Virus record (IMG/VR): IMGVR_UViG_3300031993_000007 | Length of the DNA stretch: 64,000 bases | Reading direction: 5' to 3' (one strand) | DNA from: a virus | Taxonomy: Duplodnaviria; Caudoviricetes | In this document: positions 1 to 64,000 of the stretch, piece by piece | How positions within the stretch are numbered: position 1 is the first letter of the stretch | How the letters are laid out: each line of letters begins with the position of its first letter | Made by a program: the position numbers and the translations under genes | The notes under the pieces: model-generated | Told to the model about the DNA's origin: nothing | The model's database searches: none | The model's input: only the letters and a program-made list of their open reading frames with translations

Positions 1-1423
1 GCTTCTTGAACGCACTCAGACCTTTAAGATTCTCCATAGGCGAGAATTCGTCTTTGACAATCATGGCAATCAGTCCGTGTGGGCCTTTGAATTGCAAGAT
101 TCCAAGGGTAATAACCAGCTCCAGAGTGAGCTTAAGCTTTCTGGTTTTGTCTTCTTTAAAGTAATCTTCCATAGCTTTAAAGATACAACTGCCTTCCCAT
201 TTGTCCAAATCGCTTTTGTCCTTGAGGTCTTCTAGAGTTTCAACTCCGCCAGCGCTAAGGCCATCAGGAAACTTTGAAAGATGTCCAGCCCAAGGGCCAA
301 GCCATGTTATAATCTTCTTCATTACTTCACGGTCTTTGAACTTGTAAGAATTCTCTGGCTTCAGCATCGACCCATTAGCGAATGATCTGACATCATCGTT
401 TATCAGATTATTACTTGATAACGAAAGGATGTCAGATATTCCCTTTATGATTTCCATCTTAGCCTGATCCTTGAATCTGTCATTTACATCTTCAGCGGAT
501 GCTTTAGAGATTTTTGACGGCTCAAAGACAAGAATCTTATTTCCGGAAATCTTGTAAGTGGGAAGTTGGGTTGTAAGGATCCTGACAGATCCTTCCCCGT
601 CACCTTCATACTTCTTGTCACCAGATACTTCTCGGTCACGTTGGATGCAACCCTTAAGAAATTCTTTGAGTTTTTCTTCGCCATCGGTGTTCATATCTAT
701 AAGACAGTAACCAAGGCAAGCGTTCATCAGATCAAATTCATCCATGTCTTTAGCTGACTTTGTATCATCAGTGATCAGACTGTTGACGTGAGAAGCAGCT
801 GCTTGGGCGGTTTCCCAGTCGTGCAACTCCGGCATTTCAAACTTTCCTGCCATAGTAATGATGGCTTCGACATCTTCCTTGCAGATATTTTCAAAGTTTA
901 ATTCATCTTCGTTAGTGATGTTGAGTTTAAACACTTCGGGGTGATTAGAGAATTTCATTGTAAACTTTTTCAAGTCATTTTCGTAATCACTTATAACGAT
1001 AATCTTTTCTTTGTGAAGACGATCGTGCATACTATTGAACATCTTAACGAACGGTGAACGATATTCATTAATCAGATCCACGGCCTTCTTAGTATCTTCT
1101 TCGGCAAGGTAGCCAGCCATTGTGTAATCATCTGGTTCCCATCCATCAATGACTCGTACCAAACCTTCATGCTGGCACAGGGCTGCATGAAGATAGACAT
1201 ACGCATCGTGATTTTCAGGAGAGGCTTCTCTAGAAGCTGCGATGCCGTAGTTAAAGACATTTACAAGTCCGGTCATAAGTTTTAAGACAGAAACCGGATC
1301 CATATCTTCGATTTTGCCATCGTTCCGTTCTGCGATTTCGCTGCAAGTATTTTGAACATTGCAAGTGGAATGTACAAATCCAGCAGCTGGACTGAGTACG
1401 AGTCTTTCGTTAGTTTCTTCCAT
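1..1423 (-). CDS. Hypothetical early protein, partial (runs off the left edge; starts MEETNERLVLSPAAG)
   Basis: Not in the ORF track because it is truncated. Manual translation from ATG at 1423 stays open to the window edge; GGAG RBS and a TATATTA motif lie upstream. Confidence 0.8.
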   Translation of the reverse strand, partial: MEETNERLVLSPAAGFVHSTCNVQNTCSEIAERNDGKIEDMDPVSVLKLMTGLVNVFNYGIAASREASPENHDAYVYLHAALCQHEGLVRVIDGWEPDDYTMAGYLAEEDTKKAVDLINEYRSPFVKMFNSMHDRLHKEKIIVISDYENDLKKFTMKFSNHPEVFKLNITNEDELNFENICKEDVEAIITMAGKFEMPELHDWETAQAAASHVNSLITDDTKSAKDMDEFDLMNACLGYCLIDMNTDGEEKLKEFLKGCIQRDREVSGDKKYEGDGEGSVRILTTQLPTYKISGNKILVFEPSKISKASAEDVNDRFKDQAKMEIIKGISDILSLSSNNLINDDVRSFANGSMLKPENSYKFKDREVMKKIITWLGPWAGHLSKFPDGLSAGGVETLEDLKDKSDLDKWEGSCIFKAMEDYFKEDKTRKLKLTLELVITLGILQFKGPHGLIAMIVKDEFSPMENLKGLSAFKK

Positions 1424-1491
1424 TTTTATCTCCATTAGGTTGGTCAGAGAATAATATAGAGCCAAAGGTTAGTACCTTTGGCTATCTATAA

Positions 1492-2028
1492 TTACACATA
1501 ATTGACGGCGTTTTTGAGCAGCCACTTTCGACCATATCGAACTGGGCGCTTAACATCAGCCGGAATGATGGCTTCGAGCTCTTCGTCAGTTGCTTCAGAA
1601 ATATTGTCCTTTGTAAAGGTCTTTTTCTCTTCAGCAGGTTGTTCTTCAGACTTCGGAGCCTCTTCAGTAGGAGCTTCATTTACTACTTCGGCAGGTTGCT
1701 CCACAGTTTCTTCGACCTTGACTTCTTCTTTGGGCTCCTCTGCCTTTGCCTCTTCTGTAGACTTCTTGAGAGGAGAAATCTTAGCTGGAGACTGCTCAGC
1801 AGAAGCCAAAGTTGCAGCTCGTTTCTCTTCTAGAGAAGGAACGTGCATAGACTTCGTCACGGCTATCCTCGGTTGTTCGACTGGCTCAGCCTTGGAGACT
1901 GTGATTTGGAGGCTAAATCCCATATTGGCAAGCTGCTTGCAAAGAGCGTCCGAGATTTTGACGTTCGTTACAGGGCCTCGGCCAACACCAGGAATGTTAC
2001 CTGTGTAGTTACAAGAAACGACTTTCAT
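1492..2028 (-). CDS. Hypothetical protein with E/P/A/K-rich low-complexity linker
   Basis: 178 aa ORF with AAAGG RBS; codon style matches neighbouring genes. Confidence 0.7.
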   Translation of the reverse strand: MKVVSCNYTGNIPGVGRGPVTNVKISDALCKQLANMGFSLQITVSKAEPVEQPRIAVTKSMHVPSLEEKRAATLASAEQSPAKISPLKKSTEEAKAEEPKEEVKVEETVEQPAEVVNEAPTEEAPKSEEQPAEEKKTFTKDNISEATDEELEAIIPADVKRPVRYGRKWLLKNAVNYV

Positions 2029-2099
2029 GTGTGTACCTTTGGTTCTGTGGTGGGAATAAATAGGCTGATCCGAAAATTCGAATCAGCCATTTGATAATC

Positions 2100-2795
2100 T
2101 TACAGATTGCATTCGAGTTCTGCTTCAGCTTCTTCAGCGAGGAGAATAATAGCAGATTCGGTGGCAAATTCGTCTTCTTCTTCGTCACCTTCACCTTCGT
2201 CTCCGGACTTATCGTCGGTGCCATCGGATTCACCTGCGGATTCAGCCGGATCTTTCTTATCTCCGTCCTTGAAGAGTTCATCAGAGAACAGGTCTGCAAT
2301 GTCAGACTTGTGCTTCTTGCTGCCCTTCTTCTTTTCGATTTCTTCTTCGTTTTCACCCGGAGTTTTGTCGCCTTCACCCGGAGTTTCTTCAGGTTCGGTA
2401 CCTGCGTCAGCGAAGAGTTCTTCTTCGATAGTCTTGCACTTCTTGTTCTTTGCAAGTTCCTTTTCGGCCTGATTGCCTACGGTATCCGGATTCGGATCCT
2501 TGGCTTCAGTACCGGCATCGGCACCTTCGCCCGGAGCGTGTTCGTCAAAGAGCTGGTTGAGTTCGGGATCATCAAACAGAGGCATAGTAGTATCCTGTGT
2601 AGAATTGTTGGATTTTGTTTCCTTGCACTGGCACGGAGATTTTCCACAAGTGGGGCAGGCTTTATCGGAATGTTGACAAGTGCAGGGCTGATTTCCGCAC
2701 TTTTCACAAACCTTGGACGAGTCCATCTCGCTAGATCCCGTCTCTGCAAAGAGTTCGGTTTCTATTTCATTCAAGAGTTCGTTAGTAATGGGCAT
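2100..2795 (-). CDS. Very acidic protein with two CxxCGxxPCxC repeats
   Basis: Likely start MPITNELL at 2795 after a GAGG RBS; contains CEKCGNQPCTC and CPTCGKSPCQC. Confidence 0.7.
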   Translation of the reverse strand: MPITNELLNEIETELFAETGSSEMDSSKVCEKCGNQPCTCQHSDKACPTCGKSPCQCKETKSNNSTQDTTMPLFDDPELNQLFDEHAPGEGADAGTEAKDPNPDTVGNQAEKELAKNKKCKTIEEELFADAGTEPEETPGEGDKTPGENEEEIEKKKGSKKHKSDIADLFSDELFKDGDKKDPAESAGESDGTDDKSGDEGEGDEEEDEFATESAIILLAEEAEAELECNL

Positions 2796-2802
2796 AGCAA
2801 CC

Positions 2803-3042
2803 TCATGGTTCAACGAGTTTCTCGAAGTCTGATTCCAGTTTGGACATCTCGGCTTCGTCGAATTCTTCAGAGTCTTCAAAGAAGGACACCTCAGATCTAC
2901 AAAAAGCTTCAATGTCACTGAAGTCTTCATTGAGAAGTTCCCTAGTGAATTCTTTGGAATCTTCCTGAAGGTCTTGTTTTTGGTTTTCACCTAAAAATCT
3001 AGAGGTTTCCTCTAACTTATTAATTTTAGTTGTTCCAATCAT
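2803..3042 (-). CDS. Small acidic hypothetical protein
   Basis: Likely start MIGTTK overlapping the end of the upstream gene; fills the operon gap. Confidence 0.5.
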   Translation of the reverse strand: MIGTTKINKLEETSRFLGENQKQDLQEDSKEFTRELLNEDFSDIEAFCRSEVSFFEDSEEFDEAEMSKLESDFEKLVEP

Positions 3043-4279
3043 AAATCGTCCTAATTCGGTTAATGATGTCATGGAAAATATAGATAGCAATCGGAAGATA
3101 GTAGTAATCCCAGATTGTACCCATCGGATTGATCAACGGAAGATACTTTCGGACATCTTCAAGAGTAGGGTTGTCCTTCCAGAATTTGATCAAGCGATGA
3201 TAATTAACAGCTTCAGGAACATCCGGCTGAATCTCGTCCGTTTCATCACGGAGATATTCCCAGAGGTTGCCAAAAATCTTTTGGTAGCCAAACTTACAAG
3301 GAGAGCAGCACGATCCGGCATAGCCAACTCCACGGACTACATAGTCACGAAGATGACGACCGGGAACTTCCTCGTGATAAGGCATTCTCATGTAAGCGCC
3401 TTCATAGTCAGCCATGAAGCAGAAGTTATGATTCTGCACAGCCCAGAAGAGAGTAGTCTTGTAGACTTTGTATAGTTCGGGGAAGTCTTCTACTTCAAAG
3501 GTGATCGGGTGGAGCTCATCACGGTATGGACGAGATCTAGACATGATATTTTCGTGGGCCACAAAGAAGTGTGCACATTCATCCCACCAAAGATAGAACG
3601 GCATTGTATCTAGTTCTTTCATGTAGGCATCTGTGCGGCGGTCATAGAACATCGATCCAATATCTACCACAAGCCTGTCAATCTTCTTTTGAATTTCAAA
3701 GCAAAGCTCAGCCTTGTCTTCTGCAACGATAGCGCTCTTGTTGGCACTAGACGGACTACCGACCACTTCGTAATTGCATTCTACCTGCTTTTTAAGATCC
3801 TCGATATCTGCGAAGGTCTTGTACAAGTAGTAATTGACAGTGTAGAAAGCTCGTCCACGGATGTGCGACCTAGTGACCTTGCTAACACGGAATACAGCAG
3901 TCTTGTGTCCATACCAAGGAATTGTGAACAAGTCGTCTTCTCTGGGCTGAACACTAGTAGGCGGCACTAGAGCCGTACCTTCCACGTTAGCTTCAGTGCC
4001 GACATCTTCGCTTTCATCGGGATCAGCGTCACTAAGGTTTGTAGCCTTATAGAACGGGAAATTCTTAATGAGATTGAATTTTACCGGACTGTCTGTTCCA
4101 AGAATCTCCTGCACAGTTCGAAGATTTACATCGTGAGTAGAAGCAAAGAAATTCTTGCTATAATAATTTACCAGCAGCGGAAGCGCATTTAGGAAGGTGG
4201 AGTAGTCTTCAAGACTTTGCTTCAAAAATGCAGCTTGCGTAGCTTTAAAGTTTCTGGTATCTGAAAGTACAGTAGCCAT
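3026..4279 (-). CDS. Putative virion structural protein (neck/head-closure-like)
   Basis: 417 aa. N-terminal pattern (YYS...SPVKF..IKNFPFY...P..DDLF...FRV..V) recalls conserved structural proteins of AR9/phiKZ-like phages; co-transcribed from a late-type promoter. Confidence 0.45.
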   Translation of the reverse strand: MATVLSDTRNFKATQAAFLKQSLEDYSTFLNALPLLVNYYSKNFFASTHDVNLRTVQEILGTDSPVKFNLIKNFPFYKATNLSDADPDESEDVGTEANVEGTALVPPTSVQPREDDLFTIPWYGHKTAVFRVSKVTRSHIRGRAFYTVNYYLYKTFADIEDLKKQVECNYEVVGSPSSANKSAIVAEDKAELCFEIQKKIDRLVVDIGSMFYDRRTDAYMKELDTMPFYLWWDECAHFFVAHENIMSRSRPYRDELHPITFEVEDFPELYKVYKTTLFWAVQNHNFCFMADYEGAYMRMPYHEEVPGRHLRDYVVRGVGYAGSCCSPCKFGYQKIFGNLWEYLRDETDEIQPDVPEAVNYHRLIKFWKDNPTLEDVRKYLPLINPMGTIWDYYYLPIAIYIFHDIINRIRTIYDWNN

Positions 4280-4287
4280 GCTAATTC

Positions 4288-5781
4288 CTATTTCGTAAGT
4301 TCATAGATGGAGACAAACGCCTCTTTCTGAAGATCGCGGCTCATACTTCCATCGGGTTGAAGAAGCATCAATGGGGATGAAATGCTCTTAGCAAGTTCTT
4401 CATTGGCCTCCTGACTAAAGACTCCCTTTAGCGACATCGTGTCGCCATCGAAGTCACCTCCAAAGCCAGACAGCGTAGTAGAGTTTGGCATGGAGCTGTC
4501 AATCCAGTGAAGATTCTTTGCAAAAATATTTGGATAGTTCTTGTAGGTAGTCCCGAACATCGTTATTTCAGGAATGGTCTCTTCAGTGGTAAGAATCACC
4601 GGACGGAAGGGCTCCACGTTTCGGTAGTCTTCCAGAGGGAAGCGCACCATGATTACAAACTTGTTCTGAATGACGTTGTGGACGCACTTATACAAGAAAT
4701 CTAGAATAGTGAAGGGTCTACCCAGAATCTTCTTATACTCGATGTCCATGATGTTTTCGCCTTCCTGTGTCTCAATGGCAAACGGCTGAAGACGGTTCTC
4801 TGGACTCTTAGCGTAGAATTTAATCAGTTTCTCGAAGCTAGTGGAGCTAATCTGATCTATGGTAGTGTCCATGATCTTAAGACCCTTTCCATTAGCAAGA
4901 TAGAGCTTATAAGCACTAAGACTCTGACAACTAGCCTGCATTTCTGCTACCACAAAGGGCATAAACAGAGCAGCCAGCTGATGCAGAGGAATTCCTACAT
5001 AGCCGTACGGAACCAGCATGTCTTTGTAGGAATTGGCGTTACGGATCGGAGCGCAACTGATAACCGTTCTGGTGGAGTAGTCGATATTCTTGCCGAGGAT
5101 ATCTTTGTGGATGATACCCTGCTTCTTGGCAATCCTATTACGGAAGAAACGGCTGATTTCCACCAGAGTATTTTGGATATTCATTTCACTAGAGTATGCA
5201 GAGAAGAATTGACCTTCATTCTTTAGCATCTTAGCCACAGAAATCAGCTTGATATACATACTTCCGAGCTCATCAATACTGCGAGCGCTATCACCAGTTC
5301 TAAGGTTGATGTCAAAGTAGAACGGAGGAATGGTTATCCACTTAGTTACAAAGATTTTGTTCTTCGGGAATAGCTTAAACAGACTTGTGCGTTTAGAGCG
5401 GCTTCTAGATCCACGGTCATCTAGATTAATCTTTTCGTAGTTCTTGTATAGCCATTCAAGGCCAGTACCGCCCTTCTCATCTTCAACAATGATGCCATTA
5501 TTACCGACAGAGAAGTTCTTTCGTCCGGCAATTAGGTCGGGAAGCTTGGTGAAGAGCTTCTGCATTTGTTCGTATGCAACTGGATGCAGGAACGGACGTC
5601 CGAGATCAATCCAGCCATATTGAAGACGACGGCGAGTAGAGCCGGGTCTGCCGAACAATTCGTAGCTAAATATTCCGTCAGAAGTTGGAATATTAGATCC
5701 TTCTACATAGACTGGATTGGTAATCTCAGGAAGATTATTTACTTTAATAATCTCTTCAATATTTGGAAGATCTAATTTCAT
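4288..5781 (-). CDS. Multisubunit RNA polymerase beta' subunit, N-terminal/catalytic part (probably virion RNAP)
   Basis: DGIFS..LFG, GWIDL, GKNIDYSTRTVIS, RFP and catalytic GGDFDGD motifs correspond to conserved beta' regions. Confidence 0.92.
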   Translation of the reverse strand: MKLDLPNIEEIIKVNNLPEITNPVYVEGSNIPTSDGIFSYELFGRPGSTRRRLQYGWIDLGRPFLHPVAYEQMQKLFTKLPDLIAGRKNFSVGNNGIIVEDEKGGTGLEWLYKNYEKINLDDRGSRSRSKRTSLFKLFPKNKIFVTKWITIPPFYFDINLRTGDSARSIDELGSMYIKLISVAKMLKNEGQFFSAYSSEMNIQNTLVEISRFFRNRIAKKQGIIHKDILGKNIDYSTRTVISCAPIRNANSYKDMLVPYGYVGIPLHQLAALFMPFVVAEMQASCQSLSAYKLYLANGKGLKIMDTTIDQISSTSFEKLIKFYAKSPENRLQPFAIETQEGENIMDIEYKKILGRPFTILDFLYKCVHNVIQNKFVIMVRFPLEDYRNVEPFRPVILTTEETIPEITMFGTTYKNYPNIFAKNLHWIDSSMPNSTTLSGFGGDFDGDTMSLKGVFSQEANEELAKSISSPLMLLQPDGSMSRDLQKEAFVSIYELTK

Positions 5782-5812
5782 AAGTATTCCTTAGTTATCA
5801 AAGGAAAGTTCT

Positions 5813-5835
5813 AGCCCATAGGAAACCTATGGGCT
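5813..5835. terminator. Intergenic hairpin
   Basis: Perfect 10-bp inverted repeat AGCCCATAGG-AAA-CCTATGGGCT. Confidence 0.55.
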
Positions 5836-5840
5836 TTGAA

Positions 5841-6491
5841 TTAGTAAGTGTTAAGAGTGAATTTCTTTTCTTCGGCTAGATTCTTAGCTGCTAGGATCAA
5901 GCCTTGGTTGTAGCCATACGAAGGAAAGATAAACTCTTTTTTCTCGTCTCCGCAGTGTTCCATCACATCTAACTGGTTAGCCGGATGGTCATCTACAAAG
6001 ACATCGAAATCGCCATACATCTTAGAGATAATCTTTGACTTTGGTTCAGAGATATCTATAGCTTCGTAAGCGAAATCTGTATTCTTGAAATGGTTAAAGA
6101 TCCATTCACGTTTGCTAATGTCTGACTTACCGCCAAGAACATGTGTAACAAATACGATCTTATGGCCTTGATTTCTAAGGACTAGCTCACTTCCAAATTT
6201 GGTTAATGGAAGGCCTTGATAAAAAGTCTCATTGTCTTTATAGGCATTTAAGAACGTTTCTCTAGCAATATCCGGAAGTCCTAACCATTCAGGAAGATCA
6301 TAAATAAGCCTGTCCATTACGGCTTTTTCAAAAGATTCTCTGCCTCCGCAAGCCGCATGAACCACAGCCCAGTTGCTTACCCTATTGAAGATTACTTTCT
6401 TCTTGAAGGCTTCGGCAATCCACTTAGGATCCGGAATAACAACCACATCGTCAATATCACATATCACCAGCTTCTTTTTTGTGCTTGCCAT
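5841..6491 (-). CDS. HAD-family 5'(3')-deoxyribonucleotidase-like phosphatase
   Basis: Motif I CDIDDVV, FVT, K..W, and VFVDDHP.N. Start reassigned to MASTKK after a GAGG RBS. Confidence 0.75.
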   Translation of the reverse strand: MASTKKKLVICDIDDVVVIPDPKWIAEAFKKKVIFNRVSNWAVVHAACGGRESFEKAVMDRLIYDLPEWLGLPDIARETFLNAYKDNETFYQGLPLTKFGSELVLRNQGHKIVFVTHVLGGKSDISKREWIFNHFKNTDFAYEAIDISEPKSKIISKMYGDFDVFVDDHPANQLDVMEHCGDEKKEFIFPSYGYNQGLILAAKNLAEEKKFTLNTY

Positions 6492-6552
6492 AATGTCCTC
6501 ATAAAAAATAAAAAAGGCCGGATTGCTCCGGCCCATTTGTACATGGAGAATC

Positions 6553-7389
6553 TTAGAAGGGAAGATCGCCGTCGTCAGCGGTACCACCCCAGCCAGCTTC
6601 GTAAGAAGTTTCAGCTTGCTGTTGGGCAGGTGCCTGACCACCGCCATTCTGCTGATTAGGAGCTCCACGGCGAGTTACCACACGACCATTGGAGTTACCC
6701 ATCGGCTTACGTTGCTCACGGGCGTTACGATAGTTAACGGCCTGACGGATCGGAATGTAGTCAAGCGGAGTCTGAAGAACTTCAGCCATGCGATTGAGCC
6801 ACCTTACGAAAACCTTGAGCATCGTATTGGTCTTTTCAACGATAGAGTCAGCTTCGCCTTCCTTCACTGCAGTGAGATCCTTGTAGTAAGTGAGCTCCTT
6901 GCAGCTGAACGGGAATTGGGCGTTGAACTGTGCGTTACCAACGCTAGATTCTACATAAAGGATAAATTCATTGCTGGGGCCTTCGCCCTTATATCCTTCA
7001 AGGCTAGAGGTGCGAATGAGGCGGAGATTCTTTTCGTTACCTTCACCACCTGTACGAATGCCAACTTCACCAATTTCTTTGTTGACAACCATCTTCTTAA
7101 CCATGTCGAGGAAGTCTTCAAGGTCAGAAGAGTTGATGCCTACGAAAATGATGTTGTCATAATCATAGATCTTTTCGCCTTTGCGAGGAGCACGACCACG
7201 AGTCTCAGGGAAACGAGGAGCGAACTGGACGGTAGCGAAAGTACGACCATAGCCATCAGAGCTGTAGCCGAGGATCAAGCAGCTGTCGTCAGAGAAGTAG
7301 CTTCCACAACGAGTGTTGACGAAATTAGACTTCTTTTCTTCAGTTGCGTTGGAGTTGGTGTTGTTATTGGCATTATTTTGCTGTGTCAT
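6553..7389 (-). CDS. Putative single-stranded DNA-binding protein
   Basis: Directly downstream of the DNA polymerase; G/Q/N-rich disordered tail ending in the SSB-type DDGDLPF. Confidence 0.6.
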   Translation of the reverse strand: MTQQNNANNNTNSNATEEKKSNFVNTRCGSYFSDDSCLILGYSSDGYGRTFATVQFAPRFPETRGRAPRKGEKIYDYDNIIFVGINSSDLEDFLDMVKKMVVNKEIGEVGIRTGGEGNEKNLRLIRTSSLEGYKGEGPSNEFILYVESSVGNAQFNAQFPFSCKELTYYKDLTAVKEGEADSIVEKTNTMLKVFVRWLNRMAEVLQTPLDYIPIRQAVNYRNAREQRKPMGNSNGRVVTRRGAPNQQNGGGQAPAQQQAETSYEAGWGGTADDGDLPF

Positions 7390-7419
7390 AATGGAACCTT
7401 CACTTGAGGTTAAATTTGT

Positions 7420-9381
7420 TTATACTTCAATAAATGACGAGAAAGTTTTTCCACTTCCAATAGACTGGATTTGGAAACCCAGACTTCCCATCAAAGGATA
7501 GTCGGCTCTGGTGTTATCTTCTACAATCTTGTTAAAGTCAATAAGACCTACAAGAGCCTCTGGGATTTTATCGATTCGTTTCGGAATTGCTATGAACTTA
7601 GCGCCGCTCTTTTCAAAGTAGTCTGCATTGTTGGTAAAGACCTTTGAAGCGTTGTTGTATTCAGTAGCGAATTTTTCACGAATGGACTCAAGGTCATCTG
7701 TGCCTCTAATCTGAGAGATCGGAAGCATATACACCTTGGAATATGGCTGAATCTGATCGTTGGGATACATGGCATTCCAGAGAATAACAGCTTTGCAAAC
7801 AGAGTTAGCCGTCGGAGATTTGTAAGCCGTGAAATTAGTAAATTTTCCAGGCTTCAAAAAGTCCGTATTCAATTTTTGAGTTAGTGATGAATAAATTTCA
7901 TTCTCAAACTCGACGAATTTTCTCAGGATATTCTTTGGATTGATGGTGTCTGTGAATAGATACTCATCGTACAAAACCTGAGTAAAGAATTTTCTGGTCT
8001 TAGCGTTGGTACTGACTTTCTTAAGATCAAGGCCCTTGATATCCGGCTTCGGAGTATCGAATACCTTGCCTTCTCGCACCATCACGATAGAGGCATAATT
8101 CTTCTTATTCGGAGTCATCACCAGACGACGGAACAAGAATTCACTCTTCATGTTAATGTGCTTCTGATAGTCTTCCGAGACGCTTAAGCCGCTAGTAACG
8201 GCATCCAGAATGTCCTGAATCATGTTGGCGATGATATTGTTACCAATATGGGCCACTGCGATCTTGTGTTCTTTAGTATTCCTGACTTCAGGATCAACCT
8301 CGAATAGTTCCTCAAAAGTTTCCGTAATGAATTTGCCAAGATAAGCAAACAGAGAGTCAGAGTCAACCAATAGTACGCTACGGCGCTTAAGGCGCTTTAC
8401 AATTTCAGAACGGTTGAACTTGACGAACGGATGAGCAACATATTTGCGGACAAGATCATTTATCTTTCCCATCGGAACCTTAATCTGCTCTGTAGGAACA
8501 TTCGGATCTGTAAAATTCTGGTCATAACACTGACCCAGTAAATCTGCAACCTTATCTTGAAATAAGAACGCTTTAAGGTTGTTTGTGTAGTAGATACGGT
8601 TGATAAACTCCTGTGTACAGGTATTGACCATCTGTACGATAGGCTGTCTATCGATGTAGCATCCTTCCGCACACTTGGTCTTTGTCAAGTAGTCTATCAA
8701 GATTTCCGGGGTGATAGCATTAGGATCATCAAGCCATTCGGCAATCGGATCTTCATACTTAGAAGCATGGATTGCACATTCTTCAATAAATCGAATGGCG
8801 TCGTTTGTACTCTCAAATTGAATATTGTTTTCCATGAGAGCTTCAAGGAACATAACACCGCTAGTAATGATGGTATAGCCGTTGTATGTAGTACTTGGGC
8901 CGACAAACGAATTGGCCATGAAATAGGAACCTTGAGCGCTAGCACCATATTCGGCATTAATCACCAGCTTACAAAGAATCTGGAGAAGGTGATGAAGCTC
9001 TGTAATAGTCTGGTCTTCATCATTAAGATGCTCTAGCTCAATTTTCTTTTCGCGTTTACGACGATCTTGGACGTAGTTAATAAAGCTAATCAGCGGACTA
9101 AGATTATCAGAGTGTCTGGCCCACAAAGTACCATAAGCACTCAGGATATTCTTATTTCCGTAGACATCACCTATTACATCTACGAGGTCACATTCTTCTA
9201 CCGTATGATGGAAGTTATTGTGAATGACTACTCTATTTTTATCAGCAGTCTTTATCAACGCTTCTTCGATCATTTTAGATAGAAGCGGCTCAGCCTTGGC
9301 AGGGAATGCCTGGCCTGTCGTTAATGTATAAAGCCTCTTTACAGAGGATTTATAAGATTCTATAAAAGCATTTTGTTCCAT
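7420..9381 (-). CDS. Family B DNA polymerase, subunit of a split enzyme
   Basis: Motif B (Q..CKLVINAEYG), motif C-like (VDSDS), KKNYA and IKGLD. No exonuclease motifs or motif A recognised. Confidence 0.85.
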   Translation of the reverse strand: MEQNAFIESYKSSVKRLYTLTTGQAFPAKAEPLLSKMIEEALIKTADKNRVVIHNNFHHTVEECDLVDVIGDVYGNKNILSAYGTLWARHSDNLSPLISFINYVQDRRKREKKIELEHLNDEDQTITELHHLLQILCKLVINAEYGASAQGSYFMANSFVGPSTTYNGYTIITSGVMFLEALMENNIQFESTNDAIRFIEECAIHASKYEDPIAEWLDDPNAITPEILIDYLTKTKCAEGCYIDRQPIVQMVNTCTQEFINRIYYTNNLKAFLFQDKVADLLGQCYDQNFTDPNVPTEQIKVPMGKINDLVRKYVAHPFVKFNRSEIVKRLKRRSVLLVDSDSLFAYLGKFITETFEELFEVDPEVRNTKEHKIAVAHIGNNIIANMIQDILDAVTSGLSVSEDYQKHINMKSEFLFRRLVMTPNKKNYASIVMVREGKVFDTPKPDIKGLDLKKVSTNAKTRKFFTQVLYDEYLFTDTINPKNILRKFVEFENEIYSSLTQKLNTDFLKPGKFTNFTAYKSPTANSVCKAVILWNAMYPNDQIQPYSKVYMLPISQIRGTDDLESIREKFATEYNNASKVFTNNADYFEKSGAKFIAIPKRIDKIPEALVGLIDFNKIVEDNTRADYPLMGSLGFQIQSIGSGKTFSSFIEV

Positions 9382-9511
9382 TTGTTATCTCGCTTCATCA
9401 TAGTGTTGAAGCAGATCATTCTTTCATATATTCGCATAACCAAAAAGCTTGAAAGTACAGACACTCAGAACGAAATATTGACACCCACCAACTAATTACA
9501 AAGGTAACACA

Positions 9512-10801
9512 ATGGCAAACTTAATGTCCAAATTTAGGTCGGAATACCTCAAAACATCCAATATAGGCTGCAAGGGAAATATTGTCAGCCTCCCCACAGG
9601 TCTCGATATCATTGACCTCTCCAATGGAGCTAAAGATCCGCAGACTGGTGATCTCCACCTTGGTATGCGTGAAGGCCACTTCATCTGCTTCGTAGGTGAT
9701 ACCGGTACTGGTAAATCTACGCTTGCGCAGCAGATGGCTTATGGCATTGTCCAGCCGTTTGAAAACGGTATGGTCAACGTCCTTGACCTTGAACGTGCAT
9801 ATCAGAAACCTCGTATGAAGAACCTTTATGCGAAGGGAGATCCTGAACTTCTTAAGAAGTTTGAAGAGCAAGTCGGCGATCCTCTTAACATTGACGTGTA
9901 TCTCGACGATATCCGTCAGATGCTTGCTGATACAGCTACTTTCAAGGAAGCACACAAGGCCGAACTCATGGAAACCTTTATTGATGCCAATGGCAAGAAG
10001 GTCGAAGTGATGGCTCCGACAATCTTCTTGATTGACTCCGTGGCTGCAATGGTAAGCCGTGATCGTGCTGCTACTGTCGAAAGTGGCGTTAATGATAACA
10101 ACATGAGCCACAGCCAGCAAGCTATCGAAAACTCTCAGTTCGTGACCAAGATCATGAACATCATGTTCAAGTATAACATCTATGTCTTCTTCTGCGGTCA
10201 TATCACGACCAAGGTCAACACCAATGCTGCGGATAAGCGTCCGTCGGCGTTCCCGTGGTTGGCTCCGGAAGAAAACCTTAAGGGTGGCAGAGCCGTTTGG
10301 TACTTTGCTGACTACATGGTTCGTATCCATAAGGGTACCATGCTTCATGATCCCGAAAAGGACTATGGCATTCATGGCTTCATTAACAAGATTCAGGTCT
10401 TGAAGAGCCGTGGTAACGACTCCGGTATTTCCTATCCGCTCGTGTTTGAACTGTCTCGTGGCTATGACAATCTTTTGTCTAACGTCCAGTTCCTCATTGA
10501 CAACAAGCGAATCCTTACTGGCACTCGCAGCTATCTGGACTCTATGCCGGATATCAAGTTTACCAAGAAGACCGTCCGTGAAGTGTGCAAACAGCATCCG
10601 GAACTTGAACAGGCTATCAGCGAAGAAGTACTGAAGATCTTTGAAGCTCATATGCCGTCCATTGTGTCTGATGGTTCTCAGAATGCTGCGGACGCTCCGG
10701 ATGAAGATGGCGTCGATCCGAGTGAAGTTCCGGATACCTCTAAGGCTGCTCCGGAAAATTCTAAAGGTGTTGCAGCCATCAAGAGTCGTCTGAAGAAATA
10801 A
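9512..10801 (+). CDS. uvsX: UvsX/RecA-like recombinase
   Basis: PTG...D, Walker A GDTGTGKST, DLE, Walker B FLIDSVAA, and GGRAVWYFA. Confidence 0.88.
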   Translation: MANLMSKFRSEYLKTSNIGCKGNIVSLPTGLDIIDLSNGAKDPQTGDLHLGMREGHFICFVGDTGTGKSTLAQQMAYGIVQPFENGMVNVLDLERAYQKPRMKNLYAKGDPELLKKFEEQVGDPLNIDVYLDDIRQMLADTATFKEAHKAELMETFIDANGKKVEVMAPTIFLIDSVAAMVSRDRAATVESGVNDNNMSHSQQAIENSQFVTKIMNIMFKYNIYVFFCGHITTKVNTNAADKRPSAFPWLAPEENLKGGRAVWYFADYMVRIHKGTMLHDPEKDYGIHGFINKIQVLKSRGNDSGISYPLVFELSRGYDNLLSNVQFLIDNKRILTGTRSYLDSMPDIKFTKKTVREVCKQHPELEQAISEEVLKIFEAHMPSIVSDGSQNAADAPDEDGVDPSEVPDTSKAAPENSKGVAAIKSRLKK

Positions 10802-10816
10802 AAATCGCAAAATACT

Positions 10817-10836
10817 CCCCTAGCCGAGGCTAGGGG
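10817..10836. terminator. Hairpin between convergent genes
   Basis: CCCCTAGCC-GA-GGCTAGGGG. Confidence 0.65.
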
Positions 10837-10847
10837 TAGTATTATTG

Positions 10848-11450
10848 TCACAGAGACTTACTGCGGATGAGTGATTTACGCAGGATCTCTTTGCACTTGT
10901 TTTCGAGTTCGGTCTTGTGTTGGAGACCGTTTACGTTCTTGAGGTTTCGACCGATGCAAGCGGCTTCATTGGCATATAAAGCACACATAGGCTTCATCTG
11001 GCAATTAACCAAACTGTCATGAAGGCCGTTGTACAGCTTAATAAGATCGTATTCAGAGTGGATCTTATACTGGTTCTGGTCTGCATCCAAAAAGATCTTC
11101 ATGCGATTCATACGGTCTTGGACATACATCCTAAGACTGTCAATTCGGTGCAGAAGAGTCTGATGAGGCATGAGACGCTTGAGCGTATGATGGTCAATCG
11201 TCTTCAGTTCATCACAGTTGTCAACGATCTTTTCACTTACGAGGGCCTTACCAATTCCGCCAAAGGAGCTTTTCACAAAAGATTCATGGAAAGCGTCAAG
11301 GCGTTCATTAAGCATTTTCAGCTTGTCCGGATCCGAAGAGGCTACAGCAAGGCGGCTTCCAAGATCCAGCCAACGGTCGATACCAGCGCTGAAGACAGCT
11401 GCAAGCTGTTCACGCATGGATTCTTGTTCAGCAATAGATTTAAAGCTCAT
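10848..11450 (-). CDS. Hypothetical protein (possible internal head protein)
   Basis: Start MSFKSI overlaps the upstream gene end; last gene of the late-type operon 12960->10848. Confidence 0.6.
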   Translation of the reverse strand: MSFKSIAEQESMREQLAAVFSAGIDRWLDLGSRLAVASSDPDKLKMLNERLDAFHESFVKSSFGGIGKALVSEKIVDNCDELKTIDHHTLKRLMPHQTLLHRIDSLRMYVQDRMNRMKIFLDADQNQYKIHSEYDLIKLYNGLHDSLVNCQMKPMCALYANEAACIGRNLKNVNGLQHKTELENKCKEILRKSLIRSKSL

Positions 11451-12237
11451 AAGGTTCCTCCTGCTTCGGAGCCGAAGCTCGGCGTTGAAGGATTCCAAGC
11501 AAGTTGCCCAGAAGCATTTTCCAATCACGGTAGCACGGGCCAAGAGACCAGCTGGACGGACTGTTAGGATTAGCCACAGCTGTGTTCACACTCTTGCTTT
11601 GACCACGATCAAAGTCTACAAGAGAATCCAACTTGTCCTGAAGATCCTTGACGTGTTTGATATACAAGCCAATTTCAGGAGTAGTCTCAGCTTTCTTGAT
11701 CATTTCTGCACCATGAATCTTCGGATCATTGGTCAAGAAGAACATGATGTTTCTGTACACATTAGAAGTACGTTCTTCAACGGCAGAAATCTTATTGCCC
11801 TCGTTCAGGTGAGCTTGGCTGATGAGCGAACGAATCTTGGACTGAATATCAGAAAGATCTGCCGAAACAGAGTTAATAGCAATATTAGCCGTAACTTCGC
11901 CCATGTAGTCCATGATATCCGGAATATACATAGCGCCGCTTTCCAGAGCTGGAGTATGGCTCAAATAGTTTCCAGATAGACTTACCGGAACGGTATTCTT
12001 AATCTCCTGGTCAACAGCTTCAGAGCCGAGAGATTCCAGGGCTTTGTTCATACCACTCTTAAGAGTAGAAATGAATTCATCAATATCCTTAAGGACTTCT
12101 TCAGACTCGGCCTGACTGACACGCAGACGGAGTTCCTTTACCAATCGATGCGGATTCGCAAAGATGACAAAGCGACCAGAGGACTCAACCTTAATCGGAG
12201 TAGAAGTTTTAGGGGCATTAGAGTCAAGCAATTTCAT
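11440..12237 (-). CDS. Hypothetical protein (possible internal head protein)
   Basis: 265 aa helical-looking ORF with several ALES/LNE motifs. Confidence 0.65.
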   Translation of the reverse strand: MKLLDSNAPKTSTPIKVESSGRFVIFANPHRLVKELRLRVSQAESEEVLKDIDEFISTLKSGMNKALESLGSEAVDQEIKNTVPVSLSGNYLSHTPALESGAMYIPDIMDYMGEVTANIAINSVSADLSDIQSKIRSLISQAHLNEGNKISAVEERTSNVYRNIMFFLTNDPKIHGAEMIKKAETTPEIGLYIKHVKDLQDKLDSLVDFDRGQSKSVNTAVANPNSPSSWSLGPCYRDWKMLLGNLLGILQRRASAPKQEEPYEL

Positions 12238-12240
12238 AGG

Positions 12241-12960
12241 TTATTTACCAAGAAGTTTGTCGTAAATGTGCTGTACGCTTTCAGAGCCGTATTCGTCGTC
12301 TTCATCTTCCGGAATGTCATCCATGCCACCTTCACGATGGTCATGGTACTGTTCCTTACGAAGCTGTTCACGCTTGCTCATGGCCTTGCGACGAAGGGTA
12401 AAGAGCTCATTCTGCACCTGACGGAGCATAGATTTACCCTTGTTGATATACACAGAGTTGGCAAGAGCCGCCGTAATACCAACGGCAGCGCCAGCTACAC
12501 CAGCCACAGAAGCACCAATCGTGATGATACCAGCCTTGATGATAGCACGAAGGAAAGAACGCATGGTAGCGTTATTTTCTAGGATGTCCTTGATTTCATC
12601 GATCTTCTTGTCGATTTCTTCAATGACGTTCATAATGTCAGGCACAGTGTGGCATTCATTAATGCGCTTAGAAAATTCGTTGACCCAGCGAGTCTTGTCT
12701 TCGGTAACGAGTTCTACTACCCACTCTATAGCGCCTTCATTGGCAACCGTCATGGAACGAAGAACATCGATACGATTCTGCAAAGCATCGATGGTGTCCA
12801 AGACAACCTTGTTATCGGCTGCAGCGAAAATGGCACCGGACATGTCCGTGCCTTCATTAGCAGCAACCATAATCCGTTCCACAGTCGTACGCAAGTCATT
12901 ACGCTTGCCAAGAACAAACTGGGTAACGTCGTCGCTAGAAAGGTTCAAAGATTTAAGCAT
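12241..12960 (-). CDS. Hypothetical protein with hydrophobic G/A-rich segment (possible internal head/ejection protein)
   Basis: Two ANEG motifs and the segment AGIITIGASVAGVAGAAVGITAAL; late-type promoter upstream. Confidence 0.65.
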   Translation of the reverse strand: MLKSLNLSSDDVTQFVLGKRNDLRTTVERIMVAANEGTDMSGAIFAAADNKVVLDTIDALQNRIDVLRSMTVANEGAIEWVVELVTEDKTRWVNEFSKRINECHTVPDIMNVIEEIDKKIDEIKDILENNATMRSFLRAIIKAGIITIGASVAGVAGAAVGITAALANSVYINKGKSMLRQVQNELFTLRRKAMSKREQLRKEQYHDHREGGMDDIPEDEDDEYGSESVQHIYDKLLGK

Positions 12961-13035
12961 ATTCTACCTTTACCTTAAAGGTTATTTTCAATATGAAGTT
13001 TTTGAATCCATGAAAACACTATAAAAAAAAATAAA

Positions 13036-13054
13036 AGGCGGCACTAGGCCGCCT
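13036..13054. terminator. Bidirectional-type intrinsic terminator
   Basis: AGGCGGC...GCCGCCT flanked by A- and T-tracts. Confidence 0.7.
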
Positions 13055-13073
13055 AATTTTTTTGTAGAAAGCA

Positions 13074-14162
13074 CTAGAGACCTTTAATAAGATCTTCCAG
13101 CGTCTTCTTTGCAGCAGCAACCTTTGCAGCCTTTTGAGCCTGAGTCGTCTGCATTTGCGTGATATAGCTATTCTTGTTAGCTAAGTGATTCTCTAGCCTT
13201 TGGATTGTCTGTTTTTGTTCTTGGACTTCATCCTCAAGCGTGCGAATCTTAGCTTCCAGCTCTACAATCCGTTCGTCCTTCTCGTCCATTTTAAAGGCCT
13301 TGAATTTCGCCGGATCTAGCTCTTTCAGCTTTGAATTGACCCACCAGCTTAACCAACTAGTAGACATACCGAGTTTATCGGCATTCTCCTTGAGAGATAA
13401 GTTTGGATCAAAGGCTGATGCTCGTCTGCCATCACGATCATACTTCCGTGTAATCTCTTCGCCGCATTTCTTACGAAAGATCGTTACGGACAAGTCGTGC
13501 TGGAATGCCCAGTCTTGGAGACACAGGTCAGATTTCATCATGCCTTCAATCTCAGCCTGCCAGTTAACTGTACGACGTTTATAATCGTACCTCTTCTGCC
13601 AGACTTCCTTTGGACAGATCTTTTGGAATTTGTTAATATCCAGCCCTTGCTCTGAGCAGAACTGCTGCACAGAGATGGTCGGCACATCCTCCAGAAAGAT
13701 TCTAAGCAATTCCCGCCAGTCATTCCTTTCCTTGTATACATACCTTTGTTGCCAAAGGTCTTGGGGAATGATATTCCTGAGTTGAGTCTCCGGAATATCT
13801 GAATGACTAACAAGAAATTCTTGCACAGTCTCTTGTGAGTCTTTGAATTCCTTCAAGATTTCCTTGCGGCGTCTTCTACTCCACTCACGAGAGCTTTCAA
13901 CTACTTGCGGAGTTGGAACCTCTGCTTCTCTTTTTACAAAGGAACGAATTAACAATTCTTTTTGTGGGCCAGTGAGCTCAAGAAGCACAGAGTCACGAAT
14001 AACCTCTGCCACGTCTGCATACTCGAATCCATAGCTGGATGCAAATACCTTCATGTCTGGATGTTCGTGATCCTCTCGGATGTATTTGTCCAAAGAGTTC
14101 TCTATCTCGTCAAATCGTTCGCATCTGCTCGAAGCGTTCTTATCCTTTGTTAAATCGGCCAT
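13074..14162 (-). CDS. Putative DNA-binding protein with tandem HTH-like repeats and C-terminal coiled coil
   Basis: Three ~50-aa repeats, a further HTH (SLKENADKLGMSTSWLSWW) and a heptad-rich tail. Confidence 0.6.
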   Translation of the reverse strand: MADLTKDKNASSRCERFDEIENSLDKYIREDHEHPDMKVFASSYGFEYADVAEVIRDSVLLELTGPQKELLIRSFVKREAEVPTPQVVESSREWSRRRRKEILKEFKDSQETVQEFLVSHSDIPETQLRNIIPQDLWQQRYVYKERNDWRELLRIFLEDVPTISVQQFCSEQGLDINKFQKICPKEVWQKRYDYKRRTVNWQAEIEGMMKSDLCLQDWAFQHDLSVTIFRKKCGEEITRKYDRDGRRASAFDPNLSLKENADKLGMSTSWLSWWVNSKLKELDPAKFKAFKMDEKDERIVELEAKIRTLEDEVQEQKQTIQRLENHLANKNSYITQMQTTQAQKAAKVAAAKKTLEDLIKGL

Positions 14163-14241
14163 ATTTTATACCTCCAGTATAATCCGTAAGCACCATTGCT
14201 TACGGATGTATGGTCATAATTTAATATAGGAGGTTTTTAAA

Positions 14242-14574
14242 TTATTCTACGCAATCTAAAGGTTCTCCCTCTCCTCTGGTAATGTCTTTCAAGACATGCC
14301 AACAATCCGGACTGTCAAAGTAAGCCACAAAGCCAGCCTTTTCATAAGCGCTCCAGCTCTCTCCACCGTATGCCGGAAGACAAGTCGGCTTGAAATGCTG
14401 AGGATACTTAAGATGTTTAGGCCCAAGACGCCTAAGCATAACCTGTCCGGCATCATTAAGATCATCCTTGGTTAGGAGATGCGCTCGCCTAAGCGGAACA
14501 TTCTTTCCTCGGCGTTTCCAGTAGTTTTGCTCCAGAGTGGCAAAGGACAATTCTTCAGTAGGTTCGTTAGTCAT
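14242..14574 (-). CDS. Hypothetical protein (paralog of 14567-14824)
   Basis: Shares DLN..G, FKP..L, GF and (V/I)LKD motifs with its neighbour. Confidence 0.7.
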   Translation of the reverse strand: MTNEPTEELSFATLEQNYWKRRGKNVPLRRAHLLTKDDLNDAGQVMLRRLGPKHLKYPQHFKPTCLPAYGGESWSAYEKAGFVAYFDSPDCWHVLKDITRGEGEPLDCVE

Positions 14575-14824
14575 GGTCAGTCTCGTCTTTAAGGATCTTA
14601 AAGTGGTCTAAAGCATGAAATAAAATAAACCCAAAGGGGGTTAAATCCATAGGCTTGAAGTCCATTAGATTAATCCCTTCTGGGTTTCTATCAAATTTCT
14701 TGAGACCGTTTTCATTAAGATCCTGATATCGCAGTACACAGTACCGTTTGATCTTTGCCTTTCCAGCCAAACACCGCTTAAAGTACTGTAAAGCATATTC
14801 AGATTCTTGCATAATTAGCCTCAA
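14567..14824 (-). CDS. Hypothetical protein (paralog of 14242-14574)
   Basis: Overlapping operon gene with shared motifs. Confidence 0.65.
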   Translation of the reverse strand: MRLIMQESEYALQYFKRCLAGKAKIKRYCVLRYQDLNENGLKKFDRNPEGINLMDFKPMDLTPFGFILFHALDHFKILKDETDHD

Positions 14825-14834
14825 TGACTTGTTT

Positions 14835-15026
14835 TTAGAATTTTTGGAATCTTGTGAATAATTCTGAAATAACTATATAGTCCGTTTCTACTTCGGGCTC
14901 CGCTGAAGCCTTAATGTCGCTTAGGGTGCTAGCGCCATCAATGATCTCCTTTAGAGCTATCATCAACAGGTATTTCATAGGCAAGACTTCCAAGACCTTT
15001 CTGAATGCGACATTCGTATCGTTCAT
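14835..15026 (-). CDS. Small hypothetical protein
   Basis: ORF in the operon orientation. Confidence 0.45.
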   Translation of the reverse strand: MNDTNVAFRKVLEVLPMKYLLMIALKEIIDGASTLSDIKASAEPEVETDYIVISELFTRFQKF

Positions 15027-15076
15027 CTTGTTAAGATAGAATTTTGCCCAAGATGTAAACGGATGATGAAGAGTCT

Positions 15077-15433
15077 TCAGAAGTCTAACTTCCTTAGGTA
15101 TGGGGGATGACTAAACCAATCCATGATGAGCATATCACCTATAGAATCGTTGAATTCTCTTTGGCTGCTCATCAGATATCCAAATCCTTTCGGAAAAGAC
15201 AGCCAGAATTCAAAGTGGGTCGAAACAATCATCATTTTGATGGTGTCTATCTGAGTCCAGAACTTAGGATCTAAGTCCTTGCAAAATTTTTCTCTGAAAT
15301 CCCAGTTTATGAGTACCGACGCTGAAGTTTTCAAGTCAGGATCGTTACAGATTTCTTCGTAGATATCTAGCATCAAAGATTCAGTCATCGTTTGAATTGG
15401 GACTATCGGTGGCTGTTTCGTCTGCTGTTCCAT
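15077..15433 (-). CDS. Hypothetical protein
   Basis: GAGGAGG RBS inside the end of the upstream gene. Confidence 0.65.
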   Translation of the reverse strand: MEQQTKQPPIVPIQTMTESLMLDIYEEICNDPDLKTSASVLINWDFREKFCKDLDPKFWTQIDTIKMMIVSTHFEFWLSFPKGFGYLMSSQREFNDSIGDMLIMDWFSHPPYLRKLDF

Positions 15434-16667
15434 TATTAGTATCCTCCTCTGCTAAGAGTTCGTTTTCCATTGGGGTTGTTAGACATAAGTCCGTAAGGGT
15501 CTTCGTAATGACAAGATCTCTTGAAGCCCCTTTAGAAGTGTCAATTTTCAGACCTGTGTAAGATGTAGGATCAGCAACAACGCTTTCATACAAGTCCTCG
15601 ATCAGTTTCTTGCTGAGATCGCTCAGAGAAGATTCGGAGTCTATCTTGTACATAGCTTCACATTCGACCTTGATCCTGTTTAGTTTTGCTAAAAACTTCT
15701 TTGTCGTGTCTATCTCGCCGTCAACGATTTCACGGAATTTTTCAATCTTCTTCGCTCTGACGAAAGTTCTAAGACCAAGATAGGCTTTAACTGTAGCCTT
15801 GTCTATACCTCCAATGTACTTCCCTCCGGTAAATTCTTCTTCGGATAGGGTTTCAGAGTCGTGTTTCTCCATGATGTCGATCACTTTACAGATGTCATAC
15901 AGCGAAGAGGTAAAGCCTTTCTTTTTATGAGAGAACAGGCGCAAAAACACGTCTTTCATAGTATGATATCTAGGATGGTACACAATAGTACTAATGAACG
16001 GCTTTTCGTTGAAGTATTTTGTGACAGCAGAGAATAGAGCGATTTCTTTAGGCCAGTAGGTCAAAGATAGCAGCAGCTTGCTGGCCTCACGGAAAGTGGA
16101 AAACTGGTCAAATCTTAGCGGAACGTTGAAGATCCGAGTTCCGATTTTTGGGATATCTATTTTGGCCAGTTTGAACGTAAGATCTTTAAAGGTACAGATA
16201 TACTGCCTAAGTTTGTTTGTATAATTGATAGCAAAATGAAAGCTAATGACTTCCAGTTCATACCCGAAAGTAAGATCCTGCTGGTTCCAGCTGTTATGGG
16301 AGATTACCAAAACATCTTTCCATCCAGTGTCGTCTTTCTTGTTGAAAGAATTTCTCATTAAATTCGTAGCAGAACTCATGTCTAATATCGCTTTCACGTT
16401 AGGTACAGTATAGGCGTTTCCTTCAAGTACAGAGATAAGATTTGGGAATCTTTCTCGGATGGTGGCATTCTCTTCTGGGCTACCGTCGGTGTATTCAAGA
16501 AACCTCTCGGTATTTACCAAGTACAAATCTTTATAATCATTTTGGATGTCTTCGTCCAGCTCAAATTCGTCCGGATCATAGAAACCCATTTTGATGTATC
16601 GAATCTTTTTCTCCTCGTCGTCGCACCTGTAGAGCATGGCACAAGCCAGCTGATTAATGTCCTTCAT
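15381..16667 (-). CDS. Hypothetical protein
   Basis: 428 aa ORF with AAGGA RBS. Confidence 0.8.
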   Translation of the reverse strand: MKDINQLACAMLYRCDDEEKKIRYIKMGFYDPDEFELDEDIQNDYKDLYLVNTERFLEYTDGSPEENATIRERFPNLISVLEGNAYTVPNVKAILDMSSATNLMRNSFNKKDDTGWKDVLVISHNSWNQQDLTFGYELEVISFHFAINYTNKLRQYICTFKDLTFKLAKIDIPKIGTRIFNVPLRFDQFSTFREASKLLLSLTYWPKEIALFSAVTKYFNEKPFISTIVYHPRYHTMKDVFLRLFSHKKKGFTSSLYDICKVIDIMEKHDSETLSEEEFTGGKYIGGIDKATVKAYLGLRTFVRAKKIEKFREIVDGEIDTTKKFLAKLNRIKVECEAMYKIDSESSLSDLSKKLIEDLYESVVADPTSYTGLKIDTSKGASRDLVITKTLTDLCLTTPMENELLAEEDTNNGTADETATDSPNSNDD

Positions 16668-16738
16668 AATTCTTCCTTTGTTGGTTACATAATTTTATAT
16701 AATATTTTGTAACATCTAAAAATAACAAAGGGAACAAA

Positions 16739-18364
16739 ATGGAATTCACATCGCTTTTTAAATTCGAAAACGGAAGCTATCGGGACATGGAGGCCTACAA
16801 ATTCACCAATGAAGATCAACTTGCAGAATTTGAAAAGACCTTGCTTAATAATGATGAGGGAAAGTTCTTAGAGAATCTTATCACTAAGATGGCTCGTAAT
16901 GATGTTCAATGCCTTCGTGACGATCCGCTGGATGTCGTTTCAGATTCCATCAAGAATGACTATGTTCAGATCTTCAAAGACTATGTGCACTATGACCCAG
17001 AATCGAACAAAGAAGGAAAGGCAGCAAATCTATCGGATGTCAAGGAAGATTTTAACCGAAGTATAGCACCTGAAAATCTGTATAAGCAAATTTCAATACC
17101 TACGAAGTCACGGTACTCCGGAAGAAAGCAAGAAGGCACTTATATCTTCGAAGATATCCTTCTTGGAATTGGAATAATGCTCCCTAGTATCATTCAGTCT
17201 AATCCGAATATAACCTTCGAAACTTTGATGCCGAATTTCTGCAATGCTTTGCAATCTGAAACTTACTGCTCAAAGCTCCTTTTAAAGTTTACTAATCTTG
17301 GGGGTATTGAAAGCTTTTACGCTCCTTCAGAAGAAAGTCTAGATACACAGTTGCCTATTAATAACGAAATTTTAGATAAGGTTCATGCGCTCTTGATATC
17401 ACTGATAAATTCTACCGGAATTGAGCCAGTCGATAATAATGGGGAATTGGAATTCTATACGGAATTGGATAGTACTGATCCCGTTAATCTGTGTGTTAGA
17501 AAACGCTCCAAGGGTAATTCTGAAGATATGATCTCCAAGAATTCCATTCCGGCTATTCCGTTAGATATCAAAGGAAAGATCTTTGAAGGCTATAAGACGC
17601 ATAGAGCTCAAGGGAGAGCCGTAAAGAGTAGCATGGAATACTTTGGGGATGGAACTGGAAAAATCTTTAGAGAGCGAATGATTTACCTTCAAATAGAAGT
17701 AACATTTAAACTTGCATTTGTTCCGCAATCCAATAAAAGGCTGCTCATCAATCCATCTAAATCTTACAAAATCTATGATAATAATTCCGTGGCAATAACT
17801 ATCAACACTCTAAAATCTATGATAGAGAATCCCGGAAATATGCACATTGATTTTGAGAAGGGAATTGGATCTCTGGTATTCTTTAATGATAAATTCTCTA
17901 GGTCTAGAACCGATAATGATATGAAATCTGCCATCAATGAACAGCTTCGAAAAGAATTCAAGAAGATGGACGGTTGGACTTTCTTTAAATTTCTAGAGGA
18001 CATAACTGGACAAGATCCTAACAGGAAAGCTAGACTCAGCGATAGCAATCCGTTTAAAAATTTAAACGGATTTGGTATTTCCTATACATCATTAGAATTC
18101 TCGGCTTATGTGCCAGATTTAGCTAGTTCATATCTTGATGGTCTTAGAGGCTTGAAGGTTATCTTTGGAACACTTCTAAAAGAAGCCGAAGATCTTGAAG
18201 CCTTCCTGACCAAAAAGTTTGAAGAGCTCGCGATAGACATTACCAGCAAAGTCTCTCTTAGAAACTTGATCATCAAGATTATCGCCAGCGAGGCCAAGGT
18301 AGATCCTATTAACTTGGCTTCTAAAGGAGGATACCTTGGAGAGATCGCAAAGGAATTCATATAA
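16739..18364 (+). CDS. Hypothetical protein
   Basis: 541 aa ORF with AAGGG RBS; no motif recognised. Confidence 0.8.
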   Translation: MEFTSLFKFENGSYRDMEAYKFTNEDQLAEFEKTLLNNDEGKFLENLITKMARNDVQCLRDDPLDVVSDSIKNDYVQIFKDYVHYDPESNKEGKAANLSDVKEDFNRSIAPENLYKQISIPTKSRYSGRKQEGTYIFEDILLGIGIMLPSIIQSNPNITFETLMPNFCNALQSETYCSKLLLKFTNLGGIESFYAPSEESLDTQLPINNEILDKVHALLISLINSTGIEPVDNNGELEFYTELDSTDPVNLCVRKRSKGNSEDMISKNSIPAIPLDIKGKIFEGYKTHRAQGRAVKSSMEYFGDGTGKIFRERMIYLQIEVTFKLAFVPQSNKRLLINPSKSYKIYDNNSVAITINTLKSMIENPGNMHIDFEKGIGSLVFFNDKFSRSRTDNDMKSAINEQLRKEFKKMDGWTFFKFLEDITGQDPNRKARLSDSNPFKNLNGFGISYTSLEFSAYVPDLASSYLDGLRGLKVIFGTLLKEAEDLEAFLTKKFEELAIDITSKVSLRNLIIKIIASEAKVDPINLASKGGYLGEIAKEFI

Positions 18365-18417
18365 CTATATTAAATTCTGCACCTTTCAAAACCCATAATC
18401 AAAAGAGGTAGTAAAAA

Positions 18418-19740
18418 ATGGATATAAAAGGTATTGATCGTTTCATTCGCAACGGCTTGAAGCGCAGTCATACAGTTACATTCTTCGGAAACCACGGTAT
18501 TGGCAAAACGTCGTATACCAAGTACAATGTCCGTGCTCTTGTGGCAGAAAAAGAAAATGTGCCTATTGAACGTGTTCATGTAATTACAAAGTGCGTCAGC
18601 ATCATGGATCCCGCTGACTTACTTGGTAACTTCCATGAATTCGGCGGACGTACGTATAACTGTCCTCCGAACTGGATTCCGGTTTCCAAGGCCTACGAGG
18701 ACGAAATGGAAGCTTTGTACAAGTCGTATGGAATGGAATACACCCGTTTGACAAACTATGATGACGTGTATATCTTGTTTCTTGACGAGTGTAAGCGTGG
18801 CAACCCCATCATTCAAGACTCTATCATGGAACTGATTCTCGGTCATACCATCTTCGGTATTGACCTGCACGAAAAGACGTATATCTTTGCGGCTGACAAC
18901 GACAATGCAAAGATCTATAACGGATCTAAACGTGACCCGGCCCAGATGAGCCGTTTGAAGAACTTTGACTTCATGCCGACTAACAAGGAATTCTTGGCTG
19001 ACTTTGATGCTCGTACCGAGCGCGGAGAGATCCACGAGGTCATTTCGGCCTTCCTTAAGAAGAATGAAGACTTCATCGTGCTCCCGACCAAGACTATCGA
19101 AGAGCTTACCATCCAGAATAAGAAAGGCCCGTCTCCTCGTGACTGGACTCAGCTTGGCGAATGCTTGCTGGAGTTCAAGAACAATGATGACGATATCGTT
19201 GCTAACATCAACGGTAGCACCGCCAACGAAATGTACCTTCAGCAGATTGCTCAGGCTTACATCGGATCGGGTTATTCCAACAAGTTCGCCCGTTGGTGTG
19301 CTAGTGAATTCGCTCAGCAGATCGATATCAACGACATTGTTGAAAACATGACCGACAAGCTGTTCAATATTCTGAGGGACGAGTTTGACAAGGATCCGAA
19401 GAGTGCAATTCCGTTCTGCGAAGAAGTGGTCAAGAATCTTGAAAAGCGCAGCAAGCTCACTGAAAAGATGGGCAAGAACATTCTGCGCTTCATGGAGGCT
19501 ATGCCCAATGCTGGAATCAGCAACTTCTTCCAGACTTGGAACAAGGCTAATCCCAAGCAGTTCACAATGTGGAAGCACACTCCTCGTCGTCATGATATCT
19601 GTATGCGCTCTACGGCTTCTACCAACGCCAAGCCCGGTGAAAAGTCGGCTTATGAATCTTGGCTGGAAAACTTCCTCCGTAGGTTCAAGCTCACTCCGGC
19701 AGATATGGCTAGCGATACCATTGACCTGTCTACGAGGTAA
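18418..19740 (+). CDS. MoxR-like AAA+ ATPase
   Basis: Walker A GNHGIGKT, D..DLLG, Walker B ILFLDE, DPAQMSR and PSPRDW. Confidence 0.85.
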   Translation: MDIKGIDRFIRNGLKRSHTVTFFGNHGIGKTSYTKYNVRALVAEKENVPIERVHVITKCVSIMDPADLLGNFHEFGGRTYNCPPNWIPVSKAYEDEMEALYKSYGMEYTRLTNYDDVYILFLDECKRGNPIIQDSIMELILGHTIFGIDLHEKTYIFAADNDNAKIYNGSKRDPAQMSRLKNFDFMPTNKEFLADFDARTERGEIHEVISAFLKKNEDFIVLPTKTIEELTIQNKKGPSPRDWTQLGECLLEFKNNDDDIVANINGSTANEMYLQQIAQAYIGSGYSNKFARWCASEFAQQIDINDIVENMTDKLFNILRDEFDKDPKSAIPFCEEVVKNLEKRSKLTEKMGKNILRFMEAMPNAGISNFFQTWNKANPKQFTMWKHTPRRHDICMRSTASTNAKPGEKSAYESWLENFLRRFKLTPADMASDTIDLSTR

Positions 19741-19742
19741 CT

Positions 19743-21086
19743 ATGGCTGAAGTTCTGAAGAGTAACTTTGAGGAAGCTCTCTGTTTGCTCTCCATCAACA
19801 GCCCTGCGTGTTTCAACTTAATCATCCGTATTATCACCACGGAAACTGATAAGGTTGAGACTATGGGTGTTAAGGTCTGGGATGGCCAAATCGAGCTCCA
19901 GTACAACCGGAAATTCATTGACAACCTTGAAAAGGCAGAAAGGAACTATGTCCTCATTCATGAGATGCTTCACATCTTGATGCATCACTGTACGTGGCGA
20001 CAGAGTTCTGATCTGCGTATGAAGTATATCGACAACGTAGCGATGGATCTAGAAATCAACTCCATGATCCATGAAGATAACTTCATTAAAATGCCTATCT
20101 TCAAGAATAACGAAGGGGCAAGAAAGAAAGGGGAACAGTGCGGTCTGCTGCCTAAGATGTTCGGCTACAGCGATGGTCTGTCTTACGAACAGTACAGAGC
20201 TTTGTTGACAAAGGACTTCCCTCAATCCGAGATAATGTTCATTGTCGAAGAAGATGGGGAATCCAGCAACAGCGACGGTAACGGTGGCCAGTCCAATAGT
20301 TCCGGTAGCAACGGAGAAGGTGACGGAGATTCAGATGGCTCTAACCAGAATGATTCTGGTTCTAGCATGGAAGGAAAGATGGTTATCGATCCGAACTGTC
20401 CGCTCGGTAAGATTACCTCTGGAAGAATTGCTAATGATCATGGCAAGGATTATAATGAAGATACGTATGCCGACGACTTCGTAAGAGGCGAAGTTGAACG
20501 CATCCAGCGTAACAATCTGTGGGGAAATACTCCGTCTGGAACGATCGAAAAGATCTTGAAGGCTCAGGAACAACCCTTGGATTGGGCTGGCTTGCTTCGC
20601 TTAGAAGCTGGTCACTTCATTAGCTTTGAAAAGGTGTATACCCGTCGTAGATGGGATAAGCACTTTGGAAAGCCCTTCCTTGGCTATACTATGAAAAGTG
20701 TAGAACCGGTTGCTGTCTATACTGACACCAGTGCTTCCGTTGGAAGTTCTGATTTAAGTAGATTCATTGTCGAGATTGGACGTATTGCTCACTTCACACA
20801 AGTGATGCTGTACAACTTCGATACTGAAATCAAGAATCCTGAAGAACCAGTGCTGTTCAGCCGTGAGGCTATCGAGTCTATTGAGTTCAAGGGACGTGGC
20901 GGTACAAGTTTTACACCTATCTTTGAGCATGTCAAAGAACACGAAATCCATCAAGTGGTCATCCTTACTGACGGTTTTGCCGAAGCAATATCTCAAGATG
21001 AAGTCGGTGATGCTTCAGTAATTTGGGTGATTACCAAGGGTGGAAGCCTAACAGGGAAACCTGGGGTAGTCGTGGAAATGCAATAA
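19743..21086 (+). CDS. HEXXH metallopeptidase-like domain plus VWA domain protein (DUF2201-type partner of MoxR)
   Basis: HEMLH, NVAMDLEIN, acidic G/S linker, MIDAS DTSAS, GRGGTSF and ILTDG. Confidence 0.85.
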   Translation: MAEVLKSNFEEALCLLSINSPACFNLIIRIITTETDKVETMGVKVWDGQIELQYNRKFIDNLEKAERNYVLIHEMLHILMHHCTWRQSSDLRMKYIDNVAMDLEINSMIHEDNFIKMPIFKNNEGARKKGEQCGLLPKMFGYSDGLSYEQYRALLTKDFPQSEIMFIVEEDGESSNSDGNGGQSNSSGSNGEGDGDSDGSNQNDSGSSMEGKMVIDPNCPLGKITSGRIANDHGKDYNEDTYADDFVRGEVERIQRNNLWGNTPSGTIEKILKAQEQPLDWAGLLRLEAGHFISFEKVYTRRRWDKHFGKPFLGYTMKSVEPVAVYTDTSASVGSSDLSRFIVEIGRIAHFTQVMLYNFDTEIKNPEEPVLFSREAIESIEFKGRGGTSFTPIFEHVKEHEIHQVVILTDGFAEAISQDEVGDASVIWVITKGGSLTGKPGVVVEMQ

Positions 21087-21091
21087 AATTT

Positions 21092-21119
21092 AGAGAGCCG
21101 CAAGGCTCTCTTATTTTTT
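21092..21119 (+). terminator. Intrinsic terminator
   Basis: AGAGAGCC-GCAA-GGCTCTCT followed by a T-tract. Confidence 0.85.
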
Positions 21120-21130
21120 AAGGAACATAG

Positions 21131-21206
21131 AAAAAAAAGACGCCGCACCATGTTGTGGAAAAAGTGTCTTGCCCAGGGAAAGAGGGGAGAACTTTGGTGC
21201 GGCGTC
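21131..21206 (-). ncRNA. Structured 3' element A (12-bp stem, 44-nt loop, U8 tail); candidate sRNA/terminator
   Basis: GACGCCGCACCA (21139-21150) and TGGTGCGGCGTC (21195-21206) form a perfect inverted repeat, with an A8 tract at 21131-21138. Confidence 0.5.
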
Positions 21207-21214
21207 AGATTGGG

Positions 21215-21556
21215 TTATGCGTCTCCGCTAGTAGTTGCTTGTTCCTTTTCACGCAGGTAAGTCGGAATCGAATAATCAATCCCGGATGCCTTTAAATCGC
21301 TTTGAATTGACGTGCAAGCCTCTTTGTATTTCTCCCATTCCCATTTAGAAGCTTTAGCCTTCTCTTCATTGTCTAGTGCTTTGAGAAGAAGGTTAACTTT
21401 CTTTGTGGGAAGGGCGGCGGCCAACTTGCGATTTTCACGTTTCATTCTCGGAAATTCTTCAGATCGATGGGTTAACCACGCCTGAAGAGCAACTCCGGCC
21501 TGAAAACCGAACCAAAGACCGGAAAGGATAAGCGACGCTTTTTCTTTTGAAGCCAT
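21215..21556 (-). CDS. Small protein with N-terminal hydrophobic segment
   Basis: CTGGAGG RBS and its own TATATTT promoter motif. Confidence 0.7.
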   Translation of the reverse strand: MASKEKASLILSGLWFGFQAGVALQAWLTHRSEEFPRMKRENRKLAAALPTKKVNLLLKALDNEEKAKASKWEWEKYKEACTSIQSDLKASGIDYSIPTYLREKEQATTSGDA

Positions 21557-21646
21557 ATTACTACCTCCAGATAGTTAAAGAGAAGCAGGATTACTTCTCT
21601 TCTATGGGTCATAATTAAATATAGCCCGTTCGCTATATTTTTTACG

Positions 21647-21752
21647 GAAAAAAAGAAAGGGGCATTCCTATTCCAGCTGGAGGATCCAGAATAGGAAATA
21701 AACACCTCAACCCTAGGTGCGCCCCGGTGGCCGCTAAAAGAGCCGTCGGCCA
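21647..21752 (-). ncRNA. Structured 3' element B (multi-branch, U-rich tail); candidate sRNA/terminator
   Basis: Closing stem GGGGCG/UGCCCC; inner 12-bp stem (21665-76 with 21686-97) that is fully paired only on the minus strand through G-U pairs; loop AUCCUCCAG. Confidence 0.5.
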
Positions 21753-21758
21753 GTTTTG

Positions 21759-22289
21759 TTAATTGTGGTTCGTATAGACGTGCTCCATCCAATTTTGGGT
21801 AAACTGCGGACACTTGCAAAGCTTTCTTTCGCTATCTCCGTTCCCGACATTTCCGGGTCGAGCATGAAGTCTAATCACATCTGCTTCATTGATACATTCG
21901 TGATTTCCGTACTTTACCATCCCATACATCCTAAGGACATTTCCGGGATCTCTCACTATGGTATAGGTTTTTCCAAATACGGAAAACAAGTAAGATTCCT
22001 GCTCTTCAGGATGTTCAGTCTTAAAAGTGCTACCAAACCTATTATCCGCTACGACTTTAAATCTGTCGCCTTGGTATAACACCGAAATTTGGTGATTTTT
22101 GATGAAGGCATTAGCGCTGCTTAGAAAAGTGTCGCCTGGGCCTTCTTTACACTTGAAATTATTTTTCGCCAGCCGAAACTGCGAAGGACTTTTAGGATTC
22201 ATGCTCATACAATGAGGTGTTAGCCGAATGGATCGGAGTTCCATACAAGCCATCCGCAAAAGATAGATGGAATTATCCAGAATCCCCAA
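21759..22289 (-). CDS. Hypothetical protein
   Basis: 176 aa ORF overlapping the upstream small gene; start uncertain. Confidence 0.55.
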   Translation of the reverse strand: MGILDNSIYLLRMACMELRSIRLTPHCMSMNPKSPSQFRLAKNNFKCKEGPGDTFLSSANAFIKNHQISVLYQGDRFKVVADNRFGSTFKTEHPEEQESYLFSVFGKTYTIVRDPGNVLRMYGMVKYGNHECINEADVIRLHARPGNVGNGDSERKLCKCPQFTQNWMEHVYTNHN

Positions 22290-22441
22290 TGCAATCCCAT
22301 TAGGTATACTATCACAAAGTATAAGAATAGCACTATTGCTAGAGTAAGAAACAAGTTTTTCGTAGTTTTCATATTATTATCCTGACAATAATCTATACGA
22401 CAAAGGTTGTTTACCAGAATTGCAAGTATCTTATCTTTCAT
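22220..22441 (-). CDS. Small membrane protein (2 predicted TM)
   Basis: Hydrophobic LFLTLAIVLFLYFVIVYL and FWIIPSIFCGWLVW; the true start may be the internal Met after a CAGGA RBS. Confidence 0.5.
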   Translation of the reverse strand: MKDKILAILVNNLCRIDYCQDNNMKTTKNLFLTLAIVLFLYFVIVYLMGLHWGFWIIPSIFCGWLVWNSDPFG

Positions 22442-22451
22442 GAGTTTTCCA

Positions 22452-22540
22452 TAAAAAATAACTGCGCCGGGATAGGAGGTGTGTTAAGTCTCCAATGTTG
22501 TGGTGAGGCTGTGTGGACCTCAAAACTTCCCAGCGCAGTT
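22452..22540 (-). ncRNA. Structured 3' element C (13-bp closing stem, two inner hairpins, U-tail); candidate sRNA/terminator
   Basis: 22460-22472 pairs with 22528-22540, with one G-U pair valid only on the minus strand; followed by AUUUUUU. Confidence 0.5.
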
Positions 22541-22573
22541 GAGGTAGATGGATCTCCTTTGTGTTAAATCCTC

Positions 22574-23062
22574 TTACTTCTTCTGCTCTTCTTCGGCTTC
22601 TGCTTCGGTCTCATCTTCATCTGCTCCAACCGGACGGACGGTATATTCAATACCAGCCATCAGAACGACACGAGAGCCGTCATTTGCAGGAGGACAAAGT
22701 TGCATGCGAGGAGCACCAATGAAGTTGCCCATAGACTCTTCATAGAATCTGTTAATATTCTTTTCAAGTTGAATCGTATTTTCACCTACGATGAACTTCA
22801 CACGGTTCAACAACTTAGGCTTCTTGACTTCGTCTGCTTCAACCGGACGGACGGTATACTCGACACCAGCCATCAGAACAACATGAGAGCCATCATTCGC
22901 AGGGGGACAAAGCTGCATATGCGGAGCGCCAACAAAGTTGCCCATAGACTCTTCATAGAATCTGTTGATATTCTTCTCAAGCTGAATCGTATTATCGCCT
23001 ACGATGAGCTTCACACGATTCAACAACTTAGGCTTCTTAAAATTCTTTTTATTGTTAGGCAT
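22574..23062 (-). CDS. Protein made of two near-identical 71-aa domains
   Basis: Start MPNNKK after an AAGGA RBS, with TATATTA upstream; internal duplication. Confidence 0.75.
   Translation of the reverse strand: MPNNKKNFKKPKLLNRVKLIVGDNTIQLEKNINRFYEESMGNFVGAPHMQLCPPANDGSHVVLMAGVEYTVRPVEADEVKKPKLLNRVKFIVGENTIQLEKNINRFYEESMGNFIGAPRMQLCPPANDGSRVVLMAGIEYTVRPVGADEDETEAEAEEEQKK
22613..23038 (-). repeat. 213-bp tandem duplication (2 copies) inside the CDS
   Basis: Units 22826-23038 and 22613-22825 both encode KKPKLLNRVK...EYTVRPV.ADE. Confidence 0.9.
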
Positions 23063-23169
23063 TTTGGATCCTTTTTTGATTTGGGTTGTCATCCAAGTGT
23101 ACATCTTGGACATAAGATAATATAGACTTGTTCTGATCAACAATTTATTGTACAACCTATAGGTAAACT

Positions 23170-25203
23170 ATGAATAACAAAGCTCAAGAAAAACTTCAGA
23201 ATCTCAATACGGTTGCTGAAGATATCAAAAAGAATTTTCAAAATCTTGACGAGCAAATCGACAAATTTAAGGATATGATCAGTCCTTGGTATGTTGCTCC
23301 GGAACTTTGCACCCGTCCTACAGTGATCAACCTCTGGGGCATGACTGGCATCGGCAAGACCGCTATGGTTCGTGAGTTTGTAGATCGCCTTGGAATGAAG
23401 GATAAATTCCGTGACGTTATCTGCAACAGCAAGAGCGGCTACGGAAATCTTCGTGATGTCGTTACCGGATTGCTTGAAAGTGATTTCGATGGCGATGGTC
23501 GGGCTATCATCTTTATTGACGAATTCCAGAACGTGATTACCCGTGGATTTATGGGCGCTCGCAACACAAACTGCGAACCGTTCCTGTGGGAAGCTCTGTC
23601 CGACGGTCGCATCAAGATTTCTATCCCCAAGATTAGCTTGATCGAAACTGTTGCCAGACTTCGTAGGATCGTTAAAGATCGTGCTGATCGTCGCAATTCT
23701 GGCAAGCTGGTTGAAGATTGCGGCAGTCGTGGAATTTGGGAAGTCCAAAAGATGCGTCGCATGTACAGCATTAAGAATATGCCCCTTCTCGACATCATGT
23801 CTATGTCGTATGAAGAAGAACTCAAGCTGGCTGAAAAGGCCCTTGAAACCTACAGCGATCAGGTCTTTTACATGGACTATCGCAAAGTTCTGTTCATCAT
23901 CGCTGGTAATATGGATCAGGTCTTTACCGAAGCTAGCGGCGTGTCCAGTGTTGAAGTTGATGCTGATGCAGTCTACAAGAGTGCCAAGGAAGTCACCATC
24001 TTTGACATCAAGCGTGGCTTGGCTATGCGCTTGTTCCCTGAAGAAGTAGCCCGTCTCGGTAATAACCATATCATCTTCTACGGCTTCCGTAAGCAGGACT
24101 TCGCAAACCTGATTAAACAGCGTTTGGAAGCGGTTGTAGCCGAAACTGAAAAGCTTTCTGGAATCAAGCTGGTCTTTGACCCGTCTGTGATGATTATGCT
24201 TTATCGAAACGGCGTATTCCCGGCTCAGGGTGCAAGACCGCTGTTTTCTACGATCCAAGGCTTGATTGAGAGTAACATTCCTAAGATCGTCTTTGCGGCT
24301 GCTGAAGCCGACAAGGAAATTTCGATCTCTTACGACGAGGAGAAATTCTGTCTCGTCACCTCCAACAATGTCACGATTCCGTGTCTCGGTGGTGTAGACG
24401 AAGCCATAAACCGCTTGAACAAGGACAAGGACGAAAAGCGTTGTACCTCTGTTCATGAAACTGGTCATGCCATTGTCTATGCAGAAACCTTCGGTGCCAT
24501 CCCGCAGACTATGGTGAGTGTGGTGGCTGACAGTAACGTTGCTGCTGGGTTCATCACTACTCATTCGATCCGTCATACCCGTACCACGATTGAAAACTTC
24601 ATCGCTACGGCTGTGGCTGGCATGGTTGCTGAAGAAACCGTGTTCGGAAAAGACTTCCGTACAGTTGGTTGCTCTTCTGACCTTGTGACGGCTACTACGC
24701 TTGCTGCGAAGTTCATTCGTCGCTTTGCCTACTCTGACAAGTACAAAGCTGTAATAGGTGGAGACGTCGATGAGTACAATGCCGTCGGCGAAACGAGCGA
24801 ACTCGTTAACAAGATGGTTATGTCTTGCATTGACAAGGCTCGTAGTATCATTGAAAACAACATTGAGCTCCTGAAGGATGTCTCTAACGTGATGTTCGAA
24901 AGCGGAAAGTGCTCTCCGGAAGAATTCCAAGAAATCTCTAGCAAGCATGGAAAGAATTACAAGATTCTTGACTTCAACGCTAAGATTACTCCGAACTTCC
25001 GGGAACGCTACAAGCTCTTTGTGGAATCCGGTGTTCGCAACATCGCAGAAATTGCTAATGAGGCGGCTGAGTGCGCTAGCTTCTTTGAAGGAGCTAAAGC
25101 TAACGTCAGCTATACCTTAGCTAATGAAGACGTCGATATCCAGAAATCTGCTGCTGTCAATGCCGGGGTGTCTCTCTCCAGCGATAGCCTCTGGGGTGAC
25201 TAA
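23170..25203 (+). CDS. AAA+ ATPase (ClpA/B D2-like) fused to an M41/FtsH-type zinc peptidase
   Basis: GMTGIGKT, IFIDEF, FPEEVARLG, GARPL, then HETGHA...AGMVAEETVFG...GCSSDL; no TM segment. Confidence 0.85.
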   Translation: MNNKAQEKLQNLNTVAEDIKKNFQNLDEQIDKFKDMISPWYVAPELCTRPTVINLWGMTGIGKTAMVREFVDRLGMKDKFRDVICNSKSGYGNLRDVVTGLLESDFDGDGRAIIFIDEFQNVITRGFMGARNTNCEPFLWEALSDGRIKISIPKISLIETVARLRRIVKDRADRRNSGKLVEDCGSRGIWEVQKMRRMYSIKNMPLLDIMSMSYEEELKLAEKALETYSDQVFYMDYRKVLFIIAGNMDQVFTEASGVSSVEVDADAVYKSAKEVTIFDIKRGLAMRLFPEEVARLGNNHIIFYGFRKQDFANLIKQRLEAVVAETEKLSGIKLVFDPSVMIMLYRNGVFPAQGARPLFSTIQGLIESNIPKIVFAAAEADKEISISYDEEKFCLVTSNNVTIPCLGGVDEAINRLNKDKDEKRCTSVHETGHAIVYAETFGAIPQTMVSVVADSNVAAGFITTHSIRHTRTTIENFIATAVAGMVAEETVFGKDFRTVGCSSDLVTATTLAAKFIRRFAYSDKYKAVIGGDVDEYNAVGETSELVNKMVMSCIDKARSIIENNIELLKDVSNVMFESGKCSPEEFQEISSKHGKNYKILDFNAKITPNFRERYKLFVESGVRNIAEIANEAAECASFFEGAKANVSYTLANEDVDIQKSAAVNAGVSLSSDSLWGD

Positions 25204-25430
25204 CTCTATAATGAGGCGAATACCTCCTTTTTTGGGTTAACGTGAAACGACTGCCAAGACCTTTCTAGCCATTGGGTCTTGGCAGTTGATTTGCTTAGAC
25301 AAAACTCTAAATTAAATTATGACCTCGCACCAAAGTGCGAGGCGGAGGGGAACTATTTCAGGACTTTGATCAGCGATAGCAGTCAAAGTTTCAAACGAGT
25401 TCGGAACTGAATTTAGGAGGATCATAACAA

Positions 25431-26462
25431 ATGAAATTCTGTACTGGAAAGGGATGCCGATGCAATGGTGTTCAAATTAAAGACCTGCCGGATTACGCAG
25501 GTAATGACGGTTTTGTGGCAATGGATAGCTCTCAGCACAAAACTGGCAGGGTTCCTCTCTCCCGTTTGCGTGAGATGATAGGGGGCGGTAGCGCAGATCC
25601 TGCCGTTCTCAATAGTAAGGCTGATAAAGTGGAAAACGCCACAGAAAATGATCTTGCTACATTAGATGCCGAGGGCAACCTGACCGATTCGGGCATACAT
25701 GTCAAAGATATTGTGACAGATGAAGACTATGTTCACACGGACAACAATTTTACCGATGAATACAAGGCGAAACTTGATGGAGAGAGTGGCGAGTGTGAAT
25801 TGTTTGTGGGGGATGCAAATACAACGTATGCTGAATGGAAGTCGGCTAGCGATGCAGGAAAAGCCCTTGTTTTCCGTTATGTTCTGGATGCAGGTGGTGG
25901 TACAACCATTCTCGCCGACACTATGAGTTCTAAGGTCATGGTTACTAATAGCTCGGTGACAATCAGCACAACGATAGATATTGTTGTTGAAAAGCTTTAT
26001 CTTGAGTGGAGATTGGATACAGAAGATAATCTTCAAATTCAGTATATTGGAGAAATGCTTGCTGGAAAAGCGCTAGTAACGGTTCCGCCAGGTGGAGATA
26101 CTCCCATGTGTACATTTATGTATTTAGGGTTTCTTACCGGTGTCGATGTAATTGATATACTCACTGGACAAGTAGACATCAGTACACTCCCGCAATGGCA
26201 GAAAAATAGAATTGTCTTGCAAGGTTTTTTGAAAATGCGATTGTCGGCGTTTCCTTGGGCATATAGTGAAGGGACTACTTTTTACCTTCCTATAAATGTA
26301 GCTGTAGATGAGGACGAACCATCTATATGTATGGGAACCGACAACGGAATACTAAAATTTCGCGAGGTAGGTCTCCATGAGCACCTTGATGAAGAAACAC
26401 ATGAAGATGTAATTGATATTTATGCAAACCGCTGCTTTATGCAATTAGAAACGCCCGATTAG
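25431..26462 (+). CDS. Putative tail fibre/virion accessory protein
   Basis: AGGAGG RBS; KADKV...LATLDAEGNLTDSG and YVHTDNNFT motifs typical of phage fibre proteins; late-type promoter. Confidence 0.5.
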   Translation: MKFCTGKGCRCNGVQIKDLPDYAGNDGFVAMDSSQHKTGRVPLSRLREMIGGGSADPAVLNSKADKVENATENDLATLDAEGNLTDSGIHVKDIVTDEDYVHTDNNFTDEYKAKLDGESGECELFVGDANTTYAEWKSASDAGKALVFRYVLDAGGGTTILADTMSSKVMVTNSSVTISTTIDIVVEKLYLEWRLDTEDNLQIQYIGEMLAGKALVTVPPGGDTPMCTFMYLGFLTGVDVIDILTGQVDISTLPQWQKNRIVLQGFLKMRLSAFPWAYSEGTTFYLPINVAVDEDEPSICMGTDNGILKFREVGLHEHLDEETHEDVIDIYANRCFMQLETPD

Positions 26463-26688
26463 ACGGAGATGAGAAATGGATCAAAAATCGAAAAAAACTA
26501 ACAAACAACAACTTGACCAAGTAATAGAAGCCATCTATACTCGTGCAAAGAACACCCAAAACGCCCCTAAATTTGGGGTAATAGCTGATTTGCTGACCCA
26601 TCGTGCTAAGTGACAACATATTTAGCAATACTTTGTGGTCACACAGCCTTTGCTTATTCAGTATAGGTGAACTCAATAATGGACACAG

Positions 26689-27036
26689 TTGTTTGTAGAT
26701 TGTGTTTTATACTCCTCCTTCTTGGCACTACCGCAAGACTTCTACCTCAGTCTTGCGGTAGCTGCTTTTGGAAAAATTATGTCGTCCTATTCATATTTAA
26801 GTACACCTTTAATGCGAAAGAGCTGGGAACGTCTAGCTATGTTCAGAAAAGTTTCGATCGAAACTTTTATCACTAATTCTATAAAGGGAGCTAAAGCAGA
26901 TTTTCTTCCACCTTGGTTAAATGAAGATGGATCTCTAAGCGAAGTTGCTAAGATGTTTCAGCGGATTGCGGATAACGCCAAATTGAATACAAATATTCTG
27001 TCTTTAATCAAGGAATACAAAAAACTTCAAGCGTGA
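26689..27036 (+). CDS. Hypothetical protein
   Basis: 115 aa ORF after a late-type motif; start uncertain. Confidence 0.45.
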   Translation: MFVDCVLYSSFLALPQDFYLSLAVAAFGKIMSSYSYLSTPLMRKSWERLAMFRKVSIETFITNSIKGAKADFLPPWLNEDGSLSEVAKMFQRIADNAKLNTNILSLIKEYKKLQA

Positions 27037-27046
27037 AACTCCAAGT

Positions 27047-27238
27047 ATGTCTGAATACCAGACTCTCGTGGATTCCATAACAGATTTCGCCAATAAAATT
27101 GTAGAGTATCTAGGTACAAAGGAAGCTATCCTAGATGTCATAGATCTGCATGACTTGATGATAAATGAGCCAATTAGTCGTGTAGAGCACGGTATTTTCG
27201 ATCAGCTTCATACGCTGTATTCAAAAGCTATGCAATAG
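27047..27238 (+). CDS. Small hypothetical protein
   Basis: ORF in the operon orientation. Confidence 0.45.
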   Translation: MSEYQTLVDSITDFANKIVEYLGTKEAILDVIDLHDLMINEPISRVEHGIFDQLHTLYSKAMQ

Positions 27239-27262
27239 ATATATTACCTTTAGAGGTTTTAT

Positions 27263-27661
27263 ATGTTTAAATCTATGAACGAAAATAATTTTGCGATGAT
27301 TTTCAACCGTTCTTTGGTGTCTAACGACTTTTCAGTCTTTAATCCAGAAACGTGGAAGTACGAGTTTAATACCGTTGGAAAATTCCTTGATAATTTCCTG
27401 AAGACTGTTGACAAAGAAGCTCAAAAAAATTTTGAGTACTTAGTTATTAGTAGACTTGGAAGTATAGAAAATATGGAAGAAAGACGGACGGCTCTTTCTA
27501 GAAAGATGGCGGCTTTCTTTATAACCAATAAACGCCGAGAAATCTTAAACATCATTGAAATGTATAATTTGCTATTACCTTACAGCGATTATGACGAAAA
27601 CATGTCCGAACGAAGCTTGTACGAAACCTTTAAATTCTTATACCAAGAGATTATCCAATGA
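27263..27661 (+). CDS. Hypothetical early protein
   Basis: TATATTA motif and GAGG RBS upstream. Confidence 0.7.
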   Translation: MFKSMNENNFAMIFNRSLVSNDFSVFNPETWKYEFNTVGKFLDNFLKTVDKEAQKNFEYLVISRLGSIENMEERRTALSRKMAAFFITNKRREILNIIEMYNLLLPYSDYDENMSERSLYETFKFLYQEIIQ

Positions 27662-27708
27662 TTTTATATTATAACATGCTGTAATGTTGCAGCTGAAAAA
27701 AGGAACAT

Positions 27709-29043
27709 ATGTCAATATTTGATATTCTTACAGAAATCAGAACTACAGCCGGAGCCGCCGGGAAAAAGGCAGTCCTTCGCAAATATACCAGCAACGAGCT
27801 TTTAAAGAAACTGCTGGTAGCGACCGCCAAGGAAACTGATGTAAGATATGGAGTTAAAGCTCTTGAAACTGTTCCAGTCGGAATTAAAACCTTTGAAGAA
27901 ATTTCAGACGAATTGTTCATCCTTCTCGATGACCTAGCAAACCGCAGACTTACTGGAAATGCCGCTAAGACCGCTTGCAGGAATCTTCAGGCACAAATGG
28001 ATGCCAATGCGCAGTGGATCTTTAGTGGAATCATCGCTCGTAACCTGAAGGTTGGCCTTAGCTCTGAAAGCATTAATGAGGTATTTCCGAAACTTATCTC
28101 TGTCTATAAGGTCTCAAGAGCTCATCACATAAACGAAAAGTATCGTGAAATCATTAGATGCAATCCTCAAGAATGGTTCATTAGCCGAAAGATGGATGGC
28201 ATCCGAACTAACATCTGGTTCGACATGAAAGACAACGTGGCTAGCAATGTCAGGATCTTCAGCCGAGAGGGTACCCCGATCTTGACGTTTGACAATCTTA
28301 AAGAGCCAGTCCTCAAAACCTTCAATGATCCAGATGAGTTCTCCTTCATGATGGAAGATGGTACTTATATCCTTGATGGTGAAACTTGTATCATTGACCA
28401 AGAAGGTAAAGAAAACTTCCGTGCGATTATCAGCGAATGGAATAAGAAGAATCACACGGTTGAACACCCATTCTTCATTGTATTGGATCTTATCACTGAA
28501 GAAGAATGGAACGGAACTTCCACATCTCCGAACTTCAAGGAGCGCCATGAATTCCTTAATAGCCTAAGTTGGGATACCAATTTCATGCGAGTCCTTGAAC
28601 AGATTCCGGTCACAAGTATTGAGCAAGTGGATGCCTTCCAACAGAAAGCCGTTGCAAATGGTTGGGAAGGTTCTATGCTCCGTCGTGATCGTCCGTATGT
28701 CCGTGGCGAGAGCTGGGATATGCTCAAGTACAAAGGCGTTTACGATGCCGAATTCCGAGTCAAGAGTCTGGAAATCAGTGATCAGACGTTCTCAGTTGTC
28801 GGAAAAGGCCAGCAGACTTTCAACTGCGTCGCAGCACTCATTATTGACTTCGATGGATTTGAGGTGCGTGTCGGCGGTGGCATGAGTCTTGAAGAAAAGC
28901 TCAGATGGAAGGATCATCCAGAAGAGGTCGTTGGAAAGCTTGTAACAGTGGCTTATAACGAAATCTTCGTTCTAGAGGATGGATCCAAGAGCCTTAGATT
29001 CCCACGCTTGAAAGCGGTAATTGGAACTAAGCGTCTAGCTTAA
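27709..29043 (+). CDS. lig: ATP-dependent DNA ligase
   Basis: Motif I KMDGIR, ILDGE, WEGSMLR, LKYK and SLRFPR. Confidence 0.95.
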   Translation: MSIFDILTEIRTTAGAAGKKAVLRKYTSNELLKKLLVATAKETDVRYGVKALETVPVGIKTFEEISDELFILLDDLANRRLTGNAAKTACRNLQAQMDANAQWIFSGIIARNLKVGLSSESINEVFPKLISVYKVSRAHHINEKYREIIRCNPQEWFISRKMDGIRTNIWFDMKDNVASNVRIFSREGTPILTFDNLKEPVLKTFNDPDEFSFMMEDGTYILDGETCIIDQEGKENFRAIISEWNKKNHTVEHPFFIVLDLITEEEWNGTSTSPNFKERHEFLNSLSWDTNFMRVLEQIPVTSIEQVDAFQQKAVANGWEGSMLRRDRPYVRGESWDMLKYKGVYDAEFRVKSLEISDQTFSVVGKGQQTFNCVAALIIDFDGFEVRVGGGMSLEEKLRWKDHPEEVVGKLVTVAYNEIFVLEDGSKSLRFPRLKAVIGTKRLA

Positions 29044-29079
29044 AAAAATAAAGCCTACCTTGCGGTAGGCTAGTTTTTT
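29043..29079. terminator. Bidirectional intrinsic terminator
   Basis: AGCCTACC-TTGC-GGTAGGCT with A- and T-tracts between convergent genes. Confidence 0.85.
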
Positions 29080-30076
29080 ATTTTTCTTTCTCAAGTAGAG
29101 CTTTGATAAGACTGTAGACCACTTGGTTTCCGCAGATTTCTGGAACGACTGTATTGGTTTCCTTGGCTTGGTTTAACCAATCAAGCTCGAACCCGATATC
29201 AAAATAATTCAAGATATCAGTTGCAACCGGGATCTTAGAAAAATTTGCATCAGGAACATGCTCGCCGTTCATACTGAAACCTATGGAGATCTTTCCGTGA
29301 TCATTAGTGAGTCCGTAGAACTGAAGATAATTATCTGTCGTGTTTATTCTGAGCGTTAGACTTTCGCCGTTAAAGCGCTCAATAATCGCAGTGTTAATAT
29401 CCTTATTCTCTCGAACGCAAATGTTACGTTCAGCACCAGTAGCTCCATTTGGGAATGTACTTCGACTGTTTATCAGGCTTTCTCGCATCTGACTAAACAA
29501 CGAACTCCCAAAGAATACGACATCAGGAGTGATATTGCCTCGTCTGTAGCCGTAGCTGTTACTTTCAGTGCTTACAGAATCATTAGAATAAAGTCCTTTG
29601 AACACTTCCAAAAAGTTTTCTGTTTTGGCAATGACTTTCTTTTCGGATCCTGCATCGACATTAACAACAGGGAAAGATGACGCTGACAGCCGTTCAGAAT
29701 CAAAAGTACGAAGAACTTTGGTTTCTTCTCGATCTATCTTAAAGTCAACGAATTTTCCTGAATCGATTCTGGATTCCACAACTTTTACTAAGCAGCCTTT
29801 CCAGAAGTTTTGCTCACTCCAGATAGTGTCAAATTCATTATGATCAAACACTTCTTGGCTGTTTAGCTTCTTTCGAACAGACCTTGTAAAGATTTTTCCG
29901 TCTTTCGTTCGAAGCCTTACATAGACTGAGAAGCAGAATGGAACTTCATGGATTTCTATCGTTAAATAGTCCTCTCCTATCTTAGCTTCAGCAAACTTGT
30001 GGATCTTTGTAGTAATATGCGAAGAGAATTTCTTTATAAGATACTGGCTTTCATATTCACGGATTAATCTTTTCAT
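29078..30076 (-). CDS. Hypothetical protein
   Basis: 332 aa ORF translationally coupled to the upstream gene (GGAGGA RBS). Confidence 0.75.
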   Translation of the reverse strand: MKRLIREYESQYLIKKFSSHITTKIHKFAEAKIGEDYLTIEIHEVPFCFSVYVRLRTKDGKIFTRSVRKKLNSQEVFDHNEFDTIWSEQNFWKGCLVKVVESRIDSGKFVDFKIDREETKVLRTFDSERLSASSFPVVNVDAGSEKKVIAKTENFLEVFKGLYSNDSVSTESNSYGYRRGNITPDVVFFGSSLFSQMRESLINSRSTFPNGATGAERNICVRENKDINTAIIERFNGESLTLRINTTDNYLQFYGLTNDHGKISIGFSMNGEHVPDANFSKIPVATDILNYFDIGFELDWLNQAKETNTVVPEICGNQVVYSLIKALLEKEK

Positions 30077-31242
30077 TATACTTCCTCCATTGCAAAGGCC
30101 TTTGTGGAGCGGACAATTTGAGAGGTCAGAGACACCAGAGGTGCAGTGGCTTCAGCTATCTTCTTTGAACTAGACGGGAACAAAGTCAGTTTCCTGTACT
30201 TGTCTGGATTCGCATTAACCACTTCAAGAATCTCTAAGGCCTTCCTTTCAATCGGATCAAGCACTGTGCGAACGGTGCTGATATCCAAGAAGGAAGTCTT
30301 CATGCCTTGTTGATATTTAGAGAACAATCCGTCTCTGGTCAGACCCAAGCTATGATATTCCTGCCAGTGCATATTATACATGTTGGAATCAAAAAGGCCT
30401 GTGTCAGACAGAAGTTGATCCTTCTGTTTATCAGAGATTTTAACTTTGTTGAAGTCCGGGATATCTCTGTAGCGTTCCCCAAAGATATTGCGGAAAGTGT
30501 TAGAGACGCTAACCCGCATCACTGGCTCAACACAATGGAAATCCTGTGCATGAGAACCCATACGCTTAGTGTCCTTAACACTTACGATATGGAATCTGTC
30601 CAGCCAGAAAACATAAGTTCCATAAACGGCAGAAGACAGCTCAGGAATGAACATCTTATCCAGATCAGTTGGATTCATCAAGTCCATTCCTTCTGGATAA
30701 GTGAGGGACGGCAAGATGATATCGCATTGTCTATAGACCGTGTCATAGTTGTAAGCACTTAGGGGTAGATAGTTGCCTTCAGTATCAAAATTGATACTGA
30801 ATTTTCCGTCATCGAATAAACCCCAGAATTCTGCATTAATGTGGAAATTTCCAAAGCAATACCCAATTGTCTCAGCCGAGTTTGGGAATGCTCTTTCTAG
30901 AAAGATTCCGTCAAGACCTCTGTCGATTTCGTAGTTGTCACCACTGAATTCAAACGTTCTCTTCGGAAAATTCAGGTTCAACTCAACAGTAGATCTACGG
31001 CTTTCAGACTCAAAGTTGAAACGAAACTTTCCAAGATATTCATTACGCCTGTCTATAGCTGAAAAGCTTACAAGAAGCTCATGATCTCCGTCATCAGGAA
31101 ATGGCGTTACCTCGTTATTCCTTGCAGACAAGATCTTAGAGATAAAATCTTTGAAGTCAAAACCACAAGACTCAAAATCATCTCTGCTGATCTGAGTTAT
31201 GAGCCTTGGCTTATAGGTGAAGTTATTTAGTATCATAATCAT
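30076..31242 (-). CDS. Hypothetical early protein
   Basis: 388 aa ORF with a TATATTA motif upstream. Confidence 0.75.
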   Translation of the reverse strand: MIMILNNFTYKPRLITQISRDDFESCGFDFKDFISKILSARNNEVTPFPDDGDHELLVSFSAIDRRNEYLGKFRFNFESESRRSTVELNLNFPKRTFEFSGDNYEIDRGLDGIFLERAFPNSAETIGYCFGNFHINAEFWGLFDDGKFSINFDTEGNYLPLSAYNYDTVYRQCDIILPSLTYPEGMDLMNPTDLDKMFIPELSSAVYGTYVFWLDRFHIVSVKDTKRMGSHAQDFHCVEPVMRVSVSNTFRNIFGERYRDIPDFNKVKISDKQKDQLLSDTGLFDSNMYNMHWQEYHSLGLTRDGLFSKYQQGMKTSFLDISTVRTVLDPIERKALEILEVVNANPDKYRKLTLFPSSSKKIAEATAPLVSLTSQIVRSTKAFAMEEV

Positions 31243-31302
31243 CCTTGGGTTGAATATTTCACAGAAAATAATATAACCGCGAACCCGAAGGTTCGCGTAT
31301 AT

Positions 31303-31743
31303 TTAGATTCGCACCGGGAAGATTGTTAGATCTTTAATTTCTACAGTCTTCTCCTGTTCTTTAATGGTTGATTCACGAATAGAGTCTAAGACTTCTATAT
31401 CAGTCGGGTTAAAGACTTTGATTCTTCGTCTATTGAAATTCTGATGGGAGATTGTTCCGCTGCTACACAGCACCAGCCACCAGAGATCAGAAGATCCATA
31501 GAAGTCCTTAGCAAACAGCTCAGGCCTATAGAAGTACCTCTCGTCCACATTGGTTCGTATCAGATGGCTGCTAATGATATTCTGAAATCTCTGGAACACA
31601 AGAAGCGGATTGTCCATGACTACCTTGTCATTTTTGAATAACAGATTCAAGGATAGTTTGGAAGCTGTCCACTTGTTAGACTCTGAAGAGGCAATATTCT
31701 GATCGATATAGACGCTTTCTGCACTATCAATAATTCTTTCCAT
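31303..31743 (-). CDS. Baseplate wedge protein (T4 gp53/LysM-like)
   Basis: YRPELFAKDFYGSSDLWWLVL matches the gp53/tail-X pattern. Confidence 0.7.
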   Translation of the reverse strand: MERIIDSAESVYIDQNIASSESNKWTASKLSLNLLFKNDKVVMDNPLLVFQRFQNIISSHLIRTNVDERYFYRPELFAKDFYGSSDLWWLVLCSSGTISHQNFNRRRIKVFNPTDIEVLDSIRESTIKEQEKTVEIKDLTIFPVRI

Positions 31744-31751
31744 AAATTCCT

Positions 31752-32360
31752 CTAGAATTTCTTGTAGTACATCTGCATCCTTTCAAAGACTTGCCGATTC
31801 CAGTATGTACTCTTGGTTAATGTATAATCAATGGTGCCTTTAGCTTTAGCTTCGTTGTAAGCATCCCAATCAGCAACTTCGTCGAAGAATCTGATAAAGC
31901 GCTTATCCAATTTGGAAGTTCTAACCCACCCACTGAATAAGACATGCCAGAGTTTTCGAAACATTCTCTCTTCAGGAATATTGTCGTAGAAGCTGTCGGC
32001 AATAGCCACAACCTTTACGTTTCGGAATTGGGCATGAAGAACTTTGGCATCAATCATGTCTCTGACCCACCAGCTTCGGTTGATCAAAGGCGTGCCAAGA
32101 TGGATATCCCATTCTTCTCCAACTTTTTCTACAAAGTAATGGAAAGGAACGTCGCCGCTCATTAGATCACTTCGGTAGTAATCGTCTACAGCGGTGTACT
32201 TATAATCGTTATTGCGCTTGAGCCACGGCCTAAATCTGAATGCCTTACTGTCCTTGACCATGTTATGAAACGGAACTAAAAGCCAGCCCGGATCATAGGT
32301 CTCTATAATAAGGTCTTCATAATTCAGCAAACGCTTTGGAGTCTTGTTGAATTGTATCAT
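31752..32360 (-). CDS. Possible amidase-fold (N-acetylmuramoyl-L-alanine amidase-like) protein
   Basis: DVPFHYFV resembles the amidase_2 motif DIGYHF; baseplate context; catalytic residues not clearly present. Confidence 0.35.
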   Translation of the reverse strand: MIQFNKTPKRLLNYEDLIIETYDPGWLLVPFHNMVKDSKAFRFRPWLKRNNDYKYTAVDDYYRSDLMSGDVPFHYFVEKVGEEWDIHLGTPLINRSWWVRDMIDAKVLHAQFRNVKVVAIADSFYDNIPEERMFRKLWHVLFSGWVRTSKLDKRFIRFFDEVADWDAYNEAKAKGTIDYTLTKSTYWNRQVFERMQMYYKKF

Positions 32361-32902
32361 TGGATAGTCACCATAGTTACAGCTCCGGTAGAAGACTTGG
32401 TCAGTCTAGCTCCGAGAGAAGGTGTTATACTGATAAACCCAGTTTTAATTTGATTCAGAATGCTGTCGCAGTACTTTTCCATAAAGTCATCTACCGAGGC
32501 ATTCTTATCAGTTGCATCAAAGCTTGGAAAGACAGTTACAATCATCCCAGCTGGATTAAAGGCTAATGGCGGAAAAGTTATTCCATTAGATTCGTCCCCA
32601 TTAGAAATTAGACCGCCCTTTACAGCTGTAGAAAGATTGAGGTCGAAAGCTTCCTTTGTAGGAGCTGGCAAAAAGTCAAAAGTCGGAAAGGTCAATTTTC
32701 CTTTAAAGGATGGCTCCAGATCTGGCGTTGGAGGAGTGCCGGGAATAGCACCTTCATAAGATAGAGTGATATCAATATTTTTTTCTAGATACGTCTTGAT
32801 TGTATCTTGATACTTAGAGCGAATGGTGTCACCTTCCTTGGCAGGATCTAGATTTTCCAATGCGCTCTTAATCTCTCTAGCTAGGTCTTTTCCTTTCAAC
32901 AT
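32357..32902 (-). CDS. Hypothetical baseplate-region protein
   Basis: Start MLKGKD immediately after the stop of the gp5-like gene. Confidence 0.65.
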   Translation of the reverse strand: MLKGKDLAREIKSALENLDPAKEGDTIRSKYQDTIKTYLEKNIDITLSYEGAIPGTPPTPDLEPSFKGKLTFPTFDFLPAPTKEAFDLNLSTAVKGGLISNGDESNGITFPPLAFNPAGMIVTVFPSFDATDKNASVDDFMEKYCDSILNQIKTGFISITPSLGARLTKSSTGAVTMVTIQ

Positions 32903-32903
32903 C

Positions 32904-33683
32904 TTATAATACCTTTTGTCCGCCCTTAAGGTCGGAGATAGCAGGTTCGCCGCCGTGGATGAATCCTCCAAGCGGACAATTCGGAACGATATTAGGCTTC
33001 CAAAGGATAGCGCCTTTTGGAGTATTGAGGACAATCTCATTTCCAGAAATGGCTAGCTTGTCTCCAATGATGTTTATCGCTCCATCCTTTTTCATTTCGA
33101 TCTTTGCTGCGGAACTCTTAGTCATCACATCGATGGTTCCATTCTTAGAATCAATCTTGATTCCAGATCCGTCGGGAAGCTCCACATAGAACGTGTCATC
33201 CAGATATACATCCTTAACGCTTGTGAAGGAGAAGCCAATCTTAGACCCACCTGGAGTTTCGTGGATCACAGCATCATCGATATCCTTAGAGCGTTTGCAA
33301 CGGTCACCCGGCCCAAACGGAAGATAATACAGCTGCGTTGGATCGCCATCCAGAAAAAACACGAACACAGACGTTCCCACTCTGGGAATAATCCACTCGC
33401 CAAAATCCTTACCACACCGGCTTGCTCGCTTTGCCCATAGGTAGTTGACACCATTTACGATAGCCGTACCAGATACAGCATTAGCATCGTCATCTTTCGA
33501 TGATTCTTTGTCTACAATTAGGATGGAATCCTCTTCTTCGGAAGAATTAGGGATTAGACCCATCACTCTAGAAATGAATACTCCGACCCTACCTTCCTTC
33601 TTGGGATCATTACGATTAAGGACTACGCCTTCCATCAGTCCGTGTAAATTTACACCCGGCTTTAAGTTATTTATGAGACTCAT
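32904..33683 (-). CDS. Baseplate hub/central spike protein (gp5/VgrG OB-fold)
   Basis: GVV...DPKKEGRVGV, IPRVGTSVFVFFLDGDP, and beta-helix-like ETPGGSKI repeats. Confidence 0.8.
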   Translation of the reverse strand: MSLINNLKPGVNLHGLMEGVVLNRNDPKKEGRVGVFISRVMGLIPNSSEEEDSILIVDKESSKDDDANAVSGTAIVNGVNYLWAKRASRCGKDFGEWIIPRVGTSVFVFFLDGDPTQLYYLPFGPGDRCKRSKDIDDAVIHETPGGSKIGFSFTSVKDVYLDDTFYVELPDGSGIKIDSKNGTIDVMTKSSAAKIEMKKDGAINIIGDKLAISGNEIVLNTPKGAILWKPNIVPNCPLGGFIHGGEPAISDLKGGQKVL

Positions 33684-33753
33684 AATTTTCCTTTATTCAG
33701 ATAGATCGAACATCTACATTGAAGAGTTCAACTATGAATCATATAGGTGAAAT

Positions 33754-33936
33754 ATGCCAAATCCGAAATCTAAAAAAGATCTGGAAGATCTTATTAATCT
33801 TTGTAAGGAAGAGAAGTGCGAACTTCAGAGCCTAATCTCTAGATCCAAAGAAAGAATCAAGGAGCTGGATGCTAAGATTGAAAAGGCTTCTAAGGAACTG
33901 AACGGACAGATCGATCTATTTGAAGGACTGATGTAA
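33754..33936 (+). CDS. Small coiled-coil protein with C-terminal QIDLF
   Basis: AGGTG RBS; coupled to the helicase gene (TAATG). Confidence 0.6.
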   Translation: MPNPKSKKDLEDLINLCKEEKCELQSLISRSKERIKELDAKIEKASKELNGQIDLFEGLM

Positions 33937-35204
33937 TGGAGTTTGATCCAAAACAACTTGAAGCCATAGCTGCTGTAAAGCATTGGTTTATTTACGACAA
34001 GACGAACAAGCAATCTTTTACGCTAGCTGGGCGAGCTGGAACTGGTAAGAGCACTATCATCAAAGAGGCCATTACACAACTGGGTTTAGGCCCGGATGAC
34101 GTTGCGTTCATCGCTCCAACTGGTAAAGCCGCTGAAGTGATGCGCAGCAAAGGTATTTTGAATGCAAAGACGCTTCATAAGCTGATTTACATCTTGAAAG
34201 ATGAAGTAGACAAAGACAACGAGAAGATTCATATCGATGGCATTGAAGACATCATTCAGCGTATGAAGAACGGCGAAAATGTCACTTCTGAAATCCATTC
34301 AAAGATCAACAAAGCTCGTGTATCTGCAACGGTAAATCGTCCGGATTTGGAATTCATCTTGAAGCCAGAACTTCCGGGAGAATTCAAGCTGATAGTAGTA
34401 GACGAAGCTTCTATGGTGGACGATCGCCAGATTGAAGATCTTGAAAGTTTCCACGTTCCAGTTTTGTATATCGGCGATCACCGTCAGCTTAAGCCTGTAA
34501 AGGGTTTTAATAGCCGTATTTCTGAGCCTGATTTTACTTTGGAAGTTATCCATCGCCAAGGTGGAGACAGTGGGATCTTGACTCTAGCTAACAGCATACT
34601 GGATTCTGTAAATGGCTACATTCCTAGAAGATGGCAAAACACCTCTGATACTATCGTAATGGACTTTGGAAGTTTCATGGATCGTTTCATCAAGTATGGC
34701 ATCGAATGGCCTGACCAACTTCTGTGCTGTAAGAATGCCATTCGCCAAGCTTTGAATGCCTATGTACGACAGAAGATGGGTTTCACCAAACCCATTCCAG
34801 AGATCGGCGACAAGTTGATCTGTCTCCGTAACAACTACGAGATCGATCTTTATAACGGCCTTCAGGGAACTGTAGAAGAGGTTGATGATATCTCTGAGAG
34901 TATCCTTGGAATCAACTTCCGAAGACAGAATGGAGAAGCATCTTTCATTGCAATAGACAAGAGCATCTTCTTGCCGGGTATTCCTCCAGCGCCAAAGGGA
35001 ACTGACTTATTTGACTTTGGCTATGCCGTAACCGTTCATAAGTCTCAGGGCAGTGAATGGAGAAACGTGTCATACATTTCTGGATTCTTTGGTCAAGAGA
35101 CAAGGTCTTTAAATTATACAGCAGTAACCCGAGCGAGCGAAAAGCTTGTAGTAGTTAGACCACCATCTTCGGCTGAAGTAGATAGACTTCTCTCTTTGAT
35201 CTAA
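33936..35204 (+). CDS. SF1B helicase (Dda/RecD2-like)
   Basis: GRAGTGKS, APTGKAA, VDEASM, GDHRQL, HRQ, TVHKSQGSEW and YTAVTRA. Confidence 0.92.
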   Translation: MEFDPKQLEAIAAVKHWFIYDKTNKQSFTLAGRAGTGKSTIIKEAITQLGLGPDDVAFIAPTGKAAEVMRSKGILNAKTLHKLIYILKDEVDKDNEKIHIDGIEDIIQRMKNGENVTSEIHSKINKARVSATVNRPDLEFILKPELPGEFKLIVVDEASMVDDRQIEDLESFHVPVLYIGDHRQLKPVKGFNSRISEPDFTLEVIHRQGGDSGILTLANSILDSVNGYIPRRWQNTSDTIVMDFGSFMDRFIKYGIEWPDQLLCCKNAIRQALNAYVRQKMGFTKPIPEIGDKLICLRNNYEIDLYNGLQGTVEEVDDISESILGINFRRQNGEASFIAIDKSIFLPGIPPAPKGTDLFDFGYAVTVHKSQGSEWRNVSYISGFFGQETRSLNYTAVTRASEKLVVVRPPSSAEVDRLLSLI

Positions 35205-35232
35205 AAAAAAACGCTAGCAAACGCTAGCGTTT
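35203..35232. terminator. Terminator between convergent genes
   Basis: AAACGCTAGC-AAAC-GCTAGCGTTT with an A-tract. Confidence 0.75.
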
Positions 35233-35233
35233 A

Positions 35234-35770
35234 TTATTTGCTTATCATCCGTCTAGTTGACTCCGGAAATAATTTCGGATACTGTAACGGATTGGTTCGT
35301 ATTTCCTTAGCAATCTCGTCTGTTAGCATTTTTCTAATTTCGTATCCATCAACTTTTGGATTTATAAAAGCTCTGGTTCCATAATTTATAGCTCTGGTTT
35401 CATATCCATCAATTTTTGGACTTGTACAAGCTAAAGCGTTTATGATGTTCTGATTACGAAATAACGAGGCCAGCTCGGATAGTTCTTCCTTTTGTAAAGT
35501 ATGATTTCCGTATCCGCAGTGTAAACCTACAGTCTTCATGCCTTCTATAAGAGGAGTCAACTTCAGGTTATTGTCAGATCCGGTAGACCCATAGTACACA
35601 TCTATAATTAGCCCTACGACATTCTTTATTTCATTGGCCATCAAAATGCCATCCAAGATGTCTTTAATGCTATCTTGTAAGCCTTCTTCTATTTCTATCT
35701 CCATTTCTAATTTTTGGGATTCTTTAGGAATTGAATTTTCTAAGGCTTCTTCGATCTCGTTGCTATCCAT
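35234..35770 (-). CDS. Orphan family protein (I-x-x-D/N-P motif)
   Basis: Operon of overlapping small genes; EIRTNPLQY. Confidence 0.7.
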   Translation of the reverse strand: MDSNEIEEALENSIPKESQKLEMEIEIEEGLQDSIKDILDGILMANEIKNVVGLIIDVYYGSTGSDNNLKLTPLIEGMKTVGLHCGYGNHTLQKEELSELASLFRNQNIINALACTSPKIDGYETRAINYGTRAFINPKVDGYEIRKMLTDEIAKEIRTNPLQYPKLFPESTRRMISK

Positions 35771-36194
35771 TAGTACCTCTATTCAAAACGAAAGTAGAGA
35801 AATTAGGAGCAAGACGCTCGAATTTTATTGGATCTAATTGGATGGCTTTCATGAGGTAGTCAATCATGGCTTTGTTCGCATGAGTAGTAGCTACTTTGTG
35901 ATACAAAGCTAATTGCATTCCTTCTATAGTATTAAAGAAATCTATAATCATCTCTGCGTCGGCTTTACTTATAAATTTATTGCCTATTTGAGAGATTGCA
36001 GGAGACTTTGGACTACTGATAGATCTGGTGATTCCCACGGTAAATACTTTCCAGTAAATATCAGCTAGTCCAGCTATCTCCTCAACGATTTCTTTTGGTT
36101 GATCTAAACGAACATTTGGATTTTCCATTAGGCTTTCTCCGAAGAAGTCATGTAAAGAGCTGCCAAGGTCGATATCCTCGGGACATTCATCCAA
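35763..36194 (-). CDS. Orphan family protein
   Basis: AIQLDPIKF; start may be the internal Met MENPNV. Confidence 0.65.
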   Translation of the reverse strand: MDECPEDIDLGSSLHDFFGESLMENPNVRLDQPKEIVEEIAGLADIYWKVFTVGITRSISSPKSPAISQIGNKFISKADAEMIIDFFNTIEGMQLALYHKVATTHANKAMIDYLMKAIQLDPIKFERLAPNFSTFVLNRGTNG

Positions 36195-36559
36195 TCAATA
36201 GGATTAGCTTCAATATCCTTGAGAATAGCGTCTCGCATTATGGCCATAGCTGGAGGATCTATATTCTGAAGTCCTGAAGCAGCCTTGAATATCTCCAAAG
36301 CTACTTCAATCTTTCCAAAAGTTAGTTCCCATGCTTTCACAACAGCATCTACAAACGACTTGGAATAGTTATATGGCTCTAACATCGTAAGATCTTTGAG
36401 ATTATCATCTTTTAAAGATCGATTGTTATCTCGGAGATTCCGCTGAATCAGAATCACTGCCTTGATAAGATACTCAATTTCTTGGATAGCCAAGTAAGCT
36501 GATGCATCTATCTTAGTATTCTCTTTTAAGTATTCTTTTCTAGCATTCTCTTCTGTCAT
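36128..36559 (-). CDS. Orphan family protein
   Basis: DIEANPIDW; ATGA overlap. Confidence 0.7.
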   Translation of the reverse strand: MTEENARKEYLKENTKIDASAYLAIQEIEYLIKAVILIQRNLRDNNRSLKDDNLKDLTMLEPYNYSKSFVDAVVKAWELTFGKIEVALEIFKAASGLQNIDPPAMAIMRDAILKDIEANPIDWMNVPRISTLAALYMTSSEKA

Positions 36560-36933
36560 TTTGTTGAATCCTCTATAAAGAATTTTGCTATGTCAATGTA
36601 AACTGACCATTCAAAAGGTCTGATCAGCACATCATTAACCACAGCTTGTGTCAGGTAAGTAAAGAAATTAGAACAATCTCCGGCCTTTATCAATGCAGAG
36701 AATAAGAAGCCAGCTACAAAACACTCAGTTCCAACAGAAGAGCTATTTTCTAATTTAAGAAATCGAAGTAACTCTTGCTCTATACTTCTTAAATACAAGA
36801 ATGCGGAATTGTAGTCGCTACAATATCCTGCGGTTCTTTCCTTATCTATTTCTAAAAACTTTCGAACAATCGAAGCGCACTCTAAATAGAGCATCGCCTC
36901 GGCTTCTTGTTTAGATAGATAATCAAACGCCAT
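36556..36933 (-). CDS. Orphan family protein
   Basis: DVLIRPFEW; overlapping operon gene. Confidence 0.65.
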   Translation of the reverse strand: MAFDYLSKQEAEAMLYLECASIVRKFLEIDKERTAGYCSDYNSAFLYLRSIEQELLRFLKLENSSSVGTECFVAGFLFSALIKAGDCSNFFTYLTQAVVNDVLIRPFEWSVYIDIAKFFIEDSTK

Positions 36934-37513
36934 CGGTATTTATCCATTCAAAAGATTTACCTTCTTCTTCATTGAAGTATTCGGTCTTGAGAAATTCTTC
37001 GAGCTCTTTAATATTCCTGAGCCTTTCAGAACCGTAGCTTGCAAGAGTAAAATACTTCTCGATGAATACCTGTTCTTGCTCTACAAAATTATGACGAATG
37101 AGATCGTCTGCCGTAACAGAAAGCTGAACCCAGACTCTAGTTTCAAATTCCGGATAGGCGCACATCATGTTTGCAGCAGATTCGACTTCTTCCTTGTCAG
37201 GCCCAACAAGATATCCGGCTAGGCCGCTATCCCACTGGTCTACCTTTCCACTTCCACGATAGAAAGAGATTCCAGAATGGATATACGCACCCATCGGAGT
37301 AGGGTTCTGCCAAGACGGATCCACTTCTCCTTCATACTTCTTGTCTTTTCCAGAAACTTCGTACCCGGTTAGGTTGGAGTAAAAGTCTACTTCGCTTGGC
37401 CAGTTATCAGACAGAGCAATCTCTTCAGGTACTGACACAGATATAAGAGCATAGACATCTTTGTTAGATTTGCTCCATTTGAGTTTTGCGATTAAATGTA
37501 AGTTAGAGCTCAT
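36923..37513 (-). CDS. Hypothetical protein with YxHSG...WDSG motif
   Basis: YIHSGIS...WDSGLAG, a pattern I recall from uncharacterised phage/conjugative-element proteins. Confidence 0.65.
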   Translation of the reverse strand: MSSNLHLIAKLKWSKSNKDVYALISVSVPEEIALSDNWPSEVDFYSNLTGYEVSGKDKKYEGEVDPSWQNPTPMGAYIHSGISFYRGSGKVDQWDSGLAGYLVGPDKEEVESAANMMCAYPEFETRVWVQLSVTADDLIRHNFVEQEQVFIEKYFTLASYGSERLRNIKELEEFLKTEYFNEEEGKSFEWINTDGV

Positions 37514-38303
37514 TTTTAACTCCCATGTTTAAAGGATTAATCAGGTAAATCATTTTATTATTGTCCTCTACAAGACTAATAATGTGACTAGACTTTTCCA
37601 GAACGTCCATCTCAACAAGATCATCTATTAAGATCGTAGACCTCTCTCCAGACTTGAGACGTTGGCCACGGATATCTGCTAGAAAACAGTTGGTCTTGCA
37701 AAGACCAAATTCTTTCATCATTCCGGGGCAGATAGCTCGGTCAAAATCTTCCGGCAGAAGATACTTGTCTTCGATAGCTCCTCGAACTGAGAGATCTTTG
37801 GTGTAGACACTACCTTGCATATCCAACGGAACCCCTAATTCAGCAAAAATGATTTTGACCAGGTGCTGTATGTCCAAAGAGCGTGTAGGGTGATCAAGAT
37901 CTTTGTCTGTCAGACCCCAAGTAAAGAAATTCACTCTGTAAGGTTTGTAGCTACCATCATTCATATTACCCATCGTCTTCAGGAACCTAAAAGTACTTTC
38001 GCAACCCTTCAGGAACTTAGAAATATTTTCGCAATTCTCTTTCAAAATGTTACAGTCATTCAGATTGTCAATGACCGTTCCTTCGAAGTCTATATAGATC
38101 TCACTCTTGTACTTTACTTCTTCATTCGTGGCAGGCTTAATTGGCCTAGGCTCACGGTTCGGACAATCCTCAAACTTCGGACACTTCCGGCACGCAGATA
38201 TGTTATGATAGAAATAGCACATCGTATTTTCTTTTGCATATCCCGGTGCTTTCATAAGCTCTTCAATGAAATCATCAAATTCTTGTCCATCTGCCATTGA
38301 CAT
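37503..38303 (-). CDS. HAD-like protein with N-terminal Cys cluster
   Basis: C..CPKFEDCP, IYIDFEGTV, FFTW and ILIDD. Start MSMADG after an AAGGAG RBS, with TATATTA upstream. Confidence 0.55.
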   Translation of the reverse strand: MSMADGQEFDDFIEELMKAPGYAKENTMCYFYHNISACRKCPKFEDCPNREPRPIKPATNEEVKYKSEIYIDFEGTVIDNLNDCNILKENCENISKFLKGCESTFRFLKTMGNMNDGSYKPYRVNFFTWGLTDKDLDHPTRSLDIQHLVKIIFAELGVPLDMQGSVYTKDLSVRGAIEDKYLLPEDFDRAICPGMMKEFGLCKTNCFLADIRGQRLKSGERSTILIDDLVEMDVLEKSSHIISLVEDNNKMIYLINPLNMGVKNEL

Positions 38304-38338
38304 TTTAACTCCTTTGAAATTAGTGCAAAGAATAATAT

Positions 38339-38370
38339 AAATATGGAAATCCCGAAGGATTTCCATATTT
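38339..38370 (-). terminator. Terminator after tail tube gene
   Basis: 14-bp stem with a UUCG loop on the minus strand. Confidence 0.75.
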
Positions 38371-38389
38371 AATCTCTGTTTGAGAGCAA

Positions 38390-39178
38390 TTATTCTGCAC
38401 CAAAGTTGCCAACGTTTTCGGTCTGGAGGCAGGCGATGGAAGCGAAGGAGCTCAAGGTGGCGGCAGCATATTCAAGCACACCTGCACCGAACCAGCGGTC
38501 AGCTGTAAAGCTCTGTTCCACAGTCACGCCTTCCTGAGAACCCTGCTGGAAGTTCAGATGAGAGCGCTGAATCTTCAGAGGTTGGACGTTAGTGTAGTAC
38601 GTTGCATCTTCGATATCGTAAGCAATCTGACGAGCAGCTTCGCCAATCTTACCAGCAGACGGCTTGAGCTGGACATAAAGCAATTCGCCAGTATGGTTAC
38701 GAGCGGCATAATCTACGCCATGTTCTGCCGGGTAAGTAGCAATACCGGAGTGCGGGTCACGGATAGAGCTAACCCAGTAGTTGTAGGCTTCAATGATCGG
38801 GGATCCGGCATATTCGTTGTGGCTCATGGTGAAGCCAGAACCCTTAGAGCCGATGGCACCGCTGAACTGGCTTTCGTTGCCAGTAAAGCCGATCTGAACG
38901 CCGACAGGAGAGATTTCGATGTCGTCGTTACCCTGGAAGCTCTTCAGGTTCTTCTCGGTGATAGCCGGGAAATAATCGAATGTCTTAGTGAACCAAGACG
39001 GCAGACGGATCCACTTAATAAACGCATAACCAGTGATCAGCGGGTCAAGAGGAAGGGTCTTAGTATTGAATCCACCAGTGTAGAAGGTATCGGTCTTTGC
39101 CTGTTCTGCACTATCGTTGTGAAGAGAAATAGCGCTCGTGGCTCGACGTAACCCGTAATTTGATCCTTTATAGGCCAT
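38390..39178 (-). CDS. Tail tube protein (putative)
   Basis: Directly downstream of the sheath; E..GSPI..YNYW...IRDP..G pattern; highly expressed codon bias. Confidence 0.65.
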   Translation of the reverse strand: MAYKGSNYGLRRATSAISLHNDSAEQAKTDTFYTGGFNTKTLPLDPLITGYAFIKWIRLPSWFTKTFDYFPAITEKNLKSFQGNDDIEISPVGVQIGFTGNESQFSGAIGSKGSGFTMSHNEYAGSPIIEAYNYWVSSIRDPHSGIATYPAEHGVDYAARNHTGELLYVQLKPSAGKIGEAARQIAYDIEDATYYTNVQPLKIQRSHLNFQQGSQEGVTVEQSFTADRWFGAGVLEYAAATLSSFASIACLQTENVGNFGAE

Positions 39179-39247
39179 AATTTTTTGTCCTTATTTAAAG
39201 AAAAAAGAAGAAAGAGGGGCGAGATTCGCCCCATCTTTCAGGGAAGG

Positions 39248-42200
39248 TTACACACGGTTCACGATAAAGTTGAACGCAAAGCGCTCGATGATATCGGTGA
39301 ACGCAACGTCCACGTCAACACGGCAAATACGCTGCTGGCGATCGTAGTCAGAGGTGTTAATCACCGGAGTGATGTATTCATAGCCACCTGCCAACACATA
39401 GCTCGTAGCGATTTCGTTCAGTTCGGTCTGGAGGAGACCATACACATCGGAAGTCGCAAACTCACTACGGTAGTTACGGCTGACGGCCACCATGCTACGA
39501 CGGAGGCGCAACAGAGTTCGCACCGCATGGATGAGGGTCAAGGGGGTGTTCTTAGTCTGGGTCGTCAACTCGGTCGCAAACACCGTAGCGATGTTATCAC
39601 GTTCGATGTAGTTGATCTGGTTGCGATAGAGCTGATCCTTTTCAGGTTCAGTCGGAATCCAGCTGACAGAGTTAAATCCAGACACAACGCCACGGTTCGG
39701 GCCAACGAAGTTAACCGCCGGACTGTAAGCCGTATCGTTGAGAGGAATCTTGCTTGCCAAGAAGAAGGTCGGAGTAACCTTAACAGGCTTGCCGCTCCAT
39801 TCATCCGTAATTTCAAGATGCTGCGTGAAGATAGACGTATAGAACGTATCGTAGTTCATACTGTTCTTACGCATGTCGATAGCTTGCTGGGCATTTGCAG
39901 TGGAGATACCCTGGTCAAGGATCGTTACGCAGTCCTGACGGATCACAGAACTCAGCTCGTTCATAGCAGTCTTGACCATCACCGGATAGTTACAGTCCAT
40001 CACCATGTCGAACACGCAGAGGTTGATGTTCGTAACGATAGCGTCTGTAGTACCGTTGTAGGCCTTGACAAGAGCTTCTTCAAGCGTGGAGTTCGTAATG
40101 AGCTCGCCTTCTTCATTTTCGTGTTCGTAGCCCCAGCCACGACCATGAGAACCACCGCCGAGATAGAGCGAGTTGGTGCTGGAAAGCGTCTGGAAGAGAT
40201 ACAGAGACACGAACGGTTCGAGATAGGTCTGTTCGCCTTCGTCATCATACAACGTGGTATCAAGATGACAGAGGTTGGTATCATAACCGATAGCGCTCAT
40301 AAGGCTCTTGATCTCGTACTGAGCGAGAGCTGTTTCCTTATAGCCTTCGCCGAAGATACGATCGTTGAACTGATCCAGATCAATCTGGTTGTAAATGTAC
40401 TTCACAACAGCATCAACCGGAACAACGATTTCGTTACCGTCTTCATCTTCAATAGGCTTGTTGTCATCCGTGTGGACGCCAATCTTAGCATCAATGAAGT
40501 TGGAGAGGTTGTCGTAGTTCACCACGCAAGTGAGATACTTGGAGAAGCGGTTAACCACATCTTCGATGAAGAGACTTTCCTTAGCAGCAGAAACGGCATC
40601 CGGATCCAGAGAAACATTGAATGCTTCACGAGATACTTCGCCGCCATCAAGCTTTTCAGAAATAGTCAGACGGAACATGCTCCATTCGGTGTACGTGCGA
40701 TCCATCGAGTCGTCATAAGCGAGGTTGACGGACAGACGGTTGTACCACTTACCAGAACCCTTAGGCAAGAAGCGGAGGAATTCTGCGTAGCAAGCAGACT
40801 GCGGACGGAGACTTGCAATGTCCCGAGTCTGAATCTTGTCAAGAGTGGAACCGACCACACGGCCCTTAGCAGAGTTTGCACGCTGCTCGATAACTTCATC
40901 GTCATCCGCATGATAGCTGCTGCCCTGAAGATCAAAGACAGAATACGGAGTAGCAACGAAGCCGATAGCGTTGTAGCCAGCGTGAGAGTAGTCAGCGTTG
41001 GGCTCAAAGTTACCCTTGCTGCCACCCGTCTTGTAATGAGCAACCACCTTTCTTTCAGGATAGTAGGCATATTCGCCAGTGCTCTTACCAGTGATAACCA
41101 CAGGATGATCCGGATCGTCCTTAGCAGCCTTAGCCGTAAAGAACGAAGTATCCAGAGCCGTAGCATCAAAGACCATACGAATGCCCCAGAGGCTATCGCT
41201 GTCAATGAACACGCTTCTGTAAGACGGAGCATAATGGATATCGACCGTGGTCGAACCATTGTCACCATCGCCTTCAACAGTGCAGTCTGCATTGCGGATC
41301 ATTTCACGAAGGAAGGAGTTCGTCTTTAGCTGAGCATACCAAGAATTGATAGCTTCGACATTCAAGAGATAAGTGTTCGACTCACTCATCTTGAGGTACA
41401 TTCCAGTGCCTTCGGTATTGACCAGATTCCTGAACGAGCCAGAAATCAGCTCTTGCGGGAATTCGGACGCCGTAAACGTGGTGGTGCGGAAAACGTACTT
41501 ACCCGGCGTTTCTTCGACAAACAGGTTAGCGAGATCACTAGATTCGTCAACCAAGGTCTGATATTCAGCAGCGCTAAGATAGCCCTTACCATTGCAGATA
41601 TTGCCGAACTTGACGATCGTGTTGCCGTTTTCGTTTTCGTCAGGAGCGAAAGTCATGAAGTTCGTTCCGCCGACCTTCTTGAGAAGAGCAATAAGGTCAG
41701 TAGCTACGAAGCTTTCAGTCCTATCTCCGCCTTCATTGTCGCTGAAGAACAGCTGAATATTATCTTCGGACATCGAAGAAATCTTGGAAGACATAGTGTA
41801 GCGAACAACAGGTTTAGTGGTGTAAGCACTTGTTCCGTACACATATTGACTTTCGTTGGGAGCAGTGTTGAGGTCAACAGCTTCCCAGCGCTCATCGAGG
41901 TTGTTGAGGTTGTAGTAAGCAACTTCAGGATCGGTGGAAGTCTTGGAAGAAAGCGCATTGCCGTTTTCGTCATTCACGAAGTACAACTTCTGAAGATCGT
42001 AATAACCAGTACTCGGACTAGAAATCAAGACTTCAGTGTTGATTGCAGTAAGCACTCTGAGTTCCATTTCGTCAGCAAAGATAGCGAATCCCTGAGAGGT
42101 AACGATAACGTTGCCATTCTGATCTTCAAGAGCAGAGCCGCTATTGCCACCATCGGTGCTACTAAACTGGCTACCAAGAGCGAACAGATTTTCGTCCAGC

Positions 42201-43555
42201 TGATTGGCGTACAACCAGTCAAGATATTCAACAACAGACAGAGCAGGCTGGCTGGTCTTGTCATTGATGCTGATAGACTTCATTTCTTTTTCAGAAATCG
42301 GACGTACAGTTCCGTCGGTGTCACCATAGTTCTTCGGATCGAAATGGTAGACTTCATAGCTGTTCTGCCATTCGTTGATAGAACTGCCAGTGATGATGCC
42401 CTTGATACAAGTGTCGCCAACACCCTGAATGTCAGTCTTCAGGAGATTGATAAAGTCAGCAGTATGGCTGCTACCACCATCGGAAAGCGCAGGATTCAAC
42501 TCGTTCAGGCGAGACAAGAAGCGAGTCTTCCAGAAGCTTTCATCCGACGGATCGTGTTCCGCCTTGGAGCCAACGCTAGCTTCCCTTTCCTGAGTACCAG
42601 TCTTGCCATCGACGTAAGCCGCCAACAGAGACGGAACATCATTTGCTTGAAGAGCAGAGAAACCGGCAACAACTGTAATAGTTGCTTCGGTGCCTTCTTC
42701 AATCTTGACAGCAGAAACCCTCTTGGCCGTACCGTTATCGTCTATTTCGATCTCAACGGCCATAGCCGAAGATTCACGATAACCAAGCTTGCTATCGCCA
42801 AGAGCAGCTTCGTCAGCGGCAGTATGCAAGACATAGTAGTTATTTTCATCTTCCGGATCAGTGGAATTGATGGTGTCAGATACCTTAGCCTCGAACTTGA
42901 GTTCGATGGTTTCATTCCTGACGAGAGACACACGGCGAGCAGCCATCGGAGAATACTTCTTGCGATCATCTGCAATGCCCACATTAAGCATGGCGATCTC
43001 GTCTTCAGTCAAAAGGCCGAGAGAAGTTTCAGGTTCAAAGACTTCGGATTCACCCCTCTTAACCCAACGACCAGCATAGAACTTCGGAAGAAGGACAGAG
43101 TTACCAGAAGACCTGCCCTTAACCATAGTCGGATTGCCGTTAGAAACAGCGACGTATGCATTCCAGACCTTGATCTGGCCTTCAGTGCGCTCAAGGAGCT
43201 TGAATTCGGGTTCGTCGTTAGCGTATTCGCTATTGGCACGATAGCCAATACCAATGCTAAGACCAGCAAAAGTTTCGTCATCCGGGACTACACGGATCAC
43301 CCAAAGGCCACCGCCAGCACGAAGCCACTGAATGGCATTCAGGCCGCTCTGCCCATACTTGTTGTAGTTGGGCTCGCCAAAGTTGAACGTGTACTCCGAG
43401 GGAGAACTAATGTAAGTAGCCTCGTTAGGCATACCCTTCTCGGCTTCCAGCGCAATGAATTTATTGGACAATCCCGATGCAGACACAGTCAGAACGGCAT
43501 TGTCAATAATCCGGCTCTCCGAGTGGGGATGGATGTACTTCATATCAGTACTCAT
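39248..43555 (-). CDS. Contractile tail sheath protein (1435 aa)
   Basis: N-terminal HP...IID...FGEPN...GQ...WL..GG...RV and C-terminal sheath domain (FVGPNRG, LY..QINYI, VDVAF..IIERF). Confidence 0.85.
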   Translation of the reverse strand: MSTDMKYIHPHSESRIIDNAVLTVSASGLSNKFIALEAEKGMPNEATYISSPSEYTFNFGEPNYNKYGQSGLNAIQWLRAGGGLWVIRVVPDDETFAGLSIGIGYRANSEYANDEPEFKLLERTEGQIKVWNAYVAVSNGNPTMVKGRSSGNSVLLPKFYAGRWVKRGESEVFEPETSLGLLTEDEIAMLNVGIADDRKKYSPMAARRVSLVRNETIELKFEAKVSDTINSTDPEDENNYYVLHTAADEAALGDSKLGYRESSAMAVEIEIDDNGTAKRVSAVKIEEGTEATITVVAGFSALQANDVPSLLAAYVDGKTGTQEREASVGSKAEHDPSDESFWKTRFLSRLNELNPALSDGGSSHTADFINLLKTDIQGVGDTCIKGIITGSSINEWQNSYEVYHFDPKNYGDTDGTVRPISEKEMKSISINDKTSQPALSVVEYLDWLYANQLDENLFALGSQFSSTDGGNSGSALEDQNGNVIVTSQGFAIFADEMELRVLTAINTEVLISSPSTGYYDLQKLYFVNDENGNALSSKTSTDPEVAYYNLNNLDERWEAVDLNTAPNESQYVYGTSAYTTKPVVRYTMSSKISSMSEDNIQLFFSDNEGGDRTESFVATDLIALLKKVGGTNFMTFAPDENENGNTIVKFGNICNGKGYLSAAEYQTLVDESSDLANLFVEETPGKYVFRTTTFTASEFPQELISGSFRNLVNTEGTGMYLKMSESNTYLLNVEAINSWYAQLKTNSFLREMIRNADCTVEGDGDNGSTTVDIHYAPSYRSVFIDSDSLWGIRMVFDATALDTSFFTAKAAKDDPDHPVVITGKSTGEYAYYPERKVVAHYKTGGSKGNFEPNADYSHAGYNAIGFVATPYSVFDLQGSSYHADDDEVIEQRANSAKGRVVGSTLDKIQTRDIASLRPQSACYAEFLRFLPKGSGKWYNRLSVNLAYDDSMDRTYTEWSMFRLTISEKLDGGEVSREAFNVSLDPDAVSAAKESLFIEDVVNRFSKYLTCVVNYDNLSNFIDAKIGVHTDDNKPIEDEDGNEIVVPVDAVVKYIYNQIDLDQFNDRIFGEGYKETALAQYEIKSLMSAIGYDTNLCHLDTTLYDDEGEQTYLEPFVSLYLFQTLSSTNSLYLGGGSHGRGWGYEHENEEGELITNSTLEEALVKAYNGTTDAIVTNINLCVFDMVMDCNYPVMVKTAMNELSSVIRQDCVTILDQGISTANAQQAIDMRKNSMNYDTFYTSIFTQHLEITDEWSGKPVKVTPTFFLASKIPLNDTAYSPAVNFVGPNRGVVSGFNSVSWIPTEPEKDQLYRNQINYIERDNIATVFATELTTQTKNTPLTLIHAVRTLLRLRRSMVAVSRNYRSEFATSDVYGLLQTELNEIATSYVLAGGYEYITPVINTSDYDRQQRICRVDVDVAFTDIIERFAFNFIVNRV

Positions 43556-43701
43556 ACTGTCCTCATTTGAGTAGATTGTTTTAAGTTTACGGACTTCGGT
43601 GGAAGTCCGCTTATGGATTGTTACCTAATGAAAAGTTTCTAGGGCCTTTATAGAATCTTTGAAATTTATAAAAGCCAAGCTCGGTGGCTTGGCTTTTAGA
43701 A

Positions 43702-44427
43702 CTAAAAGTAGAGAATTTCCTCGGTAGGAGCTATAGTCTCTTCTCGGCCAGTTTTAGAATTAATCAAGCCACTAAGGATGGCATCACCGATGTTTTCAAA
43801 GGCCAATCCTCCGAAAGTACTAGCCATTGCTGGAAGTTCGTTAATCTTTATGGTCTGGTATCCGGATTCAGCTCCAGTCTTTCCAGCTACCACTCTGAAC
43901 GGGGTACGCAGATCCTTTTCGTCTCTAGCAAGTTCGCCCATCAGAAGTTCCACAATAGAGTCAGGAACACCGATATTAACTCCGTTAAACGAAGCGTTCT
44001 GAAGAAGGTTCTCCGGGAGCTGGCTGTACTTCAGATTATTAGGGATCTTGCCATTAAGAATGAAAGTCAAAAATCTGTTAGCCGCTTTAGAGTTTTGAAC
44101 GTGGATAGCATCTTTGAAAAGAATTTCACCTTTGTGTGCAGTAAACACACGATATTCTTCTGGAGTTGAATCCAGCTTAGAGAACGTCCTAGTAACCTTA
44201 GAGTTTTCAGTACTCATCACATGGACAATCACCGGGCAATTCATTTCCCACAATTCAGGAGTCTTGAGGGTGCTATCCCAGATCTCAAGAGTCATAATGC
44301 CTACAGTATCTACTTGGTTGCCAAGTTCTGTAGCCATATCGATGCCGAAGTAATATGACGGAATGTACACATTAATCTTTTCAGCTTCGACGATATAATC
44401 ATTATTTTGAGCTTTTAAGTACTTCAT
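43702..44427 (-). CDS. RNA polymerase beta' C-terminal fragment (putative, virion RNAP)
   Basis: VELLMGELAR and STFGGLAFENIGDAILSG resemble the beta' jaw/region H (E..VRQM; SFISAASFQET..VL). Start MKYLKA. Confidence 0.6.
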   Translation of the reverse strand: MKYLKAQNNDYIVEAEKINVYIPSYYFGIDMATELGNQVDTVGIMTLEIWDSTLKTPELWEMNCPVIVHVMSTENSKVTRTFSKLDSTPEEYRVFTAHKGEILFKDAIHVQNSKAANRFLTFILNGKIPNNLKYSQLPENLLQNASFNGVNIGVPDSIVELLMGELARDEKDLRTPFRVVAGKTGAESGYQTIKINELPAMASTFGGLAFENIGDAILSGLINSKTGREETIAPTEEILYF

Positions 44428-44514
44428 AACAATATCGAGTTGCATAGAAATCCGGTAGGCCCAAACGAGCCTACCGGAAGACATATGAGGACAACACTAG
44501 AGTTTGCGCCTAGA

Positions 44515-45318
44515 CTAGAAAGCTGCTTCCTTGATGTTATATTCAACCACCGAATTGAAATCCACAAGGGCCTGACTAAAGACTTCAAGAGCTTTAAAGT
44601 CGATCTTCTTCAGATCTTCTTCGGGCATAGCCCTTGCAGCCATAATAGAGGCAGAGACAGCGTTTGCGTTCTTAGTAAGCTGGAGGCACATAGGAGCAAC
44701 GTCATAAGTACCTTCAGTCTTTGCTAAAGCCTTGGCGGCAAAAATGAGGTGGGTGCCAAGAGTACTAAGCAAATCATGGTTGGCATACTGAACTGCGGAC
44801 AGGGTATCAGCATTATTCGCCTTGCTAATGTCCTTTCCAAGAGCATTGTTAAACCACTTTTTAGCGGCAGCAATTGCTTCTTCGTCGTTACGCAATTCAG
44901 CGCATTTTTCGGCAACATAGGCATTAGCTAACTTCTTAAGCTCAAATGCATCAAGAATATTAGCATTAATACGCAATGCAGCACGGATTTTAACTTCTTC
45001 AGTCTTTGCACGACGGCGACGAGCCTTTCCAGACTCACCGTTCTTTCCAATAAAGACTTTCTGCTTAGAAAGGTAGGCTTCTGGATTTTCCGCAGTGAGC
45101 TTTACCTTTTCATAGGAACTGTTGAAGAATTCCATGAAGTCTTTAAAGGTGTGCTTAGCTAAGGTGCTGTTGGCTTTAGCCTGGAAATCTTCCAAGGAGA
45201 TCTCTTCATTTTCAAGCTTATCACCAAGAGTGTTTAGATCTTCTTGGAGATCGCTGACTTCTTTCTTAAGAACCTTGTCAGATTCAATTTCTTCAGGGGT
45301 GGGTGCTGTGTTATTCAT
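44515..45318 (-). CDS. Hypothetical protein
   Basis: 267 aa, terminase operon. Confidence 0.75.
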   Translation of the reverse strand: MNNTAPTPEEIESDKVLKKEVSDLQEDLNTLGDKLENEEISLEDFQAKANSTLAKHTFKDFMEFFNSSYEKVKLTAENPEAYLSKQKVFIGKNGESGKARRRRAKTEEVKIRAALRINANILDAFELKKLANAYVAEKCAELRNDEEAIAAAKKWFNNALGKDISKANNADTLSAVQYANHDLLSTLGTHLIFAAKALAKTEGTYDVAPMCLQLTKNANAVSASIMAARAMPEEDLKKIDFKALEVFSQALVDFNSVVEYNIKEAAF

Positions 45319-46141
45319 TAGGTTTTCCTTTGTAGCGCTCAGAGAGCAAAGAGTAAACTTTCATCGTAAGCTGACGAAGGCTATCTGGAGACTCTAGGAT
45401 ATCACCGATATAAGCCTTCTCAAGGTTAGGAATATTGACGGCTTCGAATTCTTCGATGACCATAGCATTCTGCCATTCATCTTCCAGACCCTTTGTAAGC
45501 TCAGATAAGAAGTCTTCGACTTCGAAACTTCCGCTCAAAATGTCTTTGGTGATGTCATCGATACGATCCAGAACTACAGCGCAGTCAAGACTCTTAGCCT
45601 TGCGCCTTGCGTCTTTAGCTCCAAGATCCTGACGATTGACAAGCGGCTTATAGGTTTGAACCAGAGCCTTGAAGTTACGATTAACCATGTTGTAGACATA
45701 GTTAACAAGATTTTCAAGACGATAAGTCACCAAGAACTTGTAGAGAGCTTCAATGAAGTTATGAAGTTCACTGGACTCAAGATCCTTCAGGCTTCCAAAG
45801 GCATTAGAGTTTTCATCAATGCCAATGTAAGACTTCATAATACTAAAGAGCTTCTGGCGAAGATCACTGGTATAAGTATTGATCACCCCGAGCTTTTCAG
45901 CATTAACTTCAGGCTGTTCAGAGAGAGACTTTCGAAGGATACTGATAGAATTGAACAGCGGACTGAACTTGTCTTCAGGTTCAAATTCTGCAATATGATT
46001 GAGGTTCTCAATCTGGTTCATCAAAGCATCTTCCATAGTCCGGATGTCCGGGCTAATGGTTGTGCTATTGCTAGTAATATCTGCATAGTTATCTATGGCT
46101 TCAAATTTGTCAAAGACTTCATTTACTGGTTTTTCTAGCAT
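45311..46141 (-). CDS. Hypothetical protein
   Basis: 276 aa, directly downstream of terminase. Confidence 0.75.
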   Translation of the reverse strand: MLEKPVNEVFDKFEAIDNYADITSNSTTISPDIRTMEDALMNQIENLNHIAEFEPEDKFSPLFNSISILRKSLSEQPEVNAEKLGVINTYTSDLRQKLFSIMKSYIGIDENSNAFGSLKDLESSELHNFIEALYKFLVTYRLENLVNYVYNMVNRNFKALVQTYKPLVNRQDLGAKDARRKAKSLDCAVVLDRIDDITKDILSGSFEVEDFLSELTKGLEDEWQNAMVIEEFEAVNIPNLEKAYIGDILESPDSLRQLTMKVYSLLSERYKGKPNE

Positions 46142-46142
46142 G

Positions 46143-48023
46143 TTATAGCCTGTTTAGTGAAAAGATTTTTCTGGCCTTGTTGTTGGATTCCTTGATAAGA
46201 TCATCAAGCGTTCTGACACGTTCGGTAACGACCGTAGGACGGACATAAGCATTTTCTCCGCCACGTTCTTGATGAGCATATCTCTTACGCCTAAATAGAT
46301 TTATAGACGCAAAGGTCATAGCGTATCTTCCAATCAGGTAAGAGAAGATATCGTCGTCATGCTCGCCTTGAGTATGTTCAACCTTTCCATTTTTCTTGCG
46401 CTCAAGAGTTTTGAGTTGTTTATGGATCCAACGGCTACGAAGCTTAGACGGCTCCTCGGCCACATACAAAAATAAGTTCGAAATCATAGAATCTCGAGAG
46501 CTTACATTGGTAGAGACACCGTATTCACGCTTTTCCTTCGGGCCTTTTATCAGCGAGCCGTCAGGTTTATTATCACGAACCACCGTATAGAATACCTTGG
46601 GCTTAGTGATAGGATTCTCCAGTAGTGTGGTGATCACATCAAGACCATAGGAGTTTCGTTCTACAACTATCGTGGAGTTGGGGAAGATTCGTTCAGAAAC
46701 CTTTCCAACTATCCTAGCAAAAGGCAATGGCACAATTCTGTTGGATCTAAAGTATCCGATTGTATGACCGTCAAAGGCATCCAACACGGTCATAGTGCTA
46801 AAGTCATCTCCAGATCCAGCGCCAACGTCACAAGACAGTATCACCGGAGCATAGAAATCCACCGTCTCTAGGAGAGTCAGCTTATGATTGCCAGTGTCAA
46901 AGATAGGCATGAACATCTCTTGCTCTTCTTTGACAATGTATCTATCAACAGTTTCTAGCTCTTCTTCAGTGAACGGGCTCTTGTCAGAAGATAAAGTCCA
47001 TTCCAAGTCAATTTCACGTTTGATCTTTAGACGATCGTTGTTCAATTCACGACACTGCTTACGATACCACTTCTGGTCTCGACCTAGCTGTTGCCAAGTG
47101 AATTCAATATGCACAAAGTCGTTTTCGCTATTCTTATCTACATAGTCAGCAAGTTCGCTAACTGGAAGATCATAGAAGATCTTTTCATCAAAGTCTACAG
47201 CTCCATTAATAATGGTAGTCTTGCAGTACTGTCCAGCCGGAAGGTCAATACTATTCGGAGTGGTGGTGATGCACTTCCAGTGAGGGCTAGCATTCTTCGC
47301 AGCAGCTTCAGAAGCGGCAGACAGAGCCGGAGCAGCCGCAGCGTACATGACCCAGTTATAATCCAAGAACGCAAATTCGTCGCACCACAAGATAGGAATC
47401 GTAAGACCACGACCAAGCTTGTCAGCATCTTCTTCAGAATTGGCGCTAGGAATGACGTTGATAGCGTTATTAAGATGCTCTTTACGAGTGAAGTTCTGGA
47501 AGTTTTCGTGGTCTTTCTTCGGGTGCTTCTGTTCTATCAGCCAAGGAGGGAGCAGACGAATGATATCTTCAAAGCGCTGTAAGTTCTTTTCAGCGTCAGA
47601 GAGCTTCTTATTGGCATAGACGATATCAGAGTTTTTAGTACCAAAAAAGAAAGTCCAAGCCATCACGAAGTTAACACCTACGGTCTTACCATTCTGACGA
47701 GGGAGAAGTTCTACCACAGATAAGTTATTCAGCAAGCAATAGGTAAGGGCTAGATTTCCACGATGAAGTTCGTATTGGATAGTGCCACCCGGAACGTTAA
47801 GCCGAGCTACTTCCCGAAGGAAGTACCAAGGATTAATTTTGCATTCACGAATAATTCTGGCTCTCAAATTCGGATCCGTAACGTGATATGGATCTACATT
47901 CTCTAAGAGCTGGTCGTACAGGACTAGAAAGAACTTGTTGTTCCGTATTCCTTGATCTTTAAGAAATTTGTGCATACGAAGAAAGCTTTTATTCTTCGTG
48001 AGCTGATAATGGACTTCAGGCAT
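46143..48023 (-). CDS. terL: Terminase large subunit
   Basis: Walker A PRQNGKT, Walker B WCDEFAF, TTP, nuclease CDVGAG..DFS, VERN and HDD. Confidence 0.93.
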   Translation of the reverse strand: MPEVHYQLTKNKSFLRMHKFLKDQGIRNNKFFLVLYDQLLENVDPYHVTDPNLRARIIRECKINPWYFLREVARLNVPGGTIQYELHRGNLALTYCLLNNLSVVELLPRQNGKTVGVNFVMAWTFFFGTKNSDIVYANKKLSDAEKNLQRFEDIIRLLPPWLIEQKHPKKDHENFQNFTRKEHLNNAINVIPSANSEEDADKLGRGLTIPILWCDEFAFLDYNWVMYAAAAPALSAASEAAAKNASPHWKCITTTPNSIDLPAGQYCKTTIINGAVDFDEKIFYDLPVSELADYVDKNSENDFVHIEFTWQQLGRDQKWYRKQCRELNNDRLKIKREIDLEWTLSSDKSPFTEEELETVDRYIVKEEQEMFMPIFDTGNHKLTLLETVDFYAPVILSCDVGAGSGDDFSTMTVLDAFDGHTIGYFRSNRIVPLPFARIVGKVSERIFPNSTIVVERNSYGLDVITTLLENPITKPKVFYTVVRDNKPDGSLIKGPKEKREYGVSTNVSSRDSMISNLFLYVAEEPSKLRSRWIHKQLKTLERKKNGKVEHTQGEHDDDIFSYLIGRYAMTFASINLFRRKRYAHQERGGENAYVRPTVVTERVRTLDDLIKESNNKARKIFSLNRL

Positions 48024-48111
48024 GGCAGGTGGTTCCTAGGTTATTCATTTCTAAGTTGAAACAAGATAAAGGGCATAACCTTGATGGTTATGCTCTTTAA
48101 TCTTTTGGCAA

Positions 48112-49968
48112 TTAGCCGATGTGCGTGTCGGTCGGGAGGTACGGGGACTGACCAGCGTAGGACATTTCTGCCGCGCTGTTGTTAGTGATCGTAACCTTAC
48201 CGTAGCCAGGAAGCACTTCCTGGAACGTGTAACGACGATGGCACATGATGGTCGGCACACGACCGTTGTTGGGGCTGTTGTAGCCAGAACCCGGCTGTTC
48301 CACCGTGAAGGAGTACGGGTAGAACTTCATGGTCATCTGGTCTTCGTTCGTCGGGATGAACACCATACGGATGAAGCCCTGCGGAACGTTCGGAGAAGCC
48401 ACCATGTTGTAGCTGTAGATGCCTTGGAAGGAACCGTAGCTATAGTTGGAGGTCACACCAGAATGTTCCTTGCCGGAACCAGAGTTGAACACCCAGTCAA
48501 CCTGCGGGAAGAGGTGAGCGTCAAGCGGGTTGCAGATGAGGCTGAAGTAGCCCTGTTCGTAATGGAATTTGTTGATGATTCGGGCGCTCAGGTGATCGAT
48601 GAGCGACGGAAGCACCTTCTTCCATTCAACGGGGTTCATGTTGTAGGAACCAACCGGCTTCGCAGAGAAGGCAGTCGTGAACTGACCCGGATTCTGTTCG
48701 ATGAAGTCGTTGATGTTGGTATCGATGAAGGCGATGGCGTCGAGGTCAACCTTCTGAGCCACAAAGTTCGACATGACTTCGAGAAGACGAGTAACGCCCT
48801 GGAAGTTGAACATGCGGAGAAGGTCAGTGATGTACTCGTTCGGCACCGGAGCTTCGAGGTGTTCGCCGTCGCCGATATCGACTTCCTTGTCACGGATGTC
48901 GAAGCCAACCTGAATATTGGCATTGTTCATCCTGCTTGCCACGAAGGCACGGATCATCACGAAGTCGAGCTTACCAGCCACGCAAGTACCGGAGAAACGA
49001 CCAGTCTTGGTGTCAACGTCGCCGTAGAAGTTGTCCTGAATGGTGACCTTAGCCACGTCGCCAGCCGCACCGTCAACGCAATCAGCGTCAACTTCGAGAG
49101 AAATAGCGATCGTACCCTTGAAAGCCATCACACGAGAGGCAACCTGGATCTTGATGTTCTTGATGAGGTCGTCAGCAGTCACGGTTTCACCATTGACAGT
49201 GAGAGCCTTGGTGAGAGCCACAGCCTGACCATCAACGACAACAATGTCGCCAACAGCCGGAACCTTGAAGCCAGCCTGAACGATAGAGAAGTTGACATCA
49301 ACTTCGTCGTTGCCCATAATGGCCTTTTCTTTGAGAGCGAGAATGGCATCATACTTCGGAGAAGAACCCTTCTTGTAGTTCGTGGTGTTGGTATCGTTAC
49401 CAGCCATGTCCACGTCCTTACCAGTGAAGAGGTTCATGGAGAAGCAGTTGTTGGTGAACTGGAACTTCACGTCTTCAGCGAGCTTCACCTTGGAAACAGC
49501 GTCACCCACGTCAGCGAGGTCTTCCGGAGCGTAGTGCTTGATGCCGTCCAGCGGATTCATGATCCACGGATGCCAGTAGTTGATCGCGAACTTCGGCTTT
49601 TCAACAGCTTCGGTCGGGATGGCCTTGGGCATGCACAGACGAGCCCAGCTCTTACGGAGCATCGGGGTCGAGAGGAAGGACATCGGAGCAACAGTGCCGA
49701 TAGCACCACCTTCGTTGGCGAGAGCATCGAGACGGTTGTTCTTAGCCATCTGCGTGAAGGCTGCCTGTTCATCGGAGCTCAGCTGAGCAGCGAGAAGTTC
49801 AGTATAGCGGTTATGAAGATTTTCGTCGTTCAACACTTCCTCGAAGTCCTTAGCACTAAAGACGTTGAGGTCGGTCGTCTTGAATTCTTCAGCGCATTCT
49901 TTAAGAATGCCAGCAAAAGAGTCATTGCAACCCTTCGTCTGGGCACTTTGAATGTACGAGATAGACAT
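48112..49968 (-). CDS. Major capsid protein precursor
   Basis: 618 aa with the strongest codon bias in the window; next to terminase; HK97-like C-terminal pattern; putative ANE|G maturation site. Confidence 0.8.
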   Translation of the reverse strand: MSISYIQSAQTKGCNDSFAGILKECAEEFKTTDLNVFSAKDFEEVLNDENLHNRYTELLAAQLSSDEQAAFTQMAKNNRLDALANEGGAIGTVAPMSFLSTPMLRKSWARLCMPKAIPTEAVEKPKFAINYWHPWIMNPLDGIKHYAPEDLADVGDAVSKVKLAEDVKFQFTNNCFSMNLFTGKDVDMAGNDTNTTNYKKGSSPKYDAILALKEKAIMGNDEVDVNFSIVQAGFKVPAVGDIVVVDGQAVALTKALTVNGETVTADDLIKNIKIQVASRVMAFKGTIAISLEVDADCVDGAAGDVAKVTIQDNFYGDVDTKTGRFSGTCVAGKLDFVMIRAFVASRMNNANIQVGFDIRDKEVDIGDGEHLEAPVPNEYITDLLRMFNFQGVTRLLEVMSNFVAQKVDLDAIAFIDTNINDFIEQNPGQFTTAFSAKPVGSYNMNPVEWKKVLPSLIDHLSARIINKFHYEQGYFSLICNPLDAHLFPQVDWVFNSGSGKEHSGVTSNYSYGSFQGIYSYNMVASPNVPQGFIRMVFIPTNEDQMTMKFYPYSFTVEQPGSGYNSPNNGRVPTIMCHRRYTFQEVLPGYGKVTITNNSAAEMSYAGQSPYLPTDTHIG

Positions 49969-50059
49969 TGTAGTTACCTTAATTAAGGAGGTTTGTGTTT
50001 ATCTGTCCAAGGACAGACTTTAGGAAATTTGAACCGTGCGCACGATGCTTGGTTCTTTC

Positions 50060-50071
50060 TAATCTAATGTT
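50060..50071 (-). promoter_or_regulatory. Late-type promoter motif AACW-N6-TR upstream of major capsid (representative copy)
   Basis: AACA-TTAGAT-TA; 15 further oriented intergenic copies are listed in the findings. Confidence 0.75.
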
Positions 50072-50174
50072 ATCCGTAAACTGGAAAAAATAACCGCTTT
50101 CGCAAAAAATCTGAATTTTAGCCATAAAAATCCACGATACGAACAAATCGTATCGTGGCTAAGCAAAATATAAG

Positions 50175-50942
50175 TTAAGCTTCTGCGTTCTCTTTTCGGA
50201 TTTTTCTGATGGTCTCCGTCATGAGGGATACCTTCTTTTCAAGAACCTTATAGATTTCAGTAGCCTTTTCCATGTCAATAGTCTTGAAGTCAAGACTGAT
50301 GGCATACTCTAACTGACCCTTGGTCACCAGCAAATCCTTCTGAATTCGGAGCAGTTTGATTCGGCTGTCGGTTGTTACCACCTGACCGATGGCTCCAGAT
50401 ACAGCGTCATACAAAACCTGAACGGTATCTTCAAGCTTACGGTGCTTCCTGAATAGATTAATTCGCTCATTGATATCTTGTATTTTCTTGTCGGCATCAG
50501 ATCCTGCATCTTGATTTGGATCTTGAGGAGGTTGCTGGGCATTCGGATCTTGAGCAACGTTAGGATCTTGTCCGCTCTGATCAGGATTTTCCAGATTCTC
50601 GCCAGAACCATTATCCTCTCCGCCCTGAGGTTGTCCGCCAGTGTCCTGATTGTCATCAGGGTTTTCTAGGGACTCTCCGGTGCCATTATCATCTTCACCC
50701 TGCTGATTGCCTTCGCCAGGATTTTCCAAGGATTCTCCGGTATCATTTTCATTGCCGCCTTGAGCTGCTCCGGCATCTTCGCCAGCATTACCACCGCCTT
50801 CATCAGGATTCTCTAGGGATTCTCCTGTGTCATCATCGTCGGCTTTAAAGATAGACACAAACATTTCTTCGTCTTTATCAGAGAAGACTTTTTGTTGTTT
50901 GATAGGCTCTTCAGCTTGTTTGAGAATTTTATCGAAGTACAT
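50175..50942 (-). CDS. Putative scaffold/prohead core protein
   Basis: Upstream of MCP; acidic repeats (D/N)xGE(S/N)LENP x4 followed by a helical C-terminus. Confidence 0.5.
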   Translation of the reverse strand: MYFDKILKQAEEPIKQQKVFSDKDEEMFVSIFKADDDDTGESLENPDEGGGNAGEDAGAAQGGNENDTGESLENPGEGNQQGEDDNGTGESLENPDDNQDTGGQPQGGEDNGSGENLENPDQSGQDPNVAQDPNAQQPPQDPNQDAGSDADKKIQDINERINLFRKHRKLEDTVQVLYDAVSGAIGQVVTTDSRIKLLRIQKDLLVTKGQLEYAISLDFKTIDMEKATEIYKVLEKKVSLMTETIRKIRKENAEA

Positions 50943-51042
50943 AATTTATCCTTGAAATTTTCATTATGGAGTTTCAACTAATCTGGCATAGCCAACAAGA
51001 GGCTATGCCAGATTATCTATTTGAGGAGAAACACTCTATAGA

Positions 51043-51363
51043 TTACTTCTTCTTGGTAAGGGCTTCACGAAGAGCCTTACCGCCACGGAAGCACACAACA
51101 CGAGTAGCCGGAATGGGTACCTTTTCACCAGTACGGGGATTCTGGCCCTGACGAGCTGCACGTTCAGAGACACGGAAGGTGCCGAGGCCGTCAATACGAA
51201 CCTGACCTTTTTCCTGAAGCATTTCAACGATGCAGTCCTTCACGGAAGCAACGATGACCTTCGCATCTTTCTTGGTGGCGGAGACAGCCTTGGACACACG
51301 ATCAACGAGATCCAAGCTGGAGAAGTAAGCCTTGTCTGTAGTCTTTTTCTTGTTATTAGACAT
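51043..51363 (-). CDS. hup: HU/IHF-family DNA-binding protein
   Basis: GLGTF..RAARQGQNPRTGEKVPIPA...F..GK.L signature. Confidence 0.93.
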   Translation of the reverse strand: MSNNKKKTTDKAYFSSLDLVDRVSKAVSATKKDAKVIVASVKDCIVEMLQEKGQVRIDGLGTFRVSERAARQGQNPRTGEKVPIPATRVVCFRGGKALREALTKKK

Positions 51364-51454
51364 GGTGGGATCCTTTTGGTTATGGGCCGAAGCCCGGTTT
51401 CATTATAAAGTTAGGTGAGAACTAGCTAAAATACACCAAAATTGAAATCTGGTT

Positions 51455-51461
51455 TATATTA
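51455..51461 (+). promoter_or_regulatory. Early-type promoter motif TATATTA (representative copy)
   Basis: Gene-oriented intergenic copies also at 1452(-), 14222(-), 18366(+), 21617(-, TATATTT), 23118(-), 27240(+), 27665(+), 31269(-), 38333(-) and 61522(-). Confidence 0.75.
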
Positions 51462-51544
51462 AGCATTGAACAGGAAATTTAAAAGTTTCTGTTGTCCTGT
51501 CTTGGACAACTAGAAATTACTAATTTTCGCAACCCAGAGGTAAA

Positions 51545-53053
51545 ATGGAAACAGCAACAGAAGAAGTAGCTGATCAGCTATTAGTTGAGCAGTGGTATGA
51601 AAGATATCAAGGAGCGAATCCGGAAAAATTCAATGAAGCCTTCATTTACAATAAAGGTAGTTCAGAGAATATGAAGGATATCATCGCTCACGTCTCCAAA
51701 GCAATGGAAAGTACTGGACACGTTAAGTATCTGGACTGCACCATTGAAGAAGATGAAAGCAAATTCTCCGATATTCATAAGATCGAAGAGTCTCGTCTGT
51801 ACGAGGCTACGATCCGCTTCAAGATATTCTGTGTCGAAGACGGCAAAAATTATCAAGAAGAGGAGGTGTCAATTAAATTGTTATTGCCGAGAGTAATTAA
51901 CAATTTCTTCTTCAAGATCAACGGTATTATGTACTATGCAATCTACCAAATGATTGATCGAGGTACCTATGCTGTTGGCAATAATACGATTGGCTTGAAA
52001 ACCATGCTTATGCCATTCGTGATTCGCCGGAAGGAAGAAATTTTCAGAGACACTGAAGGCACAGAGTATCGAAATAGAGTTATGGAACTCGACGTGTTCC
52101 GTAGGTCTGTGAACATCATGCTGTATTACATCAGCGACGGTGGATGGGACCAGACTATGAGGTTCTTTGGAGCTGACCAGTTCGTGAGTGTTATAGACCA
52201 AAAACCTACCGAAGAAGATTTAGAACAGTTTGCGTATTTTGAAGTTGGAAAGAAATTCTGGTTCAAGGCTAGTAGAGAATTTTTGGCTACTGACAAGTGG
52301 CTATCTGGGTGTTTAATCTCTCTCCTCTCTAAAGCTAGATTTGAAAGCCTTGACGATCTTTCTAAACCTGAGTTCTGGAACTTCCAGCTTGGTAAGATCT
52401 ACACGACTACCAAAGAGCAAGCCATCAATAAGGCAGACAAGATTCATACTTCAGTTCGAAGAATCTTGGATGGATGCACCAGTGATAATATGGTTCACGT
52501 TCTGCCGAAAGATAAGAAAAGCATTTATCATCTCTTCAGGTGGATCTTGTGGTTCTATGACGATCTGATTCGTGAAGATAACATGGACATCAAGAACAAG
52601 AGACTCCGTCTGAACGAGTATGTGCTGTATCCGTTTATCAAGAAACTCAGCACAGAAACGTATCGTTGCTTGAATACTCGAAAAATTACGATGAAGATTC
52701 TCAGGAGTATGTTCAGCAACATCAAACCCAATATCTGCTTAAAGCAGCTTGTCACTAATGAACTTCTGCGTTTCGCAAACGGCGTAAACGGAATTGAGCT
52801 CTTTAGTGCTGCTATGAAGATCACCCAAGCTGGCCCTCAAGGCTTGACCAATCGAGACAATGTGCCGATGAGATATCGTGGCATTCACGACTCGTATGTA
52901 GGTGTCCTTGACTTGGCATTCAGTTCTGCTGATGACCCAGGTATTACCGCTAGCTTGGTTCCATTTGTAAAAACCGACGGGTTGTTCTTTGATCGCACTG
53001 TAAAGTATGTGACTCCAGAACTTCCTGAAGTGTTCATCCCAATCGGAAAGTGA
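51545..53053 (+). CDS. RNA polymerase beta subunit, N-terminal part (probably non-virion RNAP)
   Basis: LP....FKING..Y...Q, D...NKRLR, GPQGL and RGIHDSYVG..D....DPG correspond to beta regions A-D. Confidence 0.85.
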   Translation: METATEEVADQLLVEQWYERYQGANPEKFNEAFIYNKGSSENMKDIIAHVSKAMESTGHVKYLDCTIEEDESKFSDIHKIEESRLYEATIRFKIFCVEDGKNYQEEEVSIKLLLPRVINNFFFKINGIMYYAIYQMIDRGTYAVGNNTIGLKTMLMPFVIRRKEEIFRDTEGTEYRNRVMELDVFRRSVNIMLYYISDGGWDQTMRFFGADQFVSVIDQKPTEEDLEQFAYFEVGKKFWFKASREFLATDKWLSGCLISLLSKARFESLDDLSKPEFWNFQLGKIYTTTKEQAINKADKIHTSVRRILDGCTSDNMVHVLPKDKKSIYHLFRWILWFYDDLIREDNMDIKNKRLRLNEYVLYPFIKKLSTETYRCLNTRKITMKILRSMFSNIKPNICLKQLVTNELLRFANGVNGIELFSAAMKITQAGPQGLTNRDNVPMRYRGIHDSYVGVLDLAFSSADDPGITASLVPFVKTDGLFFDRTVKYVTPELPEVFIPIGK

Positions 53054-53059
53054 AGAAAT

Positions 53060-53097
53060 CCGGATTCCCTAAAAGGAATCCGGTTCTTTTATTTTTT
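53060..53097 (+). terminator. Intrinsic terminator
   Basis: CCGGATTCC...GGAATCCGG followed by a T-rich tract. Confidence 0.75.
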
Positions 53098-53361
53098 GTC
53101 CGCTTCGGCTAATTCTATAGCCTTTAGCATAGCGGCTCTGCAACGTTGACAACGGGTTTGTTCCTTACGTTCTTGGTCGGAACCTCCCATTCCAAATCTG
53201 GAACAATTCCAGCATTTGTCTATAATCTTTGCAGTATCACGGTTATACCTAGCAGCATTTTCATAATGCTTGGCGGATTCGTTGTAGCTACTTCCGTGAG
53301 TTACACCTGCGTATATGGGATTTAGTGGCCTTGCTAGGGCTTCAGCATCTGATGGACTCAT
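53089..53361 (-). CDS. Small protein with CxxC...CxxC
   Basis: CWNC and CQRC. Confidence 0.55.
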   Translation of the reverse strand: MSPSDAEALARPLNPIYAGVTHGSSYNESAKHYENAARYNRDTAKIIDKCWNCSRFGMGGSDQERKEQTRCQRCRAAMLKAIELAEADKK

Positions 53362-54415
53362 GAGACAACCGTGTGTTTAATTTTGTGGCGGCTATGGATA
53401 CAGCCAACACGGTTGTGTCCATCTTAAAGACAGGTTTGAATTCAATGAATCCTTCAGAGTTTACCTTCGGATCCATCACTAGCTGCGACTCTTGGTCACT
53501 AATCCTGACAAGATACACGTCATGATTCAACAAGTTAATCATCGCCTTGAAGAACTCTTCGGAACATAGATCTTTGATCATTTCACAACGAGATTTCAAA
53601 GTCGTAATGAACGGCATGTCATTCAGAGTAGTCTTCGTTGGATCCACAAGGTCTCCTTGTAGGCGAAGGTTGCTCCCGTTATCTCTCCAGATCTGATTGA
53701 TCTTGTTAATAACAGCAGAGTATTCGCACGAAAGGTTATCTGCGGTAATGGCTGCTCCGTTAAGCTTCTTCTTGAACATGTTGCTCTTGTAGTAAGCTGT
53801 AAAGTACCTATCCTCATCTAGGAGTTTGTACCTAATTCCCAATCCGATAGACTGCACTTCACCTTCGTAAAACGGTTCGTTTTTCTCATTCAACGGAACA
53901 AGCTCGATATTCACGAGCACATCATTGCCAAACCTCTCGTACAGATTGTTTATCTTCTGGCAAGCATGAGCAATCTCTTTTGTGGCTTTTGCACTTAGAG
54001 CTAATTCAGTACGCTCAAGACCCGAAAGGCTTGTAGAACGCCCGTCTCCGGCAGGTTTATAAAACTCTACGGCAATAACCAGATTGTAAGAGTTGTCTAG
54101 CTTTATCCTAAGGGAATGAGCTGCACATCCCCGACAGTTCAAGAAATTTCGTTGAAACCGCTTTTCGCCTTCAAAAATATGATGATACGCACTTAATTCA
54201 TGAAAGGCCTCAAAGATGTAATGGAATTTGTTCGTTGGTTCTTTGGACTTTTCGAACAGATAGAATATCTGTTCATCTACAGATTTGCCTCTGAGTTTTT
54301 CAAGGCATTTCTTAGGATCGTACGGATCTTCTTCAGGTTTGGTTTCAACTCCATAAACCAGAAGTGCAAACCATTTAGCAATGGTCTTGATTGTAGTGCT
54401 GAGAAATTTTTTCAT
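53342..54415 (-). CDS. Hypothetical protein
   Basis: 357 aa ORF with AAGGA RBS. Confidence 0.75.
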   Translation of the reverse strand: MKKFLSTTIKTIAKWFALLVYGVETKPEEDPYDPKKCLEKLRGKSVDEQIFYLFEKSKEPTNKFHYIFEAFHELSAYHHIFEGEKRFQRNFLNCRGCAAHSLRIKLDNSYNLVIAVEFYKPAGDGRSTSLSGLERTELALSAKATKEIAHACQKINNLYERFGNDVLVNIELVPLNEKNEPFYEGEVQSIGLGIRYKLLDEDRYFTAYYKSNMFKKKLNGAAITADNLSCEYSAVINKINQIWRDNGSNLRLQGDLVDPTKTTLNDMPFITTLKSRCEMIKDLCSEEFFKAMINLLNHDVYLVRISDQESQLVMDPKVNSEGFIEFKPVFKMDTTVLAVSIAATKLNTRLSHESIRC

Positions 54416-54544
54416 GGTGGGTTTCCTTGTGGGTTATCCGTAAAAGACGGACTTTTGCAATAGATCGTTACGAAAGTCTGAATATTGCACAGTAGAGTTC
54501 GGCGACGAAAAGTGTACACTTCCTAGGTGATTCCTAGCTTTCGG

Positions 54545-54720
54545 TTCTACCCTTTCTCCCTCTCTTCTCTTCTCTCCCCTTAAACCCCTCTTATTACTAC
54601 ACTTACTCATACCCCTCTCCGGCGGACGTTCCGTCCGCCAACCATGATAGTAGGAAAAAAAAGAAAAATATATTCTTTTTTCTTAAATTTAATTTTAATT
54701 TTATAGTATATAGTGTTGAT
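54545..54720. other. Candidate replication origin / strand-asymmetric non-coding element
   Basis: 76-nt G-free tract, GC hairpin 54621-54639, then an almost pure A/T block. Confidence 0.35.
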
Positions 54721-54753
54721 TTAAACACTTCATTGAAATTTATTAGAGGATTT

Positions 54754-55932
54754 ATGCCAAGTCAATGTTTTATAGAATTGGAACCTTATATCGTAAAAGG
54801 TTTAAATGACAAAGACAATCAGAAATTGTTAGAAGCTCATGTCAAAAAGTATCTAGGAGATAACGCTCCTATATTGGCTAAAGCTGATCTTCATGAATGT
54901 CCAGGATTTAGTAGAGAAGCAGACCAAGGCATTATGTTTGAATGTATGGGAACTTCCAGAGCTCAATTTGCAGATGTTCTAAAGAGAACTACCAACCGTG
55001 ATGTTAGAACTGGATGGAGAATGTTCCAGAATGAAATGTATCTAGCTTGTACTATGGCAGTACGTTTCTTTATCAAGACTAACAACAAGAGGATGGCAGA
55101 ACTCATCAGCATCTTCTTTGGAGTATGGCTCTATTCTAGTTTGCATCGTAAGTACTGGGAATTCGGTAACAACGAAGCTGCAATGGCATATACCATCAAC
55201 AACTTGAGCAATAAATTTGACCTCAAAAAATTTGGAAGCGTTATAGCCGTTTTGAAAAAGATTTCTGATTCTAACTTAGCTAATGCTAAGTCTAGACTGC
55301 TCAGCAAGAGCGATGACGACATTTTTGTGTATGCTCGAGACTATCGCACAAGATGCAACAGCTTCATCAAGAACATCGCTAAAGAGTACTATGACAACCT
55401 TCAGAACGGTCGATACATGGTTGTAGACAAGACTACAAACCTTGACGAAGAGGGTGAAGAGTATGCCGTGGAACGTACATCTGACAGCGGAGCTATATTC
55501 TCAGCTTCTGAGAGCTTTGAAATCTGGTTCATGACTAACAGACTTAACGAGCGCTTGCTACGAACCATTTCTAGCCTTACCCCAGAAATTAGCCCTGCTA
55601 AGCTGGCTAATACTCTTAACAGCATCAAGGCTGATAACAATGGCCGGATCCGAAAGGTGCTGGCCGGAATGCTTGGATCCCTGATGGAAGTCCAGAAAGA
55701 TAATAGCCTTAGAGCTATCCACTCTAGGGAGTTTCCAATTTTCTGTGTTCGCATTCTCTCTAAGAGCAACAGTAAGAATGAACTAGTTATCGAAATGAAG
55801 AAGTCAGTAGACGGCCTTCTAAATGATTACTGTGAGACATTCCGAAAGACTAAGCGTGAAGCCTCCAAGATCAATTACCGTAAGGCTCTGGTTTTGTATT
55901 TCGCTATGGCTCTTCAGATTCAGCGCAAGTAG
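54754..55932 (+). CDS. Conserved-looking jumbo phage protein (late; possibly virion-associated)
   Basis: Start MPSQC after a GAGGA RBS with a late-type promoter; YSSLH.KY...YTINNLSNKF pattern recalled from AR9-like phages. Confidence 0.65.
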   Translation: MPSQCFIELEPYIVKGLNDKDNQKLLEAHVKKYLGDNAPILAKADLHECPGFSREADQGIMFECMGTSRAQFADVLKRTTNRDVRTGWRMFQNEMYLACTMAVRFFIKTNNKRMAELISIFFGVWLYSSLHRKYWEFGNNEAAMAYTINNLSNKFDLKKFGSVIAVLKKISDSNLANAKSRLLSKSDDDIFVYARDYRTRCNSFIKNIAKEYYDNLQNGRYMVVDKTTNLDEEGEEYAVERTSDSGAIFSASESFEIWFMTNRLNERLLRTISSLTPEISPAKLANTLNSIKADNNGRIRKVLAGMLGSLMEVQKDNSLRAIHSREFPIFCVRILSKSNSKNELVIEMKKSVDGLLNDYCETFRKTKREASKINYRKALVLYFAMALQIQRK

Positions 55933-55994
55933 TTCAATTTCAAGATCTTCTATGTGGCCAAACACTAATTTGAATTAGCTACTGCGAGAGACAC

Positions 55995-56285
55995 ATGAAA
56001 TTCATATTCAGCCCACCTGAGATTGAACACAAGCAAGATGCACCATTAGCAATTACAGAGGTTTTAAAGGAAGAGTCAAGTATGACAGCAGGCATACTTA
56101 GCAAGGTAGTCACTGGAATCTATCTCTTCCCTAACAAAGACCATACAGAGTGGAGATTCGTAAATCTCAAGAAAGGTCATATAAGCAACTGTAGTTTTCC
56201 ATCTAGAGCAGATGCTATAGAAGACCTTAAGAAGAACTACTCTGATCGAATTGAAATGGTAAGATTCAAGAACGTACTCGCATGA
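55995..56285 (+). CDS. Hypothetical protein
   Basis: 96 aa with a late-type motif upstream. Confidence 0.65.
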   Translation: MKFIFSPPEIEHKQDAPLAITEVLKEESSMTAGILSKVVTGIYLFPNKDHTEWRFVNLKKGHISNCSFPSRADAIEDLKKNYSDRIEMVRFKNVLA

Positions 56286-56511
56286 AAATAGGCTCCTGGC
56301 CCATTCGAGCCAGGAGCGCACCCACCATTGAAGGAGCCATTCGGCACCTCATCAAAAAGTTTTTCATGAATTATAGTTAAAACTCGAAACTTTGAAAGCC
56401 CTTTTACACAAGCGAATTCCAAAAAATAAAATCAAGCCAGAATCAAAGATATGAAAGATCTTCTTAGCTTGTAAGCATTTAATAAATAATGCTCGCAACC
56501 AAGGAGATTCT

Positions 56512-57501
56512 ATGAGCGACGTTTTTTATGCAGCAATAATGCACGGAAAGGAACCGGGTAGGTTTCTTCCAGGAAAAGGAAAGAGATTTAAAGGCGGCAC
56601 CCGTACGGATCCGCAGATCAATTTCAGTATTAACAAGAACAGAAACAGAGACATTTTTGGTGTACATGATACGGATATCATCCTTGATGATCCGTTTATG
56701 TTGAAGTTATTTAATAGCAAGACATTCTCGGTCGCCGATCGAGAATTGATGTTCGAATTTGAGAAGAATGACGACGGAAAGTTTGTAGCTACCGGACTTC
56801 CATTTTCTGAAAGTGCTGGAGCTTGGATAGATGACATTTGTTATCTTCATGCGTTTGACGATTTCTCTCCAGCAGAGATGCTTGTTTTAGATTTTAGAAG
56901 CTCTGTTGGAGCGTATCGAAAAGAGACGTTGGAGGGATTCAATTTCAAAATTGGATTTCACTCCTATTATTCTGATCAAACGCAACCAGCCCATTTTAAG
57001 GGAACAGAAGAATTATCTCTTGAAGATCGAACAAAGTGGTCCGAAAAGTCCTTCTTTGATTTCTGGCAATCTGCTATGGCTCCAGAAGTTTGGAAGGGAA
57101 TTTCTACCAAAGATTTGTACATATACAGCGCTACAAAGCCTGAATTAAGCTTGTACCACATGGCCATGAAGGCTAACCCGGTAATCTCTCCGAAATGGGA
57201 AGATGAAATGCTTAAGACATCTTTTCATAATATGGTACATTGGTACAAGATGAGCGTCGAATACCATCCTGCAAGGGTTCCAATCCTTGACAAGCTTATT
57301 GGAGAAATCAGAACTGCTAACACAAGATTTTCCAAGTTCGTTAATAACAACATCATCGACATTATGAACCTCTGGAACAAGCTTGATCATAGCCAGAATA
57401 ATGATGGAAAGATTGGTTCTTCGCCATATACATGGTTCGGAAGCTATTGTTATTATAATGAGCCATTTATTGAAACATTGATCAAAAGCTTTATGCAGTA
57501 G
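56512..57501 (+). CDS. Hypothetical protein (paralog of 57507-58445)
   Basis: AAGGAG RBS; shared motif blocks. Confidence 0.8.
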   Translation: MSDVFYAAIMHGKEPGRFLPGKGKRFKGGTRTDPQINFSINKNRNRDIFGVHDTDIILDDPFMLKLFNSKTFSVADRELMFEFEKNDDGKFVATGLPFSESAGAWIDDICYLHAFDDFSPAEMLVLDFRSSVGAYRKETLEGFNFKIGFHSYYSDQTQPAHFKGTEELSLEDRTKWSEKSFFDFWQSAMAPEVWKGISTKDLYIYSATKPELSLYHMAMKANPVISPKWEDEMLKTSFHNMVHWYKMSVEYHPARVPILDKLIGEIRTANTRFSKFVNNNIIDIMNLWNKLDHSQNNDGKIGSSPYTWFGSYCYYNEPFIETLIKSFMQ

Positions 57502-57506
57502 GAGCA

Positions 57507-58445
57507 ATGATGGATATTCCTGAATATTACTTCTGCGGTATCAAGAGAGGTATAAGATATCCGTTTATCCCCGGTAATAATTATGGAAACCGTTTTACTG
57601 GGGAAAAGAAGGACGGTTCTTCTACCTTACGAATGAGTCCTAAACTTCGAGAAAATCCAAAAGATTCTACTATTGACGTATTTCCAAATCAGATTGTCGT
57701 AGAAGACAATCTGATTTCTAAGTTGTTTGACATTAGCCGGGATGACTGCGACAAGGCTATTGGAGTCTTCTTGGAATTCTCTAAAGAAGGAGAGACCTTT
57801 AGAGCCGTTGGAATGCCAATAGTAGAAGCTGGGAATTCTTATCTGAGCATAGCTGAATTTCTCTGGCCTATGTTCGGCGTAGATTTTGAGTTTGCTTTGG
57901 CATGTATGATCGGCAAAGCGAACAAATACTACAAACAGACTTTGAAAGGTAACATAATCTTCAAAGGAGACGAAATCTTCGGTGAAGAACTTCAGGAAGA
58001 AATAAAGACCATTCTAGAGCCTACAAGCATCTGGAATAGACATATCAGTGACCTCTATGTCTATAGTTCCAGACCTTCTCAAGAGATTTATAGCCTCTAT
58101 CATATTATCAAAGAAAAAGCTAAGGATCCTAATTGGGAACTCGTAAAGCAGAGAATTTGGAAGATAATCCTTGGAAAAGTATGCGAGAAATTTGTCGGTG
58201 ACTACGTCAGTATTCATCACTATCGGACTAGAGGAGCCGCATTCTTAGACAGATTCAACAAGAATATTTCCAGAATTCGAGACAGGTCTATCGACTTCTA
58301 TAATACGACTATGGCTAATATCGATACCATCATGGAATATGCTTGTACTGGAATGCCTTGTCCAGCGAGTTATCGTGATAAAGATAAGTGGGCAAATCCT
58401 TCCAAAGAATTCTTTAAGGATCTAAGTCGAATTCTCTTACAATAA
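57507..58445 (+). CDS. Hypothetical protein (paralog of 56512-57501)
   Basis: AGGAG RBS; shared motif blocks. Confidence 0.8.
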   Translation: MMDIPEYYFCGIKRGIRYPFIPGNNYGNRFTGEKKDGSSTLRMSPKLRENPKDSTIDVFPNQIVVEDNLISKLFDISRDDCDKAIGVFLEFSKEGETFRAVGMPIVEAGNSYLSIAEFLWPMFGVDFEFALACMIGKANKYYKQTLKGNIIFKGDEIFGEELQEEIKTILEPTSIWNRHISDLYVYSSRPSQEIYSLYHIIKEKAKDPNWELVKQRIWKIILGKVCEKFVGDYVSIHHYRTRGAAFLDRFNKNISRIRDRSIDFYNTTMANIDTIMEYACTGMPCPASYRDKDKWANPSKEFFKDLSRILLQ

Positions 58446-58485
58446 AAAAGAAAGCCTTACCTTGCGGTAGGGACTTTCTTTTTTT
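58445..58485. terminator. Bidirectional terminator
   Basis: CCTTACC-TTGC-GGTAGGG with flanking A/T tracts; core nearly identical to the one at 29052. Confidence 0.75.
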
Positions 58486-58498
58486 GGCCACTTTACTG

Positions 58499-58765
58499 CT
58501 AGTTGAAAATTCGTTCAATTTCATTGCAGTTGATGGTCAATCTTCTATAGGTTATCTGAATTCCGTTACATATCGAATGCCGCTCACTCACAAATATGAT
58601 AAAATCTCCGTGAAAGTGCATTTCTTCGACGTTCTTAATATCCAAACTTGTTCCATTTCGAAATAGAATGGTTCCTGTAAAACGGCGATATTCCCCGAAA
58701 ATCTTGTAAGATTTGTCACGGAAGTGGAAAATGATATCGTACAGACACTTAAGAAGCTTTTTCAT
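58499..58765 (-). CDS. Small hypothetical protein
   Basis: Start MKKLL after a GGAGG RBS. Confidence 0.55.
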   Translation of the reverse strand: MKKLLKCLYDIIFHFRDKSYKIFGEYRRFTGTILFRNGTSLDIKNVEEMHFHGDFIIFVSERHSICNGIQITYRRLTINCNEIERIFN

Positions 58766-58915
58766 AATGTACCTCCAAGTACTATGAACAGATGCGACAC
58801 TGCACCTGAGACGAATCTTTTTTTCTAGTTCGTCCATAGTTTAATACAGGGGATATAGACAAAATTTTACGGATCTTAGAAAAAATAAAGGGTGGCAAAA
58901 GCCACCCTGAACTTA

Positions 58916-59212
58916 TCACGCTGGAGGTAAGCAGTGTGATAAGAATGTTATGAAGCAGGCAATGCCAAAGATAATAAATCCTGCCATAACGATGCCACAG
59001 GAGATAAAAGAGAGGTTGAGCTCCCGGTGCGTTTCGTTTCCATTTTCATCTAGATAAATGTCTGTACAGATGAATGGAGATAAAATCCACTTAAATGGAT
59101 TATGACCTTTCGGCTTAATGAAGACACGAATAGTTCTTTCACATCCCATTTGTCCAGTGATAAGAATCATGTTCGTATCAATTTGATGAGTTTCTTGAAA
59201 GCCGAAATTCAT
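58916..59212 (-). CDS. Small membrane protein
   Basis: Start MNFGF just after the VWA gene stop; C-terminal TM segment. Confidence 0.55.
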   Translation of the reverse strand: MNFGFQETHQIDTNMILITGQMGCERTIRVFIKPKGHNPFKWILSPFICTDIYLDENGNETHRELNLSFISCGIVMAGFIIFGIACFITFLSHCLPPA

Positions 59213-59213
59213 A

Positions 59214-61472
59214 TTACAAGTACTGCTTGACTTCGCTAAAGCCAAAGGTTACAGTCATTTCTTCACCAGCAAAGTTGGTAATCTTGTCGGTGTTATCGTC
59301 GAAGCTGTCGCAGTCATTGAACCAACGGCGTGCAACGATCATTGCAAACTTGGTTTGCGCAATCTTAATGCCCAGATCACGCTTTTCCTTTGTTTCTGCA
59401 TTGAACATTTCAACGATTTTTTTAGACTTTTCATCTTCGGTCTTGCACTTCGCCAAAGTCTTGTCAATATCTTCAATGACCTTGCGGAGAAGAGTCAGAG
59501 AGGGAGTAGCCTTGTTCTTCAGATCCATAGCGTCTTCAACCTTCGGAATCTTAGAGAACTTCGCAAAGGCAGAATCGAAATTGAGCGAGAGATAGAAGTC
59601 GTCTTCGTTCTTCTCAACCTGAGTCGGCGGATTAAAGCCTTCAGAGGTAATCCCAAGAGAAGCGAGCCACTGAGTTTCTTCGTTGTCGGGCCACTTATTC
59701 TTATTGGTATACTTCGTGTCGAGACCCTTCTTAAGCCATCCGAGGTATTTGAGACGGAACTTGAGTTCAAGAAGATCGTATTCCATCTTCGTCATTGTGG
59801 CCTTCTTAACGCCACGAGCACGGTTGATATTGACGACTGGAAGTTTGCTGATGTCAACATCAACACGGATAAGACCATTAGCGGTCTGCTTTTGTTCACC
59901 AAGAATCACAGCCTTGTGGCGGCTGATTTCCTTAACAGTTTCCGGCGTGAGTTCCAACGGAAGCAAAGAAGTATTGACAAGCCCATCCTTCACAATGTTG
60001 TAATTGCGGTAGACAGTGCTGTTCATCTTGTCCTTGTTGAACTTGTTCTTCGGAAGAGTAAGTTCCACGTCGATCTTGATGCGTGCATTCAAGTTAGCAC
60101 GGGTTTCGTTCCAGACGAAATTGTCAACCGGATAACCCTTATTGATAAATTCCATCTTGACATTGGTTTCTTCCTTCTTGTCGAGCACTTCCTTGAGTTC
60201 GGAAGCGGTCTTAGCCTTAGCCAACTTTTCCTGATCTTCGGCAGAAAGGGCTTCAGACTTTGCTACGGCCTTGGAACCAATGCGCTTGTAGGAGAATGCC
60301 GGGTCAGTAACCCAGATGAGGTTGCCATCAACCTTCTGAATGTCGTTGAAGAAGTCAACGATGCAGTAGTTAGCCGGAGACGGCTTGTACTTCGGATCGA
60401 TTTCACCACGGAGAGATTCATCAAACACAGCATTCAGCAATTCGCCTTGGAAGGCAAAGAGCTTCTGCTTGCCAAAGCTGTTGGCATACATTTCGATGAA
60501 CTTCTTGTCGCCGATCGTAGCAAGAACCTTTTCAGTCCAGTCGTACTTCAGCATGTCAGCCAAGATGTAAGCTGCGGCATAGAGATAGGACTTGTCGTCA
60601 TTCTTCTTCGCCTTAGCCTTTTCGTCGCTGATATCATCGTTGGTGAAGGAATAGAATTCCATTACGCCTTCAGGAAGCATGATCTTTCCGTTGTTGGCGA
60701 ACGCCACGTTGATAAGCTTGGTAGCCGGATTGATAAAGAACACCTTCGGCACAGACGGGCTGATGTTGTCAGTCACACTCTTCGGAATACTTACTTCGAT
60801 GACGTTCACGGAGCTGCCAGCGCCAGTAATGGCGGCGTTGAACTTGGGCTCGTAAGATTCAAAATCTTCAGCAGTCACCTTGGCACCGCCGAGTTCTGAA
60901 GCCATCTTGGACAGAGCGTCGGAGTCTGCGTAGTAGCCGTATTCAATAATCGTGGCACCCTTGACGCCACTCTTGATTTCACCAAGAGCATCAATAACTT
61001 CCGGGAACGGGCCTTCGTTATGGCCACCGTCACTCAGGAAGATCCAGTTAAGGCCATTCTTGGCTTTTTCAATGAGCTTCTTTGTTTCCTTGATAGGATT
61101 GACGAAGTCCGTACAACCTCCAGGTTGGAGGAAGCGATCAATAGCAGCATGAAGTTGTTGAAGCTGTTCCGGAGTGGAACACTTTACGAACTCCTTCAGC
61201 ACAAAGCAGCGATTGCTTCCTGCAAATGCAATGATTGTAATTGTATCTTCATCCTTCACAAGGTCGGACAAACGGTTCTTCAGCTGACGCCGCATGAGGG
61301 GCAATTCGTCCCACATAGAGCCACTGATGTCACAGCAAAAGACGTGATCGACCGGAGTCTTTACGGCTTTGACTTTCTTTGCTTTGGATTCTTTGATAGT
61401 CACTTCATGAGCATTTACGAAGAAGTGCTGAGTGACCTTGCAACTTCTCGTAGATAACGTTGTCTTATTCAT
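59214..61472 (-). CDS. VWA-domain protein (752 aa)
   Basis: MIDAS DISGSM, GCT and FLSDG; early-type promoter; strong codon bias. Confidence 0.8.
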   Translation of the reverse strand: MNKTTLSTRSCKVTQHFFVNAHEVTIKESKAKKVKAVKTPVDHVFCCDISGSMWDELPLMRRQLKNRLSDLVKDEDTITIIAFAGSNRCFVLKEFVKCSTPEQLQQLHAAIDRFLQPGGCTDFVNPIKETKKLIEKAKNGLNWIFLSDGGHNEGPFPEVIDALGEIKSGVKGATIIEYGYYADSDALSKMASELGGAKVTAEDFESYEPKFNAAITGAGSSVNVIEVSIPKSVTDNISPSVPKVFFINPATKLINVAFANNGKIMLPEGVMEFYSFTNDDISDEKAKAKKNDDKSYLYAAAYILADMLKYDWTEKVLATIGDKKFIEMYANSFGKQKLFAFQGELLNAVFDESLRGEIDPKYKPSPANYCIVDFFNDIQKVDGNLIWVTDPAFSYKRIGSKAVAKSEALSAEDQEKLAKAKTASELKEVLDKKEETNVKMEFINKGYPVDNFVWNETRANLNARIKIDVELTLPKNKFNKDKMNSTVYRNYNIVKDGLVNTSLLPLELTPETVKEISRHKAVILGEQKQTANGLIRVDVDISKLPVVNINRARGVKKATMTKMEYDLLELKFRLKYLGWLKKGLDTKYTNKNKWPDNEETQWLASLGITSEGFNPPTQVEKNEDDFYLSLNFDSAFAKFSKIPKVEDAMDLKNKATPSLTLLRKVIEDIDKTLAKCKTEDEKSKKIVEMFNAETKEKRDLGIKIAQTKFAMIVARRWFNDCDSFDDNTDKITNFAGEEMTVTFGFSEVKQYL

Positions 61473-61565
61473 TTTTTTTGTTTACCTTTGTAATTGCTCT
61501 GAGGCATTTCAGAGCAAATGATAATATAGAAACAAAAAATAAAAGGCTGCAAGCGCAGCCTTAAT

Positions 61566-62348
61566 TCATAAGTCACCTCGATCCCAGTTCCTCTTATACA
61601 GCCATTTGTTTTCCATTGCCACGAACACAATGGCAATAGCCAACACAACGAATATAAAGACTCCCCAGAACCAGTAATGAGCGTGTAATATCACTAAACG
61701 TTGCATAGCTCCTTCGCATGATTCTCCATTCATAAACTCTGAGTGATCCTTAAGAGACTGAGAACGGTCTGCGATGGCATAGAATGCACCAGTAAATTGT
61801 GTTGGACGAGCAAAGAAGACGTAACGTTTCCTACTTTCAAACTGCCACGTCTTAACATGATCTTCTCCCGGAAGCCGAGGAAAGGATTGATACAGAAACC
61901 ACTGTCCTAAGAATTCTACTTTGGCCACAGATTTCCCTTCACTATGAATGGCATCCCATGTCCAGTAATACTTCGTATGACAATGACGATTCTTACCATC
62001 TCCGCTACAAACTCTCTTGGAGTGCATACGATACTCTTCATACACACGGGTGATAGTCATGTAGGTTCTTCCATCCAAGCCTTCATAAGTCACTGGGTCG
62101 ATAGCCTTCACAGTTCCGTGCACAATCATATGACCAGCATTGGTCTCAAGTGCATATTTAAACTGCGCAGGATCGTTAGTGATTTTTATGGCTTGGTAAT
62201 ACTTGGCATTATGGTCTGCCTGATACTTTTGAATATAGTCAGACACATAAAAGCCGAGCAATGCCATGAGACAAAGGAAGATTATAGTTACAAACATTTC
62301 TCGTTTAGTAACTTCAATCTCCGAGTCTGAACCTTTAAAGAAGATCAT
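61566..62348 (-). CDS. Membrane protein (2 TM), LemA operon partner
   Basis: N- and C-terminal hydrophobic helices; ATGA overlap with lemA. Confidence 0.7.
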   Translation of the reverse strand: MIFFKGSDSEIEVTKREMFVTIIFLCLMALLGFYVSDYIQKYQADHNAKYYQAIKITNDPAQFKYALETNAGHMIVHGTVKAIDPVTYEGLDGRTYMTITRVYEEYRMHSKRVCSGDGKNRHCHTKYYWTWDAIHSEGKSVAKVEFLGQWFLYQSFPRLPGEDHVKTWQFESRKRYVFFARPTQFTGAFYAIADRSQSLKDHSEFMNGESCEGAMQRLVILHAHYWFWGVFIFVVLAIAIVFVAMENKWLYKRNWDRGDL

Positions 62349-62911
62349 TCCTTGTTCCCCTTCAAGAGACCACGAGGAGCGTCAACTGGGGCATCTTTAA
62401 ACTCGAGATACTTAAAGTCTTTGACTTCGTAACCCAGAAATGAAAGTATCGGGCCAACTGGGAAACTGCGCACATAGCTTTTGTAATTTCGGGCGCTGTT
62501 GTTGTAATATTTCCTATGTTCCGAGATACGGTTTTCGGTTATTGCTAGCTCGTTCATATATCTAGCATAGTTCTTTTCGGATTTTAGCTCAGGATATCGT
62601 TCTGCAACAGCCTTGATATAAGCTGAAGCATTTACGTCGCCAGCCTCTTGTACTGTACGGGCCTTTGATAATTCAACGATCACTTTGTATTCATGTTCGT
62701 TGTAAGACAAGACGGCTTCAGCCAGATTCACCAGCAACCCAGAACGGCGGTTGTATTCTGCGTTCAGGTCGGACAGAGATGATTCCACCAATTCTTCCTT
62801 GCCGACAGCAGAGTTCTTAAAGCTCTGTAAACCGAAGATGGCTGTAATGGCTACAAAGACCATCATGATAATAACGGCTACGATGATACCTACAATGTGT
62901 TTTACTTTCAT
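62345..62911 (-). CDS. lemA: LemA family protein
   Basis: N-terminal TM, RR..L..NL, AERYPELKS, ENRI...R..YN and FP. Confidence 0.9.
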   Translation of the reverse strand: MKVKHIVGIIVAVIIMMVFVAITAIFGLQSFKNSAVGKEELVESSLSDLNAEYNRRSGLLVNLAEAVLSYNEHEYKVIVELSKARTVQEAGDVNASAYIKAVAERYPELKSEKNYARYMNELAITENRISEHRKYYNNSARNYKSYVRSFPVGPILSFLGYEVKDFKYLEFKDAPVDAPRGLLKGNKE

Positions 62912-62972
62912 TTGATTCCTCTTGGGTTGATGATTGAGATAAAGAAAAAATTGTCGTGGGACACGAAGAACG

Positions 62973-63434
62973 CTAAAGCACGAATTTAGATTTCTCCAAA
63001 ACATACTTTAGCGTTCTTACAATAGTTCCAAGGTTTAATATATTAACAAAGATGAACATTATACGAGGATAGAAAGCAATTGCTCGCTTATTATGTAAAT
63101 AGACTCTTAAGGACGTCAATATACACTTGGTGCATAGACTGTAGTCACGATGATTTCGAGTCATACGGCTTCCTATATCACGATCGTATTGTTCCATTTG
63201 TTTGATAAATGGAACAGCACATCGTATAGGATCAGTTTTGACTGCTTCTATAACTTTCTTCATAGTATTCTTGTATAGCTCATGTTCTTGCTGTTCATCT
63301 AAATGGCCTGTAATTTTGAATAGTACAATGTTACTTTCTTCTTTGCTAAGGCCAAGAATTCCTGCAAAATCTTTTGTGGATGGTGTAATACTAAAAGCGG
63401 CTTCTAAGGCCTTTTCGATATCTTCGTTGTTCAT
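62973..63434 (-). CDS. Orphan family protein
   Basis: AVKTDPIRC; N-terminus similar to 35234-35770. Confidence 0.65.
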   Translation of the reverse strand: MNNEDIEKALEAAFSITPSTKDFAGILGLSKEESNIVLFKITGHLDEQQEHELYKNTMKKVIEAVKTDPIRCAVPFIKQMEQYDRDIGSRMTRNHRDYSLCTKCILTSLRVYLHNKRAIAFYPRIMFIFVNILNLGTIVRTLKYVLEKSKFVL

Positions 63435-63790
63435 TGGATTAAAGCCTCCAGATGCGCTACGGTAGCCCTTTGACGGGCAATGATCTCATCTTGTCTGCTC
63501 CGTATTCCCATGAATTCAGTGATCGTCCTGTCAATTGCAAGATTGTACCTGTCAATCCACGGCTTAGCATATCGAACTGGATCAATCTTTATGAGATCAA
63601 AGATCTTTTGTACGATCGGGCTTTCGACACATTTTTCTTCTACTTCATATACTATAGCCTCACGAAACTTTGCAGCTTCTTCATTGGTTATACAGAAGAT
63701 TTTTACTGCGAATTGATCAAAGATTGTGACTTGATCAAAATCTATCTCGTTTTGCACGACTTCTATTATAGCTTTTTCTAATTCTGTCAT
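63431..63790 (-). CDS. Orphan family protein
   Basis: LIKIDPVRY; ends LEALIQ. Confidence 0.7.
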   Translation of the reverse strand: MTELEKAIIEVVQNEIDFDQVTIFDQFAVKIFCITNEEAAKFREAIVYEVEEKCVESPIVQKIFDLIKIDPVRYAKPWIDRYNLAIDRTITEFMGIRSRQDEIIARQRATVAHLEALIQ

Positions 63791-64000
63791 TGGATTAATC
63801 CTTCTAAAGTGGCAATAGCCTTTTGGATCTTATCAGGTAAGCTGGCTTCTATCGCTTCAAACGGTTGCATCTTTTCCTTTAGGAGCCCAACTAAGTCCGG
63901 CACATAACGAACCGGATCTAGCATCACCCTATTCGCCCATGCTCGGCATGAGATTTCCAAGTACTTCCCATCAGGTTCGATGACGCCCCTGATTACATCA
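63787..64000 (-). CDS. Orphan family protein, partial (5' end beyond the window)
   Basis: Manual translation gives ...RVMLDPVRYVP...IATLEGLIQ*. Confidence 0.7.
   Translation of the reverse strand, partial: DVIRGVIEPDGKYLEISCRAWANRVMLDPVRYVPDLVGLLKEKMQPFEAIEASLPDKIQKAIATLEGLIQ

Follow-up and report, generated by a model that had tools for sequence, protein, structure and literature searches.

The early-gene island of an uncultured rumen jumbo phage raises the question of what is encoded by three large structured elements, A, B and C, that lie on the minus strand 3' of neighbouring early genes. The DNA analyzed here (the window) is a stretch of 64,000 nt from IMG/VR record IMGVR_UViG_3300031993_000007, the full length of which is 86.7 kb. 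Our best explanation, to which as a whole we give slightly less than an even chance, is that A, B and C form an undescribed family of structured RNA modules in the early-gene island of AR9-like jumbo phages of the cattle gut, namely leaky terminators enclosing hairpins that act on Shine-Dalgarno (SD) sequences. The host of the phage is likely Fibrobacter.

All genes of the island are read from the minus strand. Early gene 1 (22574-23062), a tandem duplication of a gene of about 85 aa that is single-copy in relatives, has C on the 3' side of its mRNA, and a gene for a 73-aa membrane protein (22220-22441), variable or absent in relatives, starts directly past C. The following gene (21759-22208), whose mRNA ends in B, has no SD sequence and encodes a 148-aa protein that is conserved across lineages (66-78% amino acid identity) and has no Pfam or PHROG match. 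The mRNA of the 113-aa gene (21215-21556) ends in A; this gene has its own early-type promoter, whose core TATATTTAA (21615-21623, minus strand) is a motif found at four to five other sites of the record and resembles the AR9 early consensus (PMC5312081). A plain bidirectional terminator hairpin (21092-21111) is shared with the convergent VWA gene. VWD domains, an Atlas lead for the neighbouring proteins, proved weak and were set aside.

A, B and C are present in synteny in four related phage lineages from cattle-gut metagenomes, and all comparisons below cover only these four independent lineages. Scans of IMG/VR, JGI metagenomes and GTDB genomes with the signatures of C and B returned known relatives only (L014, L063 and L073), the remaining matches being chance ones that did not have the structure. 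In 50,697 phage records, BLAST found no match to either the region or the 148-aa protein, and look-ups of VWA homologues for further lineages gave short contigs ending before the elements or chromosomal Fibrobacter genes. As the sequence-only reading had expected, no described family emerged from Rfam: nothing reached the gathering score in the whole 64-kb window, and within 21000-22700 no family passed the E-value threshold (best match at most 21 bits, E at least 0.37). The three elements are non-coding, as no ORF across them is shared between lineages and their indels are not multiples of three.

The folds that had been described from the sequence alone were recovered on the minus strand for all three elements. 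Element C (22450-22551) begins with a single-stranded 5' flank, CCAUCUACCUC (22541-22551), which is identical in all six sequences of the four lineages and unpaired in every independent fold. Helix P1 (22528-22540 with 22460-22472; 12-13 bp) then encloses two hairpins, P2 (22517-22522 with 22504-22509; loop CCACACA) and P3 (22490-22493 with 22475-22478; loop ACUUAACACAC), separated by the junction CCACAACA (22496-22503). Its folding z-score in the window is -5.6. The segment first flagged as anti-SD-like in C, ACACCUCCUA, is half paired, its CUCC forming the 3' arm of P3, and in this respect the original assignment failed; however, the invariant flank itself holds UACCUC, the core of the Fibrobacter-type anti-SD tail as read from 16S rRNA, so that an anti-SD-like sequence is indeed present in C at another position. 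The U-rich tract AUUUUUUAUG (22450-22459; U6 in the window) leads into the start of the 73-aa gene. It is the least conserved part of C and is degenerate in L002, L009 and L088. Because of this degeneracy, and because the promoterless next gene starts only 10-30 nt downstream, C within the operon is at most a leaky terminator, and the earlier claim that it ends a transcription unit had to be abandoned. An attenuation switch, in which the C flank would alternatively pair with the 5' arm of P2, was rejected since the complementarity is missing in L002 and L009.

Element B, the extent of which is given as 21648-21725 plus the upstream hairpin P0, is branched. Its three-way junction (21659-21725) is composed of P1 (21721-21725 with 21659-21663; 5 bp), P2 (21715-21719 with 21703-21707; loop AGGGUUG) and P3 (21686-21697 with 21665-21676; 12 bp), and the same architecture was obtained in five independent folds; the folding z-score in the window is only -2.0. 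The apical loop of P3, AUCCUCCAG (21677-21685), contains CCUCCAG. P0 (21729-21751) does not occur in L088. In L002, L005 and L009 it shares sequence with the C-terminal end of the 148-aa reading frame, whereas in the window it is non-coding. The U-rich tract of B (21638-21658), kept in all lineages, is continuous with CCGUAAAA, which forms the upstream half of the early-type promoter that follows. Element A (21131-21206; z-score -5.5) consists of a 12-bp, G+C-rich P1 (21195-21206 with 21139-21150) that encloses 44 nt, including an inner hairpin with the C-rich loop UCUUUCCCUG (21174-21183) and the motif CCACAACA (21151-21158), and is followed by a U8 tract (21131-21138). In L088, A has an extra second hairpin. 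Apart from C itself, A was the best match of the C covariance model (12.5 bits, E 0.62).

Several observations supported A, B and C as real, selected minus-strand RNA structures. First, the homologues each folded on their own into the same architecture (z-scores from -2.5 to -7.6), and all helices were preserved by compensatory changes across relatives, in agreement with the earlier suggestion of selection on RNA structure. Second, in an unbiased MAFFT alignment of C, 92.9% of the cells were paired, compared with 30-48% when the partners were slid; the covariation score was 0.321 vs 0.192 (reached in none of 500 shuffles) and six pairs were changed on both sides (matched by one of 500 shuffles). 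In manual helix tables, compensatory columns of C amounted to 3/12 in P1, 5/5 in P2 and 3/4 in P3. Those of B, which come from manual helix tables only because MAFFT misregisters the two arms of its P3, were 10/12 in P3 and 3/4 in P2, and in A perfect pairing of P1 was kept in all lineages with the sequence changed in 9/11 columns (manual helix table). Finally, the strand could be assigned. The argument from G-U pairs, first made for the window, was borne out across relatives, whose helices contain 16 G-U cells vs a single A-C cell, whereas in the window alone the two strands fold with similar energies; moreover, with the covariance model of C the minus strand scored 117 bits, compared with 22 bits for the antisense (plus) strand.

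The unpaired motifs CCAUCUACCUC, CACACA, CCACAACA, UCUCCCUG and CCUCCAG are under purifying selection. They are invariant across lineages despite nearly saturated silent sites in the adjoining conserved gene, where fourfold-degenerate positions show 23-47% identity between lineages (63-65% for the window compared with L002/L009, the lineage nearest to it). Loops that vary while stems are conserved had been named as a result that would speak against a regulatory role, and the opposite was observed, the unpaired C-rich sequences, such as the A loop UCUCCCUG, being kept while the stems covary. Because both the fold and the C-rich unpaired sequences are maintained in relatives, the elements are probably regulatory RNAs rather than plain terminators. 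The weight of the CCUCC motif lies in its conservation, since on its own the motif can readily arise by chance. Loop-loop contacts from one element to another, in which B P2 would join either the A loop or the C flank, were also considered and discarded, as neither is conserved.

Under the preferred reading, each closing helix abuts a U-rich tract and the module would thus end or attenuate transcription and cap the upstream mRNA. Hairpins and single strands inside or just before the helix would display C-rich, anti-SD-like sequences (CUACCUC in the C flank, CCUCCAG in the B loop and UCUCCCUG in the A loop), which would pair with ribosome-binding sites (RBSs) and limit translation, whether in cis after read-through, on the same transcript, or as stable 3' fragments acting in trans. 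We infer that such RNA-RNA pairing at SD sites is their function, that discrete RNAs accumulate and that A and C have targets of their own.

The clearest case would be pairing of the B loop with the RBS that belongs to the early gene after it. The SD sequence of the 113-aa gene, CUGGAGG (21564-21570, minus strand), is an exact complement of the apical loop of B, and complementarity between this loop and the RBS of the adjoining gene was found in every lineage (7 bp in three and 5-6 bp in the fourth, L088). The predicted duplex of -12 kcal/mol ranked 5-6 of 650-950 bins in the window, L002, L005 and L009, which places it among the top 1% of sites in these four sequences, representing three lineages. 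In L088 the duplex is weaker (-7.8 kcal/mol, rank 36 of 712) and the dinucleotide beside CUCC/GGAG is altered on both sides; the B loop of the other lineages would bind the L088 RBS better than its own loop does (-9.2 vs -7.8 kcal/mol). For B, the RBS pairing anticipated from the sequence may thus exist. For A and C, neither the 6-9 kb shared between lineages nor 86.7 kb of the phage yielded a conserved target of the A loop or of the C motifs, the only lead being a 7-8-bp match to the MoxR RBS. Two Fibrobacter genomes contained no exact match to the complement of the C flank, and its one-mismatch counts equalled those of the control. RBSs of the phage favored GAGGUA (12/35 vs a background of 12%), and GAGGUG occurred in none; this preference fits the Fibrobacter 16S tail GGAUUACCUCCUUU, with which the invariant C flank shares UACCUC. 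For any C-rich loop, a match of 5 bp can be found among purine-rich SD sites.

The conserved CA-rich motifs CACACA, CCACAACA and UUAACACAC are not anti-SD-like and showed no notable complementarity or identity to Fibrobacter 16S rRNA. As the anti-SD model does not account for them, they leave room for a protein-binding role. The elements might accordingly be platforms or decoys, in which CA-rich and CU-rich, G-poor strands on a rigid three-way junction would be recognized by an RNA-binding protein of the phage or the host, for example one of the KH or S1 type, a ribonuclease, or a factor whose usual ligand is the 3' tail of 16S rRNA, with the helices reduced to scaffolding and a 3' cap. In each element, three to four separate unpaired motifs are invariant where silent sites are saturated, and the motifs recur as modules, with CCACAACA in both A and C and a UCUCCCU loop in A and in the P3 of C of L002 and L009. 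An RNA target of the CA/CU motifs was not found in the loci searched, which also fits protein recognition. However, Pfam and PHROGs revealed no RNA-binding domain in the neighbouring genes, and structural models were uninformative for both the 85-aa protein (AlphaFold, pLDDT 66) and the 148-aa protein (a beta-rich core with no PDB match). Since protein binding would also leave the complementarity between the B loop and the RBS unaccounted for, we regard this alternative as rather unlikely.

It may also be asked whether the three elements do no more than an elaborate intrinsic terminator, attenuator or 3' stabilizer would, adjusting how strongly the genes of the island are expressed relative to one another and shielding mRNA 3' ends, with loop conservation being incidental (folding kinetics, overlap with DNA signals). 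G+C-rich closing helices do stand directly before U tracts at gene ends, and each element combines a helix with such a tract (12 bp and U8 in A, the 5-bp P1 and a U-rich tract in B, 12-13 bp and U6 in C). Part of the conservation of B is explained by the overlap of its 3' part with the next promoter, and an A-tract precedes the A stem in relatives, as in bidirectional terminators, although it is missing in the window. On the other hand, these are not compact short-loop terminators, as the helices enclose 44-70 nt with inner hairpins and invariant unpaired motifs. A census of both strands of the 86.7-kb record, which asked for a closing stem of 12 bp or more, a span of 45 nt or more and T5 behind it, found such long-range stems only in A and C, and block shuffles gave 0-3 matches at a weaker threshold of 9 bp. 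The remaining terminators are plain hairpins, as had been noted earlier for most of those in the window, and the other early unit with the same class of promoter likewise ends in a simple hairpin. Stems that vary freely around loops invariant at saturated divergence, the poor conservation of the U tract of C and the need of downstream genes for read-through further make pure termination an unlikely explanation. Nor do the elements resemble a riboswitch-type aptamer with a fixed three-way junction and both hairpins forming one ligand pocket, because L002 and L009 have an unrelated hairpin in place of P3 of C, and A gains a hairpin in L088.

Two variants of translational control appeared considerably more doubtful. 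In the first, copies of the host anti-SD tail (UACCUCC-like) in the 3' structures of the earliest mRNAs would constitute an RNA-only translation timer: accumulating early mRNA ends would titrate or mask one class of RBS and thereby switch off translation of early (or host) genes, with the CA-rich motifs recruiting a helper protein. We consider such a timer quite improbable. In the second, which seems very unlikely, the elements would be translational devices in cis with no free small RNA, the C helix coupling or insulating the stop of gene 1 and the next start, and B masking the next RBS only on read-through transcripts. The stop codon does lie 0-2 nt before the C flank in L002, L006 and L088, the next start follows P1 by 10-30 nt, and the B loop has its matching RBS about 105 nt downstream on the same strand. 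However, stop and flank are anywhere between 0 and 34 nt apart overall, a promoter sits between B and its putative cis target, and in four of five sequences A has no downstream gene on its own strand. A signal at the DNA level (protein-binding sites, cruciforms or plus-strand promoters), to which the inverted repeats and the similar strand energies in the window would be open, is disfavored and extremely improbable given the G-U excess and the strand-specific model scores, U tracts on the minus strand only and no promoter motif inside the elements.

Pairing of displayed C-rich sequences with SD sites, our preferred reading, has a precedent in the sRNAs of Firmicutes with C-rich UCCC loops (RsaE/RoxS, RNAIII and other Rsa RNAs), which bind SD sequences (PMC2790875) and block initiation in this way. 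Both groups have conserved unpaired C-rich loops as their most conserved part, covarying helices and a terminator end. However, the Rsa-type sRNAs are free-standing bacterial genes with their own promoters, whereas the phage hairpins lie inside a closing helix at mRNA 3' ends or between cistrons and carry extra CA-rich conserved motifs. Among jumbo phages, sRNAs have been reported for phiKZ and 201phi2-1 (PMC11512511). These are also small structured RNAs that are kept in related giant phages and located beside regulatory elements, but they are mostly derived from 5'UTRs by premature termination, belong to Pseudomonas phages and are unrelated in sequence. Other sRNAs, such as CpxQ, DapZ and SdhX, derive from 3'UTRs and use the same terminator as the mRNA from which they come, without a separate promoter. 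A, B and C resemble them in their 3' location, in the lack of a dedicated promoter and in a conserved single strand, a putative seed, upstream of the body and terminator. Early phage mRNAs are known to be processed at intercistronic RNase III sites in the early region of T7 and controlled by RegA and RegB in T4. Here too, structured elements between early genes would shape mRNA ends and early RBSs would be controlled post-transcriptionally; the T7 sites, however, are long irregular duplexes without conserved loops, and RegA and RegB are proteins whereas the proposed phage effector is RNA.

RNA-based regulation is still poorly understood in jumbo phages with their own RNA polymerases, and we know of nothing on this subject in phages of the fibre-degrading rumen genus Fibrobacter. 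The present family, confined to a few uncultured genomes, has helices supported by covariation and selected loops, and B has a specific candidate partner in the RBS of a neighbouring early gene. If the preferred reading is true, regulatory hairpins would be housed within the closing helix of a terminator, and the phage would mimic the host anti-SD sequence to schedule translation; a timer would be a functional counterpart of T4 RegA and RegB. One metatranscriptome run containing 6% of the words yielded nothing from A, B or C and a single 152-nt contig, which falls within the coding region of the 113-aa gene, the product of which has, as judged by eye, a hydrophobic N-terminus and a likely coiled coil.

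The three minus-strand structures, A (21131-21206), B (21648-21725 plus an upstream hairpin) and C (22450-22551), were recovered as the sequence-only reading had described them, and its expectation that no known family would match was borne out by Rfam, where none of the three had a match at any threshold. Across both strands of the whole record, only A and C had closing stems 12 bp or longer that span at least 45 nt before T5; a third, marginal match has just a 9-bp stem, and shuffled sequence gave 0-3 matches at the 9-bp threshold. Another unit of the same promoter class ended in a simple hairpin, and thus such large structures are no general requirement of the polymerase. A 170-nt ORF-poor stretch after a small ORF on the plus strand (26608-26775; fold z-score -4.0, 13-bp hairpin at its end) shared short motifs with A, B and C (GGUCACACAGCC, CUCCUCCUUCUU and the loop UCUACCUCA); the related locus L003 carried different genes at this place.

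The minus-strand island opens with an early-type promoter ahead of gene 1 (22574-23062), in which an ~85-aa gene, single-copy in all relatives, is duplicated in tandem. Gene 1 is followed by C, a 73-aa membrane-protein gene, a conserved 148-aa gene, B, a second early-type promoter (CCGUAAAA-N-TATATTTAA), a 113-aa gene and A, beyond which a plain bidirectional hairpin is common to the island and the convergent VWA gene. The second promoter resembles the AR9 early consensus (PMC5312081), as does the bipartite early-type motif CGTARA-N17-19-TATATTWAA, which was followed by a covarying 5'UTR hairpin and occurred at 21615-21648, at 14190-14260 and near 63042, 65129 and 73611 (record coordinates shifted by 11744). 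Part of the conservation of B is explained by the overlap of its 3' end with the upstream half of the second promoter. In the window, a premature stop in the 148-aa gene (21729-21770, minus strand) removed the C-terminal YKIGRRHF that all relatives possess, and the hairpin overlapping these codons was kept as non-coding RNA. The sequence UUUUUUCUAUGUUCC (21112-21138, minus strand) lay after A in nearly all lineages, with a variant in the metagenome locus L005, and also followed an unrelated simple terminator in loci L088 (3650-3700) and L200. In some lineages, A and the VWA gene were separated by a further gene of ~150 aa, which had an early-type promoter of its own (L088:3721-4260, minus strand; L200:1456-1815).

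The earlier description of C had to be revised. First, C had been considered the end of a transcription unit; however, its closing helix (P1) was followed in every lineage by another gene (the conserved 148-aa gene in L006 and L088) that began only 10-30 nt further on, too close for a promoter to fit in between, and the U tract was the least conserved part of C. Thus, C lies between cistrons and is a leaky terminator at most. Second, the CCUCC flagged as an exposed anti-Shine-Dalgarno (anti-SD) sequence is actually the 3' arm of the inner hairpin P3. The exposed, invariant pyrimidine segment of C is its 5' flank, whose UACCUC is the core of a host-type anti-SD.

The island was found in four more lineages (L002, L009 and L073; L005; L006, L007 and L008; L063 and L088), with all three elements in the same positions. 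Fourfold-degenerate sites of the 148-aa gene were 23-47% identical between lineages, near saturation, except between the window and its nearest lineage (L002/L009; 63-65%), and the small flanking genes were hardly alignable across lineages. Each homologue, folded independently, gave the same architecture (z-scores from -6.9 to -7.3 in C, from -2.5 to -3.8 in B and from -5.3 to -7.6 in A). In an unbiased alignment of C made with MAFFT, 92.9% of cells were paired (30-48% with partners slid), six pairs were changed on both sides (matched by 1 of 500 shuffles), and the covariation score was 0.321 versus 0.192 (reached in 0 of 500 shuffles). For the remaining helices, manual helix tables gave compensatory changes in 5 of 5 columns of C P2, 10 of 12 of B P3 and 9 of 11 of A P1. 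The proposed minus-strand RNA structure also held up: helices contained 16 G-U cells versus one A-C cell, and the covariance model of C scored the minus strand at 117 bits and the antisense strand at 22 bits. The best non-self match of this model in 100 kb was element A (12.5 bits, E 0.62).

Conserved stems with unconserved loops had been named as the outcome that would speak against functional RNAs. The reverse was found: stems varied, whereas unpaired segments were invariant or nearly so across lineages. These included the 11 nt immediately 5' of C (CCAUCUACCUC), the C P2 loop (U/C)CACACA, the C junction CCACAACA, which recurs on the 3' side of A, and the B loops GGGUUG and CCUCCAG; the A loop UCUCCCUG was kept in all lineages and the C P3 loop UUAACACAC in three. 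In L002 and L009, P3 of C was swapped for a hairpin with the loop UUCUCCCU, similar to the A loop; in L088, a second hairpin of A took the place of CACAACA; and in a near-identical strain in sequencing run X4, three added bases restored a 5-bp inner hairpin of A. Variable stems combined with fixed loops are the mark of a functional RNA that makes contacts through its single strands, and a plain terminator predicts the opposite.

We tentatively favor, with not quite even confidence, the view that A-C are dual-purpose RNA modules. The closing helices would end transcription leakily or cap mRNA 3' ends, and the single strands enclosed in or adjoining the modules would act on SD regions, following the pattern of Firmicutes C-rich sRNAs with UCCC loops (PMC2790875) and of 3'UTR-derived sRNAs. 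The CA-rich motifs speak just as much for a protein partner, although binding of such a partner seems unlikely as the explanation. Similarly improbable is a role as pure terminators or stabilizers, which conflicts with the loop conservation, and it is very doubtful that the elements are purely cis translational devices, which does not fit A. A signal at the DNA level is disfavored by the strand asymmetry.

With regard to the SD regions on which the dual-purpose modules might act, the apical loop of B is exactly complementary to CUGGAGG, the SD of the 113-aa gene (21564-21570), and also complements the SD of another early-promoter gene (14171-14177). When the loop was ranked against 20-nt bins of each locus, its duplex with the ribosome-binding site (RBS) reached about -12 kcal/mol in the window, L002, L005 and L009 (rank 5-6 of 650-950) and -7.8 kcal/mol in L088 (rank 36 of 712). 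In these three relatives of the window, the only better-scoring sites were the antisense strand of the loop itself and a CUGGAGG inside A; in the window, where A lacks CUGGAGG, the higher bins were instead the antisense of the loop and antisense-strand sites unrelated to it. In L088, the dinucleotide beside the core was altered on both sides (loop CUCCGA, RBS UCGGAG), a change suggestive of covariation but not proof, and the loop found in the other lineages would pair more strongly with the L088 RBS than the L088 loop does (-9.2 versus -7.8 kcal/mol). The C flank could form 7-8 bp with the MoxR RBS (AGAGGUAGA) in all three lineages whose sequence shows this RBS, and could pair with two other GAGGUAGA sites; since its SD-like core makes such matches fairly frequent by expectation, this is only a lead. 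No conserved partner of the A loop or the CA-rich motifs was found in the available phage sequence, two Fibrobacter genomes or 16S rRNA.

Phage or bacterial antisense RNAs targeting RBSs are already known as a general kind; what is unusual is the housing of regulatory hairpins, as we propose them to be, inside a terminator's closing helix. A-C form an undescribed family that is limited to a few genomes of uncultured rumen phages, and the jumbo-phage sRNAs so far reported (PMC11512511) are mainly 5'UTR-derived and unrelated to it.

The IMG/VR record, of which the window is part, is 86.7 kb at an estimated 33% completeness, which indicates a jumbo phage of ~260 kb; the same genes were also present on 254-259 kb contigs in a protein collection. 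The DNA runs holding the region were bovine gut metagenomes. The gene pair for a MoxR ATPase and a VWA/metallopeptidase protein (18418-21086, plus strand) shared 50-54% identity with a pair of chromosomal Fibrobacter genes, which suggests acquisition from such a host. GAGGUA was favored at phage RBSs (12 of 35 in the whole record versus a 12% background; GAGGUG in 0 of 35), matching the unusual 16S rRNA 3' tail of a Fibrobacter genome (GGAUUACCUCCUUU, locus L204), with U at a position that is C in most bacteria. Based on the bovine gut source, the MoxR-VWA similarity and this match, Fibrobacter is the likely host. The tail sheath shared ~32% identity with the sheaths of phiR1-37, AR9/PBS1 and the Staphylococcus jumbo phages.
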